Part shown: positions 1-64,000 of the stretch, piece after piece
Layout of the letters: each line of letters opens with the position of its first letter
How positions within the stretch are numbered: the stretch's first letter is position 1
Assembly: GCA_951406725.2 (NCBI GenBank)
Contig: OX597814.1
Coordinates: 114,266,001 to 114,330,000 of the forward strand
Direction of reading: 5' to 3'
Source: Octopus vulgaris
Lineage: Eukaryota
DNA: 64,000 nucleotides
Notes under the pieces: model-generated
Databases searched by the model: none
Seen by the model: only the letters and a program-made list of their open reading frames with translations
What the model was told of the DNA's origin: nothing
Made by a program: the position numbers and the translations under genes

Positions 1-1791
1 TTTACCTCAAACTTCATTATCTAGTATCGTTTCCTTTTCATTTCTTTTAAGATAGCAGGGTCTAATTTAAGGGATTTGGCTACTGTTTCTAGCACACTGA
101 TTGATCATGAGGAGGATCTCTCATTGATCAGTTTTATGGGAAATTTCCTTTTATAGCAGTGAAGGGAGGGAGGAAGTCATGCAAACTATTCAGTCATTTG
201 ACTGTGGTCATGCTGGAGCACCACCTTTTAGTCAAGCAAATCGACCCCAGGACTTATTCTTTGTAAGCCTAGTACATATTCTATCGGTCTCTTTTTGCCG
301 AACCACTAAGTTACGGGGACATAAACACATCAGCATCGTATGTCAAGCAATGTTGAGTGGGGAGACATAGACACACACAGTTTCAGTTTACCAAATCCAA
401 AATGCCATGCAGTGGAACCATGAGGTTGGTAAGCAAGCTACTTACTACACAGCCACCCCTACACCAGTTTTGTAATTAAAGCTAATTAATTGCTTCAGTT
501 CTTTCAAAGGTGCCATGCAGTGGGACTGAACCTGGAACCATGTGGTTGGTAAGCAAGCTACATACCACACAGCCACTCCTGCACCAGTTTTGTATTTAAA
601 ACTAATTAATTGCATTGGTTCTTCCAACTGCAAAATATTCCATGTTCCCACTGTCACATTTCATATTCTGTTTCACTAAGTTTAGCTACACTTCTTCACA
701 CATACAACCAAACATCTCTGCTTTACTCAGTCAAACAAATCAAGTCTGAGGTTCATATCTGAATTGTATCACCAATCTAAACACAACCAGGTAACACCCG
801 TATCATAACTGCTTTCAATTTAACACAACAAAATCTGCCAAAATGTTCTGGAAGAATAGTATATAGGCTTGTGCGTTTCTGTATTTTCTAAAGATTTATA
901 AATGGGCGCAGGAGTGGCTGTGTGGTATGTAGCTTACTCAGCAACCACATGGTTCAGGGTTCATTCCCACTGTGTGGCACCTTGGGCAAGTGTCTTCTTC
1001 TATAGCCTCGGGCCAACCAAAGCCTTGTAAGTGGATTTGGTAGACAGAAACTGAAAGAAGCCCGTCGTATATATGTATATAAATATATGTGTGTATGTAT
1101 ATGTTTGTGTGTTCCCCCAACATCGCTTGACAACTGATGGTGGTGTGTTTACGTCCCCGTAACTTAGCAGTTCGGCAAAAGAAACCATTAGAATAAGTAC
1201 TAGGCTTACAAAGAATAAGTCCTGAGGTAGATTTGCTCGACTAAAGGCAGTGCTCCAGCATGGCCACAGTCAAATGACAAACAAGTAAAAGAGTAGACTA
1301 ACCCCATCCCCTCAAATTTCAGGCCTTGTGCCTATAATAGAAAGGATTATTATTATTATTATTATTAGATGGCATGCTGGCAGAACTGTTAGCATGCCAG
1401 GCAAAATGCTAAGCAGCATTTCTTCTGCCTTGAAGTTCTGAGTTCAAATTCCGCCAAGGTCGACTTTACCTATCATCCTTTCAGTATTGATTAAGTACCA
1501 GTTGAACATTGGAGTTGATGTAATCGACTTATCCCCACCACCAAAATTACTGTCATTGAGGTAAAATTTGAAACCATTATTACTATTATTATTATTATTA
1601 TCATTATTTATAACTTTTAATCATTACTGGAAGTCCATTTTGATTTCTACAAACTGTATCTATTCTTTCTCTGCTGGATGTCACACAAACATGACTTATG
1701 AACAGCATCTCTCTCTCTCTCTCTCTATCTGAAAATCCATTTAGGTGGCTATTTGTCCATTTTTCAGCTCTGGTGACTCATGGATGTAGTA

Positions 1792-1837
<46 letters not shown>

Positions 1838-2559
1838 CGTTCCCTGGTTATCAAGAAAGCCACAGGGAATGAGTTTGGTACTTTTAAGCTAAGCGAATAA
1901 TTATTACCAGTTCCTTTTATTGTTATGAACCGTCTACTTTAGCAACTGGCATACTCCCCCTCTCTCTCTCTCTCTCTCTTCTGGACATTGAGTAAACACA
2001 CCAAATGGTATTTCTCTTGTTCTTTCTCTCCCTCTGTCTCTCTGTCTCCACAAAATTGTATAAATGTTCTCTTTATTCAATTCCAGCCAAATACAAACGG
2101 CTACACAAATATTCTCTCTGTCTCTCTCTCTCTCTCAACAGTTTCATCTGGAAATTCATTGAGGCACATAATCAGCCGTAATCAGCTCCAGTGATTCATG
2201 AATGCAGCATATTATTATTACCAGTTTCTGAAGAAAAGCCATAGCAGAATGAGAATGCTAAGTTTTAAGCTAAGCAAATAACAATTATTTCTGTTACTTT
2301 ATTATCAAGGACCTTCCTATCTGCAGCAGATAGCTTTACATGCCCTCTCTCTCTCTCTCTCTCTCTACAGGATGTTGCACAAACACACGATTGATCGAAT
2401 GAATTAGGATACCCACCCTCTTCGCTTAGCTTGCTAGTTAACTCCTGCACCCACACAACACCACAGAGATTCCTTCCACCCTTGTCTTCATCTGGTACAT
2501 TGGAGACAGTCTGAGGGTGATTGTTGAGAATAACATTGTGAGGACTAAACCCTGCATAT

Positions 2560-3073
2560 GGTACCAAGACAATATCCCCCCATGGGCAAAATCTCCACCA
2601 GACAAAATCCCCTGGCAGTCAATATCCCCCAGCATATTGTTCTTTCTACAATAAAAATATTTTAGGAAAGTGAAATTTTATATAAAATTTTTTTTTAATT
2701 TATTAGTTGAAATTTTTGTTTAAAAATTTGTCCAGAGGAATTTTGCCCTCTAGGAGGATTTTATTCTTAGGGGACGAATTTTGACCAGGAGGGGGGCAAT
2801 TTTGCCCTTGGGGGTGGATTTAATCCCAGCGAGGGGATTTTGTCCGGGGGGGGATTTTGTCTGTGGGGATTTCGTCCTCAGGTGGGGATTTGTCCTTGGG
2901 TGGGGATTTCATCCTCGGGTGGGGATTTTGTCCTCAGGTGGGGATTTCATCCTCGGCGGGATTTTAACCTCAGTGGGGATTTTGTCCTTGGGGAAAAGGA
3001 TTTTGTCCTGGGGTGGTGGTGGGGGATATCCTCGGCGGGATTTTGTTCTTGGGGTGGATTATGTCCTGATACC
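2560..3073. mobile_element. Mutator/Foldback-like non-autonomous element
   Basis: Ends ggtaccaagac / gtcctgatacc, inverted subterminal arrays of ggggattttgtcct units, 9-bp TSD cctgcatat/cctgcattt. Confidence 0.65.
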
Positions 3074-4104
3074 CCTGCATTTATTGACTAGATATCCTAC
3101 TCTACCTACACAAGGGAGAGATGTGACATTACAATAGGACCTGAAAAGTTACCCAGTCTAGGAACTGGTTAACCTCTGAAAAATGCAATCATCCAAAGAG
3201 AGTCTTAATGAGCAGGTAATTAGATACCCTACACTACCTGCACAAGGGAGAGATGTGACATCAAAACAAAACCTAAAGATACCCAGTCGAGTGATATAAA
3301 CACCTCAATCAAATCCACCCATCTACATTAAGTCCCCTCATTCGTTACTGTCATACTGTATGGATTCACGGTCATGTAGCAAAATCTGTGGATGCATCCA
3401 TCACAGCATTATGGAGAGACAGGGTGAATGTGACCAAGCTAGGCATGGCTGTGTGAATGTGACTAAGCTAGGCCTGTCTGTGTGCCTCAGCAACCCTGTT
3501 CTTTTCGTAGGAGGTGGCATCTCTGTTGGTGCCAAGAAATAAATGCAAACAACATATATAGTGTGTGCATACATTGTGTAAAGTAGTTGGCGGTAGGCAG
3601 GGGCATAGAAACCAAACCAGCAATGAAACACATGAGCAAGAGGTCATCCCTCTAATTATCCATGAGAACAGATACAATCTGTCCAACCATGCCATCATGG
3701 AAGACAGCTGTAAAACAATGGCAGTGAAGATGATCATGATGACAGTAATGATGGCAATAAAGATCATTATGAGGATGATGATGGTAATGATGGCAATCAG
3801 AATGATGAAGATGATGATGATGATGATGATGGCAATGAAGATGATCATGACCAATGGTTCTCGACCTTTTTAATATCAGGGACCAGATCCAAAACTTGGA
3901 TTTTTTTTAAGGGACTACACCAAAAAAAAGTAAAACAGTGGATGTATGGTAAGTTGCTTGCTTACCAACCACATGGTTCCGGGTTCAGTCCCACTGCATG
4001 GCACTTTGGCCAAGTGTCTTCTACTATAGCCTCAGGCCAACCAAAGCCTTGTGAGTGGATTTGGTAGATGGAAATTGAAAAGAAGCCTGTTGTATGTATG
4101 TATA

Positions 4105-4159
<55 letters not shown>

Positions 4160-5293
4160 GTGTGTATATGTTTGTGTGTCTGTGTTTGTCTCCCCAACAT
4201 CACTTGACAACTGATGCTGGTGTGTTTACGCCCCCGTAACTTAGAAGTTCGGTAAATGAGACCGATAGAATAAGTGCTAGGCTTACAAAGAATAAGTCAT
4301 GGGGTCGATTTTCTCGACTAAAGGTGGTGCTCCAGCATGGCTGCAGTCAAATGACTGAAACAAGTAAAAGAGTAAAAGAGTATATTTATAGAATGAAGTC
4401 CATCAAAGAGCTGCTGGAAGGATGCTTGAGGGCCACATGTGGCCCTAGGAACTGCAGTTGAAAACTGTTGATTATGACAGTAATGATGATGATGATGTAT
4501 TCATGTTTATTTGTTTGTTTGTTTGCTTGTATGAGACATTCACAAATTCTTATTCTAATAGAAAACAGAATAACAAAACAGAGAAGAAAAGTAAATACTG
4601 AGAATTGTGCCGAATATATTTTTGTTATTCATGGGAGGAGGGTGGAATGGAGAAGTTAAAGCTTGAGAAAGTCAACATGGATTTATTGATTAAGGGTGTA
4701 TTGATTTTATACAAATTAAATCAATCTAGATAAGTGTTAGTAAAAAGAATCATATGCTACAGTGAGTTGAAAGAATAAACTTAAATAAATAGACTGCACG
4801 AATTCCTCTTGGTTTTGATACAAAGGTTAAATAAACAGATAATATTCAAAATAGATTGAAAGAGCTGAATGGCAGAAAAAAAGAAAAAAAAATAGAGAGA
4901 GATTTTGGAAATTTAATGCATCAGGGAAAGTAAATAAACAACATGCAAATCTATTCCTAAACAAAATATGCACCTCACCCACACACAAACATACATGCAG
5001 ATGCAGGCATGGCTGCACATATACATGCACATACAGGCATACAGCTACCCACATTCATATGCATACATGCACACACACACACAAACATGCACACATGCAC
5101 CTACATCCAAATGCATTCACACATAGAATTAGACACACAAAACATGTAATTAAAGGAAATCAAGAATTTCATTAGCAATCACCTGAGCATTAGTTATTTA
5201 GTTTTATCCCCCTTATTTTTTTAGTTTTGGTGTGTTGGTTGGGGTGGGTGGGGGTGGGTCGGGAGTCAATGCAAGTTCTAGAAAGCTACTTAC

Positions 5294-5391
5294 AAATTTT
5301 TATCAAGGTGTTCACTCCATCCAATCTTTGAATTGAAGTAACTGTTTATAATCATCACAAGATCCACAAGGATCTGTTGACACCAAGGTTG
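5294..5391 (-). CDS. STK36: STK36 coding exon 12 (QPWCQQILVDLVMIINSYFNSKIGWSEHLDKN); gene continues beyond the window
   Basis: 98 nt, phase 0-2, ttctAG / GTAAGT. No further exon found in 1-5290. Confidence 0.8.
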
Positions 5392-6515
5392 CTAGAAATA
5401 GATAGGAAATACAAGATCAGGGGATAAAGAAACAATGAGAAAAGTTATATTATCATTACACACAAAATGTTAGGACAGTGGAGCAGCAGAATTGGCAGGG
5501 AGCTGGACAAATTACTTCATAATATTTAGTAATGACAAGGCGACGAGCTGGCAGAAATGTTAGCACGCTGGGCGAAATGCTTAGTGGTATTTCGTCTGTT
5601 GCTATGTTCTGAGTTCAAATTCTGCCAAAGTTGACTTTGCCTTTTATCCTTTCAGAGTCAATAAATTAATTGCCACTTGCACACTGGGGTTGATGTAATC
5701 GACTGGCCCCCCCTCCCTCAAAATTTTGGGCCTTGTGCCTAGAGTAAAATAGATTATTAACATACATACTAAGGCAGCGAGCTGGCAGAAATGTTAGTAC
5801 ACAGTAGAAATGCTTAAGCAGTATTTCATCTGATTTTATGTTCTGAGTTCAAATTCCACTGAGGTCTTCTTAGCCTTTCATCCTTTCAGGGTCGATAAAT
5901 TAATTACTGGGGTCGATGTAATTGACTGCCCCATTCCCCCAAAATTTCAGGCCTCGTGCCTAGAGTAGAAAAGAATATTTAGTAATGACCTTTTTCACTC
6001 TGGGTTCAAATCCATGTGAGGTCAACTGTGCCTTTCAACCTTCTGGAGTCTAAAGTACCAGTTAGGTACAGGAGTAGTGAAGATGTATGGCTTAGTGGTT
6101 AGGGTATTTGATTCACAATTGTAAGATCACGTGTTCAATTCCTGCTGGCACATTATGTCCTTGAGAAAGACATTTTATTTCACGTTGCTCCAGTTCACAC
6201 CACTGCCAAAAATGATAAGTACCTGTATTTCAAAGGGTCAACCATGTCACATTCTGTGTCATGTTGAATCTCCTTGAGGACCTATGTTAAGGATACACAT
6301 GTTAGTGGGGTGCTCAGCCACTTACATGTTAATTTCACGAGCTGGCTGTTCCATTGATTAGATCGCCTGGAACTCATGTCATCATAGTCAATGGAGTGCC
6401 AATATTTTTTCTTAAGTACAAGATCTGATAGAATCAACTGTCCCCACTTCCCAACTTTTGGGCCTTGTACCTACATAAGGATCTTTTTTTTTGTTTGCTT
6501 GAGCCCTAGAACTCA

Positions 6516-6693
6516 TAAGGCTAGGTACCCAGTTTCCATGGCATCTAAGGCTAGGTACCCAGTTTCCATGGCATCTAAGGCTAGGTACCCAGTTTCCACG
6601 GCATCTAAGGCTAGGTACCCAGTTTCCACGGATTCTAAGGCTAGGTACCCAGTTTCCATGGCATCATAAGGCTAAGTACCCAGTTTCCATGGC
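6516..6693. repeat. 30-bp minisatellite, ~6 units (taaggctaggtacccagtttccatggcatc)
   Basis: Contiguous near-identical units with no spacers. Confidence 0.95.
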
Positions 6694-7347
6694 TGGGATC
6701 CCAACCTTCTCCCTAAACAGGACGCTGGTCGATTTCAGGTTTCGAGACCAGCAATTTTGAGGAGAAGGGACGTGTCAATTACATCGACACCAATACTCGA
6801 CAGGTATTTTATTTTAGCAATCTCAAAGAAATAAAAAGCAAAGTTGACCTCGGCAGGACTTGAACTCAGAACATAAAGATCCGTAATAAGACCTGCTAAC
6901 CATTTTCTCTGACATGCTTACAATTCCGCCAACGCACTGCCATTTAGAAATTACCATTACATGTAAACATTCTGAACCAACAGAAGAATACCATATTTAT
7001 GGCATTCTTTTGCCGATTCCAGTGGAGCACCAAAGTCTAGGGCATAACTAAGTTCAAACGCTCTCGTATTGATTCTATTGAATGGTACTTATTGACTACA
7101 GAAGGAGACGGACTCCAAATACCCTGGAGTATTTGGCCCAGAGATTCCTGCCATCCACTTGCTGGTATAACAGACAGATTATTATATTATGGTAAGGAAT
7201 AATAGCCATAGAATAACTTTAATTGAGATGATATTAAATATGATAGAATCATAATTGTATGGTTAAGAAATCATGGAATGAGATCAGCTTTAGTTGTTTT
7301 TCACTGAAATATCAAGAGAGACTATTTTTTTCTTAAGTGTTTATTTG

Positions 7348-7805
7348 AGAGAGAGGGGGAGAAAGGAGTGAGAGAAGAGAGAGGGAAGAAAGGAGAGAAA
7401 CAGACAGACAGAGGGAGTGAGAGAGACAAACAGAAGGAGGGAGAGAGGAGTGAGTGAGGGAGAGAGGAGAGAGATGGGAGAGAGATAGAGAGACAGAAGG
7501 AGAAAGAGAGGAGAGAGGAGAAAGAGAGGAGAGAGATAAGGATAGAGAGGAGAGATATAAAGAGAGAGAGGAGAGAAGGAAAGAGAGGAGAGAGAGTAGG
7601 AGAGAGAGAAGGGAGGAGGGAGAGAGAGAAGGGAGGAGAGAGAGAGAGAGAAGGGAGGGAGGGAGAGAGAGAGAAGGGAGGGAGGGAGAGAGAGTGAAGG
7701 GAGGAGGGAGAGAGAGAAGGGAGGAGGGAGAGAGAGAAGAGAGGAGGGAGAGAGAGAAGAGAGGAGGGAGAGAAAGAAGAGAGGAGGGGGAGAGAGAGAG
7801 AAGGG
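7348..7805. repeat. Polypurine (GA-rich) tract
   Basis: ~450 nt almost only G/A. Confidence 0.95.
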
Positions 7806-9133
7806 ACATTTATGGGGCATCTGTTAGGAAGGGCATCCGGCCGTAGAAACATTGCCAGATCAGATTGGAGCCTGGTACACCCTTCTGGCTTGCCAGTCCT
7901 CAGTCAAACCGTCCAACCCATGCCAACATGGCAAGTAGACGTTAAACGATGGTGATGATGATGGGGTTTGCTCACAAGGCATTGATCAATCCAAGGCTTT
8001 TGAAGAAGGCACTTATCCTAAGTGCCACACAGTGTGAATGAACATAAACATCATCATTATCAATTATCACTTTTCCATGCTTGCACGAGTCAAAGAGGAT
8101 TCATTGAAGTAGATTTTTCAACAACCAGATGCCCTTCCTGTCACCAACCTTCACCTGTTTTCAATCAAAGTGATATTTCCCCAGAGCTAAACATGTTTTT
8201 CATGGAAGACTGGAAATAAAAGCAACCTTACTTGAATGACAGTGATGCTCATTTACAACCATTATGTGAGGACAAGCCAAGGACACACACACACATACAT
8301 GCATACATACACACGACAAACTTTCAATTTCTGTCAACAAAATCCATTTACAAGGCTTTGGTTGGTCCAGGACTACAAAAGAAAGTACTTGCTGAAGGTG
8401 ACAGGCAGCAGGATTGAACCAGAGAACACATGGTTGGGGAGTAAGCTTCTCAGCATCACAGCCCTGCTTTCCTTCCATCCATCTTTCCCTCCTATCATCC
8501 AACCATCCTGTAACTGTCCACCACTTTCTCTCTTTCTCTCTCCCATTCATTTTTCTCTCCCTACCCCACTGTCTCTCTCTTCCTCCTGTAACCCTCTCCC
8601 ATTTTCACAACCTTCCTTTGTGCTCCCTTTTATCACTTCCTCTTTCTTTCCTGAAGAATTGTATAAGAAATTGATGGCAGCGAGCTAGCAGAATCGTTAG
8701 CACGCTGGGCAAAATGCTTAGTGATATTTCATCTGCCATTACGTTTGGAATTCAAATTCCACCAAGGTTGACTTTGCCGTTCATCCTTTCGGGGTCAATA
8801 AATTAAATACCAGTTACACACTGGGGTCGATATAATCGACTTAATCCGTTTGTCTGTCCTTGTTTGTTCCCTCTATGTTTAGCTCCTTGTGGGCAATAAA
8901 GAAATAAGAATTGTATAAGAAAGAAAGAAGTGGACAAAAACAGAAGACATTTTAGAGTAAGACGGTCAAGACAACCTCTCAAATAGCAATGAATGGATGA
9001 ACAAAGATAACAATATGCTAGTGAGGACTGTATTCTTACTGGGAACAAGACAACCTCTCTAATGCTGGTGCCATGATAAAATGCATCCAGTACTTGTCAG
9101 AAATCACTGTGATAAGAAGGGTATCCAGTCATA

Positions 9134-9561
9134 CAATGCTGGATTAACCATTAAGCAAAATAAGCATGTACTTAGGGCATCAAGGGAAGGAGGGGACACA
9201 ATAGAAATAGTAAATGGTTTACGGCACAAAAGAAATCCCTTTAAACTTGCTAAAATAATATTCAGGATGCCTTTATCTCTACTAAGCATAGATGCAGATG
9301 TATTACCTAAGATCAATTTTGAGGATTTGATCAAAGACTTTGCAATTCAGAAAAATAGGAGAAAACTTTTTAAATATAAATAAAGTGGAAGAATACAAAA
9401 ATAAACATTATTTTCCCTCTTACTGTTTTGTTTCGTTTTGAGAAATAAAAAATTATTTTATGGTTTGTTATTGTTTATATTTTGAATTACAAAATCTTTT
9501 ATGGGGGAAATCCAAAATCTTTTAAGTGCTTAGGGCTTCGATGGGTCTTAATCCGGCCCTG
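9134..9561 (+). mobile_element. Internally deleted hAT element
   Basis: Ends caatgctggattaa / ttaatccggccctg, 8-bp TSD cagtcata/cagccata; hAT dimerisation-like C-terminus (LSLLSID...INFEDLIKDFAIQKNRR). Confidence 0.75.
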
Positions 9562-9887
9562 CAGCCATAGCAACCGTGTTAAATATAGAATGAGATACAA
9601 TCTGCAACCTGTGTAAAAGGACAATCTAGGCTAATTCAGGTTATGGCAGACTAAACTGCAACAACCCAACCGACCCATGATGGCGTGAAAAAGCAGACAT
9701 AAAATGGCAATGAAGATAACAAGGATAATAATGAATCTTCCCATTTAGCTTTCCAGGCAAGAAATTGAGATTAATGCCACTTCTCAAAGCTGCCGAGCCT
9801 GCAGTATGCCATCTGCTTAACCATAAATTCTCTGAAACTCTTTTACATTGTTTTATACATTTCAATCTATAAATCAATTTAAATTAC

Positions 9888-9987
9888 CTGTTTTACATCA
9901 GAATTGTCAATTATGGCTGCTATTGTCTTTAATATGAATTTCGGAACTGATACAACTACACAGAAATCAAGGATTAGTTTGACGTCA
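9888..9987 (-). CDS. STK36: STK36 coding exon 11 (CDVKLILDFCVVVSVPKFILKTIAAIIDNSDVKQ)
   Basis: 100 nt, phase 2-0, exactly bridges exons 10 and 12; ctttcAG / GTAATT. Confidence 0.8.
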
Positions 9988-10239
9988 CTGAAAGTAACAG
10001 AGAAAATAATATTTTAAGAATTAATGCCATGGTATTATCCAAAATTTGCATTTCATATGTAGTAAGCAAAACAAGGGCTTAGATGGGAGTTAAATAGTCA
10101 CTCAGATCCAAGAGGAATCGACTTGATACAGTTATCTTTAAAGGTAAAGATGAGGTGGTGGAGAAGTGAGGAAGACTGGTGGCGGTTTACACACAGAAAC
10201 ATGTAGCTTTTTATCAGTTTCATGTGAGAAAACCAGCTA

Positions 10240-10595
10240 ATTGTGTGTGTATGTGCATGTTTAAGTATGTGTGTGCATGTGTATGTGAGTGCGCATGTGT
10301 GTATATGTGTGTGTGCAAGTGTATGTGTGTGTGCAAGTGTATGTGTGTGTAAGTGCATGTGTGTGCAAGTGCATGTGTGTGCAAGTGCATGTGTGTGCAA
10401 GTGCATGTGTGTGCAAGTGCATGTGTGTGCAAGTGCATGTGTGTGTGTGTCCAAGTGTACATGTGCAAGTGTGTGTGTGTGCATATGTGCATGATTGTGA
10501 GTGCGTGTGTGAATGTGTGTGTGCGAATATGTGTAAATGTGTGTGCATGTGCAAGCATGTGTGTGAATGTGTGTATGTGTGAATTTGTGTGTGTT
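10240..10595. repeat. TG-rich minisatellite (gtgcatgtgtgtgcaa units)
   Basis: Visible tandem units. Confidence 0.9.
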
Positions 10596-12233
10596 CCCTC
10601 CCAGCACTTGACAACTGGTGTTAGCGTGTTTATGCCCCAGTAACTTAGCAGTTTGGCAAATGGGAACCAATAGAATGAATAATGAACATTAAAAAAATAA
10701 ATACTGGGGTTGATACATTCAGCTAAAAATTCTTCAAGGTGGTGCCCCAGCATGGCGACAACCTGATGACTAAAACAAATAAATGATAAAAGACAATTCC
10801 CTCGATCTTTTCTAAGACAGTTTTGATTTTGGCTCCTCAAACCATCAGCCCACTTCCACAGAACTACAGTAATCCCTTGACTATCACAGGTGTTACATTT
10901 CAAAATACCTGTCATAGGTGAAAATCTGCAAAGTAGAAACAGTACCATACTGTGTATCTTTTTTTTTATTACTTTTATAATTTAGGGCGATGAGCTGGTA
11001 GAATCATTAGAACGCTAGGCAAAATTCCTAGCGGTATTTTATCTGCCATTAGCCATTATGTTCTGAGTTCAAATTCCACAGAGGTCGACCTTGCCTTTCA
11101 TCCTTTCGGGGTTGATTAAATAAGTACCAGTTATGCATTGGGGTCGATGTTATTGACTTAATCCCTTTGTCTGTCCTTGTTTGTCCCTTCTATGTTTAGC
11201 CCCCTGTGGGCAATAAAGAAATAATTATTTTTATAATTTGTATATATTTATTTTATTATAAATGCAAAACAACACCACGGAGAAATCAACGTAAGCTTAA
11301 ATAATAAATCATGATATGTGAATCGCAATATGGTGAGGGATTACTGTATATCTTTGACAAAATACAAATCCACTGGATTAAAAAAACTGAAAATTATTTC
11401 CACATGGCTACTATAATGCCTTCAAGGGATACAAATTCTTATTCTCCAGTTAAATTTATTGGTAAACCAGGTCACAGAGAGCTATATCATCATCATCATC
11501 ATCATCATTTAATGTCCATTGTTCATGCTGACATGGGTTGGACAGTTTGGCCAGGGCTGGCAAGCTGAAAGGCTGTAACCAGACTCCAGTCTGATTTGGC
11601 ATAGTTTTCTATGGCTGGATGCCCTTCCTAATGCCAATCAATCTGAGAGTGTAATGGGTGCTCTTACATGTCAGCCACACAGGTGCCATTTGTATGACAC
11701 CAGTATTTGCCACGACTATGATTTCACTCAGCTTGATGCATCTTCTTCTCAAGGACGGCACAATGCCAAAGGTCTCGGTAATTCATCATTGCCTCCATGA
11801 AGCCCAGCACTCAAAAGATGCTTTTTGCATGCCACTGACATCGGCCACTTTGTCTTCATGAGGCCTTCAAAAGGTACTTTTTATGTGCCACTGGCACAGG
11901 TGACAGTTACATGACACCACCATCGGCCCCAACTATGATTTCACTCAGCTTGATGGGTCTTCTCAAGCACAGCATATTGCCATAGGCCTCGGTCACTAGT
12001 CATTGCTTCTGTAAGGCCCAAAATTCAAAGGTCATGCTTCACCACCACTTCCCATGTCTTCCTGGGTCTACCTCTTTGACAAAATACAAATTTGCAGGAC
12101 AGAAAAAAAAAATGAAAATTATTTCCACATGACAACAGTAATGCCTTCGAAGGATACAAATCCTTAAACTATAAATACACATCAAAAAGAGAAAAGAGGA
12201 GACTCATTGTGCGCAAAACTTCTGACAACTTAC

Positions 12234-12454
12234 CAGTCTAGCATAATCAAATTGTTGCAGACATGAAGAGCAGTTCGGAAACGAGAAGCCCCTTCAAGCA
12301 TTCCATCAAGTACCTGTTTATAACCAGTCTGAAGCCGAGCTTCCAGTTTCTTATGAAATCGGCTTTCTTGCAATAGCATTAATGCTCGTTCAGGGTTATT
12401 CTCAAGTTCGGTGGTTCCTATAAGACCTTGCCACTCTTCATCACTGTCAGTATC
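12234..12454 (-). CDS. STK36: STK36 coding exon 10 (DTDSDEEWQGLIGTTE...VLDGMLEGASRFRTALHVCNNLIMLD)
   Basis: 221 nt, phase 0-2; DSDxEWQ and GxLEGAS motifs recalled from STK36. Confidence 0.85.
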
Positions 12455-12647
12455 CTGAAATTCAAACAATTTTGATAACAGATTGAAGAAAACTGATACA
12501 CAAAACAGCATCACTAGAATGAAAGAAAATGGAAATAAAAATAATAATAGGTGCAGGTGTGGATGTGCTGTAAGAAACTTGCTTCCCAACCAAATGGTTC
12601 TGAGTTCAATCCCACTGCGTGGCACCTTGAGTAAGTGTCTTCAACTA

Positions 12648-13912
12648 CGAGGGGTGTTCATTAAAGATTTCCCCTGACCCACTTCCCAAGGACTGGGATA
12701 AACGAAACTTGGCATAATTATTATTCCTTTTCTACATAGCCACCACCAATTGTGACACACTTCTCTCATTACTTCATGCAGCTGTGAAAGCCTCGTCTGT
12801 AGAAGTTGGTAGGTTGGGTCTGGAGCCAAGACTCTACCTGGGAAATAAGTTCATCAGCATCCGAAAAGTGCTCCCCCTTCAAAAAAGACTTCATGGCTGG
12901 AAAGAGGTGCAAGTCAGATGATGCAAGGTTGGGAGAGTAAGGGGGATGAGGAAGGATTTCATAGCCACAGGAGTGTGGTTTCATCTGGGCAACATGCACA
13001 TTGGGAACTGGAGCATTATCTTGGAGGAGGTGGACTCCTTTGGTCAGTATGCCATGCCTCTCTGTTTTGCTGGTGTACTGCAAATTTTGCATCAGAGAAG
13101 CATAATATGCCCTGGTAATTGTGGTGCCCTTTTCCAGAAAACCCATCATCACTACTCTATGCTGGTCCCAAAAGACTGAGCATCACCTTGCCTGCTGAGG
13201 GTTGGACACGAGCCTTCTTTGGAAGTGGTGAGTTATTATGCTTCCATTGCTTCAACTGGACTTTAGTCTTAGGATCATAGTGATGGACCCATATTTTATC
13301 CTTAGTGATAAGTCTGCTAAAAAAGTCCTCCTTGTTTTCTTGGCACTTGCCAAAAGAGCCTGGGAGCAATTGACTCATTCCTGCTTCTGAAATGGTATGA
13401 ACATCTGGGAATCCACCATGCAGACAGCTTCTGCATGTGCAAATGGTTGAGAATGATTTCACTTCTTGGGTTAGTTGCCAAATAGTTATGTGGCAATCCT
13501 CCAAAATGGCAGCTTCCATTTTATGAATGGTGTTGTCATCAATGGCAGAATGTGGTCATCCAGGAATGGGAGCAGTTTCCACTGATGTCCGACCACATTT
13601 GAACTGGTGATGCCAGTACTTGACGAAGTCATATGTTGGTGCATCATCACCATAAACTTCTTTCATCTCATCGAAAGTCTCTTTTGGTGTACGACCTTTC
13701 AAGTATAAGAACCGGATCAGTGATCTGCATTCAACTGCCTCCATTATAACACCTTAGTTCATTTCAGCAGCAGCAAAAGACAAACAAATACAAGTGGAAA
13801 GCTGTAATTCACAATGTGACATGTAGAGACATGCATGATTATACCTGTACATGTTTCATTTCTTGCGATAATTAGAAGTGGTTCAGGGGAAATCATTAAT
13901 GAACACCCCTCA
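12648..13912 (-). mobile_element. Full-length but frameshifted mariner transposon
   Basis: ~38-bp TIRs (cgaggggtgttcatta.../...taatgaacacccctca), TA at 12646-47 and 13913-14. Transposase is split across ORFs 13556-13744, 13157-13519 and 12769-13152 with WVHHYDP, DNAP and HPPYSPNLASSD. Inserted in a SINE. Confidence 0.93.
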
Positions 13913-13968
13913 TATCCTCAAAGCCTTGTGAGTAGATTTGGTAGACAGAAACTGAAAAAAGCCCATCG

Positions 13969-13999
<31 letters not shown>

Positions 14000-16254
14000 T
14001 ATTTCTTTACTGTTCACAAGGGGCTACACACAGAAGGGACAAACATGGACAAACGGATTTAGTAGATTATATCAACCCCAGTGCATAACTGGTACTCATT
14101 TAATTGACCCCAAAAGGATGAAAGGCAAAGTCGACCTTGGAGGAATTTGAACTAAGAACGTAGCGGCAGACGAAATACCGCTAAGCATTTCACCCTGCAT
14201 GCTAAGGTTTCTGCCAGCTTGCCTGTGTGTGCATGTATGAGTGTGTGTGTTTGAGCTCCATTGCCACTTGACAACCAATGCTGGTGTGTTTACATCTCCG
14301 TAACTTAGCAGTGTGGCAAAAGAGACCAATAGAATAAGTACCAGGCTTATATCATCATCATCATCATTTAACGTCCGTTCTCCATGCTAGCATGGGTTGG
14401 ATGGTTCAACCGGGGATCTGGGAAGCCAGAAGGCTGCACCAGGCTCCAGTCTTATCTGGCAATGTTTCTACAGCTGGATGCCCTTCCTAACGCCAACCAC
14501 TCCGTGAGTGTAGTGGGTGCTATTTACGTGCCACCTGCACAGGTGCCAGGCGAGGCTGGCAACGGCCACAGTTGGATTGGTGTATTTTACGTGCCACCAG
14601 CACGGAAGCCAGTCGAGGCAGCGCTGGCATCGGCCACAAAACCAAAAAGCCCAAAGGTCGATTCATTCAACTAAAAATTTTTCAAGGCAGTGCACCAGTA
14701 TGGCCACAACCTAATGACTGAAACAAGAAAAAGGTAAAAGATAAAAAAAAAATAGGAGGAAATTAGTTGACAAGAACAAAAGAAATGTTTTAATTTAATT
14801 CTAGAATTAAGCCGAGTCCCAAACCCAAACGGAGGATATTGCAGTCATTTGAAGAATTAATTAAAATAATGGATACCAATCCTTGCCATAATATAAGCAA
14901 CTAGAATTGAATTTAGTGATTATTGGGTAATTTCTTTGAGGGAACATCAGACATTCCACTGAATGCCATTTGGTTAATTCTAGAAAATTGGTAAAATATT
15001 TCTGCTATTGACTTGCTTTCATTTTGCATCCGAATGGAGTGCAAATATTGATATATAATCAATTGATTACAATTTATAACTGAAGGACAGCTTGTGGAGC
15101 TTCTACATGAAATATTTGTTTATTGACAACTTATCATTCAACCAGCTTTCCAGCTGTGACCACCATTACCCATTAGGGCTGCTTCATATATACATATATG
15201 TGATTCATTATTCCAATATGCATCTCCATTTTTAAGACTGAAACGGTTTTGAAAGCTGCTTGATTTAATTCAAGTCATTGGTGCAATTGGGTAAAGGTTT
15301 TTTTTTAAGCTACATATGTAGAAGATACTACCTTTAATCTTTTACTTGTTTCAGTCATTGGACTGCAGCCATACAAAGGCACTATCTAGAGAGGCTGAGT
15401 CAAATCGCCTCCCAGTACTTATTTTTGAAGTCTGGTAGTTACAGGGAGGTAAATAAACCAACACCAAGTATCAAGTAGTGTGCAGAACAAATACAAACAC
15501 AAAGACACACACACACGACAGGCTTCCACACAGTTTCTATCTACCAAATTCACTCACAAGGATTTTGTCAGCCCGGAGATATCGTAGAAGACACTTGTCC
15601 AAAGTGTTGCACAGTCAGACTGAACCTAAAATCACATGGTTGTAAAGTAAGGTTCTTAACCACATAACTATGTCTGTGTTTACAACATAGTAGATATTGT
15701 AAACAAAACTATTATTATTATAATTATTAGAAAATATTTACATTTCATAATATATTTTGTTTTGAAGGCGGCAAGCTGGCAGAAATGTTAGCATGCCAGG
15801 CGAAATGCTTAGCAGTATTTTGTCTGTCTTTACATTCTGAGTTCAAATTCCGCCGAGGTCAACTTTGCCTTTCATCCTTTCGGGGTCAATAAATTGAGTA
15901 CCAGTTACGCACTGGGTTCGATGTAATCGACTTAATCCCTTCATCTGTCCTTGTTTGTCCCCTCTATATTCAGCCCCTTGTGGGCAATAAAGAAATAAGA
16001 TATTGTAAACAAAGCAAAAACTGTACAAACATTCTAATAGTACTTACAAGCTATACATTTGACCAACACAAAGAAATAACAATATTTGTGGACAAAAACT
16101 AATTCAGCTCCATTGTAATTCATACCCATTCTACTTGGGCAACCCCACCAACAATCTCTTCACAAAATACAGCTTATCACCAGCACTGGCTGAACTTCTG
16201 AAGAAGCCACTACAAAAGTAATCAAAAATAGTTTAGAAACGGTATTCTACTCAC

Positions 16255-16401
16255 CTCAGTTTCTAAGATAACATTCTCAATGTTGCTTTTACGAACACTT
16301 TTCTTTACAGAAGTATTTTTACAACTCTGTGCCAAATTCACTTGCTCTTTATCAGGTTCTGTGTTGTTCGCAAGTGGAATCGTGGATTTATGACTTGTAT
16401 T
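16255..16401 (-). CDS. STK36: STK36 probable coding exon 9 (NTSHKSTIPLANNTEPDKEQ...NIENVILETE)
   Basis: cttcAG acceptor, GTGAGT donor, 147 nt open, phase 0-0. Confidence 0.72.
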
Positions 16402-16527
16402 CTGAAGTTGCAAGTTAAAAAAAGGAAAAGAAAATGTAATCAAAATTTTGCAACGTTTTAAAGATAAAAGTCTTAATTGAAGACGAATGCAATAAAATCA
16501 ATTTCGAAATCAAATTAGTAATTTTAA

Positions 16528-16751
16528 CCCTTTTTGTTGTCATATTTCTGTTGAGATGCTCTGTGTTTCTTTCAGTTAATTTTAAATCTAACAAAGAATT
16601 TAGTAAAATAACTTAGTTATCATTAAGCTAGTGTTAGGAACATAAATTGTGACTAAGGTTTGCTGGAAAGATTTTAATTCAAAACTTATGAAAACAAGAC
16701 ATTTGTACTACAGAGTCAGAGCCAGTTTCAGCCGGGTTGGTAACGAAAGGG
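16528..16751. mobile_element. piggyBac-like MITE (partial tandem copy at 16780-16958)
   Basis: TTAA-CCCTT...AAGGG-TTAA. Confidence 0.7.
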
Positions 16752-19498
16752 TTAAGAATTGTTTCTCTATTATATATTCTAACCATTTCATTACTGTATT
16801 TATTTTGAGATGCTCTGTGTTTCTTTCAATTACTTTAAATATAAAAAAGAATTTAATAAAATAACTTGGTTATCATTAAGCTAGTATTAGGAACATAAAT
16901 TGTGACTAAGGTTTGGTGGAAGATTTTAATTCAGAACTTTTGAAAACAAGTTATTTACTATGACAATGTTGGTAGGATAATTAGGGGATGGAACTTAAAA
17001 CCGTCAAACCTAAAATCCTCATCTTAGCTTTTATAGCCTTAATGTTTCAGCAGTTATATTCTTCAGTTTTCTTCAAGAGTTTCAATATTCATATTCAATA
17101 AGGCTGCAAGATGGTAGAATCATTACCATGCTAGGCGAGATAGTAACATTTTGTCTGTCTTTATGTTCTGAGTTCAAATTCCAAGGTCGATTTTTCCTTT
17201 TATCCTTTTGGGGTCATTAAAAAAAGTACCAGTCATACACAGGGGTCAATGAAGTCAACTTAATCCCATTCCCTTGAAATTGCTGACCTTGTGCTAAAAT
17301 CTGAAACCAATATTAATGTTCAATAATTCAATAATTAAAATTTCGAAATTAATTATTTATTCAATCCATGGGGGTAGGTTGTTGTCATCCATGAGGTCCA
17401 TACCAGGAATATTCTTGAATCAGTTATTCTTGAATTTGTAATGAAATTTTCTCATTTCACTCGAGCCAGAGATTGAACTCATGCCCACTAAGTAATCTGC
17501 AACACTTGACATTTAATCAGTGCTTCTATTCACGATGCCATTGTCCCATAGGACAGGGTTAGGCGATGGTATTTGCTTTGGTATAAACCAATGAAAGGTA
17601 CCAGGTGTAGGTACAAATCAATTCTGTAAACAGTAGGAGCATCATATAATTAACAAACGTTTCATCAGTTTCCATTAATGGTTTCAACTTGTGAGCTTGG
17701 ATTTGGCAACAGAAAGTTGCTCTTCATCTTCTGCATTTAACATTTGTCTTCCATACTGGCATAGGTTGGATGGTACTGCACCAAGCTCCACCGTCTGATT
17801 TGACATTGTTTGCACAGCTAGATCATCATCATCATCGTTTAATGTCCACTTTCCATGCTAGCATGGGTTGGACGATTTGACTGAGGTCTGGCGAACCAGA
17901 TGGCTGCACCAGACTCCAATCTGATCTGGCAGAGTTTCTACAGCTGGATGCCCTTCCTAACACCAACCGCTCCGAGAGTGTAGTGGGTGCTTTTACGTGC
18001 CACAAGCACGAGGGCCAGTCAGGTGGTACTAGCAACGGTCATGCTTAAATGGTGTTTTGTATGTGCCACCTGCACAAGAGCCAGTCCAGCAGCACTGGCA
18101 ACAATGTTGCTTGAATGTTTTTTCAAGCACCACCAGCACAAGTGCCAGTAAGGCGACGCAGGTAGCGATCACTAGATGTCCTTCGTAATACCAACCATTT
18201 TACAGAGTGGACTGGGTGCTTTTCACAAGGCACCAACAAGCTTCAGTACAAGTGGCAGCTTCTAATTCTTGAAACCTTGAAACAGTGCTCCAGCTCCATA
18301 CTCATTTTAAAGCCCACTTTTCATGTTGGCATGGGTTGGACAGTTTGATTGAAAATTGGTAACCAAGTGGGGCTGCACCAGGTTCCGATCTGATTTGCCA
18401 AGGTTTCTACTGCTAGATGCCCTTCCTAATGCCAACCACTCTGAGAAGGTAGTGTGTGTTTTTTTTTATGTGCCACCAGCATGGGTGCCATTGACCTGAC
18501 ACCAGTATTGGCCATACCAATTGTCTCACTTGGCTTGACAGGTCTACACAAACACAGTATATAGCCAAAGGTTTTGGTCACCTGTCACTGCCTCCATGAG
18601 GCCCAATGCTCAAATAGTGCTTTTTATGTGCCACTGGCACAGGTGCCACTTAGAAGGCTCAACAGGTCTTCACAAGCACAGCATATTACCCAACGATTGA
18701 AACATTTAATATCAACTGCTTTGTAGACTGCACATCAATGTTACTCTTTTACTTGTTTCAGTCATTTGACTGTGGCCATGCTGGAGTACCGCCTTTAGTC
18801 GAGCAAATAGACCTCAGGACTTATTGTTTGTAAGCCTAGTATTTGTTCTATTGGTATCTTTTGCTGAACCGCTAAGTGACAGGGGACGTAAACACACCAG
18901 CATCGGTTGTCAAGCAATGCTAGGGGGACAAACACAGACATACAGTATTTCTGTGTGTATTATATATACAACTGAAACAATGTTGTGAGAAGAACAACAT
19001 GAAATACATAAAAATTGCTTGTAATTTGCATATAATGGATATTGATGTGGTTTTGACAATGTTGATGACGACGAAAAAAAACAACAACAGGAATGTTATT
19101 GGTGGAGGTGGTGGTGGTGGTCGTGGTGGCAGTGATGTTTGTGGCAATGTTGGAAGTGGTGGTGGTGGTGGTGGTGGTGGTAACAATGTAGTTTCTGTAA
19201 GTAACAACCTGCCTAGTTAGGGACAAGTGCAACATCAACCATATGGAAATATAAACATCAGTAAATAGTTACTATCCAAGAAAAAAAAAAAAACGGTGTT
19301 ATTTTTGTCTCAGACATCTCTGCGTTATTTCTGCAGATTGTGCTCCCAGGTATTTTCCTCTAAAATATTTATAAAAATAAATTGATTTATTACAATCAAA
19401 GGAGATATAGATGGTAAAACAACAGGATTCCAGCATAAATATATCAATATGGAGAAATGACGGGGGGGGGGGGGGGAGTATGGTGAAATCTAATTTGC

Positions 19499-19781
19499 AT
19501 GTGTGTGTGTGTGTGTGATACATGCATACACAAACATACACACACTCATAAGACATATATATACACAAACAAAAACATATATACATACACACAAACATAT
19601 ACACACATACACACACACACACAGACAAACACATACATGCATACACATACATATACAAACATACATATACAACCATATACACACATGCATATATATACAT
19701 ACACCTACACACAACCACACACACACACACATACCTACACACAACCACACACACACATATATACATACACCTACACACAAC

Positions 19782-19813
<32 letters not shown>

Positions 19814-19857
19814 CACACACACACAAACATATACATACACACATATACACACACACT
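19499..19857. repeat. Compound (CA/TA)n tract
   Basis: Visible in sequence. Confidence 0.9.
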
Positions 19858-20053
19858 TAATTTTCCCATTAGAAGAACTCTCTGCAATATGAAAGAAATT
19901 CTGCTGAAACAAATGATATAAAAATAATGAAAATAGGTTGTTTTTTTTTTTAAGGAAACCCATTATTTCAGATATTAATTCAAAACAAATGCGACTCGTA
20001 CATTGAAGCCCACCAATAGATTATCTGTCTTTCATTCACAGTAAAACGCTTAA

Positions 20054-20520
20054 ACAGAATAATGTATTGGAATATTCTAGATTGGCTGGTGTTGTGCAGG
20101 ACTCCAAATTTGCTGGGATGGGACAAGGGAGCCACTATGTGGTTATCTGACATGCTTGAAATAACAGCTACTCTCCCTTAAATCAAAACCTAACATCTTG
20201 AAAAGTATACAAGGGATTAGATAGAATAATGCATTGGAATATTCTAGTTTTGCTTGGTGTCATGCAGGACTTGAAATTTGCTAGGATCAGACAAGGGAGC
20301 CACTATGTGGTTATCTAACATGCTTGAAATAGCAGCTACCCTCCTTTAAGTCAGAACCTAACATCATTATAAGGAAGAATACAAGGGATTAAACAGAATA
20401 ATATATTGGAATATTCTAGCTTTGGCTGGTGTCATGCAGGACTCCAAATTTGCTAGGATCAGACACTATGTAGTTATCTGACATGCTTGAAATAACAGCT
20501 ACTCTCCCTTAAATCAAAAG
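20054..20520. repeat. ~168-bp tandem repeat, ~2.7 copies
   Basis: attggaatattctag...gcaggact...ccactatgtggttatct recurs at ~20066, 20233 and 20405. Confidence 0.85.
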
Positions 20521-21489
20521 GAAGTAATGCAGTGGAAAATGTATAATGGTAATCCTAGTTCTACTCTGTCTCAATAAAAGACAGGATGATCATAACTGGA
20601 GTGTCTCTGAATGTTTGCTGGATCAGGGATGACCTAACCTATACAGCAATATATTATTGGTTTCAAATTTTGACACACAGCCAAAAATTTCGAGGGGAGG
20701 GGGTAAGTCAATTACACTGACCCCAGTACTTCAAGTGGTACTAATCTATTGACCCTGAAAGGATGAAAGGCAAAGTCGACCATGGCAGAATTTGAACTCA
20801 GAACATAAAGATGAACAAAATGCCACTGAGAAAAATGCCACCCAGCTTGCTCATAATTCTGCCAGTTTGCCATCTTGATGATAATAATAATAATAATAAT
20901 AAATGCCCTGATGCAGTACCAGGCAGTGGCTCTCGTGCTTCTGATCTTAACTGAACTGATTGGAAGTGTTATCATGTACATTGTTTTGCCTTGGTATAAA
21001 AGATGGGCTACAGCAAATATTCTGCTCAATACCACAGATTTGCTTGTCACTTGTTTGACCTTAACCAGTTGACTATGTCCCTTAGTGGCTGACGATATGT
21101 GCATCTCTGATCATGAACAGAAGTAGTGGGGGAGCATCATAGCCATGTGTTGAGAGGAATTCTTTGGGGCTTGAATAATTCACCTCTGGAAACATGGGTG
21201 GTTCGTTCAACATCCTTAAACAATCCTTATTCAGGGACCTTTTGAGCATGATGGGCTACTCGATTAGAAGAAAATTCTAACTGGGCCCCACCTGCAAGGT
21301 CATGTGCTGCTTATCTTGATATGAGATCACCATGTCACGCACATTTGGTTGTGATGCCTGGTGTACCCTTATCAGACAGGTAGACATGATGGGTATACTG
21401 GGCTTTGTATATTTTACCCCAGTGTCACTTTAATGGCATGAAAATACTAATACTACTACTACTAATAATAATACAAATAGCATATTCAC

Positions 21490-21570
21490 CATGAATTCCA
21501 TAGGAAATAAAAGGATGAGTGAGTAATTCCAGTCAAGATAGTCGATTTTGACAATTTTTTGAAAGCAAGC
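21490..21570 (-). pseudogene. Duplicated 3' fragment of STK36 exon 6 with donor (pseudo-exon)
   Basis: 81 nt matching 33788-33868 with 5 substitutions, including TGG>TGA at 21535-21533; donor GTGAAT retained. Confidence 0.85.
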
Positions 21571-22539
21571 TTTCTCACTGGGGCCTGGTGCAGCCTCCTG
21601 GCTTGCCAGTCCTCAGTCAAACTGTCCAACCCATGCCAGCATGGAAAGCAGATATTAAACGATAATGATGATGATAATGATGATGATTTAACGATGATGG
21701 GGAAGCAAGTATACTCAGTTTTATTTGTGTGACACAAGAGACACAGGAACTGTGCCAACTCGTTTTTGAAAGAAGTGGTATTTTCAAAATTCCCCACATT
21801 TCATATGATGCTTTATGCACATCATTTTCTTTTACTGGCCAACAGAACGAGGTTGCAAGAAGTGATTTGCATGCGACTAATTAGTTTATAATATCATCAT
21901 CAAAAATTTAATCAGTGCAGTGAGGGTTTTAAATATTCTGAGAGGAATCCAATGAGAATATTGGTGATTACATTGAAACGGCAGCAAGATGTGGATTTGA
22001 GACCCAGTGGATATTTGTAATTTTCTTCAAGCTTTATAGTTACATAAATTCTCCAATTCAATAAAAATGTCATGTTTGAGGATTAATCCCAAAGCTAATC
22101 ATAAATTTAATTTAATTGTTGAATTCATAAGAAACTACAATTGGTTTCTGTAAATTATTCTAAATGAGTCTCTCTAATGATTGTAAAATCTGGATTTTAC
22201 AAGTTAGATTATGATTAAGTTGAGTGAAGACACATAGTGCAGAGGTTTGGATATTTGGCTTATGATAGTAAGGTTGTGAGTTCTATTCTCAGTAATGTGT
22301 TGTATGCTTGAGCAACACACTTTATATCATGTTGCACCAGTCCTCTCAACTAAGTAAAAATGATTAGAAAGACCAGCAATGTCATATTCTGTGTCATGCT
22401 GAATCTCCCTGGGAACTAAAGGGTATACGTGTTTGTGGAATGCTCAGCCACTTGCACTTAAGTTTCATGAGTAAGCTGTTCTGTTGCTCAGATCAACTGG
22501 AACCCTCGTCATCATAACCAGTAAACTACCAGGATTTAT

Positions 22540-22995
22540 GGCTACTAACTCCAAAATTCCGAGTTCGATTCCAGGCAGTGACCTGAATAATAATAATAAT
22601 AATGAATTCTTTTTTATTGGCCACAAGGGCTGACACGCATGATTACATGAAGGGACAAGACAGGACGAAAGGTTACAAAGGGTTTTGTCCGTTTGTTAAA
22701 AAAATCCGTGTAAAAATACATTAACAATAATTATAATAAAACAATGAAAAACTCCCAAAAGGGGGAGACGTTTCGAAAGGTTCCTGGTGGAAAAACCCTA
22801 CAAAAGCCAACGGGAGCCTGGTCAAAAAAAAAAAATAATAATAATAATAATAACATCGAAAAATACCTAAGGAATGAGAACCCAGGTGTGAAATTTCCCC
22901 AAGACACCTGATGAAGGCTGGAGGGTATATCAGATGAAACGTTGTGTTAACAACAAACAAGATGAGGACAAATATCCATCAAATGTAAATAATGT
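22540..22995 (+). mobile_element. tRNA-head/hammerhead element, copy A (single arm, insert in AAT linker)
   Basis: 3' half of head (gagttcgattcc), AAT linker, hammerhead at 22903-22948. Confidence 0.75.
22903..22948 (+). ncRNA. Minimal type I hammerhead ribozyme motif (stem II weakened)
   Basis: gacacCTGATGAaggctggagggtatatcagatGAAACGTTgtgtt. Confidence 0.6.
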
Positions 22996-25461
22996 CAAGA
23001 GTTGTCAACATATTACTAAAGATCTGACTCCCTTCCCAAATACATATTCTTAATTAATTCCAGTTAATTAAAAAGAGACACCACAGGATCAAGAGGAACC
23101 TTTAGTCTTGTTGAGGACATGACAACCACACAAACTATAAAGTATCTGGCATACTCTATGAAATGATTAACAAATGATTGGAGATAACATCATGATCATC
23201 ATCTATTTTCCATGCCAGCATGGGTTGGATGGTTTGATAGGAGCTGGCAAGCCAGAAAGCTGCACCAGGTCCAATTGTTTGTGTTGGCGTGGTTCCTACA
23301 GCTGGATGCCCTTCCTGGATGCAAATCACTTCTTGCAGCCTCTTTCTGTTGGCCAGTAAAAGAATATGATGTGCATAAAGCATCATATGAAATGTGGGGA
23401 ATTTTGAAAATACCCCTTCTTTCAAAAACGAGTTGGCTCAGTTCCTGTTAAATGGTAATAATGATTACCAGAGTTGTCTCTCTCTTGTCTTTTCTGACCA
23501 GAATTGTTTATTTAGATAACAATTTCTTCACCCTTACCCAGGGTGTAATCTTAATTAAAATTTCCTAACACAAGCCACTTTACAGAGTGAACTTTATCAT
23601 GGTACCATCACTTAATCAAGGTACTAGAGGTTACCTTGTTCCCAGCAAAACTTAAAGGTCATCATTTCTATATTGAAACCCTTCATACAGGGCAACATGA
23701 CCAAGAGAGTAAATAGGAGAGCAATGACAGAAGAACTAGGGTGAGAAGGATAGAGAGCAGGGGTGAAGAGAGGTTGTCAGGAGAAACAGAGGTCTTTGAC
23801 ATTTTACTTCTGGCTGTGGCTATGCTGGGGCACCACCTGAAAGAATTTTTAGTTGTATGAATCGACCCCATTATCTCGTATTTTTTTAACAGGGTACTTA
23901 TTCCATTGGTCTCTTTTGCCAAACTGCTAAGTTATGCGGATGTCAAGCAGTGGTGGGAGACAAACACACACACGTAAGACAGGCTTTTTTCAGTTTCTGT
24001 CTACCAGATCCACTAACAAGGCTTTGGTCTGCACAAGACTATAGTAGCAAACACATGCCCAAGGTGCCATGCAGTGGGACTGAAACTGAAACCATGTGAT
24101 AGTGAAGCAAATTTCTTATTTTTCTATTGCCCACAAGGGGTTACACACGGAGGGGACAAACAAGGACAGACAAACGGATTAAGTCAATTATATCGACCCC
24201 AGTGGGTAACTGGTACTTAATTTATCGACCCCGAAAGGATGAAAGGCAAAGTCAACCTCGGCAGAATTTGAACTCACAATGTAGCAGCAGACGAAATACC
24301 GCTTAGCATTTTGCCTGGTGTGCAAACGCTTCTGAGAATGAGTGCATTTATATATGCATGTGTGTAATACACACATGTATGTTCGCGCACGCAGAAAGCA
24401 GCAATGCTCAGTGCAGCAATGCTCAGTGACTGACCAGGCTATCAGATGTTGCTACACATCTCTGGTCACACAATGCGCTTCGCATTGTTTTAGCCTTCAA
24501 ATGACGCCACCCCGCTGGCTAAGCGAGCAGGCCAACAGAAGAAAGAGCGAGAGAAAGTTGTAGTGAAAGAGTACAGCAGGGAATGCCACCATCCCCTGCC
24601 GGAGCCTCGTGGAGCTTTAGGTGTTTTCGCTCAATAAACACTCACAACGCCCGGTCTGGGAATCGAAACTGCGATCCTACGACCACCAGTCCACTGCCCT
24701 TACCACACAGCCACACCTGTGCCTATTGAGACAATCTAAATTTATTTCCCTACACAAATGCCACTGATATTTTCTTTTTCCTTTCATGCTTTCTATCAGC
24801 AAAATAAGCATTACACAGATCTGTTAACGATCCTGGATTTGCAACTAAAGTCAGGAAAAACATCTGAGTAAAATGGCTTTTGCTGCTTTCAGATTCCTCT
24901 TGAATTATTGGTAATCAATAAATTTTTTAAATCTCAAATACCACCAAGGTCAACTTTACCATTTTTCTTTCAAAGTTAAATAAAGGAAAACTCAGTATTT
25001 GCAATTGAAAGAGAATTAAATTAAAGTGCCATCTGTGTATCATTCTAAATGTATACACAATTAAAAGATATGAAGCTATGGAATTGGCTGTGATGTTATC
25101 TTTTCATAGATTTGCTGTGTGAAAAACTAAATATCTCAGAGTTTTTCCTCAGCCTGGCAAGCTTCTTCAATACCAGTGAATGTTTTATCTATATAAGTGC
25201 AGGTGTGGCTGTGAGGTAAACAGTCCCTGTGTCAACTACATGGTTACCGGTTCAGTTCCACTCCGTGGAATCTTGGGTAAGTGTTTTCTACCATAGCCTC
25301 AGGCCAACCAAATCCTTGTGAGTGGATTTGGTAGACAGAAACTGAAAGAAACCCATCAAACACACACACACACACCCATCATCATCATCGTTTGATGTCC
25401 ACTTTCCATGCTGGCATGGGTTGGACGGTTTGACTGAGGACTGGTAAGCCAGAAGGCTGTA

Positions 25462-25519
<58 letters not shown>

Positions 25520-26131
25520 TTGTGTGTGTGTGGTTGTCTCCCACCACTGCTTGGCAACCTGTGTTCATGTTCCGATATCTTGATGGTTTGGCAAAAGAGA
25601 CCATAGAATAAGTCATCATCATCATCATTTAACGTCCGTTTTCCATGCTGGCATGGATTGGGCGGTTTGACTGAGGTCTGGGAAGCCAGGTGGCTGCACC
25701 AGCCCCAATCTGATCTGGCAGTGTTTCTACAGCTGGATGCCCTTCCTAATGCCAACTACTCCGAGAATGCACTGGGTTCGTTTTACGTGCCACCGGCACA
25801 GGGGCCAGAGGAGCTGGCATTAACCATGATCGGATGGTGCTTTTTACGTGCCACTGACACGGAAGCCAGTCAAGGTGGTGCTGGCATCTGCCACGTTTGG
25901 ATGGTGCTTTTTATGCGCCACCAGCATAGAAACCTATCAAGGCGGCACTGGCATCAACCACGTTCCGATGGTGCTTTTTACGGCACTGGCATCGGCCACA
26001 TTTGGATGGTGCTTTTTACGGCACTGGCATCAGGTACATTCAGATGGTGCTTTTTACATGCCACCAGCACGAGGGTCACAACTACAATTTCCATTTATAA
26101 TAATAATAATAATAATGATAATAATAATAAT

Positions 26132-27385
26132 GAAATTATTGTATACAGTGCTCATGTGCACCACAACTTGTCAGAGAGTGTGTATAAAGTATATGCAGTA
26201 ATGTACAAATGTCTAGAAAGCGAACAGTGTATGAGTCATAAATGCTTGCGTGTGTATGGAGGGGAGAAAATCAGGTGTAGTGTTGGCGAATCTCAGAAAG
26301 CATGGAAGTTTTGAAGGATGCAATGCTCCGATAACTAACAACTGATGCTGGCAGTTTGTTCCATGTTTCAGCAACTCTCAGCATGAAAAAATGTTTCCTA
26401 AAGTCATGGGAGCTGTGCTGTTTTCCGACTTTGTAAATATGTCCACAGGTGTTAGACGGGTGGAGTTTGAAAAGATGCTCAGAGTTATTGTTTGTAAGAT
26501 GGTTAATAATTTTATGGGTGTCTGCCAAGTCAGCTGCCAGACGTCAGAGTTTCAATGTGTCCATGCCCAGGGAAGTAAGGCGTTCAGAATATGGCAAATT
26601 GCCTGATGGAGGGTATTCTTTTGGTTGCACGTCGCTGAACGGCTTCCAGACAATTAATATCCTGGGCAAGAGAGGGGTTACAGACCGGTGATGCAAATTC
26701 CAGGTGAGGCCTTACCATAGCTGGAGAGCGGCTCACAAAGGATGCCAAGACACCCTCAGCCTTCTTGGCAATTTTAGCGATGTGTTTTGTCCAACGCAAA
26801 CCGCTGTCGACAATAACACCCAGGTCACGTTCACACGAAGACTTTTTGAGATTAGTGTTGTGGAGGGAGTAAGTGGACACTGGGTTTCCCCTCCCAAAAT
26901 GCATGGTGGTGCATTTGTCCACAGCCAGCTTGAGTTGCCAGTCCATGATCCACTGCTGCATTGTGTCCAGGTCTGCTTGCAATAGAGATCTATAGTGTAC
27001 AGGATCTGACCTCTTTATTTCGAGGTACAGCTTGATGTCATCTGCATATTTCAGCCCTGTGGCATTCTTTAAGTTGGCATCTATGTCATTAACATATGCA
27101 ACAAATAAAAGGGGGCCAAGAACAGATCCCTGTGGTACACCAGATGTCATCTCATAGGGTGAAGAGTGCTGTCCAAGAACTGTGACAACCTCTTTTCGGC
27201 TGAAAATCAAGGACTTCAACCAGTTATGGAGTTCATCCCTTACGCCCAACGCAGAGAGTTTCACCATAAGTCTTTTGTATGGCACAGAGTTAAAAGCCTT
27301 AGCAAAGTCCAGGTAAACAACATCCACCCAGGATCCGTGATCAGTGATTTGGGTAATGTCCTCAAGAAACTCAATGAGTTGATTA
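26132..27385 (-). mobile_element. 5'-truncated CR1-like LINE (reverse transcriptase fragment)
   Basis: YLDFAKAF, SGVPQGSVLGP, YADD in ORF 26584-27327; C-terminal HFFMLRVAETWNKLP; (ATT)n tail at 26098-26131. Confidence 0.92.
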
Positions 27386-28658
27386 CAGCAGCTGGAGTTA
27401 GGAATAAATTTGATTTGATTTGATTTTGATCAGACTTAAAAAAAAAAAAATACAGGGTCAATTCATTTAACCAGAATTCTTTACGGCAGTGCTCCATTAT
27501 GGTCGCAATCTAATGACTGAAATGAGGTAAAAAATAGAAGATCTCAAGACATGAATTCCATTCAAGCAAATGACTATCATTTGCATGACACTGATAAACC
27601 TCACGACAGATAAAACATTCCTGTTGTTCTCTTGAGTCATTGCAGCAATGAGGTTCATCTCACTCTAATATATAGAAAGTGAAGATGGTGAACTGGCAGA
27701 AACATTAGCATGCTGGGCAAAATGCTTAGTGGTATTTCGTCTGTCTTTACGTTCTGAGTTCAAATTCCACCAAGGTTGGCTTTGCCTTTCATCCTTTCAG
27801 GGTTGATAAATTAGGTACCAGTTGTGTACTGGGGTCGATCTAATCAACTAGCCTCCTCACCAAAATATTTCTAGGCATTGTGCCTAGAGTAGAAAAGGTT
27901 ATCTTTTTAAAGGTAGCGAGCTGGTAGAAACAATAGCATGCCGGGTGAAATGCTTAGCAGTATTTTGTCTGTCTTTGCGTTCTGAGTTCAAATTCCACCT
28001 AGATCAACTTTGCCTTTCATTCTTGCGGAGTTGATAAATTAGGTAGCAGTTGCATACTGGGTCGATCTAATTGACTGGCCCCGCTCACCAAAATATTTCT
28101 AGGCCTTATGCCTAGAGTAGAAAAGAATAAATAGAAAGTGATTTTATCACAAGATATATTAAAAGATTTTATCTCAGACAAAAACCAGAGCATTATGCCT
28201 CTTAACAGTGTATATACTTCTAGTAAGATTCACAGATGACGATTTATGTAAGAAATTAATAAATTAGTAAAACTAATACATTTTGATGAGAAAGTAAATT
28301 CCATATCGTTAGGATAAAACAGATTAAAAATCAAACATCCGTTTAGACATCAAGTTGTAGTTTATCTATTTTATTTGTGTGTGTAGAATTTATAAACTTC
28401 CAATGATTGTCTAGCATTTAAAATCAAAAAGCATTGCGGAATTTTTTTTTTTTTTAAATCAATATCTATTGTAAACAAATCGTTTTAGTGAATTTCCCTT
28501 AGAATTATTTTGGTGAAATATTGGATTTATACTTGGTCTGGTTGATGATTTTGATCTGAGGCCGTGTATTGAAACTAAAACAATAACAGCATTGAATACA
28601 CATATCAACCATTCAAAGAACATAAAAACTGTTAACTTCACTCAAACATTTATTATCA

Positions 28659-28805
28659 TAATAATAATAATAATAATAATGGTAATAATAATAATAATGA
28701 TAATAATAAAATAGTAATAATAGTAATGATAATAATAAAATAGTAATAATAATAATAATAATAAAATAATAATAATAATAATAAAATAGTAATTATAATA
28801 ATAAA

Positions 28806-28862
<57 letters not shown>

Positions 28863-28910
28863 TAGTAATAATGATAATAAAATAGTAATAATAATAATAA
28901 TAATAATAAA
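28659..28910. repeat. Long (AAT)n microsatellite
   Basis: ~250 nt of interrupted AAT. Confidence 0.95.
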
Positions 28911-30269
28911 TGTTTAAATGAAGTTTTTGTTAATAATAATTAATATTCTTTCATGCCGTAATTGTTTATTTTATTAAGAGATAGTTACAAACTAATTTTT
29001 TTTTTAAATGAGTAAATGAAAAAAAAATTCCTTTCAGCATTGATAAAAAAATTTCGAAATGTGATTTTAATTAAAATTCCTGTTTATTTCTTTAATAAAC
29101 ATCATTAGAGACTGAAGTTCATTAAACACATCAACATACAAACCGCCAAGTTTGAGAGAGTTGTTTCCCTTACTCTTTTGTATTTTGATATTTATGTGAC
29201 GATAAAGTCGCAGAGAGTTCTTTCCCTTAGATTTCTTAACGCATTTCAGAAACGTCGTTTCTGTGAATGTATGAATGAGTGTGTATGCTTTGTTGCGTGT
29301 GCGTGCATGCATGTGCACGCAGGGTGCGTAACTTAGTTGAGGACAGATTTATGTTTATAAAAAAAAAACATACTATCAAATAGTAACTTTATTTATCAAA
29401 AATGCAATGGAGGTAAAATTAAACCTTTTCTATAATGTTATTCAATAAAGCTACCTTCAGCGTCAACAACGGTTTCTATATGAGATCTAAATCATCTTCA
29501 TGCTCGAATCAAGTGGTCCTGATTCATTTTGGACATTACTCTGATTGTGGCTGCTTTCAAAGAATCTTTGGTGTTACGGGCATGTTCATTGACGTCTCTC
29601 TCAACATTATCTGTTTTGGCATGGTTTTTTTGGCTGGGTGTCCTTCCTGATGCCAACAAATACGTTTGACCCTTAGCCTTTAAACTAGCCATATTTGGCA
29701 TAAATATTCAACAAGGTTCATATTCAAGCTGTCTAGATCTGGCCTCTTACACCTACTCTACAATGTCATTCTAAAAATAAACAATCGTGTCATTCAACTC
29801 CCAAAGCTATGAGATAATGCACAATTACTTCAGAACATCATCATCATTTAACATCCGTTATCCATGCTGGCATGAGTTGTGAACAAATAAGTATTATATT
29901 TGACAGAACAATCAAAATGCTAAAGACTTAAGCAAGAGACAAATATATTTAAGAATGAAGAATCATCATCATCATCGTTTAACGTCCGTTTTCCATGCTA
30001 GCATGGGTTGGACGGTTTGACCGGGGTCTGGTAAGCCATGGACGCTGTACTAGGCTCCAGTCTGATTTGGCAGTGTTTCTACAGCTGGATGCCCTTCCTA
30101 ATGCCAACCACTCTGAGAGTGTAGTGGGTGTTTTTTACGTGCCACCGGCACAGGGGCCAGAGCAGGCTGGTAAACGGCCACAATTGGTTGGTGCTTTTAC
30201 GTGTCACCGACACGGATGCCAGTCAGGCGGCGCCGGCATAGAATAAATTAAGAATATTGTTTAACTCAC

Positions 30270-30356
30270 GTCTTTGTCTTTGACAGATGGTTTCTCAACT
30301 GTTGCTTCATCTGTACTCTTTTGTACTTCTTTAACATTCTTAATGAGATTTTCTTT
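30270..30356 (-). CDS. STK36: STK36 probable coding exon 8 (KENLIKNVKEVQKSTDEATVEKPSVKDKD)
   Basis: tttcAG acceptor, GTGAGT donor, 87 nt open, phase 0-0; low-complexity linker. Confidence 0.72.
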
Positions 30357-30717
30357 CTGAAAGCAGACAATCACACAACTTCTATTTCAATAATTAATCT
30401 TTAGTAACAATAAACAAAAAAGTTATTCAGCTTTAAATTGGAGTCTAAAAGCTATTAATTTAACAAAACAAATTCTCTTTATGTGTATGTTTCTGCATGT
30501 GCATGTATTCGTGCATGTGCTTTTTTGTGTATGTGTGTTTATGCCTGTGTTTTACCTCTGCCTACACTTGGCAACTGTCAGTGTGTTTACATCTCCATAA
30601 CTTAGCAGGTCAGCAAAAAGAGACTGACAGAATAAGTACCAAGAAAAAAAAAATTGCACTCAACTAAAATCCACATGGAAACAAGTAACAGATAGAAGAT
30701 AAAATAAAAGCATTCAC

Positions 30718-30878
30718 CTTCCGTTTCTCTTCATTGGCCTTTCTTTGAGCTTTTGCCAAGATCTTTGGAACCCCAGGTGGCCGCCTCCGCTCTTTGATCT
30801 GTTGCTCCTTTTTTAATACCATTGAAGCAGTGAGTGGCTGAGTGAATGGGCTTGGGCGCTTCATGTCTTCTTCGGTCA
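30718..30878 (-). CDS. STK36: STK36 coding exon 7 (VTEEDMKRPSPFTQPLTASMVLKKEQQ...KANEEKRK)
   Basis: 161 nt, phase 1-0. Acceptor is the first AG (AAG) after a poly-T tract; donor GTGAAT. The PFT motif resembles the STK36 post-kinase region. Confidence 0.8.
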
Positions 30879-32498
30879 CTTCAATCGTATTTCGGAGATA
30901 AAAAAAAAAGAAATTAGAAATATTATTACAACATTTAGGTTTTGTGTGGAAGTGCATGGCTTAGTGGGTAGGGTGTTGGGCTCATGGTTTTAAGATTGTG
31001 ATTTCAATTCCTGGACCAGGCAATGCATTGTGTTTTGAGCAAAACACTTCATTTCATGTTGCTCCAGTCCACTCGGCTGATAAAGATGAGTAAACCTGTA
31101 ATGGACTAGGGTCTTATCCGAGGAGGAACATATACGCCAGAGAAACCAGGAAACAAGCCCTATGCCCCTTACAGAGTAATGTGAAGTAACTATTTAGGTT
31201 TTTAAGGTTTTTAAAGAAGAGGCAGCAACATGATCACTTCTTAAATCCCATTTTACAATTAGATTTAAATTGACCTGACAAATGAAGCGAGTTCATGGCT
31301 CACAGGATGGCCTACTGTGCTTGGATCGTAGAGTGACCCGCTGTTCTTGAGGAGACCTATTGAGTCAAGTATGTCAACACCAACATCAAAATGAAAATCA
31401 AATGGAAATTGTAGTTAAGATACCCATGCTGGTGACACGTTAAAAGCACCGTCCAAATGTGGCTGATGCCAGCGACGCCTGACTGGCATCCATGTCGGTG
31501 ACACGTAAAAGCACCAACCAATCGTGGCCGTTTGCCAGCCTCTTCTGGCCCCTGTGCTGGTGGCACATAAAAAGCACCCACTATACTCACGGAGTGGTTA
31601 GCATTAGGAAGGGCATTCAGCTGTAGAAACACTGCAAGATCAGATTGGAGCCTGGCGTAGCCTTCTGGCTTCCCAGACCCCGGTCGAACCGTCCAACCCA
31701 TGCTAGCATGGAAAACAGACGTTAAATGATGATGAGGAGGATGATGACCTCTATTACTTGACCCAAGGCCAATACTTATAAATAAGCAGTCATGAACAAT
31801 AGAGCCAAATGGCACCTGTTCTATCAACTGGAGAGATGAAAGGCAGGAAATAAAATCAAATCAATCTCAGTAGGATTTGAACTTGGAACAGAGAGGGACA
31901 AAACTAATTACTGCAAGACCTATCAGTCATTGGGTATAAAATTATGGTCAGCAAAAACCTATTTTGAAATCCAAATTTTGCAAATGCTGCCAATAAAATG
32001 TGATGTCTATTCTGGTAATATAATTAGGAAACATATGACCACCACTACCATCATCATCCATGCAGGGGTCAAAGCAAATTCATTAAAGTAGATCTGCTAT
32101 ATCTGGATGCCTTTCCTGTTACTAACACTCATATGTATCTAATCTATGTCGTGTCCTTGAGTGGAACTTATAAGAACCTATTGAAAGAAGCCACCAAGAT
32201 ATAAACTGTTACCAGACTGTCAACAGGGATCTCCTTCACTAAACAAACACTGGAGCAGCATACTGACAATGGTCAAAATTGTCTCTGGAAATGTCTGCTG
32301 GGGTGCTTTGACTGGTTTATGGGTCTCACAATGTTGGAAAATCATGTTCACAACCGTATATGTCTTTTATGGAGAGGAAGAACCTATTTTACATAATAAC
32401 AGGAAACACAGACTCTGACACAGCTGTCTTAAAGTTCTGACAGCAATGGAACTAGTTACCATTGAAACTTAATGTAGTAAATAACAACAAAAATAATT

Positions 32499-32842
32499 AC
32501 ATTATTTACATTTGACGAATATTTGTCCTCATCTTGTTTGTTGTTAACACAACGTTTCGGCTGATATACCCTCCAGCCTCCATTGAGTGCGTTGGGGAAA
32601 TTTCACACCTGGATTCTCATTTCTAAGGTATTTTTTGATGTTATCATTAATATTATTATTAATATTATTATTATTAATATTATTATTAACCACTATGCCA
32701 TATGCCCACGGGCATATGGCGTAGTGGTTAAGAGCATGAGCTACTAATCCCAAGATTCCGAGTTCGATTCTAGGTAGTCACCTGAATAATAATAATAATA
32801 ACAACAACAACATTGAAAAATACCTTAGGAACAAGAACCCCA
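32499..32842. mobile_element. Palindromic tRNA-head/hammerhead element, copy B (partial)
   Basis: Centre atatgccc-ac-gggcatat at ~32708; full head 32710-32783; left-arm hammerhead with degenerate CUGA core. Confidence 0.75.
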
Positions 32843-33177
32843 ATGTTTCACTGGTACTTAATTTATTGACTTGAAAAGATGAAAGGCAAAGTCAACCTTA
32901 GTAGAATTTGAACTCAGAATGTGAAGACAAAATACCACTACGCATTTTACCCAGCGCTCTAATGATTCTGCCAGCTCATCACCATAATAATAATAATGAT
33001 AATGATTTATTTATCAACCACAAGTAGTTACATTAAGAAAAGCATTATGGATAGCACAGGCCAAAACAAAGAATCTGTGTGTGTATGCATGTATGAGTGT
33101 GTATTGTTGTGAGGGTTTTGCATGTAAACAAGGCTAACAAAATTTTTTTTTAAATCAAAAAAAGAAAGAAATCAACA

Positions 33178-33224
<47 letters not shown>

Positions 33225-33787
33225 CCCTGATGCAGTACCAGGCAGTGGCTCTCATGAGTTCTGATCTTAACTAACTGGAAGTGTTATCATGAACATTGCT
33301 TTGTCATGGTATAAAAGATGGGCTACAGCAAATATTCTGCTCAATACCACAGATTTGCTTGTCAGTTGTTTGACCTTAACCAGATGACCATGTCCTTTAG
33401 TGGCTGACGATGTGTGCATCTCTGATCATGAGCAGAAGTAGTGGGGGAGCATCATAGCCATGTGTTGAGAGGGATTCTTTGGAGTTTGAATAATTCACCT
33501 CTGGAAACATGAGTGTTCAACATCCTTAAACAACTGTTATTCAGGGACCTTTTGAGCAGGATGGGCTACTCGACCAGAAGAAAATTCTGACTGGGCCCCA
33601 CCTGCAAGGTGCGCTGTTTATCTTGATATGAGATCACCATGTTGTGCAAATATGGTTGTGATGCATGTGCCTGGTGTACCCTTATCGGACAGGTAGTCAT
33701 GATGGGTATACTGGGCTTTGTATATTTTACCCCAGTGTCACTTTAATGGCATGAAAATAATAATAATAATATAAATAACATATTCAC

Positions 33788-34014
33788 CATGAATTCCATT
33801 GGAAATAAAAGGATGAGCGAGTAATTCTGGCCAAGATAGTCGATTTTGACAATTTTTTGAAAGCAAGCCTTGTAAAAAATCCTTAAAGATTGGACTCATA
33901 TTTTTTGGCCATGGTACAGGATCTTTAACAATTAGACTTGCCAGCTGGAAGATATTGTTTGTATAAAATGGAGGCATCCCCGTATATAATTCATATAAAA
34001 TACAGCCAAGAGCC
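33788..34014 (-). CDS. STK36: STK36 coding exon 6 ([17 protein letters not shown]...[17 protein letters not shown]), end of kinase domain
   Basis: 227 nt, phase 2-1, completes the TG|G Trp codon; subdomains IX-XI. Confidence 0.94.
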
Positions 34015-35557
34015 CTGAAATGAAAATGTAAAAGTTATGAAGAAACTACTTGGCAAGAAATATTTTGATTTAGTCAGTCATCGCACACTTTTCCATGTTT
34101 ATGTGAGTCAGACAGAATTTGATGAGGCAGGTTTTCTACAGCTGGATGCATTTCCTGTCACCAACCATCATCTATATCCCAGTGAAGCAATATTTCCACA
34201 TGACCAACATATTTTCATGGAAGATTGAAATTCAATATTGCTTGTAGAACAGTGGTGTTTCTTTATAACCAGCATGTGATGTCAAGCAGACACACAGTAT
34301 ATGATGGCATAAAAGATACATGGGCATGTTAGACATCTTCATTTCAGCAGTGGATATTCAAGGTAAAAAGTTTTCAGTGCATTAAAGCTTATGGGAGACC
34401 TAACTTCACATATAAGACCCAGGGTGAATTTTTTTATCTAAAACATTTTAGGAGGTAAAAAAGGGATTTTATATGCCACCAAATAAGGGTACTAGCATTT
34501 ATCAAGTCTTGTTTAAAATCATCCTCACCACATCATCTTCAGTTTATTTTTCCACATCAATTGCGCCCATGTTGGTAGCATGTAAAAAGCACCCATTATA
34601 TTCTTGGAGTGGTTGGCATTAAGAAGGGCATCTAGCCATAGAAAGCATGCCAAATCAGGCTGGAACCTGGTGCAGCTCCCTGGCTTGCCAATTTTCAGGC
34701 AAACCATCCAACCCATAGCCAGCATGGAAAACAGACGTTACATGATGATGATGGCCACGGTAATATAATAATTATGATACTGATAATGAAGATGAAAGTG
34801 ATGGTGACAAAGATGATTATGCTGGTATTTAATCTGATGTTTACAACAGCGGAGTAGGCTGTTGTCTCTTCTTGTTATCACTTTATAGCTGGATACCCAA
34901 CCCATAGCCAACCTGAGTGCTGCATTTTATCATGTTACAGGCATTACAAGAGTTATCTGCTATCAGAGATAAAGGGCTCCCCCTACTCTGTCTACATGTG
35001 TGTATATGTGTTGTGTGTGCACATGTGTGTGTACATGTCTGTGCATTCTTGCAATTGTGCATGTGTGTACATACACGTGCATCAGTGCATATGTGTATGT
35101 GTGCATGTTTATGTTTTGTGCAAAAGTAATTTCCACATGGCTCCATTAACACCACCCGAGTGGAAAACTGTTTGTTTAAATTCTCTTCTCCAGTAAGTAA
35201 AAAGTACTGTTGTTTTGTTTTGTGTGTGTGTGCGAGTGCACGTTTGTGTGAATGTGCATTTGTGCGAGCATGTGTTTGAGCAAGTGCGCGTTTGTGCGAG
35301 CATGCATTAGTGCGAGCACGTTTGTGTGAGTGTATGTTTGTGTGAGTGTGTGTGTGTGTGTGAGTGTGTGATGGTGGAGGGGGCAGTGGACTAATCCCCT
35401 ATTTGGAAAACGGGTCAAAGGAGCATCTAACCACAGAAAATTTGCCTCAACAAGTTCTGTCTAGTTCATACCATCATGGAAGAAAACACATGTAAAAACA
35501 AACAAAAAGGAGACTTTTGAGTTAAAATTCAATATTATTTACAAATTATTTCCTTAC

Positions 35558-35625
35558 CAAAGATCTGCATTGTGGTCATAAGGCTGTTCTTCAACGATTT
35601 CAGGAGCCATATAAAGAGGTGTTCC
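35558..35625 (-). CDS. STK36: STK36 coding exon 5 (GTPLYMAPEIVEEQPYDHNADLW)
   Basis: APE motif; 68 nt, phase 0-2, canonical splice sites. Confidence 0.94.
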
Positions 35626-36752
35626 CTACAGAGAAATAATTATGTACAAACTGTGACAGGAAAAAAATACTGAACTTGTCATTAAATATCAGCTTCTCTA
35701 GGTTTATGTTTGAATATTTTCATATATAGGCACGGGAGTGGCTGTGTGGTAAGTAGCTTACTTACCAGCCACATGGTTCTGGGTTCATTCCCACTGCATG
35801 GCACCTTGGGCAAGTGTCTTCTACTATAGCCTTGGGCCGACCAAAGCCTTGTGAGTGGATTTGGTAGAACGAAACTGAAAGAAGCCCATCATATATATGT
35901 ATATATATGTATGTATGTGTGTGTGTATATGTTTGTCCCCCCAACATTGCTTGACAACCGACGGTGGTGTGTTTACATCCCAGTAACATAGAAGTTCAGC
36001 AAAAAAGAGCAATAGAATAAGTACTAGGCTTCCAAAGAATCAGTCCAGGGGTCGATTTGCTCAACTAAAGGCGGTGCTCCAACATGACCGCAGTCATATG
36101 ACTGAAACAAGTAAAGAGAGTAAAGAGTAATATACACACACACACACACACATATCTTACATATCTTCTACTTGTTCTAGTCAAGGAACTGCAGCCATGG
36201 CTGGGGCACTGCTTCGAAGAGTTTAGATCTGTGGGTTTCAACCAGAGTGTCCAAATGGCCCCTGAGGGTCCATATAAGATTTTGTTGTTAAAATTAATCT
36301 GTCATAAACACACAAATTTTTTTATACATCATCATCATCATTTAGCACCCATTGTCCATGCTGGCATGGGTTGGACAGTTTGATCAGGGCTGGCAAGCTG
36401 GAAAGCTGAACCAGACAACAGATGTTAAATGATGGTGATGATGACATGCATGTGCACACACACACACACGCACACACACAGTATAATTTTAACATTAACT
36501 TTTGTTTCCTATACATGCAAAGCTATGGGTGAAAAGTAGTAATATCAATAACAAGAGATTAATTAGCAAAGCACCTAAGGATAGTCATAAAATAATAATA
36601 GTGTACATAATAAGTCCTTAATTTTTTCAGTCTTCTCACTTCCAAATGTTATATCAGGGAAAATTACTTTTAACATAGAGCAAGTAGACATATATATAAT
36701 GATTCAATTAAAATTTATCATGTAATTGTCAGGGAATAACATTAAGCAGTAC

Positions 36753-36932
36753 CTTTACAGATGTAAGAACCAGCGTGTTAAAACCCATCGCTCGTGCAAA
36801 TCCAAAATCACAAAGTTTTATCGTTTCTCCTTTGGCCAATAAAATGTTTTGGGGTTTCATGTCACGATGCAAAATTCGATGGGAATGAAGATAATAGAGA
36901 GCAGACACCAACTGACAGGCAATATGCTGTAC
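36753..36932 (-). CDS. STK36: STK36 coding exon 4 ([60 protein letters not shown])
   Basis: HRDMKPQN catalytic loop and DFG; 180 nt, phase 0-0. Confidence 0.96.
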
Positions 36933-37941
36933 CTGAAAATGAAGAAGAGTGAAATGGAAGTAAAAGAGGAAAATGGGAATTTAGAGAAGAAACATCAGTT
37001 TATTTCAGTGAATATACTGATTAGGGATAACACCTGTGAAGCAGGTTTATATTATTATCATCATCATTTAACGTCCGATTTCCATGCTAGCATGGGTTGG
37101 ACGATTTGACTGAGGACTGGCAAACCAGATGGCTGCACCAGGCTCCAATCTGATCTGGCAGAGTTTCTACAGGTGGATGCCCTTCCTAACACCAACTACT
37201 CTGAGAGTATAGTGGGTGCTTTTACGCGCCACCGGCACGAGGGCCAGTCAGGCAGTACTGGCAACAGCCATGCTCAAATGGTGCTTTTTACGTGCCACCA
37301 GCACAAGAGCCAAGCCATGCAAATAACAAATTTAGTTTCAATAACTTATCTTTTATCTTTTACTTGTTTCAGTCATTGGACAACGACCATACTGGAGCAC
37401 TGCCCCAAAGATTTAGTCCAACAAATCAAAACCAGTACTCTTTTCTTTTTTTTTAAAGTCTGGTATTTATTCTATTGGTCTTTTTGCTGAACTACTAAGA
37501 ACATGGGTGTAAACAAACTGACACCAGTTGTCAAGAAGTGGCAGGGACAAACACACGCATGCACACACACCATCATCTTCATTTAACCTCTGTGCTCCAT
37601 GCTGACATGAGTTGGACAGTTTGACGAGACCTGATGGGTCCAAGGACTACATTGTACTCCAAGTGTCTGCTCTGGCATAGTTTCTGCAGCAGCATGCTCT
37701 TCTTCCTAACACCAACCACTGCACTACAAAATGTACTGGATGCATTTTTTTCATGCCACCAGCAGTATACATACATATGACAAGCTTCTTTCAGGCAAAT
37801 TCGTTCACAAGACTGGTCAACCTCAAGCTATAATAGAAGCCACTTGCCCGAGGTGACATGCAGTGGAATTGAACCTAAATCCACACTGCTGCAAAGTGAG
37901 CTTCTTAACCATACAAGAATAGCTGGAAAGTATTTTCTTAC

Positions 37942-38019
37942 CTGATCTTCTGGCAAAGATCCGTCATCTTCAAGGATTTGGTAAAGTTCTCCATCAGCGT
38001 AGTCCATTACAACAACAAA
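37942..38019 (-). CDS. STK36: STK36 coding exon 3 ([26 protein letters not shown])
   Basis: AG/GT flanked, 78 nt, hinge region matching STK36 GELFQILEDDG. Confidence 0.93.
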
Positions 38020-38149
38020 CTGTAAACAGAAGGAAACTAATGCTTAAACCATGTCTGTCATATTACAACAGATTTTAGAAGTAACACACAAACATGTGTA
38101 GATATATGTAAGTCAATAAATACATCTGTGTGTATATCTATATGTATGA

Positions 38150-38256
38150 GGTACAAAGTCAGAAAACAGCACAGCTCCCATGACTTTCAGAAACATCTTT
38201 TCACATTCAGAGTTGCTGAAGCATGGAACAAACTACCTTCATCAGTTGTTAGTTGC
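38150..38256 (+). mobile_element. Small fragment of the same CR1-like LINE
   Basis: Matches the reverse complement of ~26333-26435. Confidence 0.7.
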
Positions 38257-39669
38257 AAAAAAGGGTTCTAGTTGATCCGATCAACGGAACAGCCTGCTCA
38301 TGAGAGTAACATGCAAGTGGCTGAGCACTTTACAGACCTGTGTACCCTTAATGTAGTTCTCAGGGAGATTCGGTGTGACACAGAGTGTGACGAGGCTGCT
38401 CCTTTGAATTACAGACAGAACAGAAACAGGAAGAAAGAGAGAAAGTTGTGGTAGAAGAATACAGCAGGGTTCGACACCACCCACTGCTGGAGCCTCGTGG
38501 AACTTTAGGTGTTTTCACTCAATAAACACTCACAATGCCTGGTCTGGGAATCGAAACCGTGATCCTATGACCGTGAGTCCTCTGCCCTAACCACAGAGCC
38601 ATTGCGCCTCCACATAAAAGTAGTATATAACTGTTATCTTACCTGTTATATGATAACGTTCTTTCCAATTTATATAGTAGTTAATTTGTTTTAGTTTGTT
38701 ATTTTTCGAAAGTTTCATTTTAAAGTGTAAAGCCTTCGAGAATTTTATTTTAACACCTATTAATTTTATATATTGAATTTATAAAATCATATTGATGTTT
38801 GAATTATAGGAAAATAAGCTGAACATGAAAGTAACTTGGTGCATCTTTTGTATTGATTATCAACTGTGCTTTAAGATATAAAGGCAATCATGAGATTTTA
38901 ATTTAAAGATTTTGGTAACATTATTATAAAAAAAATAATGAAGTAGCCATGAACCAGTCAGAGAAAAATCTATGATTGGGTCATTTGTCCTGCTAAACAT
39001 AACAGCTGAATTTTTCTGAAATCACACCTAATTCTCTTCAACAAAGAAGGATACAGATATTCTATCACCGTTAAAAAGAGGAAATGGTTACTGCTAGGAC
39101 ATTTTTGGTCAAAGAAATTCGAAAATTCAATGACTGGCGTCCGTGCTAGTGGTGTGCAAAGAGCACCATATGAGTGTGATCGTTGACAGAGCGCCTAACC
39201 AGCTTCTGTGCCAGTGGCACTTAAAAGGCACCATTCGAGTGTGATCGTTACCAGCGTTGCCTTACTGGCACTCGAGCCCCGTGCTAGTAGGGCGCTAAGA
39301 GCACCATCCAAGCATGATCGTTGCGAGAGCGGCTACCTGGGCTCTGTGCCGGTGGCATGTAAAAGGCACCATTCAAGAACGATCATTACCAGCATCGCCT
39401 TACTGGCCCCGTACCAGTGGCATGTAAAAGCACCCACTACACCCTCGTAGTGGTTGGCATCAGGAAGGGCATCCAGGTGTAGAAACTCTGCCAGATCAAG
39501 ATTGAAGCCTGGTGTAGCCATCTGGTTCGCCAGCTCTCAGTCAAAATCGTCCAACCCATGCTAGCATGGAAGGCGGACATTAAATAATGATGATGATCAA
39601 AGAAACGGGTCAAAAGAATAATATAATCTGAAAATAACCCTACAAAGGTGTCTGTAATGATATACTGAC

Positions 39670-39810
39670 CTCTTCTTCTGTCTCAAAGCTGTCCAAGAGT
39701 TGTACAATGTTTTTATGTTGCAAGCCTCTCATTATCTCTATTTCTTGGGAAAGCACTCGTAGTTCCCGCTCGGATTTGCCAAGTTTTGTAATAAACTTCA
39801 ATGCTACAAC
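39670..39810 (-). CDS. STK36: STK36 coding exon 2 ([47 protein letters not shown])
   Basis: AG/GT flanked, phase 0-0, 141 nt; VALK lysine and alphaC glutamate. Not in the ORF track. Confidence 0.93.
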
Positions 39811-40170
39811 CTAACAAATTGAACATTTGGAGAATAAAATGTCTGATTAATAAACAAAAGTTTCAGAGCCAAAGTCAATAGAATTTACATTTACACTTAA
39901 ACAGTATCAGGAAAGGTGTATATATGCATATATTTGAATACTCATATTAGTCTTTTACTTGTTTCAGTCATTTGACTGTGGCCATGCTGGAGCACCGCCT
40001 TTTTTAGTCAAGCAAATCGACCCCAGGACTTAATCTTTGTAAGCCTAGTACTTATTCAATTGGTCTCTTTCGCCGAACCGCTAAGTTACGAGACATAAAC
40101 ACACCTGCATCGGTTGTCAAGTGATGTTGGGAGGACAAACACAGACACACAAACATATATACACACACAC

Positions 40171-40222
<52 letters not shown>

Positions 40223-41473
40223 TATGACGGGCTTCTTTCAGTTTCTGTCTACCAAATCCACTCACAAGGCTTTGGTCAGCCCGAGGCTATAGTAGAAGAC
40301 ACTTGCCCAAGGTGCCACGCAGTGGGACTGAACCTGGAACCATGTAGTTGGGAAGCAAGCTACTTACAACACAGCCACTCCTGCGCCTCTTTATTTAGTT
40401 TGTTTCTCTATTTTCTTATTTGTATTATATATATTAAACAGCAGTGCATCAGCATGGCTGCAGCCCTGAGCAGAAACTAGAGAGAGAATATATCTCTATA
40501 TTATAAATCTAAAATGTGAAAAGTTTGTTTGTTTGTCTGGTTTTGGCATTGAGAACGGGTTAAAGGCCACTAGATCCCATCGGATTGACTCCAAAATTTA
40601 CAGGGACATGTAAAATGAGGTGAGGATGCCAGTGGGCTAGGTTAGAAATCCCTATCTTAAAAGGTGTCGTTGCTAGGGCCAAAAACGCACTTTAACAAGT
40701 CTACTCTCATTCTTTTATGTATCTGTCTTCCTCCGTCACTCACTCTCTTCCCTTCCCATCACTTTCTATATATAACGTCGTTTAACAGCATCTAACTCCC
40801 CTTCACTTTCTCTTTATAACATCGTCAAACAGCATTCTATATCTCCCCCTCACCGCCTTCAACAGCACTTTCACACTCTCTCTCTCTCTACGTCTGTCTG
40901 CATTCATAGACAGAATTATCATTGCCACCACCACCACACAATCACGAGAACAAATATTATGAATCAGATATTTATTGGGTTAATATATATATATATGTGT
41001 GTGTGTGTGTTCTATATATAAATAGGTATATTAAACTTTTTAATACTTTTTGATAGTTATATTTTTTTTTTTTAATTTATAAATATAAATTAATAATTTT
41101 AATTTTAAATTTAAATAATTTAAATTTTTTAATTTTATATTTTATATATTTTGTACATTATATTTTTATTTTTATGTTTTCGTTTATGTTTTTCACTGTT
41201 TGATTTGCCTAATAGTGGTTTTATCTCTAATTTAATTTGCGCGGGTAAGAGTGTTGTTGTTATTTTCTGTTGCATCCTTTTGGCACGTAAAAAGCACTAT
41301 CCGAACGTGGCCGATGGCAGCGCTGCCTTGACTGGCTTCTGTACCGGTGGCACGTAAAAAGCACCAACCGATCGTGGCCGCTGCCAGTGCCTCTCCCCCC
41401 GTGGCACGAAAAAAGCACCCACTACAATCACGGAGAGGTTGGTGTTAGGAAGGGCATCCAGCTGTAGAAACAC

Positions 41474-41699
41474 TGTGTGTGTGTGTAAAATGTGCTTCCA
41501 CAATTTTCATCTGACATTTACTCATAAGATATTGGTCAGAGCTATAGTAGAAAATACTTACCTGGGGCTGCTATAAGTGCCTAGAGCAAATATCTTCTAT
41601 AGCAGCCCCAGGTAAGTGTTTTCTACTATAGTTCTGACCAATATCTTATGAGTAAATGTCAGATGAAAATTGTGGAAGCACATTTTACACACACACACA
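41474..41699. repeat. Near-perfect fold-back palindrome (~102-bp arms, 22-nt loop)
   Basis: 41474-41575 is the reverse complement of 41598-41699 with 2 mismatches. Confidence 0.92.
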
Positions 41700-42272
41700 T
41701 CATCATCATTGTTCGACCGTGGTCGAGACAATGGAATTTACTATGTTACGCCAGACTTCACGGTCCATCATAGCATTACGGAGGTCCTGTTGCTGGATGC
41801 CTGTATCCCTGGAGATTACATCAGGGTAGGAGAGTGTGCGCCCTCTGGTATTGCGAGTAGATGGCTTCCAGAGGAGAAGAGTAGAAATTACTTCTTTTTC
41901 AGCTCTACAACAATGTCCAGCAAACTGGACTCTCCTACCTTTCACAAGAGATGACACAGGTGGTAGTTTCCCATATATTTGCATTTTGGTTGGATGGCGC
42001 TTCCACGAGAGATTTTGAGCTCTCATAAGGAGGCGAGTGTAGGTTCCATCCAACCGCCTCTCAAGCTTCTTTGATAACGTCCAGGTATCTGAGCCATATA
42101 GTAGAATTGGTTCGACTGTGGCTTTGAATATTTCAAGTTTGAAGTCTCTACTTAGATTTGATGACCAGATCTTATGCATGTCATTACAGGCTAACCAGGC
42201 CATACCCTTTCTAGTTAGAAAGTCTTTTCCAGATGATGATATGTATGACCCAAGATATTTATAATCAGAAAC
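41700..42272 (-). mobile_element. RTE-type LINE 3' fragment
   Basis: DYKYLGS...ILLYGSDTW...FAGHCCR C-terminal ORF ending in a (TGA)n tail. Confidence 0.85.
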
Positions 42273-42559
42273 CACACACACACACACACACACACATACA
42301 AGAAGTTAGAATGACAAAAGATTAAACAATTATGTTGTGAACTTCATTAGCTTAAGCTCCAATGAAGCTATAGGGTGATATTCAAGCACTCAACTATGAG
42401 TGAATAGCAGAAACGGCTGTTAGCTAATGAAGCCCATAACATAATAGTTTAATCCTTTTTATTTATTTATGCATCCTTTTCGAGCCTAGCCAGGCTCACG
42501 GGCCCAGTTTCCCGATTTCTGTGGCATATGTGTTCCCTCCAGCTGAATGGGATGCCAAT

Positions 42560-42752
42560 AAACAGGAAGAAAGAGTGAGAGAAAGTTGAGGCAAAAGAGT
42601 ACAACAGGGGTCGCCATCACCCCCTGCCAGAGCCTCGTGGAGCTTTAGGTGTTTTCGCTCAATAAACACACACAACGCCTGGTCTGGGAATCGAAACCGC
42701 GATCCTCCAACCGTGAGTCCGCTGCCCTAACCACTGGGTCATTGCGCCTCCA
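42560..42752 (-). mobile_element. tRNA-derived SINE family 4 (copies 24425-24702, 38270-38612)
   Basis: Head ggaggcgcaatg..cagtggttagggcagcggact...ggtttcgattccc. Confidence 0.75.
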
Positions 42753-43692
42753 CATGTTTATTCTTTAGTCATTTTAATTTCTTATTACTACTCTATATTT
42801 GACTGATGCTTCATTCTGAAGTGTATGTAAATTGAATTCCAACATCAGGGTATTAGTATTGCTATGCCTTAGTGAAATAATATATATACATGTGTGTGTG
42901 TGTGTGTGTGCATATTACCTGCAGCTCACGCTCATATATATATATTGCCTTGTACGCACACACATGCAGATAAATCAGAGTGATAGTTCTGTTGAAAGCT
43001 TTCTAACATCAAAGAAGCTGCATGTCACAATCAATAAATCCCATTAGTAGGTCTCTACGAAACTCTGCTTTTATATAGTTTCAAATAACTGTGCTAGAAC
43101 CTATCATTATGATTAATAAAGATGGCTTGTGGCATTGCTCCAGCTTTGCCACAACCAAATAACTGAAACCAGTAAGAAAATATATTTAAAAAATATTCTG
43201 AATTCAATCTTTGGTTGTATAACAGAACATTTAATATTAATTTCAGGTATAAGGCAGCGAGCCGGGTGAAATGCTTAGCAATATTTCGTGTATCCTTACG
43301 TTCTGAGTTCAAATTCCATTGAGGTTGACTTTGCCTTTCATCCTTTCAGGGTCGATAAATTAAGTACCAGTTGTGTACTGGGGTCAATCTAATCGATTGG
43401 CTCCCCTCCCTCAAAATTTCAGGCCTTGTGCCTAGAGTAGAAAAGAATATTAATTCCAGTTATGGTTGTGCGGTAAGAAGTCTGCTTCCCAACCACATAG
43501 TTCCAGGGTTCAGTCCTTCTGTGTGGAACCTTGAGCAAATGTCATCTACTCTAGCATGGGGTTCTCAACCATTTTTTATAAATGGATCCCTTTGAGTCCA
43601 TAACCATTCACTGTTTAAAAACCAGTTTTATAGAAATGTCATTCAAAATTCCTACTTTGTTTCTTAAACATTAATTTGTGTTGGTTGAACAA

Positions 43693-44280
43693 AAGGGGTT
43701 GGGCAAAATAATGGAAACACCTTAAAATTTCAAACAAATTTATTTTAATATGGGTTAGGACTGCCTTTGGCAGTAATTACAGCTCAAATTCTATGAGGTA
43801 TGGACTTGTACAAAGTTTGAATTGTTTCCAAAGGAATTTTTGTCCATTCTTCAGCTAAAACAGTCTCCAGTTCTTGTAGTGATGATGGCAAAGGATATTG
43901 ACTCCTTTCTTGTTTTTCTAAAAAGCACCATAAATGTTTATTAATATTGAGATCTGGGGTCTGCTGTAGCCAGATAAGATGTTCAACTTCACTAGAATGT
44001 TACTCATGCCATTCAGTAACAACTTTAGCTGTGTGAATTGGTGCATTATCATCCTGAAAGATTGCATCTCCAGAAACAGTTCTGCAACCATAGGATGAAT
44101 TTGAACAGTTAAAATACTTAAAAAGTCTTGATTATTAATTCTGCCGGGAAGGGAAACCATTGGGCCAGTGGATTTCCAAGATATAGCCTCCACCAGATCA
44201 GAACAGATCCTCCTCCATGTTTAACAATTGGAAGAAGGCAGTCTGGGTCAAATGCTTCTTTTGGCTGTCTCCACATGTAG
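43693..44280 (-). mobile_element. Tc1-like transposon 3' fragment
   Basis: Degenerate catalytic segments IFQDDNAPIHTA and W..QTPDLNI; TIR-like end gggcaaaataatggaaacacc. Confidence 0.75.
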
Positions 44281-44381
44281 GGATCAATTCTGTAGGTTTT
44301 TACTCCACTCTAATTGCTTTACATCCAGATTTCTGAGTACCTTATTTCTTCTAATATATATATATATGTATATATATATAT

Positions 44382-44746
44382 ACTAGCAGTATCGCCCGGC
44401 GTTGCTCGGGTTGTAAGGGAAATAACTATATAAGCATTTTTAGAGAGTTATAGCCAAAAAATAGCAAAAAAATGCATTAAAAATTGAAAAAAAATTAAGG
44501 TAAATTTTTTTTAAATCGTTGACACATCGTAGATATTTTTAGAGAGTTACTTCCCTTATATAAAAGCGAAAAAATGCATTAAAATGGAAAAATATGATGG
44601 TAAATTTTTTTAAAATCGTAGACTCATCGATATGAATCACGACTATAAGATACCCGCTTTTGGTTAAACTGCACCACAAAATGTGGGAGTAGTTAGGAAT
44701 CTAAATCGTAGGAGACAGACACACAACTTCACTCTTATATAAAGAT
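44382..44746. mobile_element. Helitron/Helentron-associated (HINE-like) element
   Basis: tactagc...cccggcgttgctcggg hairpin end and cttatat..aagat other end; similar ends near 40494, 45525 and 56140. Confidence 0.5.
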
Positions 44747-45816
44747 GCTTTTTTTTTTCAGTCATAGAGTTAGATTTATGAAGGTCTTCAGTAGAAAATC
44801 CTTCGAATTCTGACTCGCTGCTTGATATAATGAAATTCGTATCCATTTTTTGTCAGAATTACAAATTTTGAAAACACAATAGGAACAAATTTCGGAAAAA
44901 AATCTCCCATAATTCACGGAATTAAAATTACACTTCGATTTTTGTACAAAACTGTATTTGAAGTGTTTACGAAGTATAATACGTGTTTTCACGAATGTAC
45001 TAAAGAGATTTACTCTGATATTCTCATTTAAATATGAATAGGTAAATTCGGGCGGTTTGGTAATGAAAGGGTTTATATAAGTGTCGTCTGTTTATACATA
45101 AACACTGTTTCATACTTTCAGTTTAGTCGTCCTCAAATCACTCTGTCGCTATTTACTCTCTTCCAAGAACATTTTCACTCACTCTTATCTGTTAGCTTGC
45201 CATACATTTTACTCATGTATCTATCAGCGTGATAGACAGAAACAAATATTACATCTAGTTTCACTTTATTCGTTGCACACTGTGTGTGTGCGTTTGCGTG
45301 TGCTGTAAACCAGACTAAGAAAAGCATTTGACATACACACCAGAATGTGAGTTTTCTGTAAATTTTGCTTAATTGGAGTTTAAATTTTAAAAACTGGACC
45401 TGGCAAAACCCGATGCATTCTACTCTTAAAAATGCTAGGTAAATTGTAATTGAAGAAATCCTATATTGTAGATTTCTATAACTGACAAAGGGAGGCAGAT
45501 AAAATCTGCCTTTTATAATAAGAGATATATGTATGTATAGATATATATATATATATGTATGTATATAAAATACAAAAATGGGACAAGAACGCAAAACATC
45601 CAGACAGTTAGGTGAAACAAAAAAATGGAAAACAAAATATCCAGGCAGACGATACAAGGAAAACAAGGATGGATCATTCGGAGTTTTCTATCCTCAGTCA
45701 AGTTCCAGAATAGCTTTGCAATATATATATATATATATATATTGATAAAAATGGTTAGACAAAAGAATGAAAGAGACCTCGATATTATGTAAATATATAT
45801 ATATATATATATATAC

Positions 45817-45847
<31 letters not shown>

Positions 45848-46269
45848 TGTATGTATGTATGTATGTATGTATTTGTGTGTCAGTGCTTGTCCTCCCACAA
45901 TTACTTGGCAACCGATATTGGTGTATTTACGTCCCTGTAGCTTAATTCACATGTAGATTAATTCAAATAGGTGCAGGCATGATAAGACACTTGCTTCCCA
46001 ACCACATGTTCCTTGGTTCAGTCTCCCTTAAAAAATTGGCTTCCTGCTTCATCAAAAGAAATCAATTATCTATAATTATTGAAAACTTAACAAAAATATA
46101 TTAAGTGCAGGCATGGCTATGTGGTTAAGAACCTTGCCTTCCAACCATATGATTTTCAGTTCAGTCCCACTGCACAGCATCTTGGGCAAATGTCTTCTAC
46201 TATGACCTTGGGTAGACCAATGCTTTGTGAGTGAATCTGGTTGATGGAAACTGAAAGAAGCCCATTGGG

Positions 46270-46289
<20 letters not shown>

Positions 46290-46305
<16 letters not shown>

Positions 46306-46700
46306 CCCATGCCAACCCCCTTGCTTGCGAAGACATGTTGGGGCAAGCGAAATCGAAATCGAATTGAACCAGCCAGGATCCCTGGTCTGGTGGTACGTAA
46401 AGCACTATCCGACTCGTGGCCGATGCCAGCACCGCCTCGTCTGGCTTCCGTGCCGGTGGCACATAAAATACACCAATCCGACCGTGGCCGTTGCCAGCCT
46501 CGCCTGGCACCTGTGCAGGTGGCACGTAAAAAGCACCCACTACACTCACGGAGTGGTTGGCGTTAGGAAGGGCATCCAGCTGTAGAAACACTGCCAGATA
46601 AGACTGGAACCTGGTGCAGCCTTCTGGCTTCCCAGATCCCCGGTCGAACCGTCCAACCCATGCTAGCATGGAGAACGGACGTTAAACGATGATGATGATG
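46290..46700 (+). mobile_element. Repeat family 3 with (GAT)n tail (copies ~7820, 11490, 14352, 17823, 25615, 29963, 31310, 37060, 39130, 63450)
   Basis: ...aggaagggcatccagctgtagaaac...ccaacccatgctagcatgg...gttaaacgatgatgat; source of the recurring MLAWVG/FLQLDALPNAN ORFs. Confidence 0.85.
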
Positions 46701-47371
46701 TGTGTGTGTGTGTCCCTACTCAATCCTTACTGCTTTGAGAACTAGTGTTGGTTTGTTTATGTTCTTGTAATTTCACTGTTTGGCAAAAATGACCACAATA
46801 GAATAAGTACCAGACTTAAAAAAAAAAAATAAACTCCATAAGTCCTAGGTTGGACATGTTAGATTAAAACCCTTTAGTATTCAGACTAATCTGTGTCAAA
46901 TGTGATGCTTATTTATCCAAATACTTTTGAATTAATCCGTCGTTATCTCATAACATCGATATTTCAATAATATGATAGTTTATTTTTAGAATAGCATTGT
47001 AGGGTAGGTATAAGAGGTTAGATCTGGAGATTTTTTAAATATAAAACAGACAGAATATTTGGGCTGGATATGGCTGGTTTGTGTGCTAAATCAGTGGGTC
47101 TCAACCAGTGTCCATATAACCCTTGCGGGGTCAATTATAAGATTTTGTTAAAATCTCTGAGCAATAAATTGGTTAATTCCTAATAATAATTAATCATAAA
47201 AATAAGATTTTTTTTAACATGTGGGGTCCAGTTGAGTAAAACAGGAACCAAAAGGGCCCATAGGCAAAAAACAATGGAGAATCAATGTGTTAAAGGGTTA
47301 AAGCAGAGCCCCAACATGGCCACAGTCCAATGAGTGAACCAAGTTAAAAATAAGAGACAAAACATACTTAC

Positions 47372-47455
47372 ATTGGCAGTAAATTTACGCTGTCCACGGT
47401 AGACTTTGCCATAGGACCCTTCACCAATTAATCCCAAAATATGATAGTTGTCCAT
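47372..47455 (-). CDS. STK36: STK36/Fused kinase, coding exon 1 (MDNYHILGLIGEGSYGKVYRGQRKFTAN)
   Basis: ATG at 47455, GxGxxG loop, donor GTAAGT at 47371. An upstream acceptor (ttttcAG, exon start 47469) implies a non-coding first exon. Resembles the STK36 N-terminus. Confidence 0.93.
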
Positions 47456-47777
47456 AGATGTTATCACAGCTGAAAATTAAAACCAAATTTTGAAAGAGAA
47501 TAAATACAACACTGAACATTGTTTTCTGTTTTGATAAGAACATTACATGTTCAAACGTGTATCTCTGTTTATTGACCAAGGAATCTATGCATCTAATCTT
47601 TACATGTAATCCCTGATCCCAATGGATACATTGAGACCAGTTGGTGAATTTTTAATTTCATGTATTTTCACCATAAAAAAAAGCTCTACTGTTAAGCTGC
47701 TGTGTTTCAAATGACTGATCATTAATACAAGTTTGTAATCCAAATTCCTTTCACGTGTGCTATGCCACACACATAAT

Positions 47778-48008
47778 CGGCAGCGAGCTGGCAGAAACGT
47801 TAGCACGCCAGGCGAAATGCGTAGCCGTATTTCGTCTGCCGTTACGTTCTGAGTTCAAATTCCGCCAAGGTCGACTTTGCCTTTCATCCTTTCAGGGTCG
47901 ATAAATAAAGTACCAGTTTTGCACTGGGGTCGATGTAATCAACTTAATCCCTTTGTCTGTCCTTGTTTGTATCCTCTATGTTTAGCCCCTTGTGGGCAGT
48001 AAAGAAAT
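47778..48008 (+). mobile_element. SINE family 2 (copies ~1369, 5538, 5772, 8676, 10986, 15766, 17101, 27687, 27911, 43252, 53806, 63177)
   Basis: ggcggcgagctggcagaa...gagttcaaattcc...aagtaccagtt...; more than 12 copies on both strands. Confidence 0.85.
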
Positions 48009-49937
48009 ATATGCCACACACATCAGCAAATAAACTTCACTCTATTTGCATATAAGTCATAGACTGGAGCAATGCTCTGCAACTGGTGTGCCACAGAGTA
48101 ACCTGAATATAATTTTTTACCCTGTACTTTTAGTTATATCTTTATATCAGGTATGCCCTAGTCCTAGGGATTCAATTTGTTTCAAGATGATCCAAGTACA
48201 TGGTATTGATAAGTCACAATAATGATGAAATTTTGGTAGCTACCATTCTTGGTGATTCCAAGGAAAGTTGTCTTGCTTGGTCTGTGACATTTAGGTGTAC
48301 TTTAACACTTGGCATCAATTAGGGAGCTTTCCCCAGATGCTATCCCACAGCAAATTTGGCATATAGACAAAATATACACTTTGTATGAGTAACCTAGAAT
48401 GAGTTCTAAGTTTGCAAGAGAGACCATGTTGTGTCTATGTTGAAGCTAAATACTTTGCCCCTATCTTTTTTGATTTTAATTTTAACTTTTTTTTTTTGAG
48501 TCCATAAGAACTCATAAGGCCTGATATAAGCGACTAGGATCACAACATTTCCCTTGGATGAGATGCCAGTCCATTGCAGGGTTCAAAGCCTGTAATTTTG
48601 AGGAGAGAGGACAAGTCAATTACATTAACCCATGAAGTATACCCTTGTCTTGACATCATACGATAGTTGTAAAAGAATGTTTCCAGTCTTCGGTGAAAAA
48701 TGTCTGGTAATGGGAAATATTAGTTTGCTTGGAATCAGGTTGGGATTGGTGGCAGGAAGGGCATCCAGCCACAGAAAATCTGCCTCGATAAATTGTTTGA
48801 CCCATGCAAGCATGGAAAAGTGGACAATTAAGATGATGACATGTGTTTGTGTGTGTGTGTATAATGAGGACGATGATGATGATATATAGATATTAATAAA
48901 TAACAACGAAAGTAGTACCATAAATCCTTGAGTATAATATGCAGGGGATTTTTAGGGGGCTGTACCTCTGAAAAACCTAAACCTTGTGTATAATACACAC
49001 CACTTCTCTAACTTGAGTCGTGTGTAAATAAGCCAGCAGCACTTAGTCGAACAAACACTTCCGTGCATGCGTAATACAATAATGGTGATGTTCTTAACTG
49101 TTATATGGGAATGTAAATACGTTCGCAAATTGTTTTTGTTACATGTTATTCTGTGTTTTGAATACTTTTATTTTAATAAATGATGCTTACTGCAAGTTAT
49201 GGATGATTCTTTTATGACTTCATTGCTTTCAGGCTTAGCTTAAGGTATTTTTGCACCCAACATCACAAAATGCATCTGAATAAACATTGCTGGACAGCAA
49301 ATAGAGACTTGGACATTGCTTAGAAAGTATTTTTCATTGTTAACCTCGTGTATAGTACGCACTAGGGAATTTGACCTTTAAAGTTTGGAAAAAAATGCGG
49401 ATTATACTCAAAGATTTATGGTACTCAATCTTTTTGGTTAGAGTAACATGTATTTAATAACAGTCTGGCTCAGATCTGCATTACTTAAAGTTTCATGAGT
49501 CCACAGAACACATCCACCTAGTCAGATGTTCAGAGACAGGATAAAGAGTTTGAAAGGAATTTTAAATGGTTCTTGGTGATTAAGCTTCTATTTTGGTCAG
49601 CTCAAGTCATGTGGTTGTAATGATATCAAAAGCAACAGTCATTTTCTTTGTTTTTAGTCCCCAAGTTGCAGACAGGATGTTGGTGTCACATTAATAGCAA
49701 GCTGCTGGATGATATATTCAGTGATATCAATTCCTTGTATTGAGTACTTCAAGGAAACAGTTACACCCACATAAAGACTGTTTTTAATGATTTCAAACTC
49801 CACTCAATGATGACTAGTGACTGACACCACTTGTATGACGGTGACACTCATTTACGAACAAAACCCAATGTCCCTATGAGACACAAACAAACATTATTTA
49901 CATTTGACGGATATTTGTCCTCGTCTTGTTTGTTGTT

Positions 49938-49980
49938 AACACGTTTCAGCTGATATACCCTCCAGCCTTCATCAGGTGTC
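49938..49980 (-). ncRNA. Hammerhead ribozyme motif (3-nt deletion at cleavage site)
   Basis: Reverse complement reads gacacCTGATGAaggctggagggtatatcagctGAAAcgtgtt. Confidence 0.5.
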
Positions 49981-50194
49981 TTGGGGAAATTTCGAACTTG
50001 GGTTCTCATTCCTAAGGTGTTTTTCGATGTTGTTATTATTATTATTCTGGTCAATGCCTGGAATTGAACTCGGAATCTTGGAGTTAGCAGCCTATGCTCT
50101 TAACCACTACACCATATACCCTCAGACATATAGCATGGTTGTTAAGAGCGCAGGCTATTAACCCCAAGATTCCGAGTTCAATTCCAAGCAGTGA

Positions 50195-50239
<45 letters not shown>

Positions 50240-50255
50240 CAATAATAATAATAAT

Positions 50256-50809
50256 GCCCTGATGCAGTACCAGGCAGTGGCTCTCATGGCTTCTGATCTT
50301 ACCTGATTGGAAGTGTTATCATGTACATAGTTTTGTCTTGGTATAAAAGACTGGGCTACAGTAAATATTCTGCTCAATACCACAGATTTGCTTGTCACTT
50401 GTTTGACCTTAACCAGTTGAGCATGTCCCTTAGTGGCTGATGATACGTGCATCTCTGATCACGAGCAGAAGTAGTTGGGGAGCATCGTAGCCATGTGTTG
50501 AGAGGGTTTCTTTGGGGTTTGAATAATTCACCTCTGAAAACATGGGTGTTTCATTCAATATCCTTAAACAACCTTTATTCAGGGACCTTTTGAGTGGGAT
50601 GGGTTACTCGACCTGAAGAAAATTCTAACTGGGCCCCACTGTAAGGTTATGTGCTGTTTAACTTGATGTAAGATCACCATGTCGCGCACATATGGTTGTG
50701 ATGCATGTGCCTAGTGTACCCTTATCAAACGGGTAGTCATGATGGGTATACTAGGCTTCGTATATTTTACCCCAGTGTCACTTTGATGGCACGCGCTGCT
50801 CTCTCACTC
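50256..50809 (-). mobile_element. ~550-bp interspersed element sitting in (AAT)n tracts (other copies 20905-21440, 33224-33753)
   Basis: Three highly similar copies, each abutting (AAT)n; strand inferred from the tail. Confidence 0.75.
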
Positions 50810-50890
50810 AATAATAATAATAATAATGATAACAACAACAACATCGAAAAACACCTTAGGAATGAGCACCCAGGTTCAAAACTTCCCCAA

Positions 50891-50936
50891 GACACCTGAT
50901 GAAGGCTGGAGAGTATATCAGACGAAACGTTGTGTT
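50891..50936 (+). ncRNA. Minimal type I hammerhead ribozyme motif
   Basis: gacac-CTGATGA-a-ggctg[loop]cagac-GAAA-C-GTT-gtgtt: stem I gacac/gtgtt, stem II with one mismatch, palindromic AACGTT in place of helix III. Confidence 0.7.
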
Positions 50937-51817
50937 AATAACAAATAAGATGAGGACAAATATCCGTCAAATGTAAATAATGTACATAATTCCTCATCTC
51001 TTAAATATAGAACTGTAGTAACAAACATGTCTTACAAGTTGTGTCGGTCACTAGTTATCACTGAGTGGCGTTTGAACCACTTTATGTGGGGGTAACCATT
51101 TTGATGGTTGGAGAGTTACAATTGAGGACATTTGACCAACATCTTGCCTATCCTGTTACATGCAGTCCTCAACACAAAAAAACTAATATCACAAAATACC
51201 ACACTGCAATCTACTGTCAATATCGTGCTAACATCCAGTCCACAACTCATAGACCTCATTTCTGTTTGCCTTCACTTGTTGAAATTTTTAAATGAAGTGA
51301 AAATTTTCAAATTTTATGTGTTGATGTAATTTTTCATGCTGAGTCTCAGGCTGTTTCAGAAAAAATGTTTTCAAAAAGAGGTTTAAAGTTTGATCATTTT
51401 TATCCAGTCAGAAAACAGGATTTGGAAGCATTTCAGTAATTAGCATACAAAACCACATCAATACACTAAATTTGAAATCAATTAGAACAAAATTGATAAA
51501 GTTGCAAAGTGAAAACCAAACAAAAAAAGAGTATCATCATCATTGTTCAACATCCGCATTCCATGCAGGCCTGGGTTGGACGGCTTGACAGAGCTGGCTA
51601 GCAGGGAGCTACAGGAGAAGACACTTTTCCAAGTGGGGCTGAATGTGAAATTAGGTGAGGTTAGGAAACAAACTTCTTCACCACACGGCCATACCTATTT
51701 CATTATATATATATATATATATATAAGTAAATAAATAAATATATGGCGGTGCCCCAGCATGGCCACAGCTCGTGAGCTGAAACTAGATAAAAAAATAAAA
51801 TATATATATATAAGTAA

Positions 51818-51848
<31 letters not shown>

Positions 51849-52220
51849 AGTAAATAAATATATATATATTCCAGATTCAGTCCCACTATGTGGCACTTTG
51901 GGCAAGTGTCTTCTACTATAGCCTCGGGCTGACCAAAGCCTAGTGAGTGGATTTGGTAGACGGAAACTGAAAGAAGCCTGTCGTATGTATGTATATATAT
52001 GTTTGTGTGTGTGTGTATATGTTTGTGTGCGTGTGTTTGTCCTCCCAACATCGCTTGACAACCGATGCTGGTGTGTTTACGTCCCTGTAACTTAGCGGTT
52101 CGGCAAAGTGACCGATAGAATAAGTACTAGGCTTACAAAGAATAAGTCCCGGGGTCGATTTGGTCGACTAAAGGCGGTGCTCCAGCATGGCCACAGTCAA
52201 ATGACTGAAACGAGTAAAAG

Positions 52221-52273
<53 letters not shown>

Positions 52274-52274
52274 A

Positions 52275-52686
52275 AAAAGGGTAAAGACCCCCTTCGGTCA
52301 TGAGTGACCATGGGTTTGCACCTAGAGAGTTACCCTCTGAGGCACAAGTCTGGGCAAGGTTGTTTTTTTTGTTTTTTCTTATGGAAGACCAGTAGAGTTA
52401 CCCTCTGAGGCACAAGTCTGGGCAAGGTTGTTTTTTTTTTTTTTATGGAAGACCAGTAGTCGCCCATGCATACCGGCCTCCCCTCTCCACGCCACCAGTG
52501 TTATCCAAGGGAAAGACAAAGGTCGATACAGCTTGGCACCTGTGACGTCACAACTCATTTCTACAGCTGAGTGAACTGGAGCAACGTGAAATAAAGTGTC
52601 TTGCTCAAGAACACAACACGCAGCCTGGTCCGGGATTCGAGCTCACAACCTCACGATCGTAAGCTCGACGCTCTAACCACTGAGCC

Positions 52687-52688
<2 letters not shown>
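52275..52688 (-). mobile_element. tRNA-derived SINE with internal tandem duplication
   Basis: Head tggctcagtggttagagcg...gagctcgaatccc; ~70-bp segment duplicated within 52323-52460. Confidence 0.7.
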
Positions 52689-52761
<73 letters not shown>

Positions 52762-53035
52762 AATACTATACTATATTTTATAAGTTATATATACGCCTCA
52801 TTTACACATTACACACAAAACATACACGCACACACACACGCAGTTATAGATATTTTCAATTTTATTTATTTATTTATTTATTTTACTTCTCATGAGGCTT
52901 GCAAAACATTCAGTTTCTGCGTGGGATTAAAAGCAAATAGACATCGTCTGCAATATCTCGCAAACTTCAAGAAAAATCAAGAAAATGCGAAGTCATAAAA
53001 CTTTAAACAACTTCAATATATCGCTACCTACGTCC

Positions 53036-53083
<48 letters not shown>

Positions 53084-53308
53084 TATATACACACACACAC
53101 ATACACAACACACTAGACAGTCTTATAAGTTCACAGACATCAGACGAAGTCTACATACAATATGAAAAAAATAAATAAATACATGTTTAAAAAGAAAGAG
53201 GCAAAACTGAAATAGTTTCTTTTAAGTCAAATATCTTTCGAGAAACATTTGAGAAAATAAAATGGCATGCCTGACTCTTATAAATAATGGTGATATCGTT
53301 TTACTTAC

Positions 53309-53404
53309 TAAATTAATTTACGCTTCCATAGGAAATGCTACAGACGGGACAACTTTAAACTCCACTTCGTTGTTAGGCAACAAACGTAAACAAGCACTTT
53401 TATA
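53309..53404 (-). promoter_or_regulatory. Candidate STK36 core promoter and non-coding first exon
   Basis: Minus-strand TATAAAAG 53404-53397, forkhead GTAAACAA 53386-53393, X-box-like GTTGTTAGGCAAC 53369-53381, donor GTAAGT at 53308. Confidence 0.45.
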
Positions 53405-54994
53405 GCCGCCGATAGTAAATCCTGTTTGAGATATAAAATTAGGAATAACAAAAATATAATTTTTTATATTATTTTTCAGACATATATAATGCATTATTTC
53501 TATTCAAAAATATTAAAAGAACATACTAAATACTGAAGTGCAACAGTTACAACCAATTACTTCGTACGATTTCTTTTGAACTCACAAGAAAATGTATCGA
53601 TTTCTTTATTTTACTGATCTTGGCTAATTGCAATTATTTATATCGACCTTGCTCTATTTTAAATAAAACATGCAGAGGCGTATCTCTAAATAGTTTACTG
53701 TTCTTTGTCACCGCCCTTCTAAAGCAAGCAGCAGTTTCTTGGTATGGAATTTAAATAAACCTAACATTCTTTTCCTTATACGTGTGTATGCCGCATCAGT
53801 TTACAAGCGGTATTTCGTCTGCTGCTACGTTCTGAGTTCAAATTCCGCCGAGGTCGACTTTGTCTTTCAGCCTTTCGGGGGTCGATTGAATAAGTACCAG
53901 TTACGCACTGGAGTCGATATAATCGACTTAATCCGTTTGTCTGTTCTTGTTTGTCCTCTCTGTGTTTAGCTCCTTGTGGGTAGTAAAGAAATAGGTTTAA
54001 CTGTTTTCTCGCTTAAAAGATAAATAATTTACTGTTGTCCATAACATAGATTCTCTTTTCAATTTAGAAACCAATTTGCTTCGTTTACGGCATTAAAATC
54101 ATCAGGAAAGACGTTCAACGTCTTAAACTGTCCATTTCTCTCGAAGAAGAGATGGCGGTTAAGGCGGAAGGGAAATGAATAGCTTTTCTAATCAAGCAGA
54201 CTTTTATAAGCTATACGCACTGCTCTTAACTGGGTATAATATTAATTGTTTCTCATTTTGGCACAAGGCCAGCAACTTACAAGGAAATCTGTTGCATCAA
54301 CCTCAGTGCTCATTTGATCGCTGGGGCAGACCCCGAAAGAATGAAAACCAAAGTCGACTTTGGCGGAATTTGAACATAGGACATAAAGCTAGAAGAAATG
54401 CCGTCAAGCATTTTGTCTGGTGTGCTAACGATTCTGTCATCTCGTTGCCATCTTATAATTGTTCAAATTTTGTTACAAGGCCAGCAGTTTTAGTGGTGGA
54501 GGGGGGGGCAAGTTGATTATATCGACTCTAGTACTTAACTGCTACTTTTTTTTTATCGACCCCGAAAGGATAAAAGTTGGCCGAGACGGAATGGAACTCA
54601 GAACGGAATAAGCCGGAACAAATATCACACAGCACTTTTCCGACGCTCAAACGATTCTGCCAGCACGCCAGTAATCGTATCTCACTTTTGTAGAAGTAAG
54701 GATTCCTGTGAAAATCATATTTTGGTTGGTTCCGATTCTAGAGATCAATCGCTTGACTTTTCATTATTAGATGCATCTATCGAAAGAAGGACTAAGAACT
54801 ATGAAGAAAGGTTAGAAGCAGGGGCGGACCCCGGGGGGGGGGATTAGGGCACGTGCTCCCCATCACCTTAAGGAAAGAAGTGCGCCCTTCTAAATAATGA
54901 TATGCTCTTTTCTCCTGGAATTGTATTCCCATCTGATCTTGTGCCCTCCCTTCGAAAAATTCCTGGGACGGGCCTGAGAAGAATAAAATAATTC

Positions 54995-55266
54995 GGTACT
55001 ACTAGCGAACAGTGGTCCCGGTGCGCGCACTTGCGCAAGCTAGTCGTAAGTAGTCAATCCTACAACAACTTTTTAATTCTAACCCTAAACCTAATTTTTT
55101 AACCCTAACCTCAGTTTGTTTATAAAGTTTTATTTACTTTGTTCGAAAAATATTAATTAAGTTTCTTTGATATGTATTCAGCTTTGAAATACAAACATAC
55201 GCGCAAGTCGTTGTAGGATCGACTACTTACGACTAGCTAGCGCGCACCGGGACCAATAGTGGTACC
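54995..55266. mobile_element. Long-TIR MITE (GGTAC termini, possibly Merlin-type)
   Basis: ~70-80-bp inverted arms, perfect 8-bp TSD aataattc, internal aaccct repeats. Confidence 0.75.
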
Positions 55267-58035
55267 AATAATTCTTTCTACTTTAGGAAGAAGACCTCAG
55301 ATTTTGGAGGATAAGAGGAGTCGATTACACCGACCCAGTTCTTGACTGGTATTTATTTTAACGACCCAGGAAGAATAAAAGGCATAGTCGGCCCCAGCAG
55401 ATATTGAACACAGAACGTAAACATGGAAAATGCTGCAAAGAAACATCAAATAGTAAAATAACTACACCTACCATGACCAACTTATAACAATAAAGGATAT
55501 TAAATCAAACGGCGAATCACTTTGGGATGACAAGCATTGGAGAGCAGCGGAAGTGAAGTACTTTATTCCATTTTAAAAAATGAAATGGAACTTAGCAAAT
55601 TTCTCGTGGAAATGTAGAAAAATGATGATTAAAGAGCAGGTTTCATTTTGCAAAAGTCACCGAATTGAATATCGTTGCTATTATGCAAAAGTGTCGTAAG
55701 TCCAAAACGTTGCTTTTTCAGAAAACGAAAAATTAGTTTCACCATTCCATAGCAAAACCGTTGTACTACACTTTGAGACAATATTTGATATTTTGGCATC
55801 TGAAGTAGCTGGAGATATGATAGTTTGACCAAAAGAACCGGCCACTGCAAGCAAAAATAAATATTCTTCGAAATTTTTGGGGGAGGGTCCAGTCGATTAG
55901 ATCGACCCCAGTACGCAACTGGTAGTTAATTTACCGACCCCGAAAGGATGAAAGGCAAAGTCGACCTCGGCGGAATTTGAACTCAGAACGAAAAGACAGA
56001 AGAAAAAATAAATATTGAAAAAACGCATTTAGTCAAATTTGAAAACCCGTGACAGGGGTTATCTCACCCTTTTTCCTCCCCTCTTTTTACATAGATGTTG
56101 TGACATACAAACAGATGGAGATCAACTTCTCTATTATAAGATTATCCTAGTTTTATCGGAATCGAAACCTCAATATGCTAATTAAGCCAACCAATTCAGA
56201 ATCGATCGTCTGCTTAAATTTGAGCGGTTCGATCTCAATCCCAACTCCCCAATGGTTGTTCAAGAATAGAAACATTGTTTGAAGACTTAAAAATTTCTTC
56301 TCAGTTCTGTCTTAAGAAAACTTTGTGTAAAAAAAAAAAAAAAGAAGTTATGAAAGAGCTATTCGTATGCAGACGTTTTAATTTTCCCCGTTGTCTTGTG
56401 AGTTATTTAATAACACTAATAAATTTTAGACCTTTTTAGATAGTTCAACAAAATTACATGATTATTTTAGCGAAGCAGGTGTTTTACAGAATAAGTCTGA
56501 GAAGCGTAGTTTAGACTAGAAAAAAATTGTTCTAACTAATTGGCTTTCTCTTGACAAATCCGCTCGACACTAGGTTAATCAACCAGATGTTCAGATTTGT
56601 TCTCTCACTTGTAACCATGATATGCCGTATTTTTTCACCTTTTCCGCAGCTTTTGTCAAGTTATAACGCTGAGCTTAGCCTCCACAAACAATTTCTCCTA
56701 GTAATTTTCCAGAATCGCTTTTATATAAACTTTTACTGGATTGAAATTGCAAATTAAGATATGAAATTTTTTAAGTCAGAATTTTATTCTATTTTAACCG
56801 GTATTCGCATAGTATTATTAAATTATTATTATTTCATCCTATGAACAAGATTCGGCTATCATTTTCTTTTGGTAATCAGAAAACAAAAGGAAAAATAATA
56901 TACAAGCCAACTTTTGTAGCTAAATGTTAAAGACCATATTATAATTTTGTAATAGCATCTTCAAAACATACCAATGAAATTTCGCTCGCTAATACCCTTC
57001 AACTCGGCACCAACAGCATGATGAAGAGTCTTTAGACAAGAATCTGCCAGCCCCCAAAACCTTATGTAAAGGTTACCCATTTTCATTCTATGACCGTAGT
57101 TCAGCGAAGAGTCAGTTCCTGATGTTTTTATCAGTGCTTTGTGGTTGTCGTTAATGCGAAAGCATATATTAGAACTTCAGATTTCTTGAACATATTTGGT
57201 AAGACAAGAGCTCCTAGTTCGGTTCAACACCGTTAAATTATTCAAACAGAGCTACTATATCCGAATAAATTTGTAGTGATACTATAACGGTGCGCGCGCG
57301 CGCACCGTCCATTTTCTATTTCGCGCGTGTTGGTGCCTTTACCAAGGCACAGAAAGGAAGGGCCCTCTCGCGCATGCGCGAACCACCGGAAGCACGACCC
57401 TATTGCCTACGGCAGTTAGCGGGGCAAGGGGGTCGTAGAAAGTTTGACCGCTAGCAGCAGTCAGGAGTGACTTTGAGACATGGCTATCGAAGGCAACGGT
57501 CACGTATATTCTCTCTCCGTCAGGACTTGATTCTAGCAGCAGTCGGCCGAATGCCTTTAACCAAATTGTTGCCGACCACATTCAACTTCCCAGTTCGACG
57601 CCATCTTGAACCCGTTCTGGTTTTAGCGGCTGAATATTGTAAATATTACAATCGATTAACTTTCAGCCTTGCGCGCCCCGAACCAAGGACATCAGATAAC
57701 CACTTATTGTTATTGTTACCAAGAAAGAGAATAAAGTAGTATATATATATTTTACGTCTGCGTCTTGTTGTTTCTGACTGGTAGAATTCTGGATTATTAA
57801 AGCAACGGCTAGTGATTGCTTTCTTGTACCCCGAAAGTACAAGACAAGATATTCACACTCATTAAGTTCGTTACAAATTTCTACTTTGTGAAATCAACGC
57901 AGAATTCGTTTCGGTAACAGCAGCAGCCGTTGAATTGAGCTCTTTTCACCCCACCCTCACACCTTTTTTTAAAAAATTATTCCTTAGTTAGGAAGGAACA
58001 ACAGTGCTGATGACCCTTTAAAGGAATTTAAGATT

Positions 58036-58422
58036 TTATTTACATTCGACGGATATTTGTCCTCGTCTTGTTTGTTGTTAACACAACATTTCAGCCTTCT
58101 TCAGGTGTCTTGGGGAAATTTCGAACCTGGGTTCTTATTCCTAAGGTATTTTTCGATGATGATGTAGTTGTTGTTGTTCAGGTCACTGCTTGGAATCGAA
58201 CTCAGAATCTTGGGGTTGGTAGCCCGTGCTCTTAACCACTACACCATATGCCTGTGGGCATATGGCGAATGAGAACCTAGGTTCAAAATTTCTCCAAGAC
58301 ACCTGAAGAAGGCTGAAGAGTATATCAGCCGAAAGGTTGAGTTAACAACAAACAAGATAAGGACAAATATCCGTCGAATGTAAATAATGTACATAATTCC
58401 TCATCTCTTAAATATAGAACTG
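58036..58422. mobile_element. Palindromic tRNA-head/hammerhead element, copy D
   Basis: Inverted arms with centre ~58254 (right arm lacks most of the head); CTGAAGA cores; tail 58391-58422; flanking direct repeat aatt(t/c)aagatt 58025-58035 / 58423-58433. Confidence 0.8.
58298..58343 (+). ncRNA. Hammerhead ribozyme motif variant (CUGAAGA)
   Basis: gacacCTGAAGAaggctg...cagccGAAAggttgagtt: perfect stem II, mutated helix III and stem I. Confidence 0.55.
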
Positions 58423-58589
58423 AATTCAAGATTCGTTGGAGGGAGGGAAGAATATATACTCAAAATGCAGATCTGACCCAAATGCCGTACAAGAAAACTG
58501 ACCATTCTTTCTAAAAGTATGCAGTGGGTGTAATATCTTTGACCATTGTTCTATATTCTCGCCTCAAAGTTGAAGCTGAAGGTGTTGTT

Positions 58590-59050
58590 GGGACTACACT
58601 AGATCCACAGAGGAACGCATGAAAGCTGTCGCTAGATGCAGTGTGTGGTGGCCAAACTTGAATGTTGAGACTGAAATGACATGTAATGTTTGTGAAGTAT
58701 GCTCTCGGGATCAAAGCAGTCCAGCTCAGCCCCGGGAATATCCAAACCAGCCATGAGAAATAATATACGGTAGACTTTACTGGTCGATTCGTGGGACATG
58801 GTCTTAATTGTTGTTAAGTAATCGAAATGGACGGAAGTCTGTATCATGAACTGGGCAGCTGCTACTGTCAAAGTGAAAAAGTTGAGAGAAATCTTCGCCA
58901 TTCCTGGTCCGCCGATAATATCATTAAGTGACAATGGTCTATGTTTTGTTAGTAAAGATTTTAAATTATTTATAGGCTTTCCTGGAATAAGGCATATATT
59001 CACTGCCCCGTAACATCCCTTGTAACGACAATGTGTAGCGATACGTTACA
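58590..59050 (+). mobile_element. Degenerate Gypsy/Ty3 integrase relic
   Basis: Frame from 58861 reads KLREIFAIPGPPIISLSDNGLCFVSKDFKLF..GIRHIFTAP*HP; upstream RMKAVARCSVWWP. Confidence 0.75.
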
Positions 59051-59181
59051 TCGAATAAATGAATGAAGAACATTTTCTTACTGATTGGGATGACTATTTT
59101 ATTTTTATGATGGTCGTTACAATATATAAGATGCAACTTCTTCGAGTTGTTTGTGTACACATCTTGTTAGTTTCTACGACC

Positions 59182-59326
59182 CAGTAGCGTAGCTAGAGGG
59201 GAGTAGGAGCGGTCAACCCCGGCCGGCAGTTTTGACTCCTCTGTTGGCAATATATGTTTTTTGTAGGGTCCGGGGGCGGTAACGGAAGGGCCGCTCCGGA
59301 CGGCTTACACTCTAGCTACGCTAGTG
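59182..59326. mobile_element. hAT-type MITE
   Basis: TIR cagtagcgtagctagag / ctctagctacgctagtg; perfect 8-bp TSD ctacgacc. Confidence 0.8.
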
Positions 59327-59508
59327 CTACGACCATTTTTCACCTACTGAAACCAAATACTCGCGGTCGAGTTTTACAGTGAGGGCCAATATATGAAATA
59401 AAGGGCGAAGATATTACATCCGCTGCGTCTATTTAGAAAGGATGATCGTGTCCTTGTAGAGAATTTTGGAGCTGGTGAACGCTGGGTGGGGGGTGGGGGC
59501 ACTATTAC

Positions 59509-59670
59509 AAGGGCCGCATCAGGGTACCGGCAACTCGGGCAGTCGCCCGGGGAACCATGTACTAGGGCCAAGGAGGGCGTGACATAGACAAGGAAATTTC
59601 CACGATTGTCAGCTTGTACGTGCCGAAGTTCAGCTTGCTCGGGGCGCCAACAACCTTAGGGCCGGCCCTC
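59509..59670. mobile_element. hAT-type MITE
   Basis: agggccg...cggccct ends; TSD actattac/actataac. Confidence 0.6.
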
Positions 59671-60327
59671 ACTATAACCCAGCAGTTGGTAGCCGTGAAT
59701 TTTGAACTAAGAGTAGATGGAAACGTGTTAGAACGACATTTAGACCGAAGTATCGAATCTCATGTTCCTACTTTCATCGCATCTGAGGTTCCAGTTATTC
59801 CTGGTATACCTGAAATTTCTGAGTTACCTAAAATACCGGGTGAAGTTTTTGAATCATAAACTGAAATACAGGGTTCCAGCATCGCTTGAGGTGTCAATTA
59901 TTGCCGATTTTTCTCTGTGTGATTTTATTCTCTGTCCCAGTACATCTAGAGCACTGATTGGTCCCTGAATTTGGGTGAAGGTAAAAAAATACGCACACCC
60001 GATGTTTAGGGTTAGGGTTAGTTTTGGGGTCTGGGATTTTGTTACACCGAAAACAAGTGGGTAAATTTTCAGATTAACATCCGCACGCCCCCCCCCCCCC
60101 CGGATTTATTTTACGTGGAATCATGTACCCTGACCTCTTAATATGCTGCAAATCTCATATTTTGGTTCGGAAGGGGGGAGGCGAAGGGATTTGCAGCATA
60201 TTAGGGAGTCAGGGTGCTTGATTACACGCAAAAAATCCGGATTTTTTTTGTGAAAATCGTACGGATGTTAATCTGAAAATGTACTGATACTTCTGCTGGT
60301 ATACCAAAAATGAATGTAAATACAGAA

Positions 60328-60503
60328 GGCGTAAGAGTGGCTGTGTGGTAAGTAGCTTGCTTACGAACCACATAGTTCCGGGTTCAGCCCCACTGCGTGG
60401 CACCTTGGGCAAGTGTCTTCTACTATAGCCTCGGGCCGACCAAAGCCTTGTGAGTGGATTTGGTAGACAGAAACTGAAAGAAGCCCGACGTATATGCATG
60501 TAT

Positions 60504-60535
<32 letters not shown>

Positions 60536-60770
60536 ATGTATGTATATGTGTGTATATGTTTGTGTGTCTTTGTTTGTCCCCCCCAACATCGCTTGACAAC
60601 CGATGCTGGTGTGTTTACGTCCCCGTAACTTAGCGGTTCGGCAAAAGAGATCCTATAGAATAAGTATTAGGCTTACAAAGAATAAGTCCTGGGGTCGATT
60701 TGGTCGACTAAAGGCGGTGCTCCAGCATGGCCACAGTCAAATGACTGAAACAAATAATAGAGTAAAGAGT
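60328..60770 (+). mobile_element. tRNA-derived SINE family 1 (other copies ~905-1295, 3940-4381, 35729-36128, 51870-52221 plus; 187-460, 15340-15680, 18744-18945, 39951-40388 minus)
   Basis: A/B-box head (tggctgtgtgg...gggttcagtccc), ccttgggcaagt core, internal TA/TG microsatellite, gtaaaaga tail. Confidence 0.85.
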
Positions 60771-61216
60771 AAGACGAGAAAAAGTGTGACAAAGTCGAAT
60801 CCCCTTTAAAACGGCAATGACATTCGAACACGTTAGGAATATTGTTTTCATTAGAGTTATTTTTCTCTGCTGTTTTCTTATACCTGTTTCTCTCACTACT
60901 ACAAACCGATAACAAGTTTATTCGTCCATATGACAACTAACTTATTCTAAATATTGAATTCATAAAACTTTAAATAATATTTTTTTTTTAATCTAAAAGT
61001 AACATTTAAAAAATATTTGTGCTCTGTTAGTTATTTTCGTATAAATTATATTTTCCATTAGGGAGAAAAAAACTGGATTCATTTAAATATAGATTTGAGA
61101 TCAAATTAGATTATTTAATTCTTATAATATTTATTTTATTCTAATCTGTATTTTAAGATTAATCATATTTTACGCTATTTGTTTACGAAACAGTGGTAAT
61201 TGTTTATATTTACAAC

Positions 61217-61378
61217 ATGGCGGACGCAAGTGAAAGTTCTCCGTCGGAGAAAGAAGAGAAAATGACACCTGAAGATAATGATAACGTTGAAGGAGCTGAA
61301 GGTGGAGCTAGTCAGGTGAAACCAACGTGTGTCATTGTTCTTGGAATGGCTGGATCTGGTAAAAGCACATTTGTACAG
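61217..61378 (+). CDS. GPN1: GPN-loop GTPase 1 (GPN1/XAB1), first coding exon
   Basis: MADASE...PTCVIVLGMAGSGKSTFVQ followed by a CAG|GT donor. The P-loop GMAGSGK(S/T)TFVQ is typical of GPN1. Confidence 0.88.
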
Positions 61379-61737
61379 GTATTAATTCATTTTTCTTTCT
61401 CGTTCCGATTCATGACTTGTTTATACACGCTGCTTGTTTATATCAGGCCAGGCCCCGACTGAACAGACAGGTGATCAAAGACAATCCAACATTCACCATC
61501 CTATCCATTTATATATCTAGGATTCCATTATCCAGTTTACCCTTTTCTAGTTACTGTATATTTTGATTTTGGTGGCTGCTGTTTCTAGCTGGCGAAGCTA
61601 CCGCGATTTGACTGTTAATTCTAGCTCGTTGAGTAATCATATACTAACAGCCACATGCCAGTGCTATTACATTGTTTGCTAAAAGGCCAAACAACAACCA
61701 CAACAGCAATGACTAAAAGCTATTAAAATAAATTGCT

Positions 61738-62110
61738 GGTACTACTTAAGAAGAGTGGTCCCGGTGCGCGTACTCGCGCATCCGCGCTAGCTAGTCGATC
61801 CTACAACGACTACCTAGCAAAGTAAAACACAAAGTAAATAATTGGCGTAACTTCGGTATAGGTACCGGATACATTTCAAGAAAGTGTTTTTTTTTTATAT
61901 ATATGGGGGGTTAGGCTTAGGGGTAGGAGAAAAGGGTTTCTGTTATCTTCAGAAATGTAAACAAAGCCACTTACGGTACCTATACCGAAGGATCGCCATT
62001 TTTTTTAAACAAAAAAACAAAAACAAAACAAAGTAAGGATCGGCTAGTCACGACTAGCTAGCGCGAATGCGCGAGTGCTTGCACCGGGACCACTCTTCTT
62101 AAGTAGTACC
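61738..62110. mobile_element. Second copy of the GGTAC long-TIR MITE, in GPN1 intron 1
   Basis: ggtactacttaagaagagtggtcccggtgc perfectly inverted at both ends; inner inverted repeat cttcggtataggtacc. Confidence 0.75.
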
Positions 62111-64000
62111 TGCTTGGAGTTGCTTAAAGTGTTTGTGTGGCATACCACTATGTAACACCATCATCATTTAACGTCCGCTTTCCATGCTGGCATGGGTTGG
62201 ATGGTTTGACAGGAACTGGCAGGGCCAAGGGGCCACACCAGGTTCCATAATCTGTTATGGCTTCGTCTCTACAGCTGGATGCCCTTCTTAACATCAACCA
62301 CTTTACAGTGTATTCTTTATTTAGCACCAGTGTTTTATTGTATTTCTTCTAATATTGGCTTGTTGGGTAGAAAACAAGAGATGAATAAGATTATGTGATG
62401 TTCATGCCTTTATAGGTAACCTAATTAATGAAAGTTAACTCCTTAAAAAGAATTAATTCAATGGTACTCCTGATGCTGTCCCTTCAGAAAATGGATAAAA
62501 AGCAAAAAAAAATTTTTTTTTTTTTCCAGTGATTTACTTACATTGTGAACTAATAAAGGGTTTACTATATAGATGTTTGACCTGCTTGAAAAGCAGCCAA
62601 ATCTCTATCAAATTACATCTTACTTTCATAGATAAACCACCATAAGGGCCAATGCTTGTTGCAAGGTGGTGGCTTTTATATATATCAATGACCCAGAGAT
62701 GTATGCGAGTGAAGCGCAAGCTTTTTGTGGGGTCTCCTGTGCTGGACAGATCAAAAGATAGAGGCCAGACTAATATGAACCACATCTTTCCAGAGATGAA
62801 AATAGGTTTGTTTATATGCCCAACACCTCTACCGAGAGAAAAAAGCTAAATTACAGCACTGATGGCAATTGAAAACCTGCAAGACCTAGGAAAGGAAGGC
62901 TTTCCATCATGGAAACATGACAAGTAGCAATAAGTAGGGACCCAGCTGGAGAGAAGCAGAAAAGAGAGGTTGAAAACGGTGGAGAAATGTTGTCAATGGC
63001 CTATGCTCCATTGGGAGGAAAGGGCTGTAGTAATTCATAAATAAAAACAGGATGATCATGGTTGGAATACCTTTAATCATTGATCTCTTTGTTCATGGTT
63101 GACCTGAGTTTAAAAAAAAAAACTTGTATTTGTTTGTATATAATACTGTTTATTTCATAATATCCAATATCTTGAAGGCGGCAAGCTGGCAGAAATGTTA
63201 GCATGCCGGGCGAAATGCTTAGTGGTATTTTGTCTGTCTTTACATTCGGAGTTCAAATTCCACCAAGGTCGACTTTGCCTTTCATCCTTTCAGAGTTGAT
63301 CTAATTGACTAGCCCCCCTCCCCCAAAATTTTGGGCCTTGTGCCTAGAGTAGAAAAGAATATTCCAATATTTTGAGAATGTATGGTGGCAAGCTTGCAGA
63401 ATCGATGCCATGCTTGTTAAAATGCTTTGTGGCACTTTTGCAAATCAAAGTCACTGACTGGTGCCTGTGACAGTGGAATCCTAAGGACACCATCCAAGCG
63501 TGATCATTGCCAGAGCAGCTGACTGGCTTCTGTGCTGGTGGCACATGAAAAAACATTTGAGTGAGGTCATTGCCAGTGCTGCTGGTGGCATGTAAAAAAC
63601 ACCATTTGAGCATGGTCGTTGCCTATAGCACCTGACTGGCCCTCTTGCCGGTGGCACATAAAAGCACCCACTGCACTCTTGGAGTGGTTGGCATTAGGAA
63701 GGGCATCCAGCTGTAGAAACTCTGCCAGATCAGATTGGAGCCTAGTGCAGCCCTAGTCAAACTGTCCAACCCATGCCAGCATGGAAAGTGGATGTTAAAT
63801 GATGATGATGATTTACATCCTGAGTTCAAATGCCACCAGGGATGACTTTGTGTTTCATCCTTATGGTTTCACTAAAATAAGTACCAGTTGAACAGTGGGG
63901 TCAGTGTAATTACTGGCCATCACCCATTACACTTTTGGAGTTGTTGGTGTTAGGAAGGGTATCCAGCTATAAAAACCATGTCAAATCAGTTGAGTATGGT

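Follow-up and report, generated by a model that had tools for sequence, protein, structure and literature searches.

The window examined here is a 64,000-nt stretch of octopus DNA from a genome of 2.8 Gb (G000), and loci elsewhere are cited by the labels used in our analysis (L135, L237 and so on). Among its dense repeats lies a hammerhead RNA motif that lacks helix III, which an original prediction had presented as a new ribozyme expected to cleave as a dimer. The layout given there agrees with the sequence at every position. Stem I pairs GACAC (50891–50895) with GTGTT (50932–50936), the core CTGATGA (50896–50902) is followed by one extra A (50903), and stem II pairs GGCTG (50904–50908) with CAGAC (50919–50923), leaving a single mismatch in this copy at 50922. 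GAAAC (50924–50928) then runs directly into GTT (50929–50931), which places the palindrome AACGTT at 50926–50931 and the predicted cleavage site 3' of GUU, after 50931. The perfect form of stem II was indeed found at 58311–58330 and in the arm at 32498–32642.

Several of these traits identify the class. The core boxes CUGANGA and GAAA-N-N-UH stand in type I order, stems I and II pair, and, as in the minimal hammerheads described in the text of Cervera and de la Pena (2014; PMC4209133), helix III is missing, an extra base lies between positions 9 and 10.1, ahead of stem II, the pair G10.1–C11.1 is present, positions 15.2–16.2 are palindromic, and helix I is short. The motif is thus the published minimal hammerhead of Penelope-like elements (PLEs). 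The fold and the dimer model originally proposed are right in kind, and both had already been reported for PLEs in that study.

Short motifs of this kind invite the suspicion of chance. The heptamer alone is close to its random frequency in the window (33 matches against 27.9 expected), and an Rfam scan of the window returned no hammerhead family match; its microRNA matches were below threshold and lay on SINE-like families and microsatellites. Nevertheless, the 24-nt stretch from stem II into stem I has 4043 exact matches in the genome, compared to none for a reversed control. The complete arrangement is found several thousand times, and we consider the motif real. With RNAfold, stems I and II both form in L135, a natural copy that is intact, and not in the focal copy.

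The hammerhead belongs to a repeat of about 190 nt that has six arms in the window (Table 1). None of the six passes a filter for intact hammerheads, and the original statement that every copy carries a lesion therefore holds here. The companion statement, that only the consensus is predicted active, is correct within the window and fails beyond it, since 10 of 129 arms not picked by their hammerhead sequence (called unselected arms below) are intact elsewhere in the genome. Arbitrary stretches totalling 400 kb contain eight arms, and two exact anchors have 7816 matches. From these counts, the number of arms genome-wide would be in the tens of thousands.

Table 1. Features of the hammerhead-bearing repeat in the window
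Feature	Position	Strand	Remarks
Minimal type I hammerhead (no helix III)	50891–50936	+	From sequence; agrees with minimal hammerhead in the text of PMC4209133
Right arm, 3' part of pseudo-LTR ("tail"), ending at long 3' end	50841–51017	+	
First ~52 codons of PLE ORF	50862–51017	+	Frame continuous with RT-EN ORF in L218 and L237
Extension of ~33 nt in one arm only (PLE tail signature)	50984–51017	+	
tRNA-derived 74-nt segment, right arm	50124–50197	+	A box decayed; B box about 50174–50184
(AAT)n spacer, first part	50198–50255	+	
Unrelated repeat, later insertion into (AAT)n spacer	50256–50809	.	Bounded by AAT repeats at either end
(AAT)n spacer, second part	50810–50840	+	
tRNA-derived segment, left arm	50048–50121	-	Head to head with right arm
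Left arm tail, short 3' end	49891–50033	-	Hammerhead with 3-nt deletion at predicted cut
Further arm, short end	22852–22995	+	Hammerhead with stem II lesion; head fragment 22541–22591
Inverted copy	32498–32790		Tail 32498–32642 (-), core destroyed; head 32715–32790 (+)
Inverted copy	58036–58422		Short arm 58036–58161 (-); head 58174–58248 (-); long arm 58267–58422 (+)

The focal copy is decayed, with a stop in its reading frame at 50946–50948, and both arms of the inverted copy at 58036–58422 carry the subfamily variant in which N7 is A. The repeat inserted in the focal spacer has related copies at 21004 and 33319, and similar insertions interrupt other copies as well (L005, L017, L023 and L026). 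At least three other dense SINE-like families (among families D5, D10, D14 and D20) share the window, along with many microsatellites.

The original prediction did not recognize the parent of the motif, which is almost certainly a decayed, high-copy PLE of the Penelope/Poseidon type. Some arms continue upstream into coding sequence, and walking from these yielded pieces of RT and GIY-YIG domains. The unit runs from the ORF (RT, then GIY-YIG) through 40 nt, a 74-nt tRNA-like segment (the head), (AAT)n and the hammerhead to the tail, and is present whole in L237. Among loci picked by the 3' end of the ORF, the head stands behind the ORF in 29 of 30. The RT matches Pfam RVT_1 (E 8.6e-12) and is 47% identical to an 836-aa Anolis protein, P0115. 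In an 18-row RT tree, which contains no named Repbase references, it is separated 100/100 from two Neptune rows and falls on the same side as P0115.

Other features of the element agree with this placement. As pieced together across L237 and other copies, a single ORF encodes RT followed by a C-terminal GIY-YIG domain with CCHH, and it lacks the zinc-finger linker of Neptune. The C-terminal domain was assigned by motif likeness to P0115 and to an 847-aa homologue, P0021; Pfam GIY-YIG had no match in this piece. The pseudo-LTRs occur both in tandem and inverted, with an optional tail of 30–40 nt. No intact ORF was found among the ORF-bearing loci examined in the genome, and no splice-like joint of the kind that the 5' UTR intron of some PLE members would leave was evident in RNA reads of decayed copies. 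Matches to viral contigs were weak.

Neptune PLEs of the same genome were rejected as the parent because, among 50 Pfam GIY-YIG loci, none of 30 matched the tail and the other 20 gave one 22-nt match. Those at L075–L100 also combine RT with GIY-YIG and have a minimal hammerhead, theirs near the 3' end. They differ from the octopus Poseidon-type element by the zinc-finger linker, a U3-A8 core variant, (TA)n targets, six to eight TTTT runs per ORF of 1.7–1.8 kb, and the lack of any DNA match to its tail. Non-LTR retrozymes, which consist of head-to-tail tandem repeats with a hammerhead in each unit, do not describe a family whose copies are mostly inverted pairs.

The hammerhead lies inside the first codons of the ORF. 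The ATG precedes the core by 34 nt and the tail is in frame with the ORF, and hammerhead and tail also encode the start of the ORF copy that follows. Since the ATG is upstream of the cut, cleavage at GUU would take off the start codon. The peptide of 50862–51017 can be aligned with the P0021 N-terminus (E 4e-20), and the part over the core (PD[DE]G..PKRCV) is common to both, with different codons in loop II. This shared core peptide suggests that the hammerhead was maintained across species. A search with the N-terminus of P0021 gave no match besides P0021 itself. The N-terminal residues of three Poseidon-type proteins, P0089, P0115 and P0021, resemble hammerhead-encoded peptides, in different frames, and the clade may often have a hammerhead that overlaps the beginning of the ORF.

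Selection on the ribozyme is not apparent among the genomic copies. It had been claimed that the heptamer varies only at N7, a small-sample effect, because other core positions also mismatch in unselected arms. Change of U to A at N7 occurs in 27 of 137 unselected arms as a single subfamily variant that goes together with another site (N7A/128G), is common to both arms in 7 of 10 pairs, and is the sole subfamily change within the hammerhead. The original prediction also expected the core to be more conserved than its flanks. In arms not picked by hammerhead sequence, non-CpG mismatches numbered 50 of 1364 at core positions other than N7 and 588 of 12286 in the flanks (3.7% versus 4.8%; P=0.068), the first 45 arms gave P=0.9, and CpG sites mismatch at about 19% in core and flank alike. 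To judge from these counts, the genomic copies are dead and drifting neutrally. Dead insertions are expected to drift, and the failed check thus does not refute a function in the source element.

The arrangement of the arms reveals how they were inserted. They are accompanied by the (AAT)n spacer and the head, mostly as head-to-head pairs, and their 3' ends form two classes about 33 nt apart (125 long, 101 short and 13 other among 239 arms). Of 70 inverted pairs examined, 13 were set aside as ORF run-ons and 6 were unclassifiable; the remaining 51 comprise 46 with one long and one short arm, four with two short arms and one with two long arms. Flanking duplications of at least 6 nt were found in 15 of 49 pairs, compared to 3.5% of shuffled pairs, and 8 of the 15 are 12 nt long. 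Therefore, one inverted pair corresponds to one insertion. Unequal arm ends are the tail signature of PLEs (PMC8557442), which in Anolis Poseidon has been attributed to reverse transcription that begins at two internal sites (Frangieh et al. 2024; PMC11167929).

A rival possibility is that the short copies form a separate tRNA-derived SINE family with a borrowed PLE tail and hammerhead. Most arms do consist only of head, (AAT)n and tail, which gives them the look of SINEs, and a tRNA-related head with A and B boxes is typical of such families. We nevertheless consider this explanation improbable. The head is part of an autonomous, ORF-bearing element, as the ORF-end loci demonstrate, rather than of a non-autonomous family that is distinct from its partner and ends in a LINE-type 3' tail, and a stand-alone tRNA-SINE was dropped as the parent once the head had been located behind the PLE ORF. 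Furthermore, the short copies have no poly(A) or repeat tail. Their 3' ends are PLE start sites, and they stop there, lacking the part of the downstream ORF that was required as template by Anolis Poseidon (PMC11167929).

The head of the PLE deserves separate attention. Its 74 nt are identical at 49 positions to a tRNA-Arg gene of the same genome (z 7.9; the best of 25 distinct tRNA genes). Its cloverleaf is broken, yet it retains canonical-looking motifs that resemble A and B boxes. An Rfam scan of a head and ARAGORN at its default score made no tRNA call. Arms tend to terminate at the 5' edge of this segment. Among 86 arms that reach the head, at loci not picked by upstream sequence, 22 end within it, 50 at -15 to +5, six at -17 (a palindrome effect) and eight beyond -20, such that 50 of the 64 arms still running end at the edge. 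The density of ends there is 0.037 per nt, compared to 0.005–0.007 on the flanking sides.

A second property concerns runs of T. In 143 copy fragments (104 kb), TTTT occurs 34 times and AAAA 1348 times, and no TTTT site is found in more than 11% of copies, at a cover of at least 14-fold over tail and ORF. With no such site common to the copies, the source element had none over its 2.5-kb sense strand. Synonymous shuffles give P 0.021 and 0.038 for this absence, and 11 control ORFs of the same genome give P 0.37–0.98. The strength of the test is modest because 2 of 37 other PLE spans of at least 1.5 kb, from metagenome contigs, are also free of TTTT, and one of these has a CCAAT/TATA-like promoter. 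That contig (L323) holds a complete PLE with both pseudo-LTRs and an unusual hammerhead core, CTATGA, and is well suited as a control of the Pol II type.

The ends at the 5' edge of the head and the lack of a common TTTT run make transcription by Pol III plausible, and from them we infer a tRNA-type promoter. The chances appear evenly balanced that the head functioned as such, and are lower that Pol III used the whole coding unit. The element could instead be an ordinary Pol II PLE that captured a tRNA-SINE head by chance, with arm ends caused by RT stalling and fold-back or by a TATA-directed start, and with the lack of TTTT due to luck. We regard this as a serious possibility, though not the one we would choose. 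A TATA-like TTTATAA lies about 35 nt before the head start, a 5-bp hairpin overlaps that start and many ends at -7 and -14 fold back on it, and 2 of the 37 control PLE spans lack TTTT as well. Pol III has moreover been argued to be poorly processive, such that autonomous elements must use Pol II (PMC10886601). In opposition to this explanation, the ends lie beyond the hairpin, to its 5' side, and at several of them the junction is with unrelated DNA and shows no fold-back. Both boxes have kept a canonical look while the cloverleaf has broken down. In addition, TTTT is present in the UTRs of both TTTT-free controls, as against the UTR plus head of only 2 of 29 octopus copies.

In the metagenome PLE loci that were checked, a regular expression for A and B boxes had no match in the 500 nt following the ORF span. 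In three raw RNA runs (X22–X24, under another species label), no pile-up of read ends was seen anywhere on the element; the reads were compared with L012 and L202, the second of which has a diverged head that would not reveal a step at the head start. The reads cover both strands about equally, which fits read-through of old copies and has little bearing on the source RNA. On L012 and L202, the reads display 20–52 A>G and 24–35 T>C places, compared to 7–14 and 6–7 for contigs of other runs. Editing of A to I in RNA from inverted arms would give such an excess, although contigs drop rare variants and individuals differ.

The metazoan minimal hammerhead is inactive as a monomer and weakly active as a dimer or trimer (Cervera and de la Pena 2014), and PLE hammerhead dimers are the subject of Lunse et al. 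(2017), as cited in a review (PMC6765202). The original claim that cleavage needs two RNA copies therefore has a published basis and is incomplete. In a folding model, the palindromic AACGUU duplex is worth -3.5 kcal/mol, and a swapped, active-like dimer (-21.3) gains no stability over two monomers (2 x -11.5). The weakness predicted for this duplex is in line with the low activity of minimal hammerheads and with the Anolis Poseidon hammerhead, which cleaves only with the ORF protein present (Frangieh et al. 2024).

In its simplest form, the dimer model would have two free RNAs from genomic copies pair through AACGUU and cleave themselves unaided. The weak activity of Schistosoma dimers and trimers in vitro (PMC4209133) is encouraging in this regard, and both intact arms (the 10 noted above) and tandem arrays exist. 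We nonetheless judge it rather unlikely, given that the copies are mostly inverted, such that the two strands of a read-through transcript would anneal to each other. The dimer predicted to fold best (-33.0) forms an inactive duplex, the active-like one being without gain, and the protein dependence of the Anolis hammerhead also argues against unaided cleavage.

The tandem array at L305 (G000:C2:2731500-2739000) has nine units, each made of about 215 nt of tail plus (AAT)n. Its units meet at the long end rather than at the hammerhead cut. A 3-nt deletion is present in seven of them and absent from two.

The same deletion recurs throughout the family. Deletions touching the cut site occur in 33 of 148 unselected arms, compared to 2–19 in other 6-nt windows, and 20 of the 148 share an identical loss of 3 nt that spans the predicted cut. 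Genome-wide, this form has 500 exact matches against 4043 for the intact sequence, and loss of one neighbouring AAC unit, which serves as a slippage control with 5-nt microhomology, has 98. When the first 100 of 826 deletion alleles were counted by eye, 76 had lost 3 nt (seven of these from one tandem array), 11 had lost 5 nt, eight 2 nt and five 1 nt. RNA reads under another species label carry the 3-nt form at about 8% (250/3257 and 213/2637). Inheritance as a subfamily allele was rejected because the deletion is unlinked to N7A/128G and is present in exact form in only 3 of 20 partner arms. Deletions at the site are found in 13 of 69 younger and 17 of 66 older arms, and thus do not rise with copy age.

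From this hot spot we infer a scar of partial cleavage, and whether the 3-nt deletion truly records hammerhead action seems to us a little short of an even proposition. The competing explanation, polymerase slippage in GTTGTGTT during reverse transcription or DNA replication with no bearing on cleavage, stands at even chances. Every deletion allele is compatible with slippage in this sequence, with microhomology at all of them, and 5 of 20 three-base deletions read as loss of CGT or follow a C>T change that yields a perfect TGT repeat. Truncated 5' ends of arms are not in excess at the predicted cut (5 of 239 within 3 nt). Slippage is also favoured by a second abundant family of minimal hammerheads, in which none of 100 copies has a deletion at the cut site. 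By contrast, longer microhomology should be preferred in slippage, and the commonest allele is the one with the shortest microhomology (2 nt; 76 versus 11 and 8), and it is five times as common as the AAC loss with its 5 nt. A loss of 3 nt is moreover the product expected of cDNA running off at the cut. The lack of increase with age likewise speaks against slippage, as do the two CpG decay products (11 TG and 18 CA), both found among the deleted alleles.

The second family is of interest in itself. It has the core CTGACGA, a 4-bp stem II and GAAACGTT, and its exact anchor has 2413 matches in the genome, often beside (TA)n. Examples are found at L004:2595, L049:2599, L186:2925, L190:2908, L224:3312 and L234:65.

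The interpretation that we favour, and consider somewhat better than an even proposition, is that the motif is the pseudo-LTR hammerhead of a Penelope/Poseidon element with a tRNA-type Pol III start upstream and partial cleavage at GUU that requires help. A tandem source copy would be transcribed from the head, starting about 0–7 nt before the tRNA-like segment, and the transcript could cross the ORF, which is free of TTTT, and enter the following pseudo-LTR. Uncut RNA would be translated into the RT-EN protein, which would prime once per target strand, at internal sites that lie about 50 nt and about 85 nt beyond the cut, and this would produce head-to-head pairs in which a long arm faces a short one. 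The short, SINE-like copies, which are very numerous and run off at the RNA 5' end, would stem from priming in the first pseudo-LTR, and copies that bear the ORF from priming in a later one. The hammerhead would cut a share of the RNAs, aided by a second hammerhead and by the element's own protein. By removing the start codon, cleavage would switch the RNA from message to template or waste. If RT encountered a cut template, the cDNA could run off the 3' fragment and re-anneal on the GU that ends the 5' fragment, with loss of 3 nt. The most far-reaching version of this proposal is an autonomous retrotransposon with a tRNA promoter, a 2.5-kb unit purged of Pol III terminators, and a scissile-bond scar that records cleavage in the germ line; Pol III would then have produced its message as well as SINE-like by-products in the tens of thousands. 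We think this unlikely.

Much of this system has precedent. The hammerhead and its dimer model are already known, and the element is a new member of Penelope/Poseidon. With the minimal hammerheads of Cervera and de la Pena (2014), it shares a location in the pseudo-LTR, mostly scattered truncated copies, and opposite-strand pairs 100–700 bp apart. The text of that report to which this comparison applies names no cephalopod, and neither the tRNA-derived pseudo-LTR segment nor the cut-site deletion is mentioned there.

The Poseidon element PAc of Anolis carolinensis (PMC11167929) also has a hammerhead that overlaps the ORF start, RT followed by GIY-YIG, and two internal RT starts that give an optional tail of 30–40 nt; the start of P0115 fits the description of PAc. 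Its hammerhead mutants insert normally in vitro, and no reads end at the cut. The octopus element differs in that its first ATG is 34 nt upstream of the core and not, as in PAc, at stem II, in having the tRNA-like head and (AAT)n ahead of the hammerhead, and in that no copy with an intact ORF was found.

Combinations of hammerheads with Pol III-type promoters are known from other repeats. The SM-alpha and Sj-alpha SINE-like repeats of Schistosoma have a Pol III-type promoter followed by a hammerhead (PMC6765202), and animal non-LTR retrozymes have been tied to PLE pseudo-LTRs (bioRxiv 10.64898/2026.07.22.740005). As described in these sources, such repeats are non-coding and tandem, whereas the octopus family is an autonomous RT-EN element found mostly as inverted pairs. 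The TRIMp3 elements Cassandra, Helenus and Ajax (Kojima 2024; PMC10886601) likewise have a Pol III promoter derived from a small RNA in their terminal repeats. Unlike the octopus PLE, they are non-autonomous LTR elements of less than 1.3 kb, and their autonomous partners are argued to require Pol II.

Two features are left for which no precedent was found in the papers searched, namely a tRNA-type segment in a PLE pseudo-LTR and a recurrent 3-nt deletion at the cut site. The text of an octopus repeat annotation (PMC13282606) reports Penelope, and SINE families of which many are unclassified, at a level of detail that does not extend to these features. Repbase, Dfam, subscription journals or the library of that annotation may hold the family under another label.

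The minimal hammerheads of animal PLEs have low activity in vitro, and the Anolis one needs protein and gave no RNA ends at the position where it cuts (PMC4209133, PMC11167929). For cleavage in vivo, a scissile-bond deletion hot spot would offer a cheap test in any genome. A coding retroelement driven by Pol III would contradict the rule of thumb by which autonomous elements rely on Pol II (or on Pol I read-through), and translation of its uncapped RNA would call for an explanation. In some RNA viruses, ribozyme cleavage supports cap-independent translation (PMC13725137). Such a PLE would also make SINE-like repeats by itself. If neither Pol III use nor the scar holds, then the motif is one more ordinary PLE hammerhead.

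Several other observations were made in the course of this work. The GIY-YIG loci L075–L100 and L116 belong to a young Neptune-type family in which many 781-aa frames are open and whose copies are flanked by (TA)n and carry U3-A8 minimal hammerheads, and the genome holds several further Neptune families. Single motifs resembling minimal hammerheads, with GAAACGCGT palindromes, were encountered at L032:- and L064:96 and probably belong to other PLE families. Within the window, positions 58420–58700 resemble, by eye, part of the zinc-binding region of a Ty3/Gypsy integrase.
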